DNA of 62,853 nt, the filler included, from Rhabdomonas costata (lineage: Eukaryota), in the NCBI GenBank assembly GCA_019059605.1. It is 32 parts of 32 records of this genome, joined end to end, with 100 filler letters (N's around TTAATTAATTAA, not from the genome) between each part and the next. Parts side by side here need not be neighbours in the genome. Positions count along the whole stretch, not along the records: positions 5,906 to 7,773 come from JAHMHO010007970.1; 31 more parts are not named here. One strand, given 5' to 3'. Of this stretch, positions 1-62,853 are shown piece after piece. Position 1 is the stretch's first letter. Each line of letters opens with the position of its first letter. Under the pieces are notes generated by a model. It was not told the DNA's origin. It was given only the letters and a program-made list of their open reading frames with translations, and did no database searches. Both the position numbers and the translations under genes were made by a program.

Positions 1-18
1 GGTGGGGTTTTGCCGTTT

Positions 19-1740
19 GCACACCAGCACCAGTGTATGGTGCACCTCAGATTGTCACGTGTGCCTTTGTGGAACCCCATTTTCCCCCATGCATCAATAC
101 CCTGCTGCGCCAAGAAATTCCTCGGAAGAGTTGATTCTGAGCCAGCCGGAGCTTGGCAGAGTTGTGAGCTCCTTCCTTACCGATCCCTGATCCGCGATGC
201 AGCGCTTTTTGTTTTGGAGAACGGTAGGGGGGAGGTCCCCAACCTCTTTTTTCTGTGGTAGTTTTCTCTTTCGACCCAGAAAATGGCAAGAAGGGACGTC
301 CTCCGCGAAAGGCAAAAACTTTCACATCACTTCATTCCCTCTTTCAGAGTTCTGTGCAGCTATTTCCCCGCCCCACGAAGGAGAGACGGCTTCTTTTGTC
401 CTTCTTTGTGATACAGACACCCACACTATCATTGAGAGCGTTTGACGGGACTGTGCACAGGCTTGCGTTTGGTAGGTCCTTCCCGTTCCCCATGCTCGAA
501 GCAGCAGTCGGTGTGCATTGTGGTCCAGAGAGCAAGAGAGACCGAGAGCGACGGGACCATGTGCTACGAAGGAGTACCGCACGGTATTCTTTGAAGGCGA
601 CCTCCAGGTTGCCTTTAGCTGTGCCCACACGCGTGCTCGCCTACTCTCACCTTTTGGAGCACAACATCTCTCTGTCTTTCATTCGTTTCTACATTGAGGA
701 CCGCTTCTCTGCTCAGCGGTGGCTGTTGATTGTCCGGTGTTGTATGACTCATGCAGGATGTTTTTGGCCTTGTAGAAGTTATTAGTTATTCTGGCTACCC
801 AGAAGGATGCTCCCTCCCTCCTGAGCTGAGATTAGATCATTCGTAATCTCAGAGAGAGAGAGAATGCAAGTATGTCTGAGGAGGCGGCTGCCATGTTTCG
901 GCTTCCACCGTGTCTTTGTATTCAGTCTGCAGAAATGACGTGGACAAGAGGTTTGTCCGCGGCCTTGATGACGCATTTATCCCTGCTCCTGCTGTTTTTC
1001 TGTTGTTTGTTCCTTTTTTGCTTTGCACCATTTTTCGCACAGGACTTTTTACAGAGCACCAACCGTGCCTTTGCAGCCTTCCCCTCATGCATTTTCCCTC
1101 CACTGGATTGCGTTTCTGTTTCAATTCCCCTTTATCCCTTCAAATTACATCTTTTCGTCTGAGGATTTGAACCACTTTTGCACACCAGCACCCGCGTTTG
1201 ATTGCCACGCGTGTCATTCAACAACCCCATGGTCCCCACTGACCAATGCCGTGCTGCGTCAAGAAATTCCTCGGAAGAGTTGATTCTGGGCCAGCCGGAG
1301 CTTGGCAGAGTTGTGAGCTCCTCAACTGTCAAAGTAACTTGGATCGTGGAGGTAATATGGATCAAGGATTGCCGATCCCCTGATCCGCGATGCAGCGCTT
1401 TTTGTTTTGGAGAACGGTGTGAGGGAGGGGGTCGCCAATCTCTCTTTCTATGCTCTGTGCAGCAGCTATTTTCCAGCCCCACGAAGACGAGAGGGCTCCT
1501 TTTATCCTTCCTCCTGACAACTGAACCAACCGTATTTATTGGACGGTATGAGAGCAGCACTGCGCGAAACCTTGCGCCTGTTAGGTCTTTCCCGTTAGAG
1601 CAAGAGAGAGTGAGCGAGAGAGATATTACCACACGGTCTCATTTGAAGGCTGACCTCCAGGTCGCCTTTGCTGTGTTCACACATGCGCTCGCTCATTTTC
1701 TCCCTTTTGCAGCACAATCGTTCTGTCCTTCTTTCATTCT
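19..1740 (+). repeat. Diverged tandem duplication, period ~1.16 kb (copy A ~19-685, copy B ~1180-1740)
   Basis: caagaaattcctcggaagagttgattctg(a/g)gccagccggagcttggcagagttgtgagctcc at ~112 and ~1260; gatccgcgatgcagcgctttttgttttggagaacggt, cagctattt..gccccacgaag and gaaggc..gacctccaggt occur in both copies in the same order. Confidence 0.85.
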
Positions 1741-1867
1741 TTGAACACCGCTTCTCCATGCCGAGTGTTCCCATTTCCTGATTCCTCTCTCTCTGTACTG
1801 AATTCTGTACTACCACGAGACTCCGAGTGTTTGCAGCCCAGTGTTGCTTTGGGGGAGACAAACACAA

Positions 1868-1967
1868 NNNNNNNNNNNNNNNNNNNNNNNNNNNNNNNNN
1901 NNNNNNNNNNNTTAATTAATTAANNNNNNNNNNNNNNNNNNNNNNNNNNNNNNNNNNNNNNNNNNNN
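1868..1967. other. Artificial contig-joining spacer (N44-TTAATTAATTAA-N44); recurs 31 times, about every 1.97 kb
   Basis: Identical N-run/TTAATTAATTAA/N-run block with stops in all six frames between segments of near-identical length (~1866-1869 bp), i.e. length-sorted contigs. Confidence 0.98.
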
Positions 1968-2362
1968 GGGGTGTGTGCTGTGAATGTGTGCGAGGGTGAT
2001 CGTGTTTGATGAGACTGCACATATGTGAATAGGAGCAGCCAAAGCAGCTAGCCACCGAGCTAACACTTGGCTGCTCCTATTCACATATGTGCAGTCTCAT
2101 CAAACACGATCACCCTCGCACACATTCACAGCACACAGCTGCGTCCAAATGCTAACTCACACTTGAAGGTTTCAAACACGCAGTGGCCTCATTGATACCA
2201 GAACACACAAGCTCGCATCCCTTTGCGTACTACCTGTGCTTTACAATCGGCATTGATCCCGTGGGAATTGTGCATTCATGTGTTTTGCCCTCGGCTTTGG
2301 TAAAGAGTGTATCATGTTTGGTGCGATGGGGGGGGGAACCTCACAGCGATGTCTCCGGGCAG

Positions 2363-3714
2363 GCCCAGCTTGGTGTGCCCACTCAGCGACAGGGCACGGG
2401 CCGTGTCACTCTTTCCAATATCATGTTCCCCAGCTCCAGCAAGAGGCTGTGGTTCACGGCCACCGCAAACTTCACCAGCGCAGGCACTCAGAGCTACTGC
2501 ATCCAAGTCAACTCAAACTCTGCCGCTGTCAGGGTGCGCATGTGTCTGCTTGCGCTGTGTTATGCCGGTTTGTTTGATACGTACGCAAACGAACGGATAT
2601 GACCCGACCCCATGCTCAGGTTCTGCTCCCCGTCCCCCATATAGCTATGGTCTTCGGAGCGACAAAAGGTTTACAGAGATCTGCCCTTCTTCGAGAGAAT
2701 ACTAGGGTAATTTATACCTTTCTGTTGATTTTTTGTGCGGGTGAGTGGGGTAAACGGAATTGGCTTTTCCAGCTGGGTTTGCCAATCAGCCCTGCGTCCT
2801 GTAGGCATGCGTCCAGGTGGTCCGCCAAAATTTTGTCCTTTTTGTGGTGTGTATACAATGTTCCTTTATACTCTTACTTTCTTCTGACTGCTGTCCTTTG
2901 CGTTGTGGTGGCTGCCTCCTCCTCATTTCCTCGCTTTCTTCCCTCCCCGCAAGAAAGGGGGGTATGCCAAAAAACGAAAGGTGCTGCTGTACTGGCCGGA
3001 CTACCCCGCCACGGCCAATAGCGCAGCGGTGCTGATCAACAACCTGGACCTGCTGCTCTTTCGCAGCGGGTTCTCCCTGCGGGGCAACTTCTTCACTCTG
3101 GGCACCACTGGTTTGTGCGTGTGAGCGAATTGAGTTTTCGTCCTCGCCCTGCCGCCCATACCATACAAGGTTTTCTCCTACCTTTTCCTTTTTGTGGATG
3201 CGGTGCTCCTTTGCTGAAACTTCACTTTGCGTGATTAATGTTAAGGCCTGGTGGAGCTGGTCAAACAACCACTATTGGCGAAGATGGGCAGAAACTGGGA
3301 ATGGGGGGACGAGCTTTTGTTGTCGATGTTTTGGCTATTAATCCTTTTTTCTCACAAGTTACAAGGCATACCACGAGTTGGATACCACACGATTCATCCC
3401 AATCCAGCGTGTACGCATGGGAGGGGGGGCTCGCCTCATGCCCACCTTCACTGGACTCAAACCGGGGATGCAATGCACAATTCTTTGGGCTTTCAATCGA
3501 AACTTTTGCTGGTGGCGATTTGCCTCCCCTTGTGCTTTCTGAGATCTGTGCTGTCCTTGCTCCAAGGCCCGCTGTTTTTGTTTTGGTGGCAGAGATATGA
3601 ACTGTCGTGTGCTTGTGTATTGCAGTGCAATTCGACAACGTGAACAACTTCGAGATTATCGAGGCGGTCCTCACCCCAGGAAACTACATTATTCAAGTCA
3701 AGCTCAATGCCAGG
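2363..3714 (+). CDS. Subtilisin-like S8 peptidase, KP-43/TagC-type C-terminal region (partial, 3 exons)
   Basis: Exons 2363-2533, 2981-3110, 3626-3714, GT-AG and phase-consistent; QGTGRVTLSN, VLLYWPDYPA..AAVLINNLDL and FDNVNNFE match KP-43/TagC motifs (QGxGR, WTDP..LVNDLDL, DxxNNVE). Confidence 0.8.
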
Positions 3715-4421
3715 GTATCACAGCAAAGGGGCGCTGATATCGTATTTCCTTTTCCTACGGTCACAAATTCAGCATCAGACCGGCGCTTGTTGCTGTTTTG
3801 TAGTTGCTGGGTTTTCCTCCACAATTACAACCCAACNNNNNNNNNNNNNNNNNNNNNNNNNNNNNNNNNNNNNNNNNNNNTTAATTAATTAANNNNNNNN
3901 NNNNNNNNNNNNNNNNNNNNNNNNNNNNNNNNNNNNGGTTGTTGTTATCAAAAGGTGTGGGGGCTGGTACACGTCTAGGTTTTTGTAAGTATCGTGATTG
4001 TGTTGGTTGCCCCGTCTCTGTTCCTTCAGTTTCTCTTCTCTCGATACTTGGTATCGAATTGTGATGCTCTCATTTGTGCTGCTACATTGTATTTGCTACC
4101 TTCGTCAGCATAGTTCATATCCGGACCATGAACTGTGAGTTGAGCGAGTGGTTAAACGTTATAACTTGTAACGTTACCCACCAAGGAACAGGTTCATCCA
4201 GCGGAAACTCAGAAAAAATCAGCGAGAAAAACAAGACAAAAAATATTTTAAAAACATAGAACCCCTTCACCCTGGACTGTATCAGCAATGTTCTACGATG
4301 TAACCTTGTTATAAAGCATAGCAGGATGATGCAATTAAGCACCCCGCAAAAAGATTCACAGAAGTGCATCCAGACCACGGGGTTGTTTCGGCCTTCTCTG
4401 TTCTTTGTTTGTGATGCACAG

Positions 4422-5797
4422 ACTCTGGAGGCCGAGTCTCCAGCCCCCCGCTGGTTGTAGGGGAGGCCGCGGTGCTACAGCAGCTCAGCAAGGTGGTGGA
4501 GCTCAACCTGAGTGGGCTGCGGCTGCGGAAGTTGCAGTGCTTCGAGGGGCTGCCCCAGCTACGGCGGCTGGTGCTCTCGGACAACGAGATCGCAAAGATT
4601 GAGGGCCTGGAGCGCTGCGAGAGGTTGGAGGAGCTCCACCTCGACGACAACCGCCTGACTAAGATGGAGGGCTTGGCCGGGCTGACCAGCCTGCGAAGAC
4701 TGGAGCTGGGCAAGAACAAGGTACTCCCACCCACCCTCCGCTTTGCGACAAACGTGTTCTCTTCTGCGTTCGAACATCATCAGCTCCTTCTTTGGATTTT
4801 TGTGTTCCAACTGGCAGGGCCTTTGCATGGCATTACCACGCGCTGTATTCAGTTCCTCCATTCGGTATTTGCGGTTGGGGGGGGGGCATTTAAGTTGGAA
4901 ACCAAGAGTGGTGAACAGTTCCCAGGAGATGTGCCGTGGGACGCGGGATGGGTTGAGACGTTTTATGGGGTGGGCGACGCTCCGTTTAGCGCTGCTAACC
5001 GTTAACACGTTTTAGCGGTGCTAAACGTCCGAATCAGACACATTTTTGGGCGATTTTATTTTTGGGTAAACTGTGTCATGCGGGGGCTCTGGACTCGGTT
5101 CGTCCGTTGCTCCTTAAACTCTCGCGCAGATCACTGTGATCGAGGGCATTGAGACTCTCTCTCACCTGTGCCAGCTGGCCTTGGAGGACAACGAGATCAC
5201 CAGCCTGGCTGGGCTGAGGTTTGTCTCGCACTTTTTCCTTTGTGTTTCTTTTGTCTTCTCGTTTTTGTCGTGGTGCGTGACTTTCAGTGTGACGTTCCTG
5301 CGTTTTTTCACCCTCAACCACGAGGAAGTTTCGCTGTTATTCTGCTTTTTCTTGGGTGGTGTCTTGGGTGCCGTCTAAGAGAAAGCTGTCACTCAAATAT
5401 TTTTGCTTGCCTTCTCGACATGAGTCTTCATATGACAGACTCAATCATTATCATTGCCATTTGCCGGGGTGGCTTTCCTGTATGTACTTCCGACACCTGC
5501 GAGCGAGCCTTGAGAGATTCATTTCTCTGAAGGCGTTCTTTTTCTTGGGTGGGTGGGGGGGCAACAAACGCAAAAGAAACTCATACAGCAGAAACACTGT
5601 GGAAGCACACCGCAGGATACTCTTTCTCACTTCTCAGTTCTCAGTTCTCGGTTCTTCGCTAAGCTGTCATTGCTTCTTGTTTGTGCAGCACGGCCCGCAG
5701 CCTGATGGAGCTGTACATGGGAGGCAACCGGGTGGAGTCCGTCAAGGAACTGAACCACCTTCGAGGGGACCGCAAGCTGATCATCCTAGACCTCAAC
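4422..5797 (+). CDS. LRRC9: Leucine-rich repeat protein, LRRC9-like (partial, 3 exons)
   Basis: Exons 4422-4720, 5130-5218, 5689-~5797; SDS22-type LRRs, then QLALEDNEITSLAGL and SLMELYMGGNRV..KLIILDL as in LRRC9. Confidence 0.75.
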
Positions 5798-5949
5798 ACA
5801 AACAANNNNNNNNNNNNNNNNNNNNNNNNNNNNNNNNNNNNNNNNNNNNTTAATTAATTAANNNNNNNNNNNNNNNNNNNNNNNNNNNNNNNNNNNNNNN
5901 NNNNNGTTGGGGTGTCAGCGTCGTGCGGTCCGGCTATGGAAGCTGCCAT

Positions 5950-6260
5950 TGCCGACGCACCCAGACGGACACGGACTTCCCAGTTCCCGAGTTGAACCCC
6001 CTGGGGCCACATGCTGTTCAGCCGACCCACCCAAAAGCGCTCCCGGGGGGTGGCGAACAGCCGGAAGTTCTCCTTTGCGGTTCCCAGTCGTCGTCCGTGT
6101 AGTGCTCTTCGCGTAGGAGAAGGTCGAGGACTCGTTGGCAAGCGCGACATGCAGGAGGTCCTTGAGGGTCTTGCGCTGATGCCAGTCCTTCGCCCTTTCC
6201 CACATCCGCGCCGCAAAACAGGCCAGACTTGTTCCAAGTCGCCGAACGTTGAACTCCGCA
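5950..6260 (-). mobile_element. Degenerate GIY-YIG endonuclease fragment of a Penelope-like retroelement, antisense in a PCCB intron
   Basis: Frameshifted WERAKDWHQRKTLKDLLH ... FRLFATPRERFWVGRLNSMWPQG(F)N matches the PLE GIY-YIG C-terminal RExxWIxxLxxxxPxGLN pattern; homologous to 61200-61690. Confidence 0.65.
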
Positions 6261-6558
6261 CAGGTAACCACACTAGGACGAGCTGAGAAATCCATGCCAG
6301 TTTGCCAGCTTGCAGCTTCCAGTTGGCCACGTGTGACTCTCCCTGTTTTGGATGAAGAACGGAAGCTGCCGCAAAGGATGGCTGTCCTCTGAGCAGCGAG
6401 TGGTCTCAAGCGAAGCGCCCCGATCCCCAAAGCGTCAGTGGACCGTGAGGAACTGGAACGGACGCTCCTTTTGCCCAGCCTACTTCCGTCCATGCGAGTG
6501 GCTGTTCCCGCAACTGCGCCGCACAGCACCAAACGCCTCAAACCTCATTCACTTTCAG

Positions 6559-7185
6559 GTCCCTGCGCGGGAGGGGCTGTCTACAGCCCTGCAATGACCG
6601 ACTTCATTTTCATGGTTGACCAGACCTCATACATGTTTGTCACTGGGCCGGACGTGGTCAAGGCTGTGACGCACGAGGTGATGTATGAATGAAAAATGAA
6701 GCAGTATGGTAAGAGTGCAAGGAAGTATATTTTGTGGTAAAGACTGAATAGGATTTTGGATTTTGTTAGGCAGGAGATGGCGTGAGATGATGTTGAAATC
6801 TTGAGTTTCGACGCGTCTGAGCCGGAGAAATGTCAGTTTGATATCGGCCTGGTTGTTGTGCGCTTTGAACCTTTCTTTCTATGCCTTTTCCGGGTATTTT
6901 ACAGGAAGTCTCCCATGAGAGGCTGGGTGGCTCGAAGACGCACTCGCAAGTGTCCGGTGTGTGTCACGGCACCTTCAAGAACGATGTTGAGGCTCTGCAT
7001 GAGCTCAGGAAGTTCATGACTTACCTCCCCGGTTCCAACAGGGTGCGCTGGGTTCGATTTTGTTTCATTTTGTGGAATAGATGAACTCCTTTGTTTGCTT
7101 TTCATTTCACCCTCGTCCAAAGGACCCGTCTCCTGTGCTCCGAAACGGTGACCTCCGTCATCGCAGCTGCCATCACTTGGAGACG
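6559..7185 (+). CDS. PCCB: Propionyl-CoA carboxylase beta chain (partial, 3 exons)
   Basis: Exons 6559-6677, 6905-7042, 7123-7185; [52 protein letters not shown]. Confidence 0.93.
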
Positions 7186-7362
7186 GTAGTCTGCCTCTCC
7201 TCCCTTGATCTTCTTTTCTTGAATGGAGCGTGAGACGTGTGGTTTCCTCTTGTTTCCTCTTGTGCAGCGATTCTCGCCTTTATGCGGAAGCAGATTTCGT
7301 TTCCGTTCTTGCTTGTACCTTGGGCTTCGGTTTTGATAAGTGAATGAAATGACGTGAAAGAA

Positions 7363-7761
7363 GGAACGAAGGAGCGCAGCGACTGAGTGACCAGAATACT
7401 CAACTCATGCAGAGGACGAACGAGCTGATGCGAGTGAGGACGTCGAGAGGAACGAGCGGGTAGCGAGTGACGAACCAGTGAACGTAGCCGGGTAGCGGCG
7501 GAGTGAACCACCATGCAGAGGGAAGGATGCGAAGACCTGAGCATCCTGACCGTCTGAGTTCTGAGTTCACTCTTCTGAGTTCGTGAGTGGAAGCGCCTCA
7601 TGGCGGTGGAACGAACCAACATCATCAGAGGGAGCATGCGAGGTACCGAGCATGCGACCATGGCATTACAGTCATGGTGGATGAGCGTACCGACGTCAGT
7701 CGGGGAGCGAAGGAACAACGCATTTAGGAGGGATGGCGGAGCGTAGCGTAGACATCCCGAC
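7363..7761 (+). repeat. Cluster of nine hairpins built from tandem G.A mismatches (strand-specific structured element)
   Basis: e.g. G-GA-AC-GA-AG-GA-GC[GCA]GC-GA-CT-GA-GT-GA-C (7363-7391), GG-GA-AGGATGC-GA-AG[AC]CT-GA-GCATCCT-GA-CC (7520-7551), GG-GA-GCATGC-GA-GG[TA]CC-GA-GCATGC-GA-CC (7630-7659). Confidence 0.85.
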
Positions 7762-7874
7762 ATCCAACCCACCNNNNNNNNNNNNNNNNNNNNNNNNNNN
7801 NNNNNNNNNNNNNNNNNTTAATTAATTAANNNNNNNNNNNNNNNNNNNNNNNNNNNNNNNNNNNNNNNNNNNNG

Positions 7875-9415
7875 TTGCGAGCCGTGCGATGTCTGGCTTC
7901 CTCATTTCTAGGGGTGGCAGCCCCCTTTACCGTGCCCTCCATCGCTGCATTGGTCTCTAGTCACAGGCCTGTCGGTCTTACCCGGCTCAGGGCATCCTCC
8001 TCACAGAACAGAAGCAGCTCATACTCCCCGTTGCCGCGGACAGGGCCCCCAATGGAGGCTGCCGCCAGTGATGGCGCTAGTGCCGGGGCGGCGCCAGGAA
8101 GAAAAGGTCATTCATATATTTGGCAGGCTGCGCTTTGCTTTGTGCTTATGTCTAATATGTGCGAGTGTCCAGCAAACCAACAATCAATTGGTCCAGCGTC
8201 CAAAAAGCGGCACGAGTCACAAAATTGCCATTGTGGCAGAAAACAGCAGACACACAAAAGAAAGGTGGGTGAAATAACAAGAACAGGACTGTTCACTCGG
8301 ACAGAATTTATGGTACAGTAAAGGGGAGGTCTGCGAACAACCCAATGATGGGGAATAATACGTGTGAGGACAAGGAAAACAGTGAATGCGGTTAATAGTC
8401 GAGAGAAGGAAGTTGTTTGAGGTTGGGTGAGAACTGAAAAGTAAAGGGAAGAGGCCATGTGGAAGAAACCCCAGCAATCGGCTCTGTGTTTCTTTTCAGT
8501 ACGGCACATGGACGACGACTTTTTGGATGACTTTGACGACGATTTTGACTCCTTGACAGAGCTTGGAGAAGAGGAAGCCATTGCTCGTGAGAAGGTCCCT
8601 TCGAGTTTGGTTAGGAAATCGCTCGTTGTGTGCAGAGCGTTGGGGCGTTGCCAGGGTGTGGAAGTGGCGGGGGAATGAGTGAGGCGTTTGGTTGGTTGAG
8701 AGGAAGCATTAGACCCCTTTTGTACTTCCATGGGAACCGTTCATTGCCCTTGCGTTCTTACCTAATCGTTTAGCAGCGAAAGACGTTTAGCAGTGCTAAA
8801 CGTCTATCCCCCCCCCCATACAAATGTCCTGGATCCACCTTCTGGCCCCTGGCCACCATAATTGTTGCCTGAGCGATGGCACAAGTGGCCCCCCCCTCTC
8901 GTGTCACTTTAGCGGCCGGGGGGGGGGGCGGCTGGCACCTCTTGTTTCTGTCCTTTCTCAGGCGCAACCCCGGGCTTCGGAAGAGGTACAGAGCAACGTG
9001 CGTGGTTTGTGCACTGCGCTGTGGGTGTGGGCATGAATGATTCATTGCCGCGTCCCTTGTTCGTGTGCTTTGGTCGGGAAAAAACCGTGAAACTCTCACG
9101 GCTCCCCACCCGACAACTGTGATCAAAAGGAACCGGGCAGCCGCCTGGACTCTCCTCAATCTAACTCTGGGTCTCAGTTAAGTCTCGGCAGACCAAAGCG
9201 AGTGTGTGAGTGTGTGATTATGTGAGTGTGTGAGTGTGAGGGGTGCTAGTTTCTTCGCGTCTTCTGCAATCAACTCGGTGGTGCGCTTCACAGGGTATGG
9301 CGCATTGTATCAAAAGGAATTAAAGAGATGTTGAGACGCTTTTTCTCGTCCGCGTGCCCAGACCCTGAAGCAGCTCGCTGACCTTATTGCGGAACTGAAG
9401 ACGACCAGACCGGAG
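7875..9415 (+). CDS. Hypothetical protein, N-terminal part (4 exons); Ser/Arg-rich leader may be a targeting peptide
   Basis: Exons ~7875-8106, 8500-8594, 8962-8985, 9362-9415 join in phase through GT-AG: MEAAASDG..RKVRHMDDDFLDDFDDDF..AREK-AQPRASEE-TLKQLADLIAELK. Confidence 0.55.
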
Positions 9416-10551
9416 GTGAGCCGTGTGCCGTTTCCATTCAAGCAAGTGTTCAAGGGTTTTCACTGCCTTGCATCGGCAGGCTGTAGCAATGGTTACCCAA
9501 GCGAATTGTGCTACGTTATACGTTACATCGCAATCATACACGATTTGCACACCTGGCGGGCTTCTGATCAACTCTCCCGCCTCCGCGGCACTGCTTTGAG
9601 GGGAATGACCACCGGTTTTACTCCGGCTATCCACCTCCTCTCCCCCCTTTCCGCCTCCCGCAATCCGTTGGTTCGGCCCAACGAATAGGGCGAGGTTTTG
9701 GGCCGAACTAAGTGGTCCTACCCCCCCCCCCATTTCCGATGNNNNNNNNNNNNNNNNNNNNNNNNNNNNNNNNNNNNNNNNNNNNTTAATTAATTAANNN
9801 NNNNNNNNNNNNNNNNNNNNNNNNNNNNNNNNNNNNNNNNNACACCTCCCGCTTTGTGGGTAACACACACAGGGGTAAGGGCAGGATTGCCGGTAGGAGA
9901 CTGTAACAACGCCATTTTGACCACAAAATCAAGTAGCACAGATGTTCGCTGTGGAGCTGTGGAACGAGGCTGAAAGAGAAAGCGGAAACATAACCACAGA
10001 TGAGAACTGCGCAAAACCCACTATCCCCGCCACGAAAAAAACCGAGCAATCCCTGATATTTCGTCGTATTTCGGTTCAAAGCAGCGTAAAGAAGCCCTTG
10101 CCCGCGCTACATCGACCCCCCAAAACCTCTTTCACTCTCCAACGTGAGTCATAGTTGTCCTCTTCCACCTCCTATATGATTCTAGCCTACCCTTTCTTCG
10201 ACGCATTCCAAAACGAATAAAAAAAGCACACGCCACTTCTCAGGAACGCTTCACAGGACAACGAAGTACAGTCACAGACTGTGCCCAATCTTCAGTGTAT
10301 CCCAGAGCCCAGGAACCAGTCGTCCGAGGGAAGCGTATCAGATCCAGAGGTCTTTTTTCACTGAATTGCAGGAATCCCATTCTGCTTGGGCTTCAGATGC
10401 CCACAGCCGGTCAGTGCGAGTACGGTCAGCCGTCCGCTCAGCTGGTGGATACGGGTGGAGGCGGGAGACGGGGCGATGTGCTCTCTTCTGAATTCGAGAC
10501 CCCTCCTTGGGCCGAAGCCGTTTTAGAAAACTCACTTCCCTCCTTTTTGAC

Positions 10552-11428
10552 TCAGCCCAGGTAGGCCAGCTTTCGCTCCACAGGCTCTCCAAGCCAGCAC
10601 CGCGAGCCCACGCAGAAGTGGTCCGTGTGGTGCCTGCCATGGCGGCGGCGCTCACGGTGGATGCTGGAGGCAAATGTTCCGATGCTGTTGCTCAGGAAGA
10701 ACTCCGCCTCCACGCACGCGATGTTGTCCACAATCGTCGATACGCCGACCCTGAGGCGAGCAGCGGACGCGGAAGTTCACAAAATTAGATGCATACCACG
10801 TTCTGAGTTTTGGGATGTAACTTAACTTATTTGCATTTTTTAGGGGTGGGGTGGTTGGGCGTTAAACGTTGAACGAGTAAAATGTTTGACAGCGTTTGGG
10901 ACTTTGCGGATCAATTGGGACGGCATTATTTTTTATGGGAGGAGGCCAGTCCGCGGCGCGGTCGAAGCGGACGAATGAAACGGAAACATGCCATGGGGCT
11001 GAGCTCGTGCAAAATTGTGACTTTTCGTGTTCAACGTGATAAGCATTTAACATTGTGAAGAACAAGAAATTGAGTGTGGGCGTTGGTGAAGTAAACGTTT
11101 AACATCCCCCTCCCCTCTCTTCCCCTCAATACAGCAGCCCAAAAAAAAGAGATTCCGCTCAGAAGGAAAAAGTCCGCCACAGGGCTTCAAACCGATCGAA
11201 TTGGTACTCCTCGGGAACCACGTACTGCACCCCATTGAGCCTCGCGAAGCCCGCGCGCACGGCCGCCAGGGTGGCCTTGAGCCGCTCCTCAAAGGCAGCC
11301 AGCCTGCGGCGGTTCCATCCCAGCCTCATCCGGACTCGCACAGGCTCCTCGGGGAAGTTGTCCAGGTCGTGTGCCAGGAACACCGCGCTGAGATTGTGCT
11401 TCCGAACAATGTAAAGCCCCCGTTCCAC
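10552..11428 (-). CDS. GDP-fucose protein O-fucosyltransferase-like (POFUT/O-FucT family), last two exons
   Basis: Exons 11428-11208 and 10750-10552 (TGA); KHNLSAVFLAHD resembles VFLATD; TIVDNIACVEAEFFLSNSIGTFASSIHRER resembles AIVDQxIC..FIGT.STFS.I..ER. Confidence 0.7.
10843..11114. mobile_element. Possible MITE-like insertion in an intron
   Basis: Left G-run + gttaaacgtt (10861) and right aacgtttaac (11094) + C-run form imperfect terminal inverted repeats around ~270 bp of noncoding DNA. Confidence 0.4.
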
Positions 11429-11809
11429 CTAAGTGAGGGAGGGTGTTGTGAAGCGGGTGGTGTTTTTCCTGCATAAAAATTACAGATTACAGATTACATG
11501 AGGGGTGCTTGTCCAGGTATACCAGCTTGGTGCCATCATGACAGGTCATGACAGAGTTTTAGTTTCCGAGTCTTTTGGGGACGAAAAATCAAACTTTACG
11601 ACTCCGCGACTTTATGTTTGGGTTTTTCGATGTTTCATTTGAAATTTAGGGGGAACACAAACAACCAGAAAAGTCCCTTTGGCCAGAAAACAAGAAGACC
11701 AAAACAAAANNNNNNNNNNNNNNNNNNNNNNNNNNNNNNNNNNNNNNNNNNNNTTAATTAATTAANNNNNNNNNNNNNNNNNNNNNNNNNNNNNNNNNNN
11801 NNNNNNNNN

Positions 11810-13655
11810 GGTGGGTGGGCAGGTGATGCTGCTGACAGGCCCCAACATGGGTGGCAAGAGCACTCTGATGCGGGCTGTGTGCATCGCGGTGGTGATGGCA
11901 CAGCTGGGGGCCTACGTGCGCGCGCAGAGCTGCACCCTCTCCGTGGTGGACCGCATCTTCACTCGCATCGGGGCAATGGACAGAATTATGAGCGGTCCGA
12001 AAGAGAGAGAGAAAGAGAAGTGGCCAGTGCACTGCAGCCCATACTCTGCGCCTCACAGCCTCTGAAGCCTCTGCAGCCTCTGCGAGCCGAAGAGGGCTCC
12101 CTCTCCCCCTCAATTGAGAGAGTTGCAACATTAAAAATCCGCTTTTGGTGGGACCCTTCCGCGCCACCACTCTTCAGCACATCTTCACATCCTTCACCCA
12201 AAGGAAGAATGGAGTGTTCACAGTCTGCACAGGAGGGTGTGATGGGGGGTGGCATCTGTGGCGCGGGATATTCCATAAATGCTATATGTTCTCTTCGTGT
12301 ATGTGGTATTTTCCTCGGAACAGCAAGATCTGTGTCTTTGTCCACCTCAACTTATCCTTCTTGTTCACCCGGCACCTTCATCTCATCCCCCCCCCCGGGG
12401 GGTTTTCCCCGACCGTCTGTCCTCGGCGCATGCAGGGCAGTCGACGTTCATGGTGGAGATGCAGGAGACCGCGGCGATCCTTCACAGTGCTACTCCGGAC
12501 TCCTTGGTGTGCAGCGCTGTTTTAATATGGCGATAGTCGGAGGTTTCTTTTTTAAGGTGATGGTGGTGTGCTACTTTTACTGTTGTGGCGCCTTTGGCGG
12601 TCCACGCTGCGGCAAGTTGCTTTGTTTGTGTGGGGTACCCATTTACTTGGGGAACAGCCCCCTTGAAGCAAGGCGAGATTTTTAGGTCAAAGGCGAACAA
12701 GCTTGCTCTCGGGTTGATCCATTTCCCAATGGGGTATTCGTTTTGACTTCCCCATACCGTCCTTCACGCGCGTGTGTGTATGTGTGTGGGTGCTTTTGAT
12801 GGTTCTTTTTTTTGTCCGCCTTTGCTCACTTTGAATTGTCATCGAGTGCGGTTTGTTCTCTCGGAAACTTCTGTCTCCTGTTGCAAAGGTTATTGTGGAT
12901 GAGCTGGGACGCGGAACCAGCACCTTCGACGGCTACTCCATCGCCTACGCGTATGCACTGTTCGACTGTGTTCTAAAGGCTTCTCGGTGACGACCGGCTA
13001 ATTCGCATATGCCTGCATATTGCCTGATCAGCCGAGCGAAATATGGCATTGCGTTGAAATGCCCCTCCATGTATGTGTGTTGATAAGGGGCCATACCGGC
13101 AGTTTGGATGGGTGAAGGGCCATGGTGTTTTGTGCAGGGTGCTTCGGAAGTTGGCGCTGTCCGTGGGGTGCCGGACGGTGTTTTCCACGCACTACCACTT
13201 CTTAGCCGAAGAGATGGCCCGCGAGGCCCCGGGTCGGGTGGCGCCCTACCACATGCACTACTCGGTCGGCGACGCCGGGGACGTCACCTTCCTCTACGCC
13301 CTGCGGCCTGGGGCGTGCCAGGCATTCCCCCCCCCCCACACACACACAATTTCTCTCTTGCGCTCTTGCGTGTATGTGAGTGAGTTCTTGTGCAGGATGC
13401 ACGTTTACCCGGGGAGAGACAGGGAATGAGCTTCAGAGGCAAGAACACCAACAAACACTCGCACTTCTACTCCCTACATCTCATCTTTCTCCAATCCTGG
13501 CTTCCCGATAGCTGTAATTTCCACTCAAATATCCCAGCACCAGTATTTTGATTGAGGTTTGTGGTTATGCACCTGTACGTTCAGTGGGTCGGTGGGTGGC
13601 TGTCCACAGAAGTCGTATGGCTGCGATGTTGCCCGGAAGGCAGGCCTCCCGCAAG
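11810..13655 (+). CDS. MSH6: MutS family mismatch-repair ATPase, MSH6-like C-terminal domain (partial, 5 exons)
   Basis: Exons 11810-11994, 12436-12506, 12889-12950, 13138-13321, 13610-~13655; [57 protein letters not shown]. Confidence 0.88.
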
Positions 13656-14825
13656 GTTCTGGCCCGCGCGCAGCAGTNNNNNNNNNNNNNNNNNNNNNNN
13701 NNNNNNNNNNNNNNNNNNNNNTTAATTAATTAANNNNNNNNNNNNNNNNNNNNNNNNNNNNNNNNNNNNNNNNNNNNCGTTCTGCCAATTCCGAGACGCT
13801 GTCTGCGAAGAGTGCCGAGTGTTTATGTTTTCCGTCCTCGGGCGGAGTTGCCTAAGCCCTCTCGGACAATCCTTGGATGGATGCATCCTTGCATCACCCT
13901 TCGTGCAGTACATCGTCCACCCGCTGCTTGGGCAGAGTTGCCCCCACCCCGCATCCCGCCTTCATCCTCCACACATTGCCTTCCACTCCACACAACGCTC
14001 CAACCCTGAAGAAGCCGGACCCCCTCCACTCGCACCACCAGGGTGCCCAGCGGGCCCCCCGGGGTGCCGCTCACAGGCATCGGCCCGAGCGGGGATCCCA
14101 CAGAAGGGGAAGCCACCGGGCCATGGGCCGCCGCGCCAACCTCCCCGGACTCGCTGCTCGCGGCGGAATGCACGGGAAGCACACAGGAGGACGAAGAAGA
14201 GGAGCACGACGCTGACAAGCTCGAGGCCATTCTTCCTCTCTCACTTTCACTCTTACTACTTTCTTGCTAACCCTAACGCCAACCCTAAGCCACTGCACAA
14301 CAGGGTGAGAGAGAGAGAGCTAGAAAGCAAAATGGGAAGAGGGCGTGTTACTGGGAAGGAGACAGGGTGAGATAGGGGGTAAGGATGAGGGTAAAGGTGG
14401 AGGTAGGGGAATCAAGCTCACTCTCGGGCGCGGATGGGCAGAGGAGAGTGGGTAAGGGTCTCAGAAAGAAACAAGTGAAAACAGGAAGACTGCAAACCAA
14501 TAAGTGCACAGGCGGGAGTGCGCCGGCAGGCAGGCACAGATGTGAAGGGCATGTTGTGATTTCGACCTAACCCAGAAATGCCGCCAGTAAGCCAAATAAG
14601 GATATAAAAGCACCACAAAACATTCACAGCAGCAGCGTCGCGTTAATGCAAAACGGCACAGCAAACAACTTCGAAAAGCACTCGAAAAGCACATATGCAC
14701 AACAGCCGAGAATCGATTTCGAAGCCATTTCGAGTGATAAAGAAAGCCGCTCGCTTGCTTCGCCGTGCAGTGACTTCAATGGGGACAATAGAAGCGTCCT
14801 CGTTGCAAATGGGTCTCTCCACTTT

Positions 14826-15640
14826 CTAAAGGTTCGGCGCTAGAGCAGGGCACCATCTGGCTCGGCGAAGAAGAAGAGGGGCATGGTCATCCTCGACCGA
14901 GAGAAGTACAAACCGAACATCGTTGGAGTGGTAAGCGTACCCGACGCTTCTCCTCAAAAGGCCCAGAGATGAAAACGTCAAGTTGACGTCGCCAACGTCG
15001 CCGACCGAAGTGAAGTGCTGGATAATGAGAGCCGACACAAAAGCAGCGACAGGTTCCCTGCCGAAACTCTCGTCTCCATTGACCAGATCCCAAAGCTCGA
15101 GGGTTTTGCTGTCACTGCCGCTGACAATGTGGTTGCCGTCCAAAGTCACAGCCACTGCGAGGACGGATTTATTGTGTCCCTTAAGGGTTCGCTCCGCCTT
15201 ACCGGTATTCAAGTCCCACACCTTAATCGTCCTATCCCAACTGCCGCTGACAATGCGCTTGCCATCTAACGTCACAGCAACGGCGCTTACGGATTCATTG
15301 TGTCCCTCAAGAGTGCGGTCCTCCTTCCTGGTTTTCAGGTCCCACACCTTAATCGTCTTATCCCAACTGCCGCTGACAATGTGCTCGCCGTCCGACGTTA
15401 CCGCAAGGGCCAGGACGTATTCACTATGTCCCTTAAGAGAGCGCTCCTCCTTCCCCGTATTCAGGTTCCAAACCTTGATGGTCTTTTCATGACTGCCGCT
15501 GACAATGTGCTTACCGTCCGACGTCAACGCAACGGCATCGACGGTATCAGTGTGTCCCTCAAGAGTGGGGTCCTACTTCCCGGTATCGAGGTTCCAAACC
15601 TTGATCACCTTGTCCTCACTGCCGCTGACAATGTGCACCC
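14826..15640 (-). CDS. Intronless WD40 protein C-terminus with near-identical 42-aa (126-bp) repeats, NACHT-WD/NLR-type; in-frame TAG at 15573-15575
   Basis: About five repeats GHxxxVxAVAVTxDGxHIVSGSxDKTIKVWDLxTGKEERTL with a 126-nt period (tgtccct at ~15175, 15301, 15427, 15553). Confidence 0.85.
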
Positions 15641-15810
15641 CCAACNNNNNNNNNNNNNNNNNNNNNNNNNNNNNNNNNNNNNNNNNNNNTTAATTAATTA
15701 ANNNNNNNNNNNNNNNNNNNNNNNNNNNNNNNNNNNNNNNNNNNNTACAATTTCAACTCGTGCAACGTGTATGCGAACATGCAAAAGGAGGTAATTTTGG
15801 GTGAGCGCAC

Positions 15811-17446
15811 CCCGGCTGATGGCCAGTCCGAGGAGCGTCTCCCAGAGAGTGCCGCAGAAATCAGCTGCGCCAACCACGTCTTCCCAACCCCTATACAAAC
15901 CAGTGCGCCTCAATGAAAGCACAACAGCTGAGTAAACCAACCGCACGTTGAGCACAAGGGCACATATCTATAATCGGCCCAAACTGGACAAAACTAGGAG
16001 GTTACTGAAGCAAAAACCAGACCACATTTGTCCCGAGGCATATGTGCAATTCACATACCCCCGATGTCACGCTACTTTGACTTAAGTGCATTCTTTCCTA
16101 ACGAGTTGCCTTCTGCCCAGAACTGGAAGAAAAGGGGAAAGGAGAAACAGGGTAGGCAACCGTTGTCCCCCGCAAAGTGCATGTGGATCCTGTCCTGGGG
16201 GTTGTCCAGCTTCAGGCTCAGTTTCCCGCGAACCTCTTCCAGGATCTGGGAATGGCCCTTGAAGTCCTCCAAGAACCTATCCAGCTTGTTCATCACCCTG
16301 AGAGCGAGCGTGCTCATTTAATCTGCTTTTTTTTTCACAAGCACACGGCCACAGTGAATTTTTACCAGGGAACCAATCAAAAAAGCTCTCAGAAGAATGC
16401 GAACGATACCCCAAGACCTGCTGCACAGCCAGGAGAGAGCGTTTGGGGGTAAAAGCAGGCGAATCAAACAATCCAGCCCAGCACAGCGCAGCACGATATA
16501 TAGGAAAGGTTGATGCTCAACAGATAGAGTCAAGGCGTTTTGCCCGGTGCTGTCAGACGAGTCACGCGATGCGGCAGCACAGCACAGAACAAAAAAACCT
16601 GTCCCGGTCGGGGTCATGCGTGCACTTGGGGTGGAAGAAGGAGTAGCACATCGGGTGGAAGACCATATGTTTGAGATCGTCGCACAACATTCGAACACTG
16701 CAGAGCTCATCTGACAGCCCCACCATAGGTTCATGAAAACCCAAATCTTGTTGTCGCGCAATGAGGCACGGACCCAAAGGCAGGCACCCCGTGAAACTCG
16801 AAACACATCAGCGTGCGAGGAAATTTCACTTCCACAGGTCGACGGTATGGGTGGGTCCAAAACTAAGAGCAGCAGTTACGAAAACGCCAAGTAATACTTC
16901 CATCTCTAAGAATAACACAAAAACACACCACTGTGGGCCTGGTAGTGCAGCCCCGCATCAACAGTGCAATGGACGAACCCAGGAAAAAGCCCCAGGGCCA
17001 GAAAAACAAAAACGACACGGGGAGAAGCGGAACAGGAGCACAGGGAGGCCATCCGTCGCTGAAAACACCACTACTCAGGAGAATGGCAAAAGGAGGCAAA
17101 ATAACCACTAGTACAAGAAAAAAGCAGAGCGAAAAAGTAACAAGGGGGAAATCACCAAGCAGCTGCAAATTTAACTGGACATCGTCACTAAACCAGATCG
17201 TGACCCCCATCATAAGTAAATAAATTGGATCCCATTGTCATTACTATCTTTACCAAGTTGCCCATATACAAATAGTGGGTACACAACAAACAAAACCTCA
17301 AGCAAACCTGATATTTACGATCGCAAAGGCACCAATATCACCTTCACCTTTGAACTTTGCTCCACCATGCCAATCTTCCCGTGTTGGCCGCCAATCTGGA
17401 CAGCCATAGTACCACAATTCACCATGAAAAAGTAAAATCCAACGCC
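15811..17446 (-). CDS. Torsin-like AAA+ ATPase (partial, 4 exons)
   Basis: Exons 17446-17348 (tentative), 16710-16599, 16297-16161, 15890-15811; spliced Walker A MHFAGDNGVGKTWLAQLIS, preceded by FKGHSQILEEV (cf. torsin LFGQHL). Confidence 0.65.
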
Positions 17447-18897
17447 CTGACCAAACTGTCAAAAAATCATTGGGAAAGCAAACTCGGCAGGATGCGCAGT
17501 CAATACAAGACACAGCTTTCGGCAGCTCGCGCTTCCCTTGAAGACAAGTCCTGGCTGCAAGGAGCGCAGACAGCGGCAGTACAATCCTCTGCGCACTCAC
17601 AGAAAAACCACANNNNNNNNNNNNNNNNNNNNNNNNNNNNNNNNNNNNNNNNNNNNTTAATTAATTAANNNNNNNNNNNNNNNNNNNNNNNNNNNNNNNN
17701 NNNNNNNNNNNNGTTGTTTTTTGCAAATTGCCTGTTGAGGTGGTTGTTTTTTTGTCTCCGCAAATTGGAAGTCTTATTTATGTGTGTGTGTGTGTTGGGC
17801 GCTGGCTGTTGCCTGTTGCCTGGTTGACTGGTTGCTTGATTGTTGGTGACCACTGTGGACTGACGGGCGCACGCGCTGTTGGCCACGGGTGCTCGCGAGA
17901 GATGCCGTTGGAGCGAATCGTGCCGTGGGACACCGGAACCGGCTCACCGCCGAAGGTTCCACATCTGGTAACCTCCCTTCTTCCCCACGGGTCCCGGGCC
18001 TTTGTCGCGCAGCTGCTCTTTTCCAGCGGCTACCTGCATTGCTTCATTGCTGCTCAGGTCTCAGCGACTCCACACTCCTTCCTTGGGGGCTGCGTGTGTG
18101 TCATCGATCGATTGCATTGGCCCTGTGGCAGTTTTTCTCCGTGGCCCGGACCAAAGGCTTGTTAACCTCGTGCGCGACTGTCGGGGTGGCTGGCTTACTC
18201 TCGGCGGGTTAAAAAGCCTTTTACTGAACTCGAACGTCTCGCTTCCCGAACCAAGAGATGTCCTTTTGGGTGTCCTTGTTTGCGTGTTCACTTCCGAAAC
18301 TCCGCGACAAAGGTCCATGAAGGTCCATGACCCAAACAAGCTGAAATCAAGGGGTATCATGATCTCCACTTGTAAGCACGCGAACATACCAATAATTGCC
18401 AAGAGGTCTCACAAGTAGTTGAGGGGCGTTGGAACTCACACACCCCAGCACTTAATATCTCGGGCCACTGGGTCCACTGGGCTCCACAACCCAAGAAAGC
18501 CAGGACCTTATTAAAACTGCCCCGAGCTCAGGACTTCCTTTCTGCCCATGCCGCTCGAACCATCGTGGGATTACACAAACCAGTCTCAGATCGCAGTAGT
18601 CAAGTTACCAATCCCCGTCGTAGAAACTTGCTGTCGTGGGAGGTGTTCTTTATCGGTTTGTCTGGTGCCCGCCCGCTCGCCCGCCCTTGCTGTCGTGTGC
18701 GACAGTCACTTTGAACGCTGGCTCAGATGCCTTCTGTATCTCGAGGATGTGTTTGTTTGTGGTCCCTTGTCCCCCGTTGGGAGAAACAGAAAGTTTCCGA
18801 ATGTAACACACACGCAACCCAGCACACAGGCAGTCCACGCAACACACTTTTCCGAAGTGATTTATAGAGTAAAGTGGAGGGGGGGGGGCGCACATAC

Positions 18898-19340
18898 CAC
18901 GAGCTGCGTGTGCTCACTGCCCACCACATGAGTGGTGGGGTAGGCCACCCCCGCGATTATCACCGTGGCCCCGCTGGCCCCGAAGTCGCCCCCGGTGATT
19001 GTCAGCGGCACTCCGGTGCAGTAGCACTCCTGTGGCCCCCCGGGCACGATGGCGCAGTTCCCGCCCACAATCGAGCTCACCACAGGGGGCACTGCAAGGG
19101 TGGAGGAGACCACCCTCACTACAAGGCCCTGCCCCGTGCCGGCGTAGCCCACGCAGGTCACCGTGGTGGAGTTCTCGGGGCCCAACGGGTGCTGGAGGAG
19201 AGCACACCGAATGTCTCCGAGGAAGAGCTGGAAGACTGTGGCGAAGTTGGAGCCCACGATGGTCAAGGGAGAGAGGCCCGAAGAGTTGCACAGCACGGGG
19301 TCCGCCCAGCTGGGGCCAGCCTGGCACCCCTCCACTTGAG
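18898..19340 (-). CDS. IPT/TIG-domain cell-surface protein exon
   Basis: AG/GT-bounded GC-rich exon with two TIG-like units (LTIVGSNF..VTC..AGTG; LTITGGDFGASGATVIIAG..HTQL). Confidence 0.7.
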
Positions 19341-20251
19341 CTGTGTTGTATTTTTTTTGGGGGGGGGGTGACATGCACAAAAGCGAAGCAGAGGAGCGAC
19401 CGGACCTCCGTGGACCTCCAACCACCGCCTTACTTTTCGAAGAAGCCATACATACCACACCATCACCGCGGAAGAGCGGTGATGGCACTACTCGGAGAGC
19501 AAAGAAACCTTCCCCGAGCTCCTTTTGAGAATTCGTCGCATCTGTGTTTGCGAAGGTTACCCTTGCTCACGACAAAACAANNNNNNNNNNNNNNNNNNNN
19601 NNNNNNNNNNNNNNNNNNNNNNNNTTAATTAATTAANNNNNNNNNNNNNNNNNNNNNNNNNNNNNNNNNNNNNNNNNNNNCACTTGAACTTGAATATTTT
19701 GTGGCGACTCTCGGGGATGCTTTGTTCAGCCGCTTGTCTCTTGTTGTGCTGTGTTTTCTGTGCTGAACTGGCCCGCTGCCTCCATTGCTGTGAGTAGTTG
19801 GATCACACACTGGGAAGCGACTGCCAATAGAGTGCATTTGTGTTAGATTTTGTTCGCGTGAGGGTGTGTGGGGTGGGTACTGTCTGGCACCAGTGGCATC
19901 GAAGTGGTAGCTTCCCTTTTTTTTGTTGTGCTGACTCCTGCTACTGCAAGAACTTTTGTGCCGCAGTGCTATTTTAATCCCAGAAAATGATTTCAAGTAG
20001 TCCGCAGACGATCTCCGATTCCGTGGAATTTGAGTAGAAGACTTATGTAGTGGTTCGCGGGCCTCACTGGGAAGTTGTGCAGGGGGGGGGGGTAGCCGTT
20101 AGCATCGCAATTGGTGGTCTTGAAGTTGCACTAGTTTGTTCCCAGACACAAGTCCCGAGAGGGTTTGATGGAACTTGATTGGAACTCCAGGCTGTGGGAA
20201 AAGAGCATAAGGTTGCCATCGGTTAATTCTGCCCCCGCTGGTGCCAGCACT

Positions 20252-21415
20252 ATGCCCTCCCCGTACCTGCGGTCTATTGTCTACTCTGTGAAACTGGTGT
20301 GGGAGGGCTGTCTCCTTTTCTGTCTGCTGGGGACGTTTGGTTATTCTCTCCGCCACAACGCATTCTCCTCCGCTTCGCCTTCTGCTGCGGGTGCTGCGGC
20401 GGATGTCGTACCTGAAGAGGTCCTCCCCCACGCTGGCCCGCCGTGGCTGTGGGTGGCTCGGGGGGCCCGCGAGGTCTCCGCGGCGGGTGTGCATCGCCGT
20501 GGTGCTGCTCTTTGCGAGCTTCCTGAGTGGGGAGGTGCTGACCTCGGTCAACCGGGGCACGATGATTGTGCTGCAGCTGCTGTTTTTGATTGAGGCCGCC
20601 GTTGGCTACGCCCTCAGCACGGCATTGTTCGCCACCTCCCACCGGCCGGTGTGTGTATCTGTGATGTGAGCCTGCTGTATGTTACGCGGCTCGCTCGGGC
20701 AGTGCAACTCCATGCGCCAACCCGGACAGCAGCGCGTGCGCCATCGGTCCGCAGTGGTCACCAACAACCAGCGCGCTCTGCGCCCAGCTCACGCGGTTAC
20801 ACACACACAGCACTGATACCAACCCTACCAAACATGCCCCCTCGCACCACATCTGTGCATACCCCATCACCAGCCTCGTGTGTGTGTTCGTGTGTCAGCT
20901 GAAATCGGCTCAATTTGCCGCTGAGAAGGGACAACCCTCTTCAAAAGGCGCAACACTGATTTCGGCTTTCATGGCTTTCTAGCGAAGAAAGTGTTTGAAG
21001 ATCAAACCAAGGCAATGTTTTCTTTCTCCGTCCAAAGCTCTTCACTCACTGTGCAGTCAGACCCCCGTTAGCTCCTAGCTTCGGTATCTGCAGTGGGGCT
21101 CAGCGGAAGCAGCCGCTCACGAGTCGTCGGTGACTTCGGCGATCGCGACTGTTCTACGGGTATCCCAGGGCAGTTCTTTGTAATTTTTTTGTTGTATTGT
21201 TTTTTGTTATTGTTATTGTTATTGTAGAGGCTGGCTCTGCTGTCCCCCGCGCTGGCCCTGGCGAGTTGCCTAGCGCGGTACTCCGCCGCCGTGGGCAGCC
21301 CCACTCAGATGACCGACCAGTTTGGGGTGATGCTGTTTGCCTGCTCTGTGGTACTGACGCACGCCCTGGTGGCCCTGGGGTTCCTGCTGGCCCGGGTCCA
21401 CCTCACCGTTCTCAG
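20252..21415 (+). CDS. Hypothetical multi-pass membrane protein (partial)
   Basis: Exon ending 20648 and exon 21228-21415 join in phase (GT-AG) and give several hydrophobic segments; 5' boundary uncertain because of a frame change near 20335. Confidence 0.5.
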
Positions 21416-22121
21416 GTCAGCCGCCCCATCCTGTGTGCACAGTATCCACAACATGAACCCTAATTCTAACCTTAATCCCTACACCTGAACAACATGAACC
21501 CTAATCCAATCCCTACCCCCGACCAGTCTCAACCACAAAAAAAAAACCNNNNNNNNNNNNNNNNNNNNNNNNNNNNNNNNNNNNNNNNNNNNTTAATTAA
21601 TTAANNNNNNNNNNNNNNNNNNNNNNNNNNNNNNNNNNNNNNNNNNNNGGGGGGTTTGGATTCTCTCCTCGGAATCAACTTTCCCTGTTTTGGCATGGTG
21701 TGTTTATTATTATTACTGTGTGGCTGTGGTTTTTATGGGGGGGCTTGTGTGTGCGGCGTTTCGTTTGTCGGAAAACGTATTTTTTATCCATTTTTGGATT
21801 GCATCCTCAAGGTTTTTTTTAGAGTGGAGCTGCTTTTCTTTGTGGTTTCGAACATTGTGTTGTGCGATGGACTGGATAGAAGGTGCCTTGATTTATTGGT
21901 GTGGCCTGTAAATGCCAAAAAGTTGCTCCCCGGGCCGTTGGAAATACGGCCCGAAAGGCTCATAATAGACCTTGAAGATGCCGCAACTTGTGTCGTGGAC
22001 CAAACCCTTGTTACATTATTCGAAGTTTCTTGTTCGCAAACATGCAAACATCAACCTGACACTGAGAATTTCCCTCACTTAAACTCAACTAAGCGGTGCT
22101 GGTTCCTTGCTGTTCTCACAG

Positions 22122-23510
22122 ATCGTTCCCGTGCCAACCAGTAACGGCAGCTATGAACTAGTCCGCAGCTATTCAAACACAACCGTCGGCCTGAACCAGA
22201 GCATTGTGGTAGATGCTTCCTCCCTGGAGGGCTACCTCGTCTCGAAGTTCGCCTTCGCTGCGCTGGCCAACATCCGAGTGGGTCAGCTCAACCCCTCAGC
22301 TCTGCTGGACTCAGTGTACCGCAGCACCGTTTTGGAGGTCGGTGGCCTCACCTTGGGCCCCTTCCTGGACACCGTGTGCGCGGTGGATCCGGCCACTCAG
22401 CTGCCTCTGGACTGCGACTGTAACCGTGGCCTGCGTCAAGTCTGGCTCTCCGTCCCAACAACCTCCTCCACCACACCGTTTGTGTACCTCAGCAACAGCG
22501 GGTTGTCGGTGAGCTCAGGGTTGTCGGACAGCGATGTATATGGGTTCACGGGCTGCGGGGTGAGTTTTCGGGCGTTCATCGAGGCCAGCTCGTCATCGAG
22601 CAATGTGCTGGTGTTTGTGCTACCGATTGTGGGTCTGATGCTGGCGGCCGCGGGGATTGGGGTATGGCGGCTTTCGAAGAACTACCGGGAGATGCGGAAG
22701 CTGTACTCCAACGAGGTCGAAGCACTTTGCCAAGCTCGTTGTGTCTTGTGCAGGATTTCTCGCTCTCTACCCTAATTTTTTTGCTTGCATGTCGAGCTCC
22801 GTTAATTGATTACAATTGTTGTTCCTTCTCTGTTTTTTTTTGACTGTGTAAGGTTTTAGCATCATCCTTCGTGGGAGTTTAGGGACGGTGGGTGGAACCA
22901 CTCCTATCAACAATCTTCATCTGCCACTCCCCCACCTGCACAAACGTACAAACCGCGCTGACTGTGAGAAGGGTAGATGTAGGATGTGGGATTGTGGTTT
23001 GACTGGAAGAAAGAGGAAGGCTCCGTTGTCCAGTGATGACATTCTATAAGTGTAAGTAAGAGTAAGGTCCGTATAAGAGTAAGTTCCGTGCATTCTGGTT
23101 GGGTGCCCTACTGCCGTAAGGCTCCTGTTTTTTGGCATGATTGCGGTACCGACCTTGTTTTTATTTTCATTGTGCCAAATGCAAAGGTGAAGGGACTTTA
23201 CCAGCTTTCTTAAGGTACAAGGTGAGCTAGCCCACCCATTTGCGAGCATACCCGCCTGCTCCCGGCCCCTAACGAGACCTCCTGTCTCCACTTAATCCTC
23301 ACCAACACCCAGCCTTTGAGAAGTCACCGTTTCCTCCTCCTCCCCCTTCTCTTGTCGGGAATCTGTGTATCTGCCCATGGAGTAGGTCCCTGCTTTCTGT
23401 TTCTTCCATTTCCGAATGCAAAACGCAAAGGCCGTCGCGACGAAGTGCGCCGAGGCCATCGCCACGCTGCAGTTCGAGGAGGTGGAGTACCTGAAGACCC
23501 AGCCCAACCC
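22122..23510 (+). CDS. Euglenozoan receptor-type adenylate cyclase: periplasmic-binding-like ectodomain, TM helix, juxtamembrane region (partial)
   Basis: Exons 22122-22715 and 23431-~23510; SLEGYL..LLDSVY..LTLGPF..CDCNRGLRQVWL typical of the trypanosomatid-type AC ectodomain, then a TM helix and LYSNEAVATKCAEAIA. Confidence 0.75.
22960..23330 (-). mobile_element. Decayed LINE APE-endonuclease fragment inside an intron
   Basis: Broken-frame motifs GDF, HPTRMHGTYSYTDLTL (cf. PTR..S.IDL) and SNHNP (cf. SDHxP) in the expected order. Confidence 0.4.
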
Positions 23511-23970
23511 AAAACNNNNNNNNNNNNNNNNNNNNNNNNNNNNNNNNNNNNNNNNNNNNTTAATTAATTAANNNNNNNNNNNNNNNNNNNNNNNNNNNNN
23601 NNNNNNNNNNNNNNNAACAGGATCTGGTCTTTTTTTTTGGGGGGGGGGGGTTAACTGTGTAATGTCGTTATACGGTAACGGCGTAATACGGCCATCAATT
23701 AATCAATATAAAACGCTTCCGTGTCTTTTCGGGGTCCCTCATGTCAGTTTTTGCTATTGGTGGGACCTCATTTCATGTGGGGCTTGAGCGACCAAGTGAG
23801 GCGGTCGAGAAGGGGTCAGATTTGAGTCCACGTAGTAATGCACGCAAAGCATTTGCACTGGACTGTAACTTGGAAACCCAACCTTGGTTTAGTCTCGCAC
23901 ATTACTGACTAAGGCCGGAATACGATATATGAGGTACACCCAAACAACGCAAACAATCCCAGCCACACAC

Positions 23971-25312
23971 CATAGTCCAGCATGTAAAGGGGCAGCCGCA
24001 TCACCACGAACGCGGGTGCGGCTCCCAAGGGCAGCGCGTCGCGGCTGACCAGGGCAAGGGTGGCAACCTGAAGCTCATGCTCCACCGTGTCATGCCGGAG
24101 GTACTGCTCCGGGTCCACCTCGGTGGGAGCCTCCTTCCTTTGCGAGGGGCATGAGAAAAAAGAGCACGAGAAGGGAAAAATTGGCTGAAAAAAATTTCGC
24201 AATCGCATAGCACAACCACATCACATCACATCGAATCACAAGATAAATACACGTTTGCTGCGCAAACTCTCGTTTTGCACATGAAAGTCACTTGGCTCTT
24301 CACGTGACCCGTGAGGGTTCCAGAACATATACTGAGAGATACAAATGTCTGGCTGTGGTGGAAAAGGAGCGGAATCTGCGAAAGTTCAGCTAAAAGACTT
24401 GTTGCTAGGATTGCTTTGAATGTCTTCAAAGTCTTCAAAGTCTTCAAAGTGTGCGCGACTGCATCACTTTGGACGCCTCACACCTCACTTCGACGTCTGC
24501 CGCGGTACCGTACGGAAACAGCAGTACCGCCTCCGTAAAGGCCGCCGAGAACTCCGCCAGGTGCTTCGCGGGGTCCGGGGCGGGCGCCGGTTCCATCGCC
24601 ATGGTGAGCTGCGGAAACCCACAAAGCGACTGTGTCAACGTGTCAACGCATTTACCCTATGAGCAGCGGGACCAGAACGTCATGTCATTTCTGTGGAAGC
24701 CTCTCTCTGCACCACTGCTTTTGATCGGTAAAGGGAAGCCAAAGTTTCAGAAGCACAAAGGTTTCACTCGGTAAACCTCCAGGCAGTTCATCTCGGCCTG
24801 CAGGCCATCCAGAACGCTGCTGACCGTGTTGCCCTCACTATGCTTCAGCGGGCGCCGGACTCGCTTCAGTCTGCGGGTGATCGTGCCGTAGACCACGCTG
24901 GCCGCAAAGCCCGCCGTCTCGTTTCGACTGACATCGAACCTAAAAAAAGGTACCGGCGATAAGACCCTCGACGTCGATTGCATACCGTTCAAGTTCATTC
25001 GTTTTTTGGTTGCACACACGCGGACATAAGCGTCTCAACTCTGATCCCTTCGTTTTCGTGGTTTCTTCAATCGAAGCAAGGTGTGCTGAGATGGGCCATG
25101 AGACTGCAGTCGACCTGAACTCCATATCATTTAAGTGCACGTGTGTGCGCATTCGTTTTTGGCTGCATGTACGGCATTTAGCATTAGTCTTGCTTGAGAC
25201 GAAGCACTCTGAATTAAATTTCTGGGAAGAGCGCATAGGTAATGAGGCTGAATTCAAAAATGTTACCTTGGAACCCAGGCAGCCCTGGAACGCGTTATCA
25301 TCATACCTTTCT
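23971..25312 (-). CDS. Hypothetical protein (partial, 4 exons)
   Basis: Exons ~25312-25267, 24939-24777, 24608-24484, 24137-23971, GT-AG and phase-consistent, GC3-rich; no family recognised. Confidence 0.6.
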
Positions 25313-25847
25313 CTCTAACAAGCAAACGCAGGTAAAGCTGAACCAACCAACACAAGGCCGCAAAACTTTCACGAAATGAGCGAGGCAGAGGAAAACGGAG
25401 ATACGCACCTTGCGATGGTGGGAGCGAACGTGACCGTGGGCGTGGGCTGAGTATGAGTGACATGCAGCAAGGTCCCATCACCNNNNNNNNNNNNNNNNNN
25501 NNNNNNNNNNNNNNNNNNNNNNNNNNTTAATTAATTAANNNNNNNNNNNNNNNNNNNNNNNNNNNNNNNNNNNNNNNNNNNNGTTGGGGTTGGGTGCTGC
25601 TGTATATTGCACGCGCGTGTAAGAGCTCCAGCACAGTGCTCGTACAGGTCTACGCTTCATTGCGCGTTGAGGGCGGATCTGCAACACGGCCACTACCGTT
25701 CCTCACATCGGTTGCTTGCTTCTCAAGACATTATAGCCACGTTTCCTCCATACTGCATCTAGGCTTGATAATGGTGCCTTGTCTGAGGTTTGCAGTGTCG
25801 GGGGGGTTACGCGCAAAGGGGAACTTGTTTACACATTCCTGCGACAG

Positions 25848-27240
25848 AGTGGGTTCCCTGGCTCTGTCTACGAAGTACTACGGCTGCCAGGTGGAAGTGC
25901 ACTGCTGCACCGCAAGGGCGGCGTCTGCGCTTCCCCAGAAGCGGCTTCCTGCTGATGCCTTTGCCGCCGTTCTGCTGCTGTGTGATCCCGTGGAGGTTTG
26001 TGTGCGCTTTGCGATTGATCAAAAGACACGATGTCGCACATTGAACAACCCAAACTTGGCATCTGGGAACACTATTTTCTTTGTTTTGAATTGGGGGGAT
26101 AGAGAGGGCTGAAACTAGAAAGGTAGAAAGGAGGGACCCGAAAGATGGATGTCAAGAAATGATGTACCTAGCATACAACGCGCTGAGTGGGTGTGGTTCC
26201 ACGGATCCTCATACAGTGTGTGCAGTGGAAATCGCAACCAATGCTATGATCCCGTTTGTTTATTTAAGTGAATGTGCTCAACCAGTTTCGGCCTTTCATT
26301 GAAGGCATTCTGAATCCGATTGGATCTAACACAAGGCGCAATTGGCACCCTTTCCTTTTTTTCGTCGGCTCCCTTTCTGCCCTTCCCTTTCCCTTTCTTG
26401 TTTGCTGGTTTGCATCCGACAGTACTCTTACTCCATGGCTCAGGCACCGAAACACTCACTTCAACATCCGTGACTATCTGCCCAGATCCACTTTGTGCAG
26501 AAAGCGGTCGGAAGACCGCGGTGAGGGCGGTGACCCCAAAATTCACTACTGAAAGGTTCAGAACTGTGTGTGTGCGCACCCCCTCCCTCCCTCCGAACCG
26601 ATCAACAGGAGCAGTGGGAGGGCCTGCGGAAGTTCGCCTCGGCGCACCCCGCGCTTGGTGACCGCCGGCTGATTGCCGTTACGGTGCCCGTGCCGGTTGC
26701 GCTTTGGGCCGAGGTCCAGCTGTGGTGCACAGACAATGGCTTTGAGGGGGTGCGGGTGAGCCCCCTGGAGATGGGATCGGAGCAGCAGGGAGAAGCCGCA
26801 CCCCCTGATGAAGGTTGCGTTGGGATGGTGGGTTTGGTTTGTAATGACCGAGACCGCGCTTCTGTTTCCGTCGTGGCTTGACCTCAGTGTGAATCCAAAA
26901 AAGTGATTCATAACGAAAATGTGAACCAGCACAAAGAAAGAAAAGATGACCTGCTCCGGCTCCTGCTGAATGAAGCGGGGTGGTGGTAGAGGGTTTTGCA
27001 TTTTTGGGTTTTTGTGCATGTTGGTAGTCACAAGTCTCATCCCTTTCCTGAATTACCAGTAAAATGAAACATAAAGCATTCTCATATCCCGCATCCCGAT
27101 TCACTCCTGAACCCCGATTGCTCGCAGGCGCTGCCCGAGTTCGCGAAGCCCTTGAAGCAACTCGGTGGCCTGAGATTGCGCTCAGCACGCCGGGGGGCAG
27201 CAACAAACTGCGCAACACGTCTCGTGCCGGAGATTCCGAA
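25848..27240 (+). CDS. AAGAB: Alpha/gamma-adaptin-binding protein p34 (AAGAB/Irc6-like), partial
   Basis: Exons 25848-25995, 26609-26813, 27128-27240; STKYYGCQV, WCTDNGFE and GAARVREALEATRW match p34 motifs (TKYY; WC..GFE; G..RI..AL...W). Confidence 0.75.
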
Positions 27241-27658
27241 GTGTGTCCCCAGCACCCCTTGAAAGTCGGTCGTCCCGAATCGGCACGTTAATTAATACCT
27301 CCCTATGTTCTACCCGTATGTTCTGGCCGATGGTTCCGCGAACACTTCGGAAGAATTTCTTCGGAAGATTTTCTTGCGGTCAGTCAGCTTCTCCACTGGT
27401 GTGAGATATCGTTTTCTTGTCCCTCACTCATTAGTATTAAAAACAAAACANNNNNNNNNNNNNNNNNNNNNNNNNNNNNNNNNNNNNNNNNNNNTTAATT
27501 AATTAANNNNNNNNNNNNNNNNNNNNNNNNNNNNNNNNNNNNNNNNNNNNGGTTGTTTTTTATTAGGCAATACCGCACGCACAACAGTGACAAACCTATG
27601 AAGTTTCGAGTGATCGCTATTGCCTAATAAAAAGCAACAAGAAACTGCCACTCCATAC

Positions 27659-28884
27659 GTCGGCAAAGACAACAAACTTCAGCTTGTGGTTCTCGTTCAC
27701 CGTGATGTACACGGCCTGCTGGAAGGTCTGCACGTGCCGAGACCGAAAAACGACGTCGAAGCCAGCCGTCTGGCCTGGGGGGACGACCTGTGAGCGGGAA
27801 TGCGGGTGCGCGGGTGGTCATAAAACAAAGACATAATGCCAGCAAAGGGCTTCCTCCCTTGAAAATTATCGTCCGTCAACCCACTTAAATACCCCTCACC
27901 CTGAAGCTTAGGCATTCAAGCAAATAGCCCCGACGGGAGGAAAACGAAAAACCAGCAAAACACGCCGGACCAAATGCAGCATCCAAACGCCCCCTATCAG
28001 GCTTTCAAGTCCACACCGACGTGCAGGATGGGCTATCGCAAGGGACACGGCAACGCAGCAGCGGCAACCAAGAATGGACAACCGAAAAAAGATCATTCTC
28101 AATCCTCATCGCTGACAGCCCAGTGCAACGTGATGTGCTCACAAATTGCAAAATCTGATATAATGTGCAGATAGGACATAAAAACGTGACTGGTTGCTCC
28201 CCCTTCGTCCTCCAGGCGCGTGGGGCTCATTAGGAACCTGGGATTTTGGGAAAGTCTCTGCGAGCTCCTCGCGGCACTCCGGGATTTTCACCAAGATGAA
28301 TGTCTTCAGGTCGTTGCACACGGAAAAGGTCTTCACGTTGCGGCTTCCCACGCTGACCTTGCCGAAGTCAAGCAGCTTGGGCCCTAGTAAGCCATACACC
28401 AAACCGAAGCCTCCAGTTCAAACCAACCGAGAGTGGAGAAATAATACCAGCGTTCATGCAACTCTTGAAAGTACGGAGATACGTATTGCAGGATGAAAAA
28501 GGGACAGAAGTGCCGTTCAGTTATCGACATAATAACAGAGCATCCGAACGGTTTCATGGACGACAGGGCAGACAGATATGGTCGGAAAGCTTTTCTGACG
28601 TTTCCCCAAACGAGGGAAATCCACAACAACATCCCTATGGAAAACGAGCGATCCATCGCAATGAGAAAAGTTTGTTTGCATGGGCATCAAACCAAAAGGT
28701 ATCATATTTGCAAGTCGGCTCTCAAGATTTTTTGGGGCGAACCAGAAACAGACATACCCATAGCAATGTCGCTAACTTCCCGGGGAGAAAGTACCAAGTG
28801 GCACTCTCTCTCCTCGTTCAGTGTGGTGGGCTGAGGCTTGAACTTCTTCCGAATGATCTTGGTCTCGTCGAACTTATGGCGCTT
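27659..28884 (-). CDS. CFAP47: Cilia- and flagella-associated protein 47-like (partial, 3 exons)
   Basis: Exons 28884-28758, 28383-28238, 27787-27659; KKFKPQPTTLNEEREC..GPKLLDFGKVSVGS..FSVCNDL..SQVVPPGQTAGFDVVF. Confidence 0.75.
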
Positions 28885-29518
28885 CTACAAAAGAACGCAA
28901 CAATGCAATAATAGGGGGACTCAAAGCAGGGGCAAGGACTCTTTTAAATATATAGCAGGCCTAGTGAGACATCTAGCCATTTGAGCTCACGAAGCAGAGA
29001 ATGTGTGGGAAAGGTTAACAGCCGAAAAGAAACGTGCAATAATAATTTCCCGAATTGACCAGAGGAAAGGTGCACTGTTAGGTGTACTGTTCCAACTCCC
29101 ACTGCATGGAAAATTCTATTATGCAACTTGCATTGTGCTATTGCACCCAAAACGTATTTGACTTCAGGAAGTCTTGTGAATTGAAACAAGAACAAGCGGT
29201 ACGCCGCCGCCGAGACTTTGAAGAGGGAAGGTCAGCATCGAAAGACTTTACTCCCTACCAAAGTAATGGCTTCGACAGGACAAGCCCCACAAATGGCAAG
29301 CTTCCCATGACTCCTACAAGAGTCCCAGAGTGTGAATCTCGGTGCACTCCAAACCTCATTGCAAGAAACGCTAGAGGCTGCGGGCGAACCTTGCGCGAGA
29401 AACTCTCCACAAAAAAAANNNNNNNNNNNNNNNNNNNNNNNNNNNNNNNNNNNNNNNNNNNNTTAATTAATTAANNNNNNNNNNNNNNNNNNNNNNNNNN
29501 NNNNNNNNNNNNNNNNNN

Positions 29519-31037
29519 GTTGTGGTGGAGATGACCGCAGCCCGTCGATGAGGGTTTGACCTGGGAGGCCAAGTACGGTATGGAAAGGAGCTTTGCGCGC
29601 CGTAGGCGCGGGAATTTTTAAGAGTAAATCTCCAGTCCTTTCACCGTGCAAAGTTTCGGCCTAAAGAGCAGTCTTTTTGAGGGTAAGATAGGCGTGTTTC
29701 GGGTGCACGGAGTGCACCTTCAACGCCAGGCATCAGCCGACACACTGGCTGCCCTGATTTCGTGCCGCTCAGCCCTAAACCCAGTGCTTGAACGGCTCCG
29801 ACAAAACTCTCAGTTTACGGGCCGAAAAAGCCCCACAAGAAGAAAGCTGATGAAAGTCGTCTGAAAGTGTTTTTCCACACAGGAGAATGCACAGACATCA
29901 GATCCCGAAAATACGAATTGAAAAAGGCCAAGTCTCGTCATGTCCGTCACCTTCATGCTTGTCAAGGCTAGTGAATACTTTTCTTAGCCAGCGGGTTCAC
30001 ATCATAAAACCTCACTTAAATACCCACAGACGCCCAGGCACTGAAATAAGAAATGGGACACAATATTCCCGCTAATGGCAAAAGTCGATGGAAGGAAAGG
30101 GTGCTTCCAAGAACATGCATCTCCCATATCCCAACTACCCGAGATGCAGCCCCTAAGGCGGCATCCTACCATGGTTAAAGGGTAGTGTATCTACCAAAAA
30201 AACGATATTTGGAGGAATCCACGCTATCACCGCGTGGAGAACCCTCCAATCGGAACTCGCGATATTTTCTTTTCTTTCGAGAGTTACCTGCTCTGGGTTG
30301 GGTGATCTGAGCCAGCGGCGTGGCAAGCCAGTTCGGAAATTTTAAAACTAAATTCCCGAAACTCTTTTTTTAAATTTAAAAAAGGGAGCTGGCCCCCACA
30401 CAACGTCTTGCCAAACCTTGAAGGCGGTAGAGGTGCAAGTGATTGAGGTGAGGTGCAAAGGACTGCTTGGCGGTGCAGGGATTATCGGGCGATGCAGGTG
30501 AAAAGGCGTGGTCCGTATGAGATCGGGGGACCATTTTGATGCCGCCCCTCTGTATTCATTCAGAAGTCTAAAAATAGGTGTGCTGTTTCACTCTCTGTAA
30601 TGCCCGAGACCTGGTGGTTTCTTGCTTTGTGCTGAGTGGTCTGAGTGAGCGGTGTGGCGTGCCATCTAGGAGGCAAAGAAGCAGAAAATGCAGGCACGTT
30701 TTGCGTTTTCTAGCGGCAATCCCTTATAAAGGATCGTCTCCCACGCATAAAATCCCAAATAATTCCGCATCATCCTCGGACTCATTCCCCAGGGCCCTGT
30801 TGCGATGCGAAGACACAGCCCTTCATGAGTAATTCTACTCCGTAGAGCGAGCTCCCCTTGCACGGTTGAAAAGTCTCCCGGAGAAACGAAAATGCTCAAT
30901 CTTGCCCAAAATGCCAGGAAAGGAGAGAGAAAAACTACGCACAAAATAGGCAACATTTCAGCTTTAATCGTGTACGCCTTTTCGACGTCGCCCTCTTGCC
31001 CTCGAAAAAAGTCAAGGCGGGGATAGGTCCACAAAAT
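29519..31037 (-). CDS. Hypothetical spliced gene; 3' part weakly Maf-like
   Basis: Candidate exons 31037-30976, 30796-30745, 29753-29718, 29590-29519; the first pair and the last pair each join in phase; VEAPFHTVLGLP resembles Maf IEG...NV.GLP. Confidence 0.3.
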
Positions 31038-31486
31038 CTGTGAAGATTGGTCTCATCAAACCCATTTTGGATACTTTTCCCTGCTTATTCGCCATTCAGA
31101 TATCCACACTATCATGGCAAATGGGATACCAAAGATATAAAAATGGGTTGTTGCATGTGAAATTATGTATGGAACCTGTCGTAGGGACTCGGCAAGCCGG
31201 GAAATGTCCACAAAATGGCGACATAACGAAAATATCTTTCACGGCTGAAACAAACACAGTACAGCCCTTGCCGGTTGTATGCCCACGGCCATGACACCAG
31301 CGCGAGGGAAGCAGCGAGGAAGAAAAGCAGCAAGAAGACACCCAAACACGAGATGAGAGGTGGACCGCTTTTCCGAATGCCCCAAANNNNNNNNNNNNNN
31401 NNNNNNNNNNNNNNNNNNNNNNNNNNNNNNTTAATTAATTAANNNNNNNNNNNNNNNNNNNNNNNNNNNNNNNNNNNNNNNNNNNN

Positions 31487-33354
31487 AAGGCACTCCTGAG
31501 TGACCAGTCCTCTTATTTGACTTCCATTCTGGCCCCCCATCAGGTGGGTGTTGGGGTTCCCAATGCCTGCGAAATGATCGCACACGCGGTGCGGGAGTGG
31601 CACAACAACAATTCGGGGTCGCTTTGTCTGATGCAGCTCGATTTTTCGAACGCTTTCAACAGTCTCCGACGTGATATCATGCTGCCCGAAATTCGCAAAC
31701 GCGCTCCCGCACTCGCCCCTTGGGCTGATTGGTGTTATTGCTCACCCACTCCACTTTTTTCCGCTCATGGGGTAATTGCGTCCAGTCAGGGTGTGCAGCA
31801 AGGGGACCCCCTGGGACCTGCGTTTTTCTCCGTCGGTACCCTCTCGGTGGTGGAGGTTGCGCAGCTCTTTGCGCAGTGGGACGTGTGGTTTCTGGACGAC
31901 GGTCACCTCATGGGGTCGTCAGAACAGCTTTCTCAAGCGTTGAGTGCCCTGCTCCCTGTTTTGGAGAAACATGGCCTTTCTCTCAATTGGGCGAAATCCC
32001 GGATTTGGGGTGATGCGTCTCTTTTTCCTGAGTGCTCTCTGCTTCACCGCCTCACGCACGTGCCTTTGAGCACTGGCCTCACTGTTTTGGGCTCCTATGT
32101 GGGACCCCCAACGCACTTTGAAGCTTATTGCGCGAAACACCAGGCCGGCCTCGAGGGTTTTCTAGAGCGCCTGGCTGCTCTGGAGTGCCCCCAGACCGCA
32201 CTTCTTCTGTTGCGGTACTGTCTCGGAGCGTGCAAACTCACGTACGCGGCACGCACGGTCCCCTTTGCCTCCCTAGAGCCCACTCTCCGCACATGTGCAG
32301 CGTTTGTTAGAGATGCTTTGAGTCAGTGCCTAGGCTCTCCCATTACAGATTGGCAATGGACACAAGCCTGCATTCCTCTTTCTTTGGGCGGGCTCGGCCT
32401 CATTGACCCTCTCCGCATGGGTCCTGTGGCGTTCCTCTCTGGCGCTCTTTGCTTCGCATATGATGCTTCCTCTGTGGGTTGGGATCGTGCTCTCACATTT
32501 CCATGCGGTTTTTCGGATGCCCTCCGTCTTGTCCGAGCACAGATTGGCGACTCTTCGGAGGTGCTACGCCAATGGTCCCATTCCGGAGCACTGCCACCCA
32601 TGGGCCCCCGGGAGCGGGCCCCTTTGCTGCTTCAGTCCACCTGGAGCACGCTCTCTTCGGCCCACCTTACGGAGCAGTGGGACGCAGTAGTGGCCCCCAG
32701 GGAACGATTCCGCCGTCAGTGCCAGGCCCAGCCCCATGCCGCTGCGTGGCTGATGGCTCCTCCGTGTGAAGCGTTGGGTTTGCTCTTTGCGCCCTCTGAT
32801 TTCCAGCTGTTGTGTCGCCGCTGGCTCGGGGTCAACTTGTTTCCCTCTTTGGAAGCTGCACTCTGCCCTGCTTGCGGCAGCCAAGGAGACGTGCAAGGGG
32901 ACCACGTTCTGTGCTGCGCCCAGTTGGGTCGGTACGCGAGGCACACTGCCCTTCGGGAGACCATCTTGCACATTGCTGAGGCGGCGGGCTACACCTGCCA
33001 GCGGGAGGTGAAGGTGGACCCCGTCTCCCTCCGCCGCCCCGCCGATTTCCTTATCTCCGCGTTCGACCACGGGGTGGACATTGCTGTGGACGTCTCTGGT
33101 GTCCACCCCCTGCAGTTGCGGAGCGACTTCACGCTGGACTGTGGCTTGGTGGCAGAGCGCCGGGAGCAGCAGAAAATACAGCAATCTACTGCCTTCTGCC
33201 ACGCCCAAGGGGTCCGGTTCACCCCGGTGGTCGGAGAGACCACCGGCGGCTGGGGACCCGTCTCCCAGACATTCCTGCAGCGGCTTTTCCGGGCCTACCG
33301 GTCACGTCACCCCGGTTCCTTAGAGGAGGGGAACTCGGCGTTGTGGTGCCGGGT
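31487..33354 (+). mobile_element. Non-LTR retrotransposon (CRE-like) RT + restriction-like endonuclease ORF, uninterrupted across the contig
   Basis: PHQVGVG, QLDFSNAFNS, GVQQGDPLGP, WFLDDG, GGLG, CCHC knuckle (CPAC..DHVLCC), RH, RPAD..D and ETTGGWG; over 600 aa without stops or introns. Confidence 0.93.
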
Positions 33355-33499
33355 NNNNNNNNNNNNNNNNNNNNNNNNNNNNNNNNNNNNNNNNNNNNTT
33401 AATTAATTAANNNNNNNNNNNNNNNNNNNNNNNNNNNNNNNNNNNNNNNNNNNNGTTGTGTTGTGCAATGATCAAGAGACTTTTGAACTTTCTTTTGAA

Positions 33500-34205
33500 G
33501 ACTTGATTAGTACAACAGGAGCTGATTGTGACGACATCCTGGTGCACACGGACACATTTGAAGACCACTTGGAAGCGTTGCTGGTATTGTAAGAGTGATT
33601 GGACAGAGAAAAGGTTTTGACAATCCGGAGAAGTGAGTTTTTGAGCATCATGAAGTGGAGTATTGCGGCTTCATTTTTTGGTGGGAAATGGCATCAGGCA
33701 GCAAGGAAGTTGATGTCTGTGTACAAATGGCCCAGGAAAATCACAGTTGATGTGAAGAGCTTTATTGGGCTTTGTGGGTTATACCAGATGTTTGCTCCAT
33801 ATTACTCCAAAGTAGCAGCGCCATTAGGGACATGATGAAGAAAAAGGAGTAATGGCATTTGGTAGAGCTTAAGGAGAAAGCGTTTCATACGCTGAAGCTG
33901 AGGTTGTTGAAACACCCTGTGCAAAGAGTGCCTGATTTGAAGAAGCTGATGGTGTTGCACACAGATGAGTCAGAGGTTGGAATTGGAGCGACTTTGTCTC
34001 AATGGGTTGAGCAATGCATCTCGTTGCATGTCGGTCTAGAAAGTTGTCATGTGACGAGAAGAATTACACAGTTTAAGATAAAGAAATGTTAGCACTAGTG
34101 GACACTCTCGATGGGTAGAGACATAATTCTGTTTGGAGATCATGTGAGAGTATTAACTGACAACTCAGCGTTGAGTTACTTGCAGAAGAACCCCAGACCG
34201 TACGC
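33500..34205 (+). mobile_element. Decayed Ty3/gypsy RT-RNase H fragment
   Basis: CDDILVHT, VKSFIGLCGLY..APL, AFHTLK, LHTDESEVGIGATLSQ and VLTDNSALSYL, with stops and frameshifts. Confidence 0.85.
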
Positions 34206-34279
34206 AGCACGTACGCAGCGACAGTGCAAGCACAGTAGCATTCACAACCACAACTTCAACATCTACAATCTCACACTCT

Positions 34280-34363
34280 ACCTCCATCTTGGTTTTGCTC
34301 CGGCTCTTTCTACTCATGGACACCTCCATCTTGGTTTTGCGCCGGCTCTTTCTACTCATGGAC
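34280..34363. repeat. Tandem direct repeat, 2 x 42 bp
   Basis: acctccatcttggttttgc(t/g)ccggctctttctactcatggac occurs twice. Confidence 0.9.
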
Positions 34364-35422
34364 GCTCCACAATGCGCTGCGGATGGGGAATCGTGGTACT
34401 TTGAAATGACTTCTTTCTTCCTCTGATACGTGAATACCAAAATAGAGGAAAACACAGCCAATATGCCACTGAAAGAGCTATGTTTGAACCAACCAGAGAT
34501 CGCAGCTGCACAGTTTGAAACCAAACATATCTTTACGTTCCGATCAATCTTTTATATTGCTACTTTAGAGCTTTATGTATTCAGGATGTATTGCCAACTT
34601 CATTTCACAACAAAAGCGGACTCTCTGTACCTACCAACGTACTCTTTCACTCCACCAATTCTGAGGCCGAAATTTGACGCAATGATGATTCCTGTGTGGT
34701 AATCGTGGTTGTTTTTTGTCCTACCTATTCTTAGAATCGTCAATATTTGCATTTAATTTAAAGTTATTCAGCATATACAACAGTCTCACTGCAGATAGGC
34801 TAGATGCTGCAGGTAATTCATGCCAGCATATTTGCAACGAGCTCAGTGGTCTATTTTTACCTGATGCAGTTGATATAGGTACAACTATTGTACACTTACA
34901 TATTGCCCACACTTTGAGTAAAATTGCCAAGTTCTGCTGTGATATACTTTAGCACGGTGACATTCAGATTTTAATGATTACTCATTGAAAAGCTATAAAT
35001 CTGCACCAACTGTTGCTTAATTCATATAATTTATGTGAACTATGTGCGTATTGTATTTATTGCACGTGTTATTGTTTTTAGTTAAACGTCATGCAACATA
35101 TTTGTTGGCATAATCAATTTCCAATTTATTATACCTTTCCACCATATTTTTGTTTTCACCACATTAAAGGACGAGAATAATTAACTTTGTGGCGCTGTAG
35201 CGCTTGTACAGGAAGTCATTTACGAGCTGAAGCCATTACAGTTGTTCCAAAATGTCTCACAAGAGTCTCTGGTCACATCAAACGCGTGGACTGCACCACC
35301 GCGTAGATTGCACCACCACCACNNNNNNNNNNNNNNNNNNNNNNNNNNNNNNNNNNNNNNNNNNNNTTAATTAATTAANNNNNNNNNNNNNNNNNNNNNN
35401 NNNNNNNNNNNNNNNNNNNNNN

Positions 35423-37262
35423 GGGTGGTGTGGTACTGAAGAACTTTCTTCATCACCTCATCATCCGCACTGATGAGGTCCAAAAAGTTATCGGGCGAGA
35501 GCCCGTTTTTGGATGCCAGCAGGAGCAGCATGAACTGGGTGACAAGCTCCTTGCCGTGAAGGGCTTCGAGTCGGGCATACAGAAAATTGATAAGATCTCT
35601 GACGGAAGTCGCGAGGGCATCTGCAGAGGCAGTGAAATAGCTTGGCCAAGTCGAGATTTCATCGAACAACAGTCGGAGGTATAGCATGGTGACTCCTCCC
35701 TGCTTCTCGCTGCGGCAATCAGCAGAACAAGCTTTGCCAATAGCTTCTCGAACAACATCCCATTGCGCTGGTTGCAAGCTTCGGCCGACTTTCTGAAGCC
35801 ACTGTTTCAAAAGGTCTTCCGCATCGGAGGAAATCACCTCAGGAACAGTAAGAAAGGCACCAGGGGACAGGTCAGCGGCCAGGGCTGACAAAATCCCATA
35901 CTCAGGATTCGGAAGCGTGCTGACAACTATGCCTACATTTGGCGGAAGAGTTCGTGGCAGCCATCGGAAGGGTTGTGAGCGACCATAATCCATTTCGGAA
36001 AGCTGGTCCAGAGAGTCAATAAACAGCCGAAACGAATGTCGGGGGTCCACCGCGTTGAGAAGGCCGTGGAAGAATGCGACGACGTCCTCAAAGGCTGACG
36101 GGACATTGTCCTGCCCGACCGATGGTGAGGTTCTTGCAGTGATCATCTGCTGGCAAATGCTGCGAAGAAGGTCGCAAATGTGAGCACTTTGCGGAGAGAT
36201 GCCACAGAGACGTATTATGGTGATACATTCGTGGGAGGCAACGAGGTCGCTTAAGTCCCATGCCAGCTTGCACATTAGGCTTGTTTTTCCTGTTCCGCTG
36301 GCGCCGACGATGACGGAAATGTTGCCCCGGTTGCTGCTTATCAGGGCATTCGCCTCTTCGATCAGTTTCTGGCGCCCAAAGAACACCTCTGCACGCTCGG
36401 CACAAAACCGGCACTGCTGCACAACTTCGCGCTCGTGGGCAGACGGGATGCGCCGCTTGGACAAAGCAAGCTGCAGGCGACACTCCAGATCTCTTAAAAA
36501 TTCCGCCGAGAGCTGCATCAGATATTCCTTGGAGGAGGAGAGAGACACACCACCCGCAGGCCAATCAATAATATACTCTCGGAAAGCGTGCTCGGGCAGC
36601 GCGGCCTTCACCCGCTCTCTCATTTCGAACAGAAGGCGGCGATCCTCTTCAATCGGAGTCCAGTATTTCGCAGCGACCCTAGCTCCAGGAGGAAGCTGGT
36701 GGGCCTCCTCATCCACAGCCTGCGCCAGACCTGCGAGGGACCGCATCAGGCACAAGCTTGAAGTGGAATGCGGCGACAGGGCGGCAGGATCTGAAAAAAG
36801 TGCCCTGAGAACTTCCCTCTCTGTTACTGAAATCATCCAAGTCTCCGCAGGCACTTCCTCCGGATAATTTCGGGCAGCTTCCCAAATCGCCGCCTGCATG
36901 ATCGATTGCGCCCCCCGAGCTCCGGAAGCGTCCCAGAATCTAGGCTTGTCTGGGTTGGCCCGCTCCGTTGAGGAGATGCGCTGCAGCACAAAACACGGAG
37001 GAGTCGCATTGAGTTCCTTCTTATACCAGAGTTGTATAGTATGTTTGGCTTCACCGTCAGAGATGTGCTTCATAAGGAGCTCCATCGCCGCGGATGTCAC
37101 TCGGTTGGGAAGGGCCCGCCACCCATACCGCTCCGTGGCAAGGAGGACAAAGCTGACTGCCAGGCCATTCTTCTGGCAACGGTCGATCTCACCAAGGCAG
37201 ATGTCAATCGTCATGTGGTCGTCTGTGGCCTCGTCCCGCACACCCCACCGCAGGTCTACCAC
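35423..37262 (-). CDS. DUF4062-NACHT STAND NTPase, NWD1/NWD2-like (intronless, partial)
   Basis: VDLRWGV..CLGEIDRCQ..RYGWR.LP (DUF4062), Walker A GASGTGKT, Walker B LFIDSLDQL, WLP.TLPPNV..VSTLP. Confidence 0.9.
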
Positions 37263-37766
37263 CAAAAAACCAAACAACCCACACACACCNNNNNNNNNNN
37301 NNNNNNNNNNNNNNNNNNNNNNNNNNNNNNNNNTTAATTAATTAANNNNNNNNNNNNNNNNNNNNNNNNNNNNNNNNNNNNNNNNNNNNGTTGTGTGTTG
37401 ACTTCCCCCGGCCATCCACAGCGCTGTCCTTTGTTGCCCTTATGTGCTCCTCTTTGGACAGCGCTGTGGATGGCCGGGGGAAGTCAACACCAGAATCCAA
37501 ACATTGGGCGACTGTGGAAGTGAAAGTTGGACAGAATTGAAGAAATGACTGTGAAATATGAAGGACATTGGAGAAAAGACAATAACACGATGTGTTTTCG
37601 TTCTCTACCCGTGTGCAGCTTTTCCAACGATAACATGATAATGTGGCGTACCCTCGTTGCAGGTTTTTTAGGAGCTCTCAAGAAACCGAGGCTCACATCA
37701 TCAAAGCTATCAAGCCGGCTTATCAACTCTATTTGAGGTTAAGGGGGTGGGGTGGGGTTTTTGCAG

Positions 37767-38677
37767 GTGTTCCCCCCGAGAAGATTATCTACGCTAACGC
37801 AACGAAGACTCCGGCCTACATCCGCCGTGCAGCAGAACTTGGCGTGCGGCGGATGACCTTTGACAACGACTTCGAGGTCGATAAGATGCTCGAGAACCAC
37901 CCCAACGCTGAGCTTGTGCTTCGCGTGGCTGTTGCAGGAGGGTCCGCACATAATTTCATTTCAAGAGGCTCTGCACAAAAGCGACTTAAATCTCACCTCT
38001 TTCACAGCCATGCAGTTATTTTGCACAAAAAGATATGTACTCAACTTTCCGTCCCACCTTTCGGTGTATCCATCCACTCCATTTGCGGGGGTGCAGGTGC
38101 CCTGTCCATCAGTTATCATAGAAACGGAGGCAATCATTTTCCCGAATATTTCGCTTGTCACCAACTCCCCAGCCATTGTGAAAACTGCGTGTGCGTGGTG
38201 GTACGTGATACCTGGGTAAACCATCAGGCGGCTAGGGGACGGCGGCGAGGGAACCAAGCGAAGCAAGAGACTCAGGTTGGGAGAGTAGGAAACCCGTAAG
38301 AAGTGCTTCCTGACCACAGTCAAGGGGGTGCAAGGACGGCCTCGAAGCCGTTTGCCTCATGTGTACAGTCAAAAGAAGTCCAGAAGCGCTGCGGCCTCGG
38401 CTTCAGCCCAATGGGTCAATGGGTCATCTTGTGGTAAAGCCGCTTGCATCCTCTGTTTTTTTTGTTTGCGGGACCTCGCAGGCACAGCCTGATCAACTTC
38501 ACGTCGAAGTTTGGGGCCAGCCCGGAGGAGGCCAAGTGGCTGGTGCGGCTGTGCAAAGAGAAGGGCGCCAACCTGGTGGGGTGCTCCTTCCACGTCGGCT
38601 CTGGGTGCCTGGAGGTCTCGGCGTACGACAGAGCCCTGACCATTGTCAGGGAGGTTTTTGACTTCGCGAAAACCGTG
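37767..38677 (+). CDS. ODC: Ornithine decarboxylase (fold III PLP enzyme), partial
   Basis: Exons 37767-37941 and 38482-~38677; IIYANATK, MTFDN, LVLR, SKFGA, GCSFHVGSG. Confidence 0.9.
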
Positions 38678-39607
38678 GTGTGTGTACGAGGGAGTGGCCC
38701 CTTTGCGTCGTGCCCGCATCCTTCAGACAGGATGGCTTGCAGACAGATATTAAGTTTCGATTGCTGCGCTCATTCAGAATGTATCGGAAGCCATGGGTTG
38801 AGTAACATCCAATTCTGTCTTCAATTCCAATTCCAATTCAATGTTGTGAATGTGTGTAGAGAACAGTTGTTGTGGGTTCCGAACAAATTCCAACAAAAAA
38901 CGCAAAGGTCAACCAATTAAAGGGTTAGGCATAAGATGAGGCCGCGTGAAGGGGAGAGATTCTTCCTCAGTTCACTTTGTTTTGGAGGTATGTGTGGTTG
39001 AAAAAAGTCAATTATTAAAAAGTACCCTCTCCCCAGTGAAAAAAGCAACGCTTCCGAAATTTTCTGGCACCCCAGGTTCTTCTCGATCGAAAGGCAGTCC
39101 TCCCCTGAAATTCCCTCTTGCACCACGACCTTCCATTTCTCGCAAATGAAGTCTCCAGAGCCCCCCAAAGAGCCTCGTAATTAGCCAAAAATAGGCGTAA
39201 TTAGGCAAAATTTTGCACTTATGGAGCATCTGGTTCTTCCACTTCACCCCCCCCACNNNNNNNNNNNNNNNNNNNNNNNNNNNNNNNNNNNNNNNNNNNN
39301 TTAATTAATTAANNNNNNNNNNNNNNNNNNNNNNNNNNNNNNNNNNNNNNNNNNNNTTGTGTTTTGCTTGAGGTCGTGTTGCCACTGGTAGCTAAGCCTG
39401 GTGCTGGTCATCGGCTCCTAGTTTACGATTCAAATTTTTCTCAAGAGACGCAATCCGTGCGGTGAGATGCGAGAACCGGCATGTGGTCAACAGAAACTAG
39501 GTGGGGTTAGAGATGGGTTACTTAGCCCTTCTACTAGCTTGCGTCTATGTGTATTGCTCTCGGTACGGTTGCTCGGTAGGTTGTCAATCTCTTACCTATC
39601 GTATCAG

Positions 39608-41185
39608 GCTGTGAATGCCTCGGGAGGGATCGTGGACAAGGTGGTCGGCGACAAGGTCTTATCGCACTGGAACGCCGCCAGCAGGCAGGCCAATCACCAG
39701 AGCAAGGCCTGCTCCGCGGCGCTGGCAGTGGTCCGCGCAGCTGCGGCGGCCTCTGGGAGCCACCCCACGGGTTCACAGGATTGGCGGCTTAGCGTTCGGG
39801 CAGCGGTAGCCTCGGGGAGTGCGTTGTTTGGGAACGTCGGGGCGGGCAACCACCGGAGCTTCCAGATCTTCGGCAGCGTGGTGTGCTGTGCCTTTTGATA
39901 CGTTTTTGAAAAGTTTGATAAGTTGCCATAAGTTTGTGTTGTGCTTGTATGCATTTACAGGTTGGGAGCGACAGTCTTCCGACTCCGTTTTCGGTTATCT
40001 CTCGCTGCGTGCTATGTTACTCATCGGTGACCATAGGGGTTTCCTCGGTTGTGAGGTTGCTTTATGTTTATGGATTTGTATGGTTGATTCAGTTTGGAGT
40101 ATCCCTCACTTCCCCACTTGAATGAAATAGGACCCTGTAGAGTCATATGGCTGTGCGGCGCTGCATTTTGGAAGTTGTTTGTGAAAAGCAAGTCCAATTG
40201 CATCACTGATCTTTTAGGTTTCCACGGCATTCTTCCTGGCCAGGCATGCTCGGCGGCTGGGCGTGTGCGTGGCCTGCGACCGCGCCACGAAGGCCCAAGT
40301 GGAGCACTTGGGCCAGGCCACACTGGTGGACCTGGTGCCCGCTGAGGAGCTTCCGGTGGCTCTGCGGCCGCCGGTTAACTCTGCACGCTCCCATGCCAGC
40401 ACGCGCCATGGCCGTTCGGTCTCCCCATGCTCCTCTCAGGTCGTGATTGCCGTGGAACGCAGCGGGTCCTCCGTACCTGGTGTGCCTTCCGGATCCGCGA
40501 GCGGCGATTTTACTGGCGACGCCGGCAGGCATGCTCCCTGAACAGCTGTGCGCTCGCCTTTGTTTTGGTTTGCGTAACAAGGGCGTTTGGGTTGGGTGGG
40601 GCATCCTGAATTTCTGTGATATCGCCGGAGATGTCAGCGGAATTATGGACCAAGGGTGTGAAGTGCACTTTTCGGCGTCACGGCAGCAGGCGGGTGGTGA
40701 AGATGGCGGTTCACGGTGGGGAGTTGTTCGTGCGGTTTTGTAGGCTTGTTTTTCCATGTCTGTATGTAAACAAGAGCCCCCTACCGCTCAGGAAAGGAAA
40801 CCAACCCTCGAAAGCGAAAGAAAGTATCTGTGACTCTCAAAAGAAGCAAAGAAAAATTTGAACGCGGTAGACTCAGAAGAAGACAATCAAAAAGCTAAAA
40901 TGCACCCCGCAGAATTGGAGTTTTGTTGATAACGCTAACCTGACTAGTGAGGAGACGGAAGGACAAAAGCCTGGTCAGAAACAGAGTATATGTTATTGTC
41001 GCCGCCCTTTGCAGAACGAGCCCAAGGTCTTCCTTTCGCCTGGAGATGTACCAGGTTTTGCCTCGGGCCGTGTCCAATAACCCCGTCAATGAGGAGTGGA
41101 TGTACACCATTGATCCTGATGCTCCGAATTCGAGGTCGGCGCCAGAAGTGGCCTTTGCTGACGCCATGGCACAGTACGAGGAAGG
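39608..41185 (+). CDS. Class III adenylate/guanylate cyclase-like domain, euglenozoan 'EWMY' type (partial, 3 exons)
   Basis: Exons 39608-39880, 40218-40528, 41015-~41185; GGIVDKVVGDKV..WNA, GSALFGNVG, VDLV, NEEWMY. Confidence 0.75.
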
Positions 41186-41594
41186 TCCGCTTCCATTTGA
41201 TATGATATGTACACACACCACACNNNNNNNNNNNNNNNNNNNNNNNNNNNNNNNNNNNNNNNNNNNNTTAATTAATTAANNNNNNNNNNNNNNNNNNNNN
41301 NNNNNNNNNNNNNNNNNNNNNNNGGGTTTTTGGCTGAAAAGGGAAAAAAATTGGTGAGCGGCGAAAAAGTCGTCACTTCTGGTACAGGCCGCAGTTTGGG
41401 CATAGAATACTTTCATGCAACAAACCCCAACGAGGAGAAAATTTTAACAGTGGAATTTGCTTCCTCACCGCTTTGCTTTGATCCTGCACATACGTACACC
41501 AGGATGCACCAACAACAACCCGCGGCGGATACCAACCGTTGCACAATGTTTCGCTCTCCATTGCAATACCCAAAAAGACAGATTTTGAAGTCAC

Positions 41595-43158
41595 CTAGGC
41601 CCCCCAGTGTCAACTAAGCTCAAAATCGTTTGGGCATCCGAGCGAAGGAAACGCCTGGGCGGTGGGTCTGTCCTCCCAGAAGTAAGAGCCGACTGTGCCT
41701 GTACGACTGGCAGTGAGAAATCCTCAAAGACACGCAAATCGGAGTCTGTGCTTAGGGTTTTTAATTGCGCTGCGAAGAAATTAACATGCACTTCGACCTT
41801 TACCACCTGCAAAGCAGGATAACATTGAGGAGAAGCACCGAGCTTCCACACAAGCCAATAAAAAGAAGCGCTGGAAAGCACTCTAGAACATCGCACAGGA
41901 CGTGTTCGCTGCTCAAAGTGAGGTTGGGGCGAAGGTAATTGTCCCCTTGCTCTCGCCCTTGCCCGCGCAAACTGATCGAAGAAAGTCACATCGATAAGAA
42001 AATGAAGTAAAGAAAAACTCAGAACACCATGCGAGAGCCCACCACACACACAATCACTCAATCTATCCGTCAGTCGGAGAGTGCAAGTGAATTTCGGAAA
42101 AGGCTGCTTCTCTCCGTTGATGTCACAAGTTTGAGTTACACGGGCAGATGTCAAGCATTCGCCACAGGCACCGCTGAACAAAGTTAATGGGGCAATGCAT
42201 CTTCCCATTTCCGCATATCTGTCATGAGTTGGCAAAAAGTCGGAAAATGGTTTGACGGAACCATCCACAACATTCGAAGTTCGCGCCACCCAGTTGGGGC
42301 CCGGCACTTTGGGAACTCTTAAAATCATCGGGTGAAGGCGACCCGGTTGCCACCAGATACCTCAACTAGTGTCTTGTGCTCAAGTAGTGAATGCAAATGA
42401 GCTGCCCTCCAACTAAACCGATTCAATAATACAATCTCACAAGGACTACGAGAACGCAATAAAGGCAAAAGTAATCCCCAAAGGGAATGCAATGCAGCAA
42501 GACTTCGCAGACATAACCGGACAAAAACAATGTACATGATTGAGGAAAAGAACTCCAGCTTCACCACTCAGCCAGACCAGTCGCAGTTGCATTTACCCTG
42601 CACTGTGGTGGGAGGTGTTTCTCGGCCTTCACGCACACGGGAACGGCGTCCCGCGCGAACACCGGGGAGACCGAGAGCCCCCCGATGTGCACCAGGGCCC
42701 TGCCATGCAGACCCACCCACACCAAGCCGTGGGTGCGGAGTTGCACCCCGGCCCACAGCAGCCGCTCCACCTCTCCTACGGCGGACTCCCCAGCGAGGCG
42801 GCTCACCCATGCCACAAACGGCCCCACAAGGTGGGGCCCACGTCCCCCAGGGAGAGCCAAGGGGCTTGTGAGCCGGATCATCGCAGTGGGGTGGGATTTA
42901 ATCATCACAGTGAAGTTAGCGTCAAGCAAGGTTGCACCCGCGGAAACCGGATTCCACAGCAGAAAAAAGGAGGGCACCGGAATAGACTGGTGATGGATAA
43001 GCTTGGACATGGCAGAGCGCCAGTTTATCTTCCCGACAATGCACTGGACGACGTCGTCTCCGCATACCTGGCTGGAAATGCCACGAACTTCACCGCGGTG
43101 GGTTCCAGCATGGGCGCCAACGCGGCCATCGACACTCTGCTTTCCCGTCTTCCGGTCA
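41595..43158 (-). CDS. Hypothetical protein (partial, at least 3 exons)
   Basis: Exons 43158-43068, 42864-42597, 41806-41595 with good donors (gtatgc, gtaaat, gtgac) and consistent phase. Confidence 0.45.
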
Positions 43159-43463
43159 CTGTGAAGCTTCCAGGAACTGACCACCCACACNNNNNNNNNN
43201 NNNNNNNNNNNNNNNNNNNNNNNNNNNNNNNNNNTTAATTAATTAANNNNNNNNNNNNNNNNNNNNNNNNNNNNNNNNNNNNNNNNNNNNGGGTTTGTGG
43301 CTGCTTACGGCTGCTTAATGTTGAATTGAGGGAGCGGTGCGGCTTAATTCGAGCCCAGTTGTGTGGTGCGCGGTATCAACATTTGGACAAGTTTTCTATG
43401 TCAATGCACTGAAACTCAGACTGTCAAGAGATTGTTACACCCCTCCGCTGTTTTAATTTCCAG

Positions 43464-44649
43464 GCATTGCTCATGTGTCGAAGACGATCATTGGAAACGA
43501 CCTGCTTCGGGGCATTAGTGGTGGGCAGAAGCGCCGCGTGACCTCCGCGGAGATCCTGATGTCATGCTGCCCCGTGCTTTTTGCGGACGAGATCTCCACC
43601 GGGCTCGACAGGTGTGCACAACCTACCTTTCTGTATACGTGCACGGCTCATCCCAGCGGCTGCTCCAAATACGAATTTTACAACCATACATGTCTCTGTG
43701 TGGTCCTTGGAATCGTGCGCGTGAGAGTGGGAGATTTGTACGCACGCTGTTTCTTCGTGACCCGCAGCAAGTCGGCGTACGACATCTGCAAGTCTCTGCG
43801 TACGGTAACCCACTGCATGCAGCGCACCACGCTGATTTCCCTGCTGCAGCCCCCGCCAGAGGTCTACGACCTCTTCGATGATGTCATCCTTTTCCACAAG
43901 GTGGGCGGCTTTTCTCCCGCTTTCTCTCCCTCGCTTGCGCTATACCCACCAACCACAGTGAGTTGCGTGAGTTGCGATGCAAAAGCAGAGCAAGTTGTAC
44001 GCGCAAGATTACGAGCAAGAGACGATCCCTACGACGCTTTTGTTCATTGCGCGGCGCAGGGCCACATCGTGTACCACGGCCCGGCGACTGAGGCGGTGCC
44101 ATACTTCGAGAGCTTGGGCTTCCACTGCCCGGAAACCATGGACAAGGCGGACTTCCTGCAGCAGGTCTGACACTCAATACAACGCGCCCGATTTGTGCTT
44201 TTTTTTTTGCTGAATTTCCAGGGAATTTCCGTCATTAGGAGGGCCCTCGGTCGCTCGGTAGTGGGGGGCTTGCCTTCCTTTGCTTTGCTTCGCCCTCTGC
44301 TTAGGTTGTGACGGACATTGGGCGCCGCTACTTGTCCCCCGAGGCGACTGCCTCTCCGTTGACCCCATGCACGGCGGCGGAGTTTGCGGAGGCCTACAAG
44401 GCCAGTCAGCACTTTCAGATCGACCACGCCACCTTTGACCCCAACGGCCTTACTTCCGGGACATTGGTGTGCTCGTCTTCCCCGACGATATCCGAATGGT
44501 GGGAGGGATTTGCGGATTAGAGGTGCTTGGATAGTTACAGACATTGTCCTGGCATGTGGTGTTCGGTTCGTCTCTCTCTGTGGCGCAGTCGAAAGAGACT
44601 GCGAACTACCTCGAGAAGGGGTTCTTCACGCGCTTCACCAACCCCTGGC
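43464..44649 (+). CDS. ABCG/PDR-type ABC transporter, first nucleotide-binding domain (partial, 5 exons)
   Basis: Exons 43464-43611, 43768-43900, 44060-44164, 44305-44466, 44589-44649; RGISGGQKRRVT, ADEISTGLDS, SLLQPPPEVYDLFDD, YFESLGF.CP..ADFLQ. Confidence 0.93.
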
Positions 44650-45956
44650 GTATGTCCGCTCCGCTTGCTTTTCTCATTCTGCGCTAGTTTTCGGACGCCT
44701 GAGCAAAAACGAACAGTAAAGTGCAGGAACAGAACGTATTGCCATCAACTCCCCGCATTCTTATGCGAACATGCCCCATGCCCTTCCCCCTCCAAATTTT
44801 CTGCCTCGTTTCTTTCTTTTTGCTATTAACCGGTGAACAGTGGGCATCTGCTGTGCTGTGCTGTGCTGTGCTGTGCTCCGGTTGCATAATTGTTGCATCT
44901 GATTCAAAAATGCATGATAGTGAAGTTCCAAGGCTTCGGCCGGTTGATGTATACGCCAGAGGCTCCAGGATTGCTTTGGCTTCCCCCACTCTAAAGGGGT
45001 CAACGTCCGTTAGCTGCCTGAATATGGGTGTGCAGGGTGGGTGTACGTTGTCTACGCGCGTCAGCTCGTGGCTTGCTCACTTGGCAGCGGCTTTGTCATT
45101 GCTTTGCGAGGCCCATCCCGGAGCTCTTCTCTCATTTCCTCTCGGTACCCAACCACCNNNNNNNNNNNNNNNNNNNNNNNNNNNNNNNNNNNNNNNNNNN
45201 NTTAATTAATTAANNNNNNNNNNNNNNNNNNNNNNNNNNNNNNNNNNNNNNNNNNNNGGTTTTGGGTGCCTTTGCATAAAACAATAACGTTTTGTTGTGT
45301 GGTTTGAGATTATCCAATTATGTTCCATGCACCGGCTCAAATGCTAAAAGCAGAACCCCAAGCGCGCCGTGTGCATGGAACATAATTGGATAATCTCAAA
45401 CCACACAACAAAACGTTATTGTTTTATGCAAAGGCACCCAAGGGGCAAGCTCGACCATTACAACTGAAGCAGGAAACACACGCTTTAGCTGTTCGTTTGC
45501 ATGGTCTGAAGAGATGGAGGAGAAATCGGAAATATATACACATTTAGAAATTGGCAAGAAAGGGCAGCACGACGTTTTCGGTGGTTTCGAAGACTTAAGA
45601 GGCGATGTGGGATTTCCCGCCAAAACTTTATCGATGTATGGCAGCACTCCCTAAAGCCCTAAAATCCACACATGCACGGCCCCAACGAAAACAGCAGGAT
45701 ATTTGAGCCCCGGGGACCAGCTTCAAATCATCCACGTGAGGCCGCCCCTCTCCAATAAAGATAGCGCATGCCTCTCCCACTGCAAAAGTTTCAATTCGAA
45801 ATCCAGGTCACAATTCGTGACGTAATTTTCTGAATTCGTTCGGGGGGGGGGGCTGGGCAAATTCTGAATCCTACAATTCAGGGGTGATTTTTGAGATTTC
45901 TTATTCTTCCCCATCCTTGCAAGCCAGAAGGATGCACTAGCGCCCCAGGCAAAGAC

Positions 45957-46897
45957 CTTTGAAGCTCTCCGTAATCCTTTCCATTCCCCCAAGGCTGGCC
46001 TGCCAAGAGTCGTCCTTCAGGCAGCAGGCATGGATGTGGCCAAGCGCAACCGCGACTTGCACCACCTGCGCAGCATTGAGGCCACGCAGCACATGGGCGG
46101 TACCCGCCCTTTCGGAGAGGTCCTCCATGATAATCATCCCCGGTTGCCCGCTCTCAGCCCCACTCCGAGTAAAGTAAACCGCAGGTATGCGGCAGGCGGT
46201 CTGATGGATCCGCAGAAACTCGTATACTAGAAGAACCCCCCCCTCCGAGCAGTGCACTCAAACCTCGTTCACCGCAGCAGGAAGCAAAAACAAAAGAAGC
46301 AGAGAACTCCGACTCAAAAAGTAGTGAATCCAACCATAGTCGTCGATCACGCTTGTCTTGAACACGAACCATCTGGACATGCCCCTTCGCCAGTCCGTGG
46401 ATCACCCTCTGATCCCAATGGATCTTCAAGCGTAAATGGCAGCGGAGGTGCCCAAGTCCAGACACTCCTTTACCGGGGCGATCATTGTCCAAAAACCGGA
46501 TTCATCGGCGTTCTTGGTATTCCGAGAAGAGGACATTGTGTGCGGGGTAGTGAAAAGGAGAGTGAGGCAAAGCCAAACCTGCGCACTCGTCGCGGTGCTG
46601 GCGAGCCAGCCCAGTGAGCTTTTCGGGGTCCCCGCCCTCCATGGTCTGCACCAGAGCCTGCGCGTTCTTCACGGAAGGCGTCTTCACCACAAAGGCAACT
46701 TGCGAGGGGAGACCCTTTCCCCCATCCTCTCCCCACTGCACCTCCACCCGTAGGATATCACTGAGCATGCCCTGGCCCTCGGCAAGCCTGCTGGCTCTCA
46801 CTGAGCGCACTGGGGCAGAGGTGCCCAGGCCATGGCACAGCGAGGCCACAAAGTCCGCGGTACTGATCGGGGTATCACATAGCCTATCCTCGTCCAT
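45957..46897 (-). CDS. Choline/ecdysteroid-kinase-like (CHK, DUF1679/EcKL) protein, N-terminal two exons
   Basis: Exons 46897-46579 and 46226-45957; GQGMLSDILRV, FVVKTP, HRDECAVY, IPAVYF, IIMEDLS, ALGHIHA. Confidence 0.75.
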
Positions 46898-48047
46898 CAG
46901 GATACAGCACCAAAAAAAGGATCCAAAACTGCCTAAAGGAAGCCAGGAGAAGACACCCAGCCGAAATGAGTATATGCTGCACTGAAGGACTGGTGCTTCA
47001 TTCCGCGTCACTGCGCACCAGGTCGCGCGGCAGATCACCGACTGAACTCTCAGTTTGCGGCAGAGTTGGCGCCAAAATCCCAAATCCATATTCTAACGAT
47101 GTAAAACAGGGTGACACCCACCCCNNNNNNNNNNNNNNNNNNNNNNNNNNNNNNNNNNNNNNNNNNNNTTAATTAATTAANNNNNNNNNNNNNNNNNNNN
47201 NNNNNNNNNNNNNNNNNNNNNNNNTGTGGTGGGGGAAGACGAACGAGGCGTGTCAGGGGGAACAGCGAGTGGAAGAGAGTCTGGTAGTGGGGGTGGTTGT
47301 GGGCAAGCCCAGGCGTTTGCGGCCATCATGTGCACAGGAATGGGAGCAGGAGGCAACTTGGGGTTGGGTTATCGGGGGGATGCCAAGCCCCCCTAGAAGA
47401 ACAAATCCAGCGATCCTGCAATCGAAAAAATGAATACACTCACTGTCATATATAATAGTATAAATATTACATAGAAGAGATTTCTTGAATACGCTTTCAT
47501 TTTTTTCTTTTTGTCTTATTCAACCAATCTCAGGGAGAAGAGCATGAAGACCGAATTAGTCCTTTGAGTAAGGGGAGCAGGGGAGGTGCTCTTGTCTTGT
47601 GCTTGTTTTGCCTGTCTTGGCCTTCAATCAATTCTCCTTTACAGACCATCCAACTGCCCCAGGTATGTTGTGATGAAAATGCTGACAATGACAGAAGCCT
47701 CCTGATTGACCAGATTTCAACTGAGTAAGAACGTCAGTCAGACGATCCCGGACGGAAAGGAAAAAGAGAGTCTTTCTAGGAATATTTAGCATTAACGTTT
47801 GAGTTTGATAACAATTTGCTTCGCAAGTCTCGCGTTGGTAGCGACCTGGTGTGGTGATGCTTTTTTTCGGACTGGCATTCTTTTTTTTGTGTGGGGTACC
47901 TTAGCTGCCTTGTGCCTGAATACTTATGGCAGCCTTGGTCTATTTCTGTGGGTGCTTTCCTTTCCTTTCAATACAGATTTTACTTGATTTGGCCAACCGC
48001 AAGTTTTCACCCGTTTCTCCGCTCTCGACACCCCCTCCATTCCCTTC

Positions 48048-48434
48048 ATGGGTCTCCTCACTCTTCTCCGAGGGCTGAAGAAGAAGGACAAGGAGGCCCG
48101 CTTTCTTTTCCTGGGTCTCGACAACGCGGGGAAGACGACCTGCTTGAAGAAGCTTTCCGATGAAGATATCACTCACATCAGCCCCACCCAAGGCTTCAAC
48201 ATCAAGTCGATGAACCATGAGGGCTTCAAAATTAATGCCTGGGACATCGGAGGTCAGAAGGTACGTGACCAGCTCTTGTCTGCTCCATGAGGCGCGAAGA
48301 TCCTTTCTCCGTTTCTGCTCACCCCCTGGAAAACTGTCAGGCCATCCGCACATACTGGTCGAACTACTTTGACGAGACGGATGTCCTCATTTATGTCGTG
48401 GACTCGGCAGACAAGAAGAGACTCGAGGAAACAG
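48048..48434 (+). CDS. ARL3: ADP-ribosylation factor-like GTPase ARL3 (first two exons)
   Basis: Exons 48048-48260 and 48341-48434; [57 protein letters not shown]. Confidence 0.9.
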
Positions 48435-49823
48435 GTGTGGTTTTATTTCTGCGGTCATCCTGAAGTACGGCAGCGAGTTTTTAAAGACAGGTGCACTGTG
48501 TGAGGCACAAGTGCAGCACTGAGCTCATGTGAGTCATTATCTCATTCGACTGCTTTTTCCTTTACCAGTCTGGCGAACACATAAAAAAGTGGCTTTTCTT
48601 TCCTTTTCCGGAAGCACATGCGTCCCACGTTCAGGTAAAGGGACGACAGTTTTTCCTTTTCCTGTCAAGGCGGATTTTCTTACTTTGGTAGGAGTGCTTG
48701 CTTGTTTAGATTCTGCCCAAGACTTGCACGCAGAACTATAGAAGTGTGATCTCAACGCTGCACCTAGACACCCCGATCGCCCCCGCGTCTCACCTAAGCA
48801 CTCCAATTGCAGCAACCGTTTTTGCAGTTTTGAGAGGTAAACGGCGTTACTCTTGATGCTGAGCGTGGTACAATTGCGAATCTTAGCCGTAAGCCTGTAA
48901 GGCCCCCTGCGAAAGGGGAATCCATTGTGCGCCGCCCTTCCGAGGCTGACGCCTCTCTTAGTTTTCTCTACCGTAGCGGAGTTCAATGGAGAGATTTCGG
49001 ACACCACTGCCAAACCCGCCCCAGAGTTTGCACCTGCTGGGGGGTTGCACGCTCTTTCCTTTTTATTTTGAGCGTGGGGGACCAACCAACNNNNNNNNNN
49101 NNNNNNNNNNNNNNNNNNNNNNNNNNNNNNNNNNTTAATTAATTAANNNNNNNNNNNNNNNNNNNNNNNNNNNNNNNNNNNNNNNNNNNNGTGTGGGGGG
49201 GATCACCACATTACAAGCTCTCTGGAAAGATTTTGACTTTCGGGGTGGGATGGGGAAGCGTGCTACGATGTGCGGAAAAAAGGCGAAGGGCACAGAGCCG
49301 GTTCCAAAGCTTCCTAGGGGACACTCGCAAGCCCCTTGGCTCCCTTCCTGCTGCCTTGGGAGAGGCGGAGCCAGTGGGGCTGGGGAGTGGAGTGGGGGCA
49401 ATGCTCCTGAAAGGGTCGCAAAACAGGCACACAACTGAGACCGATTCTTTTCTTTGTTTGGTTTTTGCGTGATCCAGTTCCCAACAGAACCCCAACAGAA
49501 GTTTGTCTCGGGCATTAAAACGTCATTGAAATTACTTGACAGGCCGTAAAAACGTGATGGCAGTGTGTAGTGAACCATTCGCGCTGTATGTGGTATGTTG
49601 TGTTGCCTCAACTTGTCGAAGGAAAACAAAACCTTCTCAGTTTGCACACAAAACAACCTGCATTCGTAAAATTCCACAAAGGAAAGACAGCGTCAAGGTG
49701 ATAGCAACGTGAGATTATAAAGCAGATTATAAAGCAGAATGCAGGATATGATAAAAGCAACGGCCGTGTTTTCGGACCGGAAAACGCATCAAACTCGAAA
49801 AAGGCGGATGACAGCACGCAAAC

Positions 49824-50865
49824 CTCTCCAAGGCGGCCCTGGGAGTCTCCACAGCAATAAACGTCTCGTCCAGATCCTTCGCAACGCCAGGTTGGGACAG
49901 GAAGGACGGAGACGCGGACACAATCCTGGGATTGCCAGGAATTTCCTCCAAAAGACCGTGAAGGTCCATTGAATTTTTCATCGCCATTGAGGTCTCGCCC
50001 TTGAAAGAAACCAGAAGGAAAGAGTCGTGGGACGAGCAAACAAAGACTTCGGAAATCGGGCGACACGAAAAGAGCCAACGACGTGATACCGGGAGGAGAG
50101 GAAAGACCTGAAACCGCAGCTTTCGCGGAATCGTCTTCTTCGCGGGCATTGTGAGGTGGATCTTCGCAGAAGGAGCGAAGGACCCCACCTATGAAACCAT
50201 CAACCGAAAAAAGGGTGGAAAGGACCGCTCCCACCAATAGAATGCAAACCACCAGACAAGGTGCGCCCAGGAGAACCCCTGCAGTCCACGCCATCGAATG
50301 GAGAAAATGGGCAGCAAGCGTAATCTAATCGTAATCTTAACGGTGTATAGTGCTAGTATCTTGTACAACAGCTGCCGTTTCATCACTTCTTTGCCTCTTC
50401 TGTATGTTTCGGTGGATGGTGTCCTTTATGACTCCGGAGACTCAGAGCCGTTCTTGGTTACCACGCTGTTATCAGCACGCGAATTATCAGCTGAATGACC
50501 TGTCCGCGATGGTTCAAGTAAAAAGCGAAATGCTCAGCGTTAGGTTTTGTAGTCTCAGGTCGCAAACATAGAGTAAACCTGCAGTAGGGCGGTGGTCAGA
50601 GGAAGGCACACAACTCTGCCTCGGGATCGGGGTGATCAGTGAACCAAGTCATGGCGGGGTTCAGGCTGATCACCACGTCGGTCCTGCTGACCGTAAGCAC
50701 CGTGTTGGCCTGCAGGCCCAACGGCGAGGGAAGAGCCGTCGCCGAGAGGCGCCTCAGCCGAACGGTGCGGTGGTAGGCCCTCCGGGCAGCCAGAGCATCC
50801 ATCTCCAGTTGGGCCTCGAGGTAGTCCAAGGCAGCCTCCCATAAAGCGAGCTCCGGGCTCTGCCC
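49824..50865 (-). CDS. Hypothetical protein (partial, several exons)
   Basis: GC-rich splice-bounded blocks 50865-~50620, ~50188-50108 and 49999-49824; no family recognised. Confidence 0.45.
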
Positions 50866-51230
50866 CTGTGGAAGCGCAGTGCAGCAGAGTAAGCGGTGTC
50901 GGGTTTTCGCAAGCGGAGCAATCAAATATTGCGATCGAGAAGGATGCAACATCAGAGTGCACAGAGGGCATGCGGTAATGCGCAATTTTGACATCGACGC
51001 TCCGCTCGGATGTTACCACGAGTTTGGTTTCGCAGCAATTGTGAAGAAGAAACACANNNNNNNNNNNNNNNNNNNNNNNNNNNNNNNNNNNNNNNNNNNN
51101 TTAATTAATTAANNNNNNNNNNNNNNNNNNNNNNNNNNNNNNNNNNNNNNNNNNNNCCCCCCCCCCCGATACACAAATGATTTAAGGGAGAACTGCTGGG
51201 GTGCACCGGTTAGGAAACTGCGCGAGGTAC

Positions 51231-51385
51231 GTATCCGCCAGGTGGGCGGCCTTGGCCATTCTGGCGTCGAAGCAGTGCGGCAGCTCGTCGTGCTGCATGA
51301 ACAGCCAACGGGCGAGCTTGGACCACTTGCGCGCGCTGAACTTCTCTGGGGACTCCTTGGCCCGCGGTCCGTGCTCAATCGCCGC
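51231..51385 (-). CDS. ATG9: Autophagy protein ATG9, internal exon
   Basis: AG/GT-bounded; SPEKFSARKWSKLARWLFMQHDELPHCFDARM matches the ATG9 pattern P..L..R.WS..A.W.F..FNELPH.F..RL. Confidence 0.75.
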
Positions 51386-51877
51386 CTGACCGAAGCGAAA
51401 TAAAAGTTAAGAAAAGAAATCAGATTCCTGCTTTCTGTTGATAAAATTGGACTGTCATTTTGCTTTCCTAGCAAACACTGTTGCTGATCAGTAACGTATG
51501 CCCTTCTTTTAGCAATCTGCTCAGAATATTGGGCTCAGTACGCACACCCTTCAAAGGTTCAAAAAGTGCCCACCCCTGCCCTTTGAAACGGGTTCACAAA
51601 CCATTCAAGATGTGGCATGATCCCCTTTCTGCTGATCCCCTTTCCCACCTGCTTTCCACTGCAGATGCATTCTGCCTGCTTCCCACCTCACTCGCTTCTT
51701 AAGAACACGGTTGGTTCACAGTTTTCTTCATCTTTTTCTTCCCCATGTGCTCATATGCCCACGGACAAGGCATTGGCCATTCCAGTTGTGAAATGTGTAT
51801 GGGATAGGGGGAGGTTGGCTCCTTCTTGTGTGAAGTGGAATGGCCGTGCTACTTGTGTGCGAAACTAATTAAAAAAG

Positions 51878-52819
51878 GGAAGTGGGCACTGGTTTCGAAC
51901 AACGGCTCCCTACTGCTCGCCTCCGTGAACACCACACTGTTCCCCTTTGGGACGTACACGTCGATCTACGACACGTGGTTTGGGATCTGGGAGCTGACGG
52001 TGTGCGCGTAGGGAGGGAGGGGGTGCCTGCCTGCGTGTCGTATCTGGGAGTGGAAATCGGGTGCACGCAATCTCCCGTTGTCTCTGTGATGGCCCCACTT
52101 GCATGAGCTTCGCCAGAACTGTCCATCGGTGATTGTCCTGCCTTGCGCTGGACGACAGCCTCATAGTTGGAGTGCAGACTATTCGTTCCCCTTGTGGAAA
52201 TCAAGGGGTATCAAATGATTGGCCGGCGCGTTTGTTCAGTCCGTGAACTCTTGGTGGTGGGTTTGTGTCAAGGGATTTAGGATTCATGCACCTTCGGGGA
52301 TCGTGGGGATAGGGTGTCACGTGCCCACAGTGCGGGTACGCATGGCGGGACGAAGGTGGACGAAGGATTAGCCTTTTTCTGCGGGGGCCATTTGGTTTTT
52401 GCCCCTAAGGTGACAAAGTCTGCTGGTTGTGTGTTGGTCGAGCTAAGAGGACCTGAGAGGAGGGGGTGAGCTGCGAACTGAGCGGATGGCTTGTGGAGAC
52501 ACCCTTTCCCGTTTTGCGGCACAATTCTTATTTGTGGCACACGCCATCAGAGTGTCCCCATGATCTCCGAGGGAGGCCGCAAGCTGATGACGATGCACAA
52601 CTACGACCTAACCTCGCTGACGACCTCGCACACCTACGTATGCCCTTCCCCTCCCCCCCTTTTTGCGTGAACTTTTGCTGGTGCAGATTTGGGTGAGTGG
52701 TGGGCCATCGATTTGGATTGTCCTGGTGGCTGCCTCTTCCTCAGGACTATTACTACGGGGACACAAGGGGGTTAATGACGGCAGCGAAGCTGGACTTGAA
52801 GCTCCAGGGGGTCTACCAG
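51878..52819 (+). CDS. Hypothetical protein (exons ~51878/51883-51999, 52551-52637, 52687-52692, 52745-52819)
   Basis: Phase-0 GT-AG chain: WALVSNNGSLLLAS..WELT-SVPMISEGGRK..SHTY-IW-DYYYGDTRGL. Confidence 0.55.
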
Positions 52820-53159
52820 GTTGGTTGGGGATAAATCTGCATACCCACCAACGCACTGATTTCAACAGGATTTCAACAGGAACGCTGGTGGAGATCGCAT
52901 AGTGCTTCTTGTTGAGCGGTAAGTTAAGAAAAAAACAGAACGCTGCGAGAGAGAGTGGGTCACTCACCTCCGCACAATGTGTATTAGTCTGTATTAGCAG
53001 CTTCATAGCATCATAATCTAACANNNNNNNNNNNNNNNNNNNNNNNNNNNNNNNNNNNNNNNNNNNNTTAATTAATTAANNNNNNNNNNNNNNNNNNNNN
53101 NNNNNNNNNNNNNNNNNNNNNNNGGGGTGGTGGCATTGACTGATTGTTCACTCGTTTCG

Positions 53160-53252
53160 TACGGTTTTTAATGGTTTTATCTTATATTCAACTGGTTTTA
53201 ACTGGTTTTGCCTAGTTTCTCAGTGGTTTTGACTGGTTTTAGACCGGATTTT
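53160..53252. repeat. Degenerate ~10-bp tandem repeat (ACTGGTTTTA-like)
   Basis: acggttttta, atggttttat, actggtttta, actggttttg, agtggttttg, actggtttta. Confidence 0.7.
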
Positions 53253-53741
53253 GGGATTCCGGTCTCAGGTAGAGCCCCCCCCAAGGCAATAGCGTAGTGA
53301 ATGTTATCGAGGTTCCTATGTGTGGCGTAGTCCTCACCGTGTTAGGTTTAGGTGGAGAAAGTAGGAAAGGAGACTCCAAGAGAGGACGCAAAAGACCGGA
53401 AAAATGCAAAAGATGAGTTGAGCGGCGATCGAATCGTGCACACGCAGCTTGCGTGCTGGAACGACCTCCTGCTTTAATTTGCATTCTGATTGACTCGCCT
53501 TCCGACTTTCTGCTCATAATGCAATTATGTGAGCCCGGCGTGACGTTCACAAAGAAGAGTTCTGAGACCTTTTTTGAAAGCAAAACTTTTGAAACCTTTC
53601 GGTGGCGAAGGGAAAAGAAGGGAAGTAGAGACGATGAGACGATTTCCTGCCGAGAAGTGGGAAGGCCTGGTCCTTCTTATGGTCCTTCTTATGCGTGCTT
53701 TGGGTTGTTCATTGTGTGTGCGTGACAATGATCGCTGGTAG

Positions 53742-54989
<1,248 letters not shown>

Positions 54990-56067
54990 CNNNNNNNNNN
55001 NNNNNNNNNNNNNNNNNNNNNNNNNNNNNNNNNNTTAATTAATTAANNNNNNNNNNNNNNNNNNNNNNNNNNNNNNNNNNNNNNNNNNNNTTGGTGTGTT
55101 TGGGTTGTTGTGTGGGGGTGGTGTCCGGGAAGGGGGGGTTTACCCATATCTAACTGCCCTTTAGGTTTTCCGTCAAGAAAACTTTTCGTGTCCATCAATT
55201 TTAATGCCCTTTTGAATGAGATACCCTCCTGCAATCGTGAGGGGGAGGGGGGAGGGGTGAGCCAGAACTGTGTTCTTGTTTTCATGTGTGCATGCGATTC
55301 CTTGCGATGTTGCAATGTTTGCGTGTGCGTGTGGGTGGGTCAATCGATTTCTTCATCGCCTTGGCGAGGGGGGGGGGTTTTTCCGAGAGCAGTCCTAGTA
55401 TCAAGGGTCCCCAACGCCGTTCAAGAAATAGTTCCCGTAAGTAGCCTGCCAGGTCAAGACTGTTGTTCTTTCTCAGTTTCTGGTCGAAACCTTCAGTCCT
55501 CGTCTTGCATGCACGCACAGTAGTGTTGCCATTCGGGAGTGCTCGCCATCTGTTTTCCACCGTTCGCGGGTAGTCGTTTCTGCTGTGCTTAAAAATGTTT
55601 TCTTCGACCGCCTATTCGTTTGCGTCGTTTGTGTGTAGTGCGTCTGTATTTTGTTCGTCTTTGGTTTAACCTTTCGCTTGGTCGTTGTTTGCTCGTTCTG
55701 GTTTTCACAGCTGGTCATGGGACTATTGTAAGTTGTCGTGTGTCTTACTTTCGCGCCCCTACCCCCCCGCTTCTCTCAGCCTGGCATTACCCCTCAGAGG
55801 CTGTTACTTTTTCTCCTTTTTTACTCCTCAGTTTGCTGCAGCCCCTTTTGATACACTTTCTTTTCTTTTCCGGTGGCCAAATATCGTCGATGGCCCTGCC
55901 ACAGTTTTCACATGATCCCAAAGTTGCTCACAGGGACTTTCGTCCCTGTGACTGTTTTATGTGCGTGTGGACTGTTCCTGAGGGTACGGAAAACCAATCT
56001 AATTCGGGGCACAACGGTGAGTATCAGGTCAATGATTTGTCTGCGGCCATTATGCGTCTGCGGTGGT

Positions 56068-56128
56068 ATGTGTGTGTCCTCTGTGTGTGTGTGTGTGTGT
56101 TTGTGTCTGTCTGTGTGTGTGTGTGTGT
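56068..56128. repeat. Imperfect (GT)n microsatellite
   Basis: tgtgtgtgt runs interrupted by short spacers. Confidence 0.85.
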
Positions 56129-57366
56129 TCGCGCGCGCTCGTAGTCGCCCGCGCTGAGTCGGGAGTCTGTGATGACTACTTGGGTGGCATTTTGCCACCG
56201 CTGTGTGTGGTGCGCGGGATTTTTAGGATGACGGATCATTCGATCCCTCCCCTTCACCCCAGCAGGTACATACGGATCCACCCCTTTTTCCAAAGAGGAA
56301 GTCTTCACGCGGGTTGTTGTTTTCAATTTTCTGCACAAACTTCTGAGACCGTGCTGGCATAATGGTGCGTGCGTGTTTGGGAATGGGGGGTGGGTGGGTG
56401 TGAAAGAAGTCGGGTATATGGCTGACAGGAGCTCAGTCGTTTATCCTAGGCTCACGTGTGGCTCTAGCTTTTCTGGCGTTTCCCCCCCCGTATGGATAGC
56501 CTTTCGGCTTTCGGCCTTTCCTCCCCCGTGGTGTTGCCCCCCGTGGTGTCGTCTGTTTCCAAATTTATAGTATGCATGCGCGTGTTCCGTCCCTTGATCT
56601 CTACCAAAGTTTGTGTGTGTGTGTATGGCCAAGTGCACAAAGTCGGTAAATGGGAATGCTCTGATGGTCTTTCTGTGGCCTTGTTTAGAACAAGCATATC
56701 GTCGTGGTGGGCGTTGCATTGGGGTTGCGAAGGTAGGCCCAGACTGGCCTATCCGAATTTACTTTGGGCCAGTAGCGGGCATCACTTTGCAGTGCCCTAC
56801 CCCTGCAACTGCAAGCAATTGTCTGTGCACTGAATGACACTTTTCCTTTGCCCATTCTCCGATTCAAGCGAATATGTTGAAGTGTTGAAGGAAAATGTGA
56901 GGTGTGGCTACTGCATATGCAAATGCAAAACGTTTTTCCCAACACCACAAACANNNNNNNNNNNNNNNNNNNNNNNNNNNNNNNNNNNNNNNNNNNNTTA
57001 ATTAATTAANNNNNNNNNNNNNNNNNNNNNNNNNNNNNNNNNNNNNNNNNNNNTTTTTTGTGTTTCCCAATCTCCGATCGCGGTGACTTTGGGGCTGCTT
57101 CTCTTTTCACTTTCCTGTTTCGCGCGTGAAAGAAGCTTTCTTTCCTGCTGCTGATATTGTTTTGCATTTGCAATGATACTTACCTCTTCCTGGAACCTGT
57201 GTCCTTTTCGGGGCTCCATCCAAAGGAAGGAGGTTGTTTTTAGTGTGGGGAAAAGGGACTTTAGTGGGTTTTTGGGAGATTGATTTCCGGGTCATGGCGC
57301 TGAGCCCGACTGGCGGTTTCGCACTGTCCCTGCCGGGCGTCACTTGCCCTCTTGTCGTGTTTTCAG

Positions 57367-58660
57367 GATCACGGTACAGACGGTGACTGATATGCGCCAG
57401 GTAACCTTCCGATTCCCAATGAAGCCCCTGGAGGCTCGCTACAGGTCCTCTTGGGGGTTTTCATTCGCCACGTGGCCTCCCCTCCCTTCACCTTATTATC
57501 CTCGTCTTATTGCTGAGGCAGCGGCGAACTAATTTATTTCTGAGACACTGGTGAGCATAGGCCAGCACCATGTCAGTCCCTTACCGTAACCATTGCTTTC
57601 TACATACATTTCGCCATCAAGCGTTTAACAGCGTGTTCATTTTCGCAGCCTAAAACGTTCAATTTGGTTTGGAGCTATTGTGCATTTTTTGACGGGGGGA
57701 TTTGCGGAAATTATGCTGTCATCAGATGACGCTTTAAGACGGAGCCGAAACGGACTGAAGGGTTTAGAAAGCGGGAAGCACTCCAACGGACCCCAAACAT
57801 CTTCTCTTGGGTTATGAGGCCCCTCCTCCCGTCACATGGCAATGTACATTGCCTTATTATTGCATTTGAGAGATTTGCACTGCTGTGCCTTCTGACCTGT
57901 GAAGGTCTTCGTTGGATTGTCGAACGCTTTCTTGATTTACTCTGAGAGCGGTTTGGGCTTCTCATGGCGTGTGGTTAACAGGGTTGGCACCCGAAAGGCA
58001 ATCCGTATTAATCACTTTATTGGAGATATGCTTGGCGACATGCTCTCACCACTCTCCCCATATAGAAACGCTTTTTGGGGATGGCTTGCCAGCTGCCAGG
58101 TGCATCCCTCCCTGCACCACAAGCATTGACGCGAATAGCCCGCATGACGCTTACCCCGAATTGGAGGAGTTTCTAATTGATCAGCCACCGGCTGCCCCGT
58201 GTTTCACAGGGCACAGGTTGGGCAGCTTATGTCGTACCTCATGGGGACTAAGTATCCCAATGGTCTGTACAGCGTGCTCAAAGCCCTTGGCCTGATTTCA
58301 AGCATCAGCGTTTCGGTATGTGTCCATCGTTTCTGTTGGGTGGATGTCCCCAAGTTGTCACCCGTTCTTTTCTTCGTCGTTCGCCTCCATTCCTGCAGGT
58401 GCTTACTGGGTGTCGTGTTCCGGCACAAACGCACACAAACACCAGCCTGGTTCTTTTGTGGTGTAGTAGTAAACAGGGCTAATGCCCATCAAGGGACCTC
58501 ATGATTACTGAATTGCACGTTTCTAATGTCAGGGGATATGCGTGCCCTCTGTGGACCCTTGACATTCTCTTGCTTCTTGTAGACGGAAGACCTCTCGTAC
58601 GTCACCATTTTGGGGGTCTCCTTTTCCCTCACGGAGGCTGGACTGAGCAACATCACGGAG
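57367..58660 (+). CDS. Insulinase / insulin-degrading-enzyme-like M16A peptidase (partial, 3 exons)
   Basis: Exons 57367-57444, 58210-58315, 58583-58660; VTDMRQVTFRFPM..Y, LMSYLMGTKYPNGLYSVLKALG and FSLTEAGL align by eye to IDE IKDIRNL.VTFP..YLGHLIGHEGPGSLLSELK..DLTEEGL. Confidence 0.72.
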
Positions 58661-59037
58661 GTGCACACCGTTTAAGCACCCCTGCTTTGATTTGCTTGAC
58701 TTGCACTTGATTTTTTATCGATCGCATGAGAATAGCTTCGCATACGTATGCATGAATAGATTCGTTGTGCTTTGCGCAGCCCGCACGTCGGCTTCTTCTT
58801 TGTGCATCTTTTTGCGAGCGCTAGATGGGGGCTACCGAAGGTAACCGCTATTCCCTCGTTTGACCCCGTAAGCTCGCCAAAGGGCGGCTGAACCACAGCC
58901 GCCGGCAGCCCACGTAACGCNNNNNNNNNNNNNNNNNNNNNNNNNNNNNNNNNNNNNNNNNNNNTTAATTAATTAANNNNNNNNNNNNNNNNNNNNNNNN
59001 NNNNNNNNNNNNNNNNNNNNGTTGGTTTGGACATCTG

Positions 59038-60100
59038 TTGGAAGATGACCACATTGTTGTTTCAGCTTCCGTAATTGCGGAAATCATTCAAAAGTACTAC
59101 GATTTCCATGAAGCTGGACATTGGGGAATTCACCGCACCGTAGCCTTGATCAAACGTTGCTACTTATTTCCACACATCAAGCAACGCGTCTGCAAGTATG
59201 TCAATACCTGCCACCAGTATCAACTAAGTAAGGCAGAGCACCATCTACAGCGTTGTTTACTGGAAGCTCTTAAGATCCATAAATGGAAATGGCAGTTTGT
59301 CTCATTGGACTGGACAAACGTTGACGATTGACAACTACCCTATGGTCTTTGACCAGATCCGGTAATCGACAGTGAAAAAAAATGGTTCAACTGATCTCAA
59401 CCAACAACAACCACACCACCTAGATGACAGCAGCTCAGTTTTTGGATGCCGTTGTCAAGTACCATAGGCTATATATAGGGATCAGCGTTTCATATGCGCA
59501 CGTCTTGGCAGACAGTATGCAGAGCCTTGGACATCAAAAGACAAGCTTCAACCACGTACCATAAACAGACTAACGGACACGCTGAACGGACTAATCTTAC
59601 ACTAAAGCATGTCCTCAGAATACTGCAGATCCAACGACCTACCTTTTCTTGGCTTAATCACATACTGTTGGCTGGAAATGGCCATCAACAACACTCCAAT
59701 TGCAAACAAGGAGTTAGTCCCTACTACCTGAACTACGGATTACACCCTTTTTTTTGGTGATGTACCAGATGCTACCGACCAGTCAAGGAGTTTGTCAAGC
59801 GTTTGGAACAAGGTTGGAAAGACATTCAAGCCGCCTTTGAAAAGAACCAAGCAATCATGGTAGCTCGTGCCAACAGAAAACGACTGGACTACGAGTTTCG
59901 CGTTGGTGATCTGGTACTGGTCAACAAGACCAAACATCAGCAAGCGTACATGGGACCCAGTTAGCCATTGTCATCGAGAGCAGTCCTACCGTTTTCGATT
60001 GAAAAGATAATGGGTCTCACGTCCATGCGTCTTGAAATCAACTTCGAAATGATTGTACACGAGACCTCTGTCGTCCACACCAGCCAAATTATTCACCAGG
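59038..60100 (+). mobile_element. Decayed Ty3/gypsy integrase
   Basis: Zn-finger remnant (EAGHWG..TCHQY), KWQFVSLDW, STTYHKQTNGHAERTN, SPYYLNYG and FRVGDLVLV, with stops and frameshifts. Confidence 0.88.
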
Positions 60101-60987
60101 CACGTGTCCTGGACACTGTTTGTTTCCTAAGGGAAGGCAAAGACTAACATGACGCCTACGGCAGTCCTTCTCAACCTGAACCGCTGACTCCATCCAATGA
60201 TCATATGGTAGATCTATTGGCCCTCGCGCGTAGAACAACGAATGGGACCGGAAATCTTCGAAACCAACCGTTGGCCAGCATCAAATCCCACCGAACCATT
60301 AACAACTCACCATGAGTCGTGTGCCATGGAGCCATTCCATCTAGTGTGTGAGCATTCACTTCCAATGGTGTGGGCGTTCAGCCCCGTCGTTACCAGCTAA
60401 CGAAAACTTAGACAAATAACCCTTTGAAATCAAACGTAAAGTACGCAACCAAACGCCCATGAGCTCTGCAAGACCATTGTTTCTAACGACACCACACGCT
60501 CCAGACGAACCTCATGAGTTGCCTGCCTGGGACCATCCAGTACCTAACGCGCATCCAGTGTCATCGCTAACGGAATCTGCACCTTGCAACCTGTCGTTAC
60601 TGAGCCCACTACCTCCGGGGGATTTTCCTCCACTAACGTATGAGGATGACAATTCACCACCCTGGCACGAGTTTGATCCCACGTCTATCCAGGACACCAC
60701 AACATACAAGGTAGCGCGCTGGATTTGCACGGCTCGAGCCTCAACCGAAGGCAATGCGTTTGCATCCGCTATACAGCCTTCAGTGGTTCCAGTACCAAGT
60801 CCTAATGCATTAACTCACCTCCAAGTGTCCTTAAATGCAGTCACTACCGATGCATCCGTCGGTTCACCAAGATTTGGAAACCCACACNNNNNNNNNNNNN
60901 NNNNNNNNNNNNNNNNNNNNNNNNNNNNNNNTTAATTAATTAANNNNNNNNNNNNNNNNNNNNNNNNNNNNNNNNNNNNNNNNNNNN

Positions 60988-62840
60988 ACTTCTTCGTGGC
61001 GGTGCAGAAGGAAAGGACGGCTGCCGAGAGGGAGTGGACAGCGGCTGACCTTACAGAGCTGCTGCTCGTGCCAGGGCTTTGAGGGGGTGGGGCGGGTAGG
61101 GCGGTGTTTGGAGGTGCGCCCGGAGTGCAGGACCCACGGACACCGGCTCTGCTGCGCGGGCTTCTGGCAGGGCTAGCGTCTAAGCTGATGCACTACATGG
61201 CCACGAGTGTAGGAGCTTGACCTTGTCCCAGGCCTTGATGCTCTTCGTGGCGTCCGCACCGATAGTCTCGAGCTGCTTCAACCCGGTCGAGACCTGGCGT
61301 CCCACCCCGTCCAGGGCCTCGACAATGAGCTCTCCCCTGTCTGGCGCTGGCAGGCGGTACTTCCTCAGCACCCAGGTTGCGACGGACTTCCCGGGAACAG
61401 CAGAGTTGAAGCCGTAGGGCTACATACTGTTCAGGCGCCTGACCCTCGCGGGGTCGCGAAGTACCGGAACTTGTTCACGGTGGCCTTCCGAGTACTTGTA
61501 CTTGTTCTCCTGGATCACCTTCAGAGGGAAGATCACGAAGGAGAGCGGTGAGATCTCGTTCGCGCTGTGGAACAGGTCCGTCGCCGTCTTTCGCTCGTGC
61601 CAGTGCTGCTGTTCCCTCTCCCAGTACTTGCTCACTGACTGTCCGACGAACCACTTGCTCGTCGCGAGGTGGTGGTTCCGCAGCAAATTAAGAGGCAGGT
61701 TTTCTTTTTTAGACGGCTTTCACAGCACGCAAGAGAATGCAGAATAGCAACGAAGCTTGTTTGTTTGGGACTGCCCACAGGCAGCCCTCCAGCTTCTCGG
61801 CAGTTGCCTTGGAGCATGTAAGGTTGTCCATTCTTCCAGGACGAATCCTCCCGGCATGATGCGGCCCTTTTTGGTGAGGCTCTGGGCCCGGTGCGTCACG
61901 GAGGCGGTATGCGCAGAGGGCTCCGGAACAAAGCGGTAGCGAAGGTTGGTGTGGGTAACGCCATCACGGTTCTCTTGGCAGAGAAAGAGATGCATCGGCT
62001 GTCCCCTGTGGAGGGCTGCTGCATCGGCTGGTTATCACCCCTGTTCAACGTGTTTGGCACCTCTTCCGAGGATGCCCCACCAGCGGTAGTGAAGCGTGTG
62101 TTGGGCTCCTCCATGTCGGAGGACATCAGGTCGCCGCTGCGTTGCTGCGCAAGAACCGTCCCCGCCTTCCTCCACGTCTGGCCAGTTTTGGTGGCGCAGG
62201 TGCTGAGAACCGTGGATCGAGAGCTGGCCGGCTGGCGCGACAAGTGCGCCAGATATGGCCACAGCTGAGCCTATTGCGGGCAGCGCCCCGCATGGTTTCC
62301 CCCTGTCCAGTGCCGGCATCCGTGTTGAAAAAGCTTCGGGCTGAGGTTCATGCTGCGCTGATGGCTGCCTTCTGCGAGGCGGACACCGCAGTTTACGCTA
62401 AAGGTAGAGATCACTGCAGTGTGCTGGTCCTGTGTCAGGAGCTTTGGCAGAAGCTGCAATTTGCAACTTTTCTGGAGAAGTTGGGGTGCAGGACTGCGAA
62501 TTTGTCTTCCTCTACCGAGGACGTGGCGCATGCGCTATCTATTCGGGAATCCTTCTTGGCTGCTGTTGCGTGTGCGGGGTCGTGGATCGGGAGATCACCC
62601 CCAGGAAGGCAGGAGCGGCCACGTTGTTATTGGACAGTGAAGCAGAATAGCCTGAAAAAAAGTGAAACCGCGGCCGGCGTGCTGGCATCCTTGTAAGTGT
62701 AGAACTGGTTGCGCGGAGGCGGGAATTCCTGTGCGTGTGGCCTTCCAGTCCGGTACCGGGACAACTTCTTCGTGGCGGTGCAGAAGGAAAGGACGGCTGC
62801 CGAGAGGGAGTGGACAGCGGCTGACCTTACAGAGCTGCTG
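60988..62840. mobile_element. 1776-bp circular or tandem unit of a decayed Penelope-like retroelement: RT motifs on +, GIY-YIG on -
   Basis: Exact 77-bp repeat at both ends (60988-61064 = 62764-62840); + strand RPRCYWTVKQ, GVLASL, VRYRDNFF reading through the repeat to CLEV; - strand WFVGQSV..WEREQQHW..FATPR..RLNSM*PYGFN. Confidence 0.7.
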
Positions 62841-62853
62841 TCCACCCCCACAA

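Follow-up and report, generated by a model that had tools for sequence, protein, structure and literature searches.

The sense strand of a putative intron of the PCCB (propionyl-CoA carboxylase) gene in Rhabdomonas costata carries an array of nine hairpins, in which short Watson-Crick blocks alternate with G.A mismatches. The analysis supports a structure that is real, far above chance and limited to one strand, and the array is read here, tentatively, as a fold-back minisatellite acting as single-stranded DNA. The window, i.e., the whole stretch of DNA that was analysed (62,853 nucleotides), is a set of contigs chained by N/TTAATTAATTAA linkers, so the hairpin tract stops at a contig end, with N letters from 7774 on. 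The features of the locus are as follows.

5906-7773, no strand assigned: hairpin-bearing contig, one of 32 linker-chained contigs of about 1867 nt (1.87 kb) each
6552-6677, + strand: PCCB exon (tblastn, 93% identity to P0002 residues 179-220)
6902-7048, + strand: PCCB exon (tblastn range; exon proper about 6905-7039; 90% identity to P0002 residues 220-268)
7120-7186, + strand: last visible PCCB exon (tblastn), followed by GTAGTC at 7187
7187-7339, + strand: T-rich first part of the putative intron (T 0.41, purine 0.35)
7340-7773, + strand: purine-rich tract, the hairpin array (purine 0.62, GC skew +0.21, AT skew +0.31)
7774-7873, no strand assigned: assembly linker (N run, TTAATTAATTAA, N run), not biological sequence

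The strand that folds is the sense (non-template) strand of PCCB, and the array probably sits inside an intron of this gene. No further PCCB exon was detected from 7187 to the contig end at 7773. A hidden fourth exon in 7187-7773 found no support (best local score of 34 against a null of 31 +/- 4, equalled by 77 of 300 shuffles), and a by-eye match of DSRLYAEADFVSVL to the relative was not significant. The switch in composition near 7340 that had been reported in a preliminary description of this DNA is seen in the rise of the purine fraction from 0.35 (7187-7339) to 0.62 (7340-7773). The G+C content of the tract is 0.56 against 0.55 in the rest of the contig and therefore gives no compositional sign of foreign DNA.

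The observation of nine hairpins was confirmed. Folded from their ends, the nine intervals named in the preliminary description consist of Watson-Crick pairs, 5'-GA/5'-GA or GNA/GNA elements and a few loop-adjacent mismatches; one of them, given earlier as 7683-7710, is present with a longer extent (7677-7716). The hairpins, together with a plain Watson-Crick hairpin in the middle of unit 3, are listed below, with loops in square brackets where a full register is given.

7363-7391, + strand: hp1, class I, G-GA-AC-GA-AG-GA-GC[GCA]GC-GA-CT-GA-GT-GA-C; its apex, GCGCAGC, matches a mini-hairpin motif
7414-7441, + strand: hp2, class I, six Watson-Crick pairs, three tandem GA, loop TGAT
7447-7473, + strand: hp3, class I, tandem duplicate of hp2 with C-G flipped to G-C, loop GGGTA
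7478-7508, + strand: hp4, class II, GT-GA-AC-GTA-GCCG[GGTAG]CGGC-GGA-GT-GA-AC
7520-7551, + strand: hp5, class III, GG-GA-AGGATGC-GA-...-GA-GCATCCT-GA-CC
7583-7616, + strand: hp6, class II, register of hp4 with AC/GT changed to GT/AC and one G.G mismatch
7630-7659, + strand: hp7, class III, relative of hp5 with compensated changes
7677-7716, + strand: hp8, class II, ten Watson-Crick pairs, one GA, two GNA
7727-7761, + strand: hp9, class III-like, outer stem GGGATG/CATCCC between GA/GA, apex with GCGGAGC and GCGTAGC
7657-7678, + strand: plain Watson-Crick hairpin ACCATGGC...GTCATGGT that overlaps hp7 and hp8 at their feet

Between 7363 and 7761 (399 bases) the nine array hairpins take up 286 bases, and they contain 54 G-C, 20 A-T, 46 G.A, 4 G.G and 3 G.T pairs. 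Their Watson-Crick blocks are 1-7 bp in size and hold no G.T among 74 pairs, all three G.T pairs being the middle of a GNA/GNA element. The loops are GCA, GTA, TGAT, TCAT, GTCA, GTAC, GGGTA and GGTAG.

Hairpins were counted with a strict rule that takes an ungapped stem, a loop of 3-8 nt with a Watson-Crick closing pair, at least five Watson-Crick pairs and at least two GA or GNA elements. By this rule the + strand has seven of the nine hairpins and the - strand has none, which bears out the earlier claim that the tract is foldable on one strand only; hp6 (7583-7616) fails because of its G.G mismatch and hp9 (7727-7761) because of a lone G.A. Dinucleotide shuffles (n = 1000), the control proposed in the preliminary description, gave a mean of 0.019 strict hairpins and a maximum of 1, against the 7 observed, and a further series of 2-, 3- and 4-let shuffles (500 each) gave means of 0.028, 0.036 and 0.058 with maxima of 1, 1 and 2. 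Four further stretches of 434 nt in the window, also purine-rich, held no strict hairpin. Applied to both strands, the GA-aware strict rule returned two matches on the other 31 contigs and two in 75,477 bases of unrelated metagenome loci.

These controls bear on a functionless origin, in which the tract would be a neutral, decayed (GANN)n microsatellite, with arms kept alike by repair in extruded hairpins, or an assembly artefact at a contig tip. Such an origin would agree with the excess of GA-to-GA spacings of 4 (19 in the tract versus 6.8 +/- 2.5 in shuffles), with the self-pairing of GCGA/GAGC and GTGAAC-type words in the GA-zipper sense and with the position of the tract at a contig end. 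It is nevertheless judged decidedly improbable: tetranucleotide-preserving shuffles yield a mean of 0.058 hairpins where 7 are observed, the Watson-Crick blocks vary between hairpins and are still complementary, which simple decay does not yield, and so much order would hardly be expected of a 434-nt error tip.

At least four diverged tandem units, each of about 107 nt, make up the tract; they are about half alike and hold two or three different hairpins each. Unit 2 aligns to unit 3 with z = 6.4 (0 of 300 shuffles equal), the pairs u0-u1, u1-u2, u3-u4 and u0-u4 have z of about 2.2, and most unit pairs are weakly alike. Tandem Repeats Finder reported no 107-nt period and found one 10-nt and one 7-nt micro-array only. 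A cat(g)cagagg leader had been described ahead of three hairpins, and it was found at three positions.

7406-7415, + strand: unit 1 leader, CATGCAGAGG, exact
7512-7521, + strand: unit 2 leader, CATGCAGAGG, exact
7623-7632, + strand: unit 3 leader variant, CATCAGAGGG

Outside the tract the unit-leader motif showed no enrichment. Related hairpins were compared with one another (hp1/hp2/hp3, hp4/hp6/hp8 and hp5/hp7), and at least six stem positions were found to have changed on both sides with the pairing kept; in two cases a whole pair, one base on each arm, was lost or gained. Two uncompensated defects among related hairpins count against arm co-variation. The both-arm changes agree with the earlier proposal that what the hairpins conserve is their pairing and not their sequence. 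When three units were aligned with MAFFT and folded with RNAalifold, unit 1 was misaligned and hp5/hp7 alone was recovered, with one compensated pair, and a MAFFT alignment of five units was uninformative.

Tandem units of about 107 nt fit amplification in place better than insertion of foreign DNA. It had been proposed that the tract derives from organellar DNA or from an ssDNA or rolling-circle element, and an origin as part or terminus of a mobile element, or of a replicon that passes through a single-stranded DNA phase (Helitron-like or other rolling-circle element, relic of an ssDNA virus, organellar insert), was accordingly weighed here; we regard it as improbable. The abrupt change in composition at about 7340, the stop of the contig within the tract, as happens at repeats, and the strand-specific hairpins, with GCGNAGC known from ssDNA phage origins in the available text of PMC13037366, would all suit such an element. 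Against it, a search of the other contigs, about 58 kb, found no second copy, coding signals (Rep, helicase or any other) are absent, no match was obtained in phages, plasmids, viral or metagenome contigs, the G+C content is the same as that of the flank, and the tandem units indicate local growth. The ends of any such element are out of sight since the 3' side is missing from the contig. With no second copy, no Rfam, protein, plasmid, phage, viral or metagenome match and an even G+C content, the proposed organellar, ssDNA or rolling-circle origin found no support.

The searches behind these statements were as follows. No Rfam family reached its gathering score anywhere in the window; with a limit of E = 10 there were six chance-level rows, among which two miRNA or lncRNA families touch the tract and the C/D family sR2 (13.2 bits, gathering score 42) lies at 6348-6394, outside the tract. 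The search for a second copy in the other contigs returned just 10-12-nt chance words. The exact 22-mer of hp7 had 0 matches in metagenome and viral contigs. A class-III signature pattern matched hp5 and hp7 within the window, had 0 matches in viral contigs and had 15 in metagenome contigs, which are taken as chance because the arms are complementary in 0 of the 15. Low-stringency blastn of the tract against plasmids and phages gave no match, and no relatives of the tract were found in Rfam, proteins, plasmids, phages, viral or metagenome contigs. A literature search on sheared-pair hairpins in Euglena or on tandem sheared hairpins in satellites returned nothing relevant, and purine-rich G.A hairpins are not mentioned in the available portions of two Euglena intron papers (PMC11170887, PMC12501133).

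A protein-coding explanation was also considered, in which the tract is the antisense of an exon on the - strand (ORF 7176-7772, 199 aa, open at the contig end). Few shuffles (36 of 2000) match the length of the frame over 7173-7773 on the - strand, but the frame inside the tract alone is unremarkable (reached by 324 of 2000 shuffles), its product is rich in Ser, Leu and Arg as any C/T-rich strand would give, no Pfam family was found, and the 199 aa have no relative in two protein collections, including one of 1.84 billion representative proteins. This explanation has next to no credibility, and the ORF was rejected as a gene on the lack of Pfam families and relatives and on the unremarkable frame within the tract.

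Minimum free energies were computed with RNA and DNA parameters for both strands. Summed over the nine isolated hairpins, they were -86.5 (+) versus -51.0 (-) kcal/mol with RNA parameters and -37.5 (+) versus -27.9 (-) kcal/mol with DNA parameters. The RNA-parameter fold predicts the GA register for 8 of 9 hairpins, the apex of hp9 being drawn otherwise, and DNA parameters leave hp1-hp3 nearly unfolded (-0.6 to -0.7 kcal/mol). Compared with shuffles, the whole tract had z = -2.48 (1 of 100 shuffles equal) on the + strand and -0.37 on the - strand with RNA parameters, and -1.97 (+) and -1.04 (-) with DNA parameters. The C/T-rich complement is predicted by computation to lack comparable G.A-zipper folding.

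These values also bear on a structured intronic RNA, in which the array would lie in the PCCB pre-mRNA as a protein-binding platform or would be processed at the CAT(G)CAGAGG linkers. Tandem sheared G.A pairs, as in these hairpins, recur in many RNA motifs to which proteins bind. This reading is kept since it is the sense strand of PCCB that can fold, and for the same reason, together with the RNA-parameter folds, it fits about as well as single-stranded DNA; we consider it possible, on the unlikely side. For it speak the sense-strand location, the GA register as minimum free energy fold in 8 of 9 hairpins with the energy difference between the strands given above, the whole-tract z of the + strand, and the compensated changes with conserved single-stranded linkers. 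K-turn and box C/D RNAs have tandem 5'-GA/5'-GA beside Watson-Crick stems, and so does this tract, which holds seven CTGA words. The canonical C box has the consensus RUGAUGA; by eye it is absent from the tract, which contains no TGATGA, and the array hairpins (27-40 nt) are shorter than a guide RNA. Also against a structured RNA are the lack of any Rfam family at E up to 10, the presence of neither GNRA nor UNCG loops and the count of 0 G.U in 74 Watson-Crick-block pairs. In RNA helices as diverged as these one would expect to see some wobble pairs, so that 0 G.T in 74 favours DNA. Hammerhead, snoRNA, SL-RNA-like, G-quadruplex and H-DNA readings were dropped by eye as their defining motifs are absent; the resemblance to SL-RNA amounts to a word of 7-8 nt.

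The GCGNAGC mini-hairpins noted earlier were found three times on the + strand (7374, 7736 and 7741) and not on the - strand, and all three sit at or beside hairpin apexes. In shuffles the mean was 0.23, and three were reached in 2 of 1000. The GCGNNAGC mini-hairpin motif is absent from the tract. DNA mini-hairpins of the GCGNAGC/GCGNNAGC type are described in the available text of PMC13037366, and the exact GCGNAGC form is the one that recurs here, on the + strand only. There d(GCGAAGC) is given a Tm of 76.5 C and r(GCGAAAGC) one of 39 C, so that GCGNAGC apexes would be far less stable as RNA, a further point against a structured RNA (PMC13037366). The natural examples in the same text (PMC13037366) are single sites (ssDNA phage origins, a plasmid ssi signal, a phage N4 promoter), whereas the tract is an array in what appears to be a eukaryotic intron.

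We favour, as a tentative choice, a fold-back minisatellite that acts in the form of single-stranded DNA. The sense strand would fold on itself into a chain of small hairpins, with Watson-Crick blocks alternating with sheared tandem G.A and GNA/GNA zippers. The pairing would matter in the single-stranded state, e.g., when the strand is displaced by PCCB transcription or at a replication fork, and the element would in that case behave like the fold-back satellites whose purine strand self-pairs via G.A. Such hairpins may promote local slippage and duplication, which would lead to growth in place of an array of non-identical, equally foldable units. A role in an R-loop, with the non-template strand held open, is possible. 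As DNA parameters leave hp1-hp3 almost unfolded and the z of the tract is modest, stability at the DNA level rests on published model oligonucleotides. Counted against the single-stranded DNA minisatellite are the regular placement of the GA/GA mismatches, for which it gives no account, and the single copy at a contig end.

A broader claim, which we think rather unlikely, would place the tract, as the first example observed, in a class of nuclear elements (perhaps confined to euglenids) with a single-strand G.A-zipper fold that is under selection in place of a sequence. The array would act on the non-template/sense strand, as ssDNA or RNA, as a platform for a protein specific to purine hairpins or as an R-loop or replication-pausing module, and would evolve by compensated changes. 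Previously known cases of G.A-zippered fold-back DNA are simple centromeric satellites and single phage-origin sites; new here is the same chemistry in the form of varied hairpins with arms changed together, apparently within a gene and on the strand exposed by transcription. If confirmed, this would mean that a nuclear locus of a eukaryote can preserve non-Watson-Crick G.A pairing through evolutionary time, and the locus would be a natural test case for ssDNA versus intronic RNA hairpins as the selected form. Such elements may be under-counted in genomes, since their structure escapes ordinary inverted-repeat finders and DNA folding parameters.

The tract was compared with known systems. Integron attC and other ssDNA-folded recombination or origin sites conserve a one-strand structure over sequence, with the folded strand functional, and occur in arrays; the attC-type sites are bacterial, are recognised via extrahelical bases and are separated by gene cassettes. 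The tract is like attC in the one-strand structure and the array but has G.A zippers, and no integrase or comparable gene is visible. A Helitron, rolling-circle or ssDNA-virus-derived element would be marked by coding sequence for Rep or helicase, by defined termini or by a stem-loop with an origin nonamer; neither Rep nor helicase and no phage, plasmid or viral similarity was found. The Drosophila dodeca-satellite and human satellite III are purine-strand fold-back satellites. In human satellite III, (ATGGA/GGAAT)n, the purine strand alone self-pairs through Watson-Crick pairs, sheared G.A pairs and GGA/GGA zippers, as computed here for the G.A and GNA pairing of the tract; GGA/GGA and GTA/GGA zippers are documented for that strand, and the pyrimidine strand is without clear melting, in the available text of PMC11014236. 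Fold-back satellites have near-identical units of 5-12 nt in long arrays of high copy number at or near centromeres, whereas the tract has half-alike units of about 107 nt with varied hairpins per unit and co-varying Watson-Crick blocks, in the putative intron of a housekeeping gene.

Nonconventional introns of euglenids are short, hairpin-forming and thought to be MITE-like, with ordinary pairing and no G.A register described in the available text of PMC12501133. The criteria used for them were a CAG set 3 nt in at the 5' end, a CTG that stops 5-6 nt short of the 3' end, adjacent pairing and a following exon that begins with a purine. Unlike these introns, the other hairpins of the array begin with G(G)GA and end with GA(C)C, without CAG/CTG, and the pattern occurs in one of four units, with units 1, 3 and 4 having no partner CTG. 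A single candidate surrounds hp5 from 7513 to about 7562, with nnnCAG at 7513-7518, CTG at 7554-7556, then 5-6 nt and a purine, and the CAGA/TCTG pairing around hp5 is as in the splicing code of euglenid nonconventional introns given in the available text of PMC12501133.

The tract at 7340-7773 (+ strand) is a strand-specific hairpin array made of diverged tandem units with co-varying arms. The linker word TTAATTAATTAA occurred 31 times between N runs in the window, at a spacing of ~1968 bases, and the 32 contigs were 1863-1869 nt each and apparently length-sorted. Since the contigs are joined by linkers, adjacent regions of the window are unrelated loci, and any feature at most ~100 nt from a linker is a contig-end feature. 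The tract reaches the end of its contig (5906-7773, with N from 7774), which also carries three visible exons of PCCB (propionyl-CoA carboxylase beta, carboxyltransferase). Identities are to P0002 (524 aa), the protein relative used as the exon query.

6552-6677, + strand, PCCB exon, 93% identity
about 6905-7039, + strand, PCCB exon, 90% identity
7120-7186, + strand, last of the three visible PCCB exons, 54% identity, then GTAGTC at 7187

The third exon (7120-7191) was 54% identical to P0002, compared with ~90% for the two preceding exons, which may mean a linker region that varies or a gene copy that is diverging. From 7187 to 7773, no further PCCB exon was detectable (best local score 34 versus 31 ± 4 in shuffles, 77/300 of them at least as good), so the tract is most simply intronic and in the same sense as PCCB, the intron being seen from its 5' side only. 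The composition switch noted near 7340 in the preliminary description was confirmed, with the purine fraction rising from 0.35 (7187-7339) to 0.62 (7340-7773); G+C was the same within the tract (0.56) as elsewhere in the contig (0.55). In its T-rich initial part, the intron contains a perfect direct repeat, GTTTCCTCTT (7242-7263, 2.2 copies), which runs to a possible acceptor-like ...TGTGCAG site at 7267.

Each interval of the nine-hairpin array proposed earlier was folded from its ends, and all nine resolved into Watson-Crick pairs, GA/GA tandems, GNA/GNA triplets, and a few loop-adjacent mismatches. The hairpin first placed at 7683-7710 was longer (7677-7716). Three classes were distinguished, with class II hairpins standing last in each unit.

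Class I, + strand: hp1 (7363-7391), hp2 (7414-7441), hp3 (7447-7473); core ...GA-NN-GA-GC[loop]GC-GA-NN-GA...
Class II, + strand: hp4 (7478-7508), hp6 (7583-7616), hp8 (7677-7716); GTGA or GTGGA start, inner GNA/GGA zipper, GAAC end
Class III, + strand: hp5 (7520-7551), hp7 (7630-7659), perhaps hp9 (7727-7761); GG-GA-(6-7 bp)-GA-apex, after the leader

The hairpins covered 286/399 bases and contained 54 G-C, 20 A-T, 46 G.A, 4 G.G, and 3 G.T pairs, every G.A opposition sitting within a 5'-GA/5'-GA tandem or a GNA/GNA triplet. A strict rule was then applied, requiring an ungapped stem, a Watson-Crick-closed loop of 3-8 nt, 5 or more Watson-Crick pairs, and 2 or more GA or GNA elements. Seven hairpins of the tract passed on the + strand and none on the - strand, in agreement with the claim that only one strand folds; the failures were 7583-7616 (G.G mismatch) and 7727-7761 (lone G.A). 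The density also withstood the proposed control, as 1,000 dinucleotide shuffles gave a mean of 0.019 strict hairpins and a maximum of 1. Shuffles keeping 2-, 3-, or 4-let counts (500 each) gave means of 0.028, 0.036, and 0.058 and maxima of 1, 1, and 2. Strict hairpins numbered 0 in each of four equally purine-rich stretches of the window and, counting both strands, 2 in the remaining 31 contigs and 2 in unrelated metagenome loci (75,477 bases). A GA-to-GA spacing of 4 was found 19 times versus 6.8 ± 2.5 in shuffles.

Exact copies of the leader CATGCAGAGG stand at 7406 and 7512, with variants CATCAGAGGG at 7623 and, more weakly, CATTTAGGAGGG near 7721; these positions give a repeat period of ~100-108 nt. 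Unit 2 (7512-7619) aligned with unit 3 (7620-7719) at z = 6.4 (0/300 shuffles as good), the pairs u0-u1, u1-u2, u3-u4, and u0-u4 at z ~2.2, and other unit pairs were indistinguishable from shuffles. The ~107-nt period was not reported by Tandem Repeats Finder, which returned a degenerate TCTGAGT array (5 copies, 68% match, 7553-7588); unit 2 has no other pyrimidine-containing part outside its hairpins.

Arms were compared within classes. Class I showed a G-C/C-G flip (hp1 versus hp2/hp3), a C-G/G-C flip (hp2 versus hp3), and an A-T pair present on both arms in hp1 only. In class II, A-T became G-C and C-G became T-A between hp4 and hp6, and T-A became C-G between hp6 and hp8. In class III, C-G replaced G-C within the long stem (likewise counted by RNAalifold) and G-C replaced A-T at the apex, and an A-T pair was present on both arms in hp5 only. 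The view that structure is kept over sequence is thus supported by at least six positions with both sides changed and two paired indels, against two uncompensated defects (the outer pair lost in hp3 and G.G in hp6), in a small sample aligned by block order that falls short of a formal test.

With RNA nearest-neighbour parameters, the GA register was the minimum free energy fold in 8/9 isolated hairpins, the sole exception being the apex of hp9. Summed energies of isolated hairpins were -86.5 kcal/mol (+) versus -51.0 (-) with RNA parameters and -37.5 (+) versus -27.9 (-) with DNA parameters, under which hp1-hp3 were almost unfolded (-0.6 to -0.7). Against shuffles, the whole tract gave z = -2.48 (+) and -0.37 (-) for RNA, and -1.97 (+) and -1.04 (-) for DNA; the global energy signal is modest, whereas the G.A-register signal is very strong. 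In whole-tract folds, GAGTGAAC (7501-7508, 3' arm of hp4) paired with the perfectly complementary GTTCACTC (7565-7572, downstream of hp5), giving an alternative long hairpin enclosing hp5.

Pairing as RNA is rather unlikely, although three observations lean towards it: the strand able to fold is the sense strand of the transcribed gene, the single-stranded linkers show conservation, and the GA register is predicted by the energy model for RNA and not by that for DNA. Pairing as single-stranded DNA has a chance a little short of even. Leaning towards DNA, the mini-hairpin motif GCGNAGC has three copies on the + strand (7374 GCGCAGC, 7736 GCGGAGC, 7741 GCGTAGC) and none on the - strand (shuffle mean 0.23, three reached in 2/1000). 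The available text of PMC13037366 gives a Tm of 76.5 C for d(GCGAAGC) versus 39 C for r(GCGAAAGC) and cites motifs of this type at the origins of ssDNA phages and at an N4 promoter. Also leaning towards DNA, human satellite III DNA has documented GGA/GGA zippers flanked by sheared G.A on its purine strand, and its pyrimidine strand shows no clear melting (available text of PMC11014236). Furthermore, G.T made up 0/74 of the Watson-Crick-block pairs, where some G.U would be expected in RNA helices so diverged.

Once single-stranded, the + strand would snap into G.A-zippered hairpins. The single-stranded state could arise at a replication fork or from displacement of the non-template strand in transcription, which the skews of the tract (GC +0.21, AT +0.31) may help. 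The hairpins would favour slippage and local duplication of foldable units, so the array would grow in place, its units non-identical yet equally foldable; keeping an R-loop open or pausing polymerases would be further possible effects of the hairpins. One idea for the regular GA/GA mismatches is a (GANN)n microsatellite ancestor, which would fit the spacing-4 signal; alone it is insufficient, since shuffles that preserve tetranucleotide counts fail to fold.

Among known systems, purine-strand fold-back satellites come closest, with HSat3 and the dodeca-satellite as examples. They share the chemistry and strand asymmetry of the tract but differ from it in the size and mutual identity of the units and, so far as visible, in location. 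GCGNAGC mini-hairpin motifs are present in the tract as parts, and integron attC sites serve only as an analogy. Euglenid nonconventional introns are hairpin-forming intronic elements (PMC12501133), and 7513-~7562 around hp5 happens to fit the CAG...CTG code in the available text; the other units do not fit it, and the G.A register is absent from the description there. The stretch 7513-7562 reads nnn-CAG (7516-7518), pairing, CTG (7554-7556), 5-6 nt, and a purine, with CAGA pairing with TCTG.

An organellar or rolling-circle origin, suggested in the preliminary description, and likewise a viral one found no support, since the searches of the window, Rfam, Pfam, and the protein, plasmid, phage, viral, and metagenome collections gave no match beyond chance. 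Rfam gave nothing at gathering scores across the window (chance-level rows only at E up to 10), no second copy of the tract was found in the window, an exact 22-mer had 0 matches in metagenome contigs and 0 in viral contigs, and low-stringency blastn against plasmids and phages gave no match. The class-III signature pattern matched 15 metagenome loci, 0/15 with complementary arms and hence by chance, and had 0 matches in viral contigs. The one long ORF (antisense, 7176-7772, 199 aa) was mildly longer than chance over 7173-7773 (36/2000 shuffles); it had no Pfam family, neither of the two protein collections searched contained a relative, and inside the tract alone the antisense frame was no longer than chance (324/2000 shuffles reach its length). 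The tract is real and statistically extreme, a known kind of non-Watson-Crick fold in an arrangement not described before, and it is known from one copy, which lies at the end of a contig in a fragmented assembly.

The - strand at 5915-6544 carries long open frames (209 and 183 aa), upstream of where PCCB exons first become visible. On another contig, 18311-18394 (+) gave a short translated match, RSMKVHDPNKLKSRGIMISTCKHANIPI, to the P0002 C-terminus ...KKHSNIPL (E = 0.10) and may be the last exon of PCCB or of a related carboxyltransferase gene.
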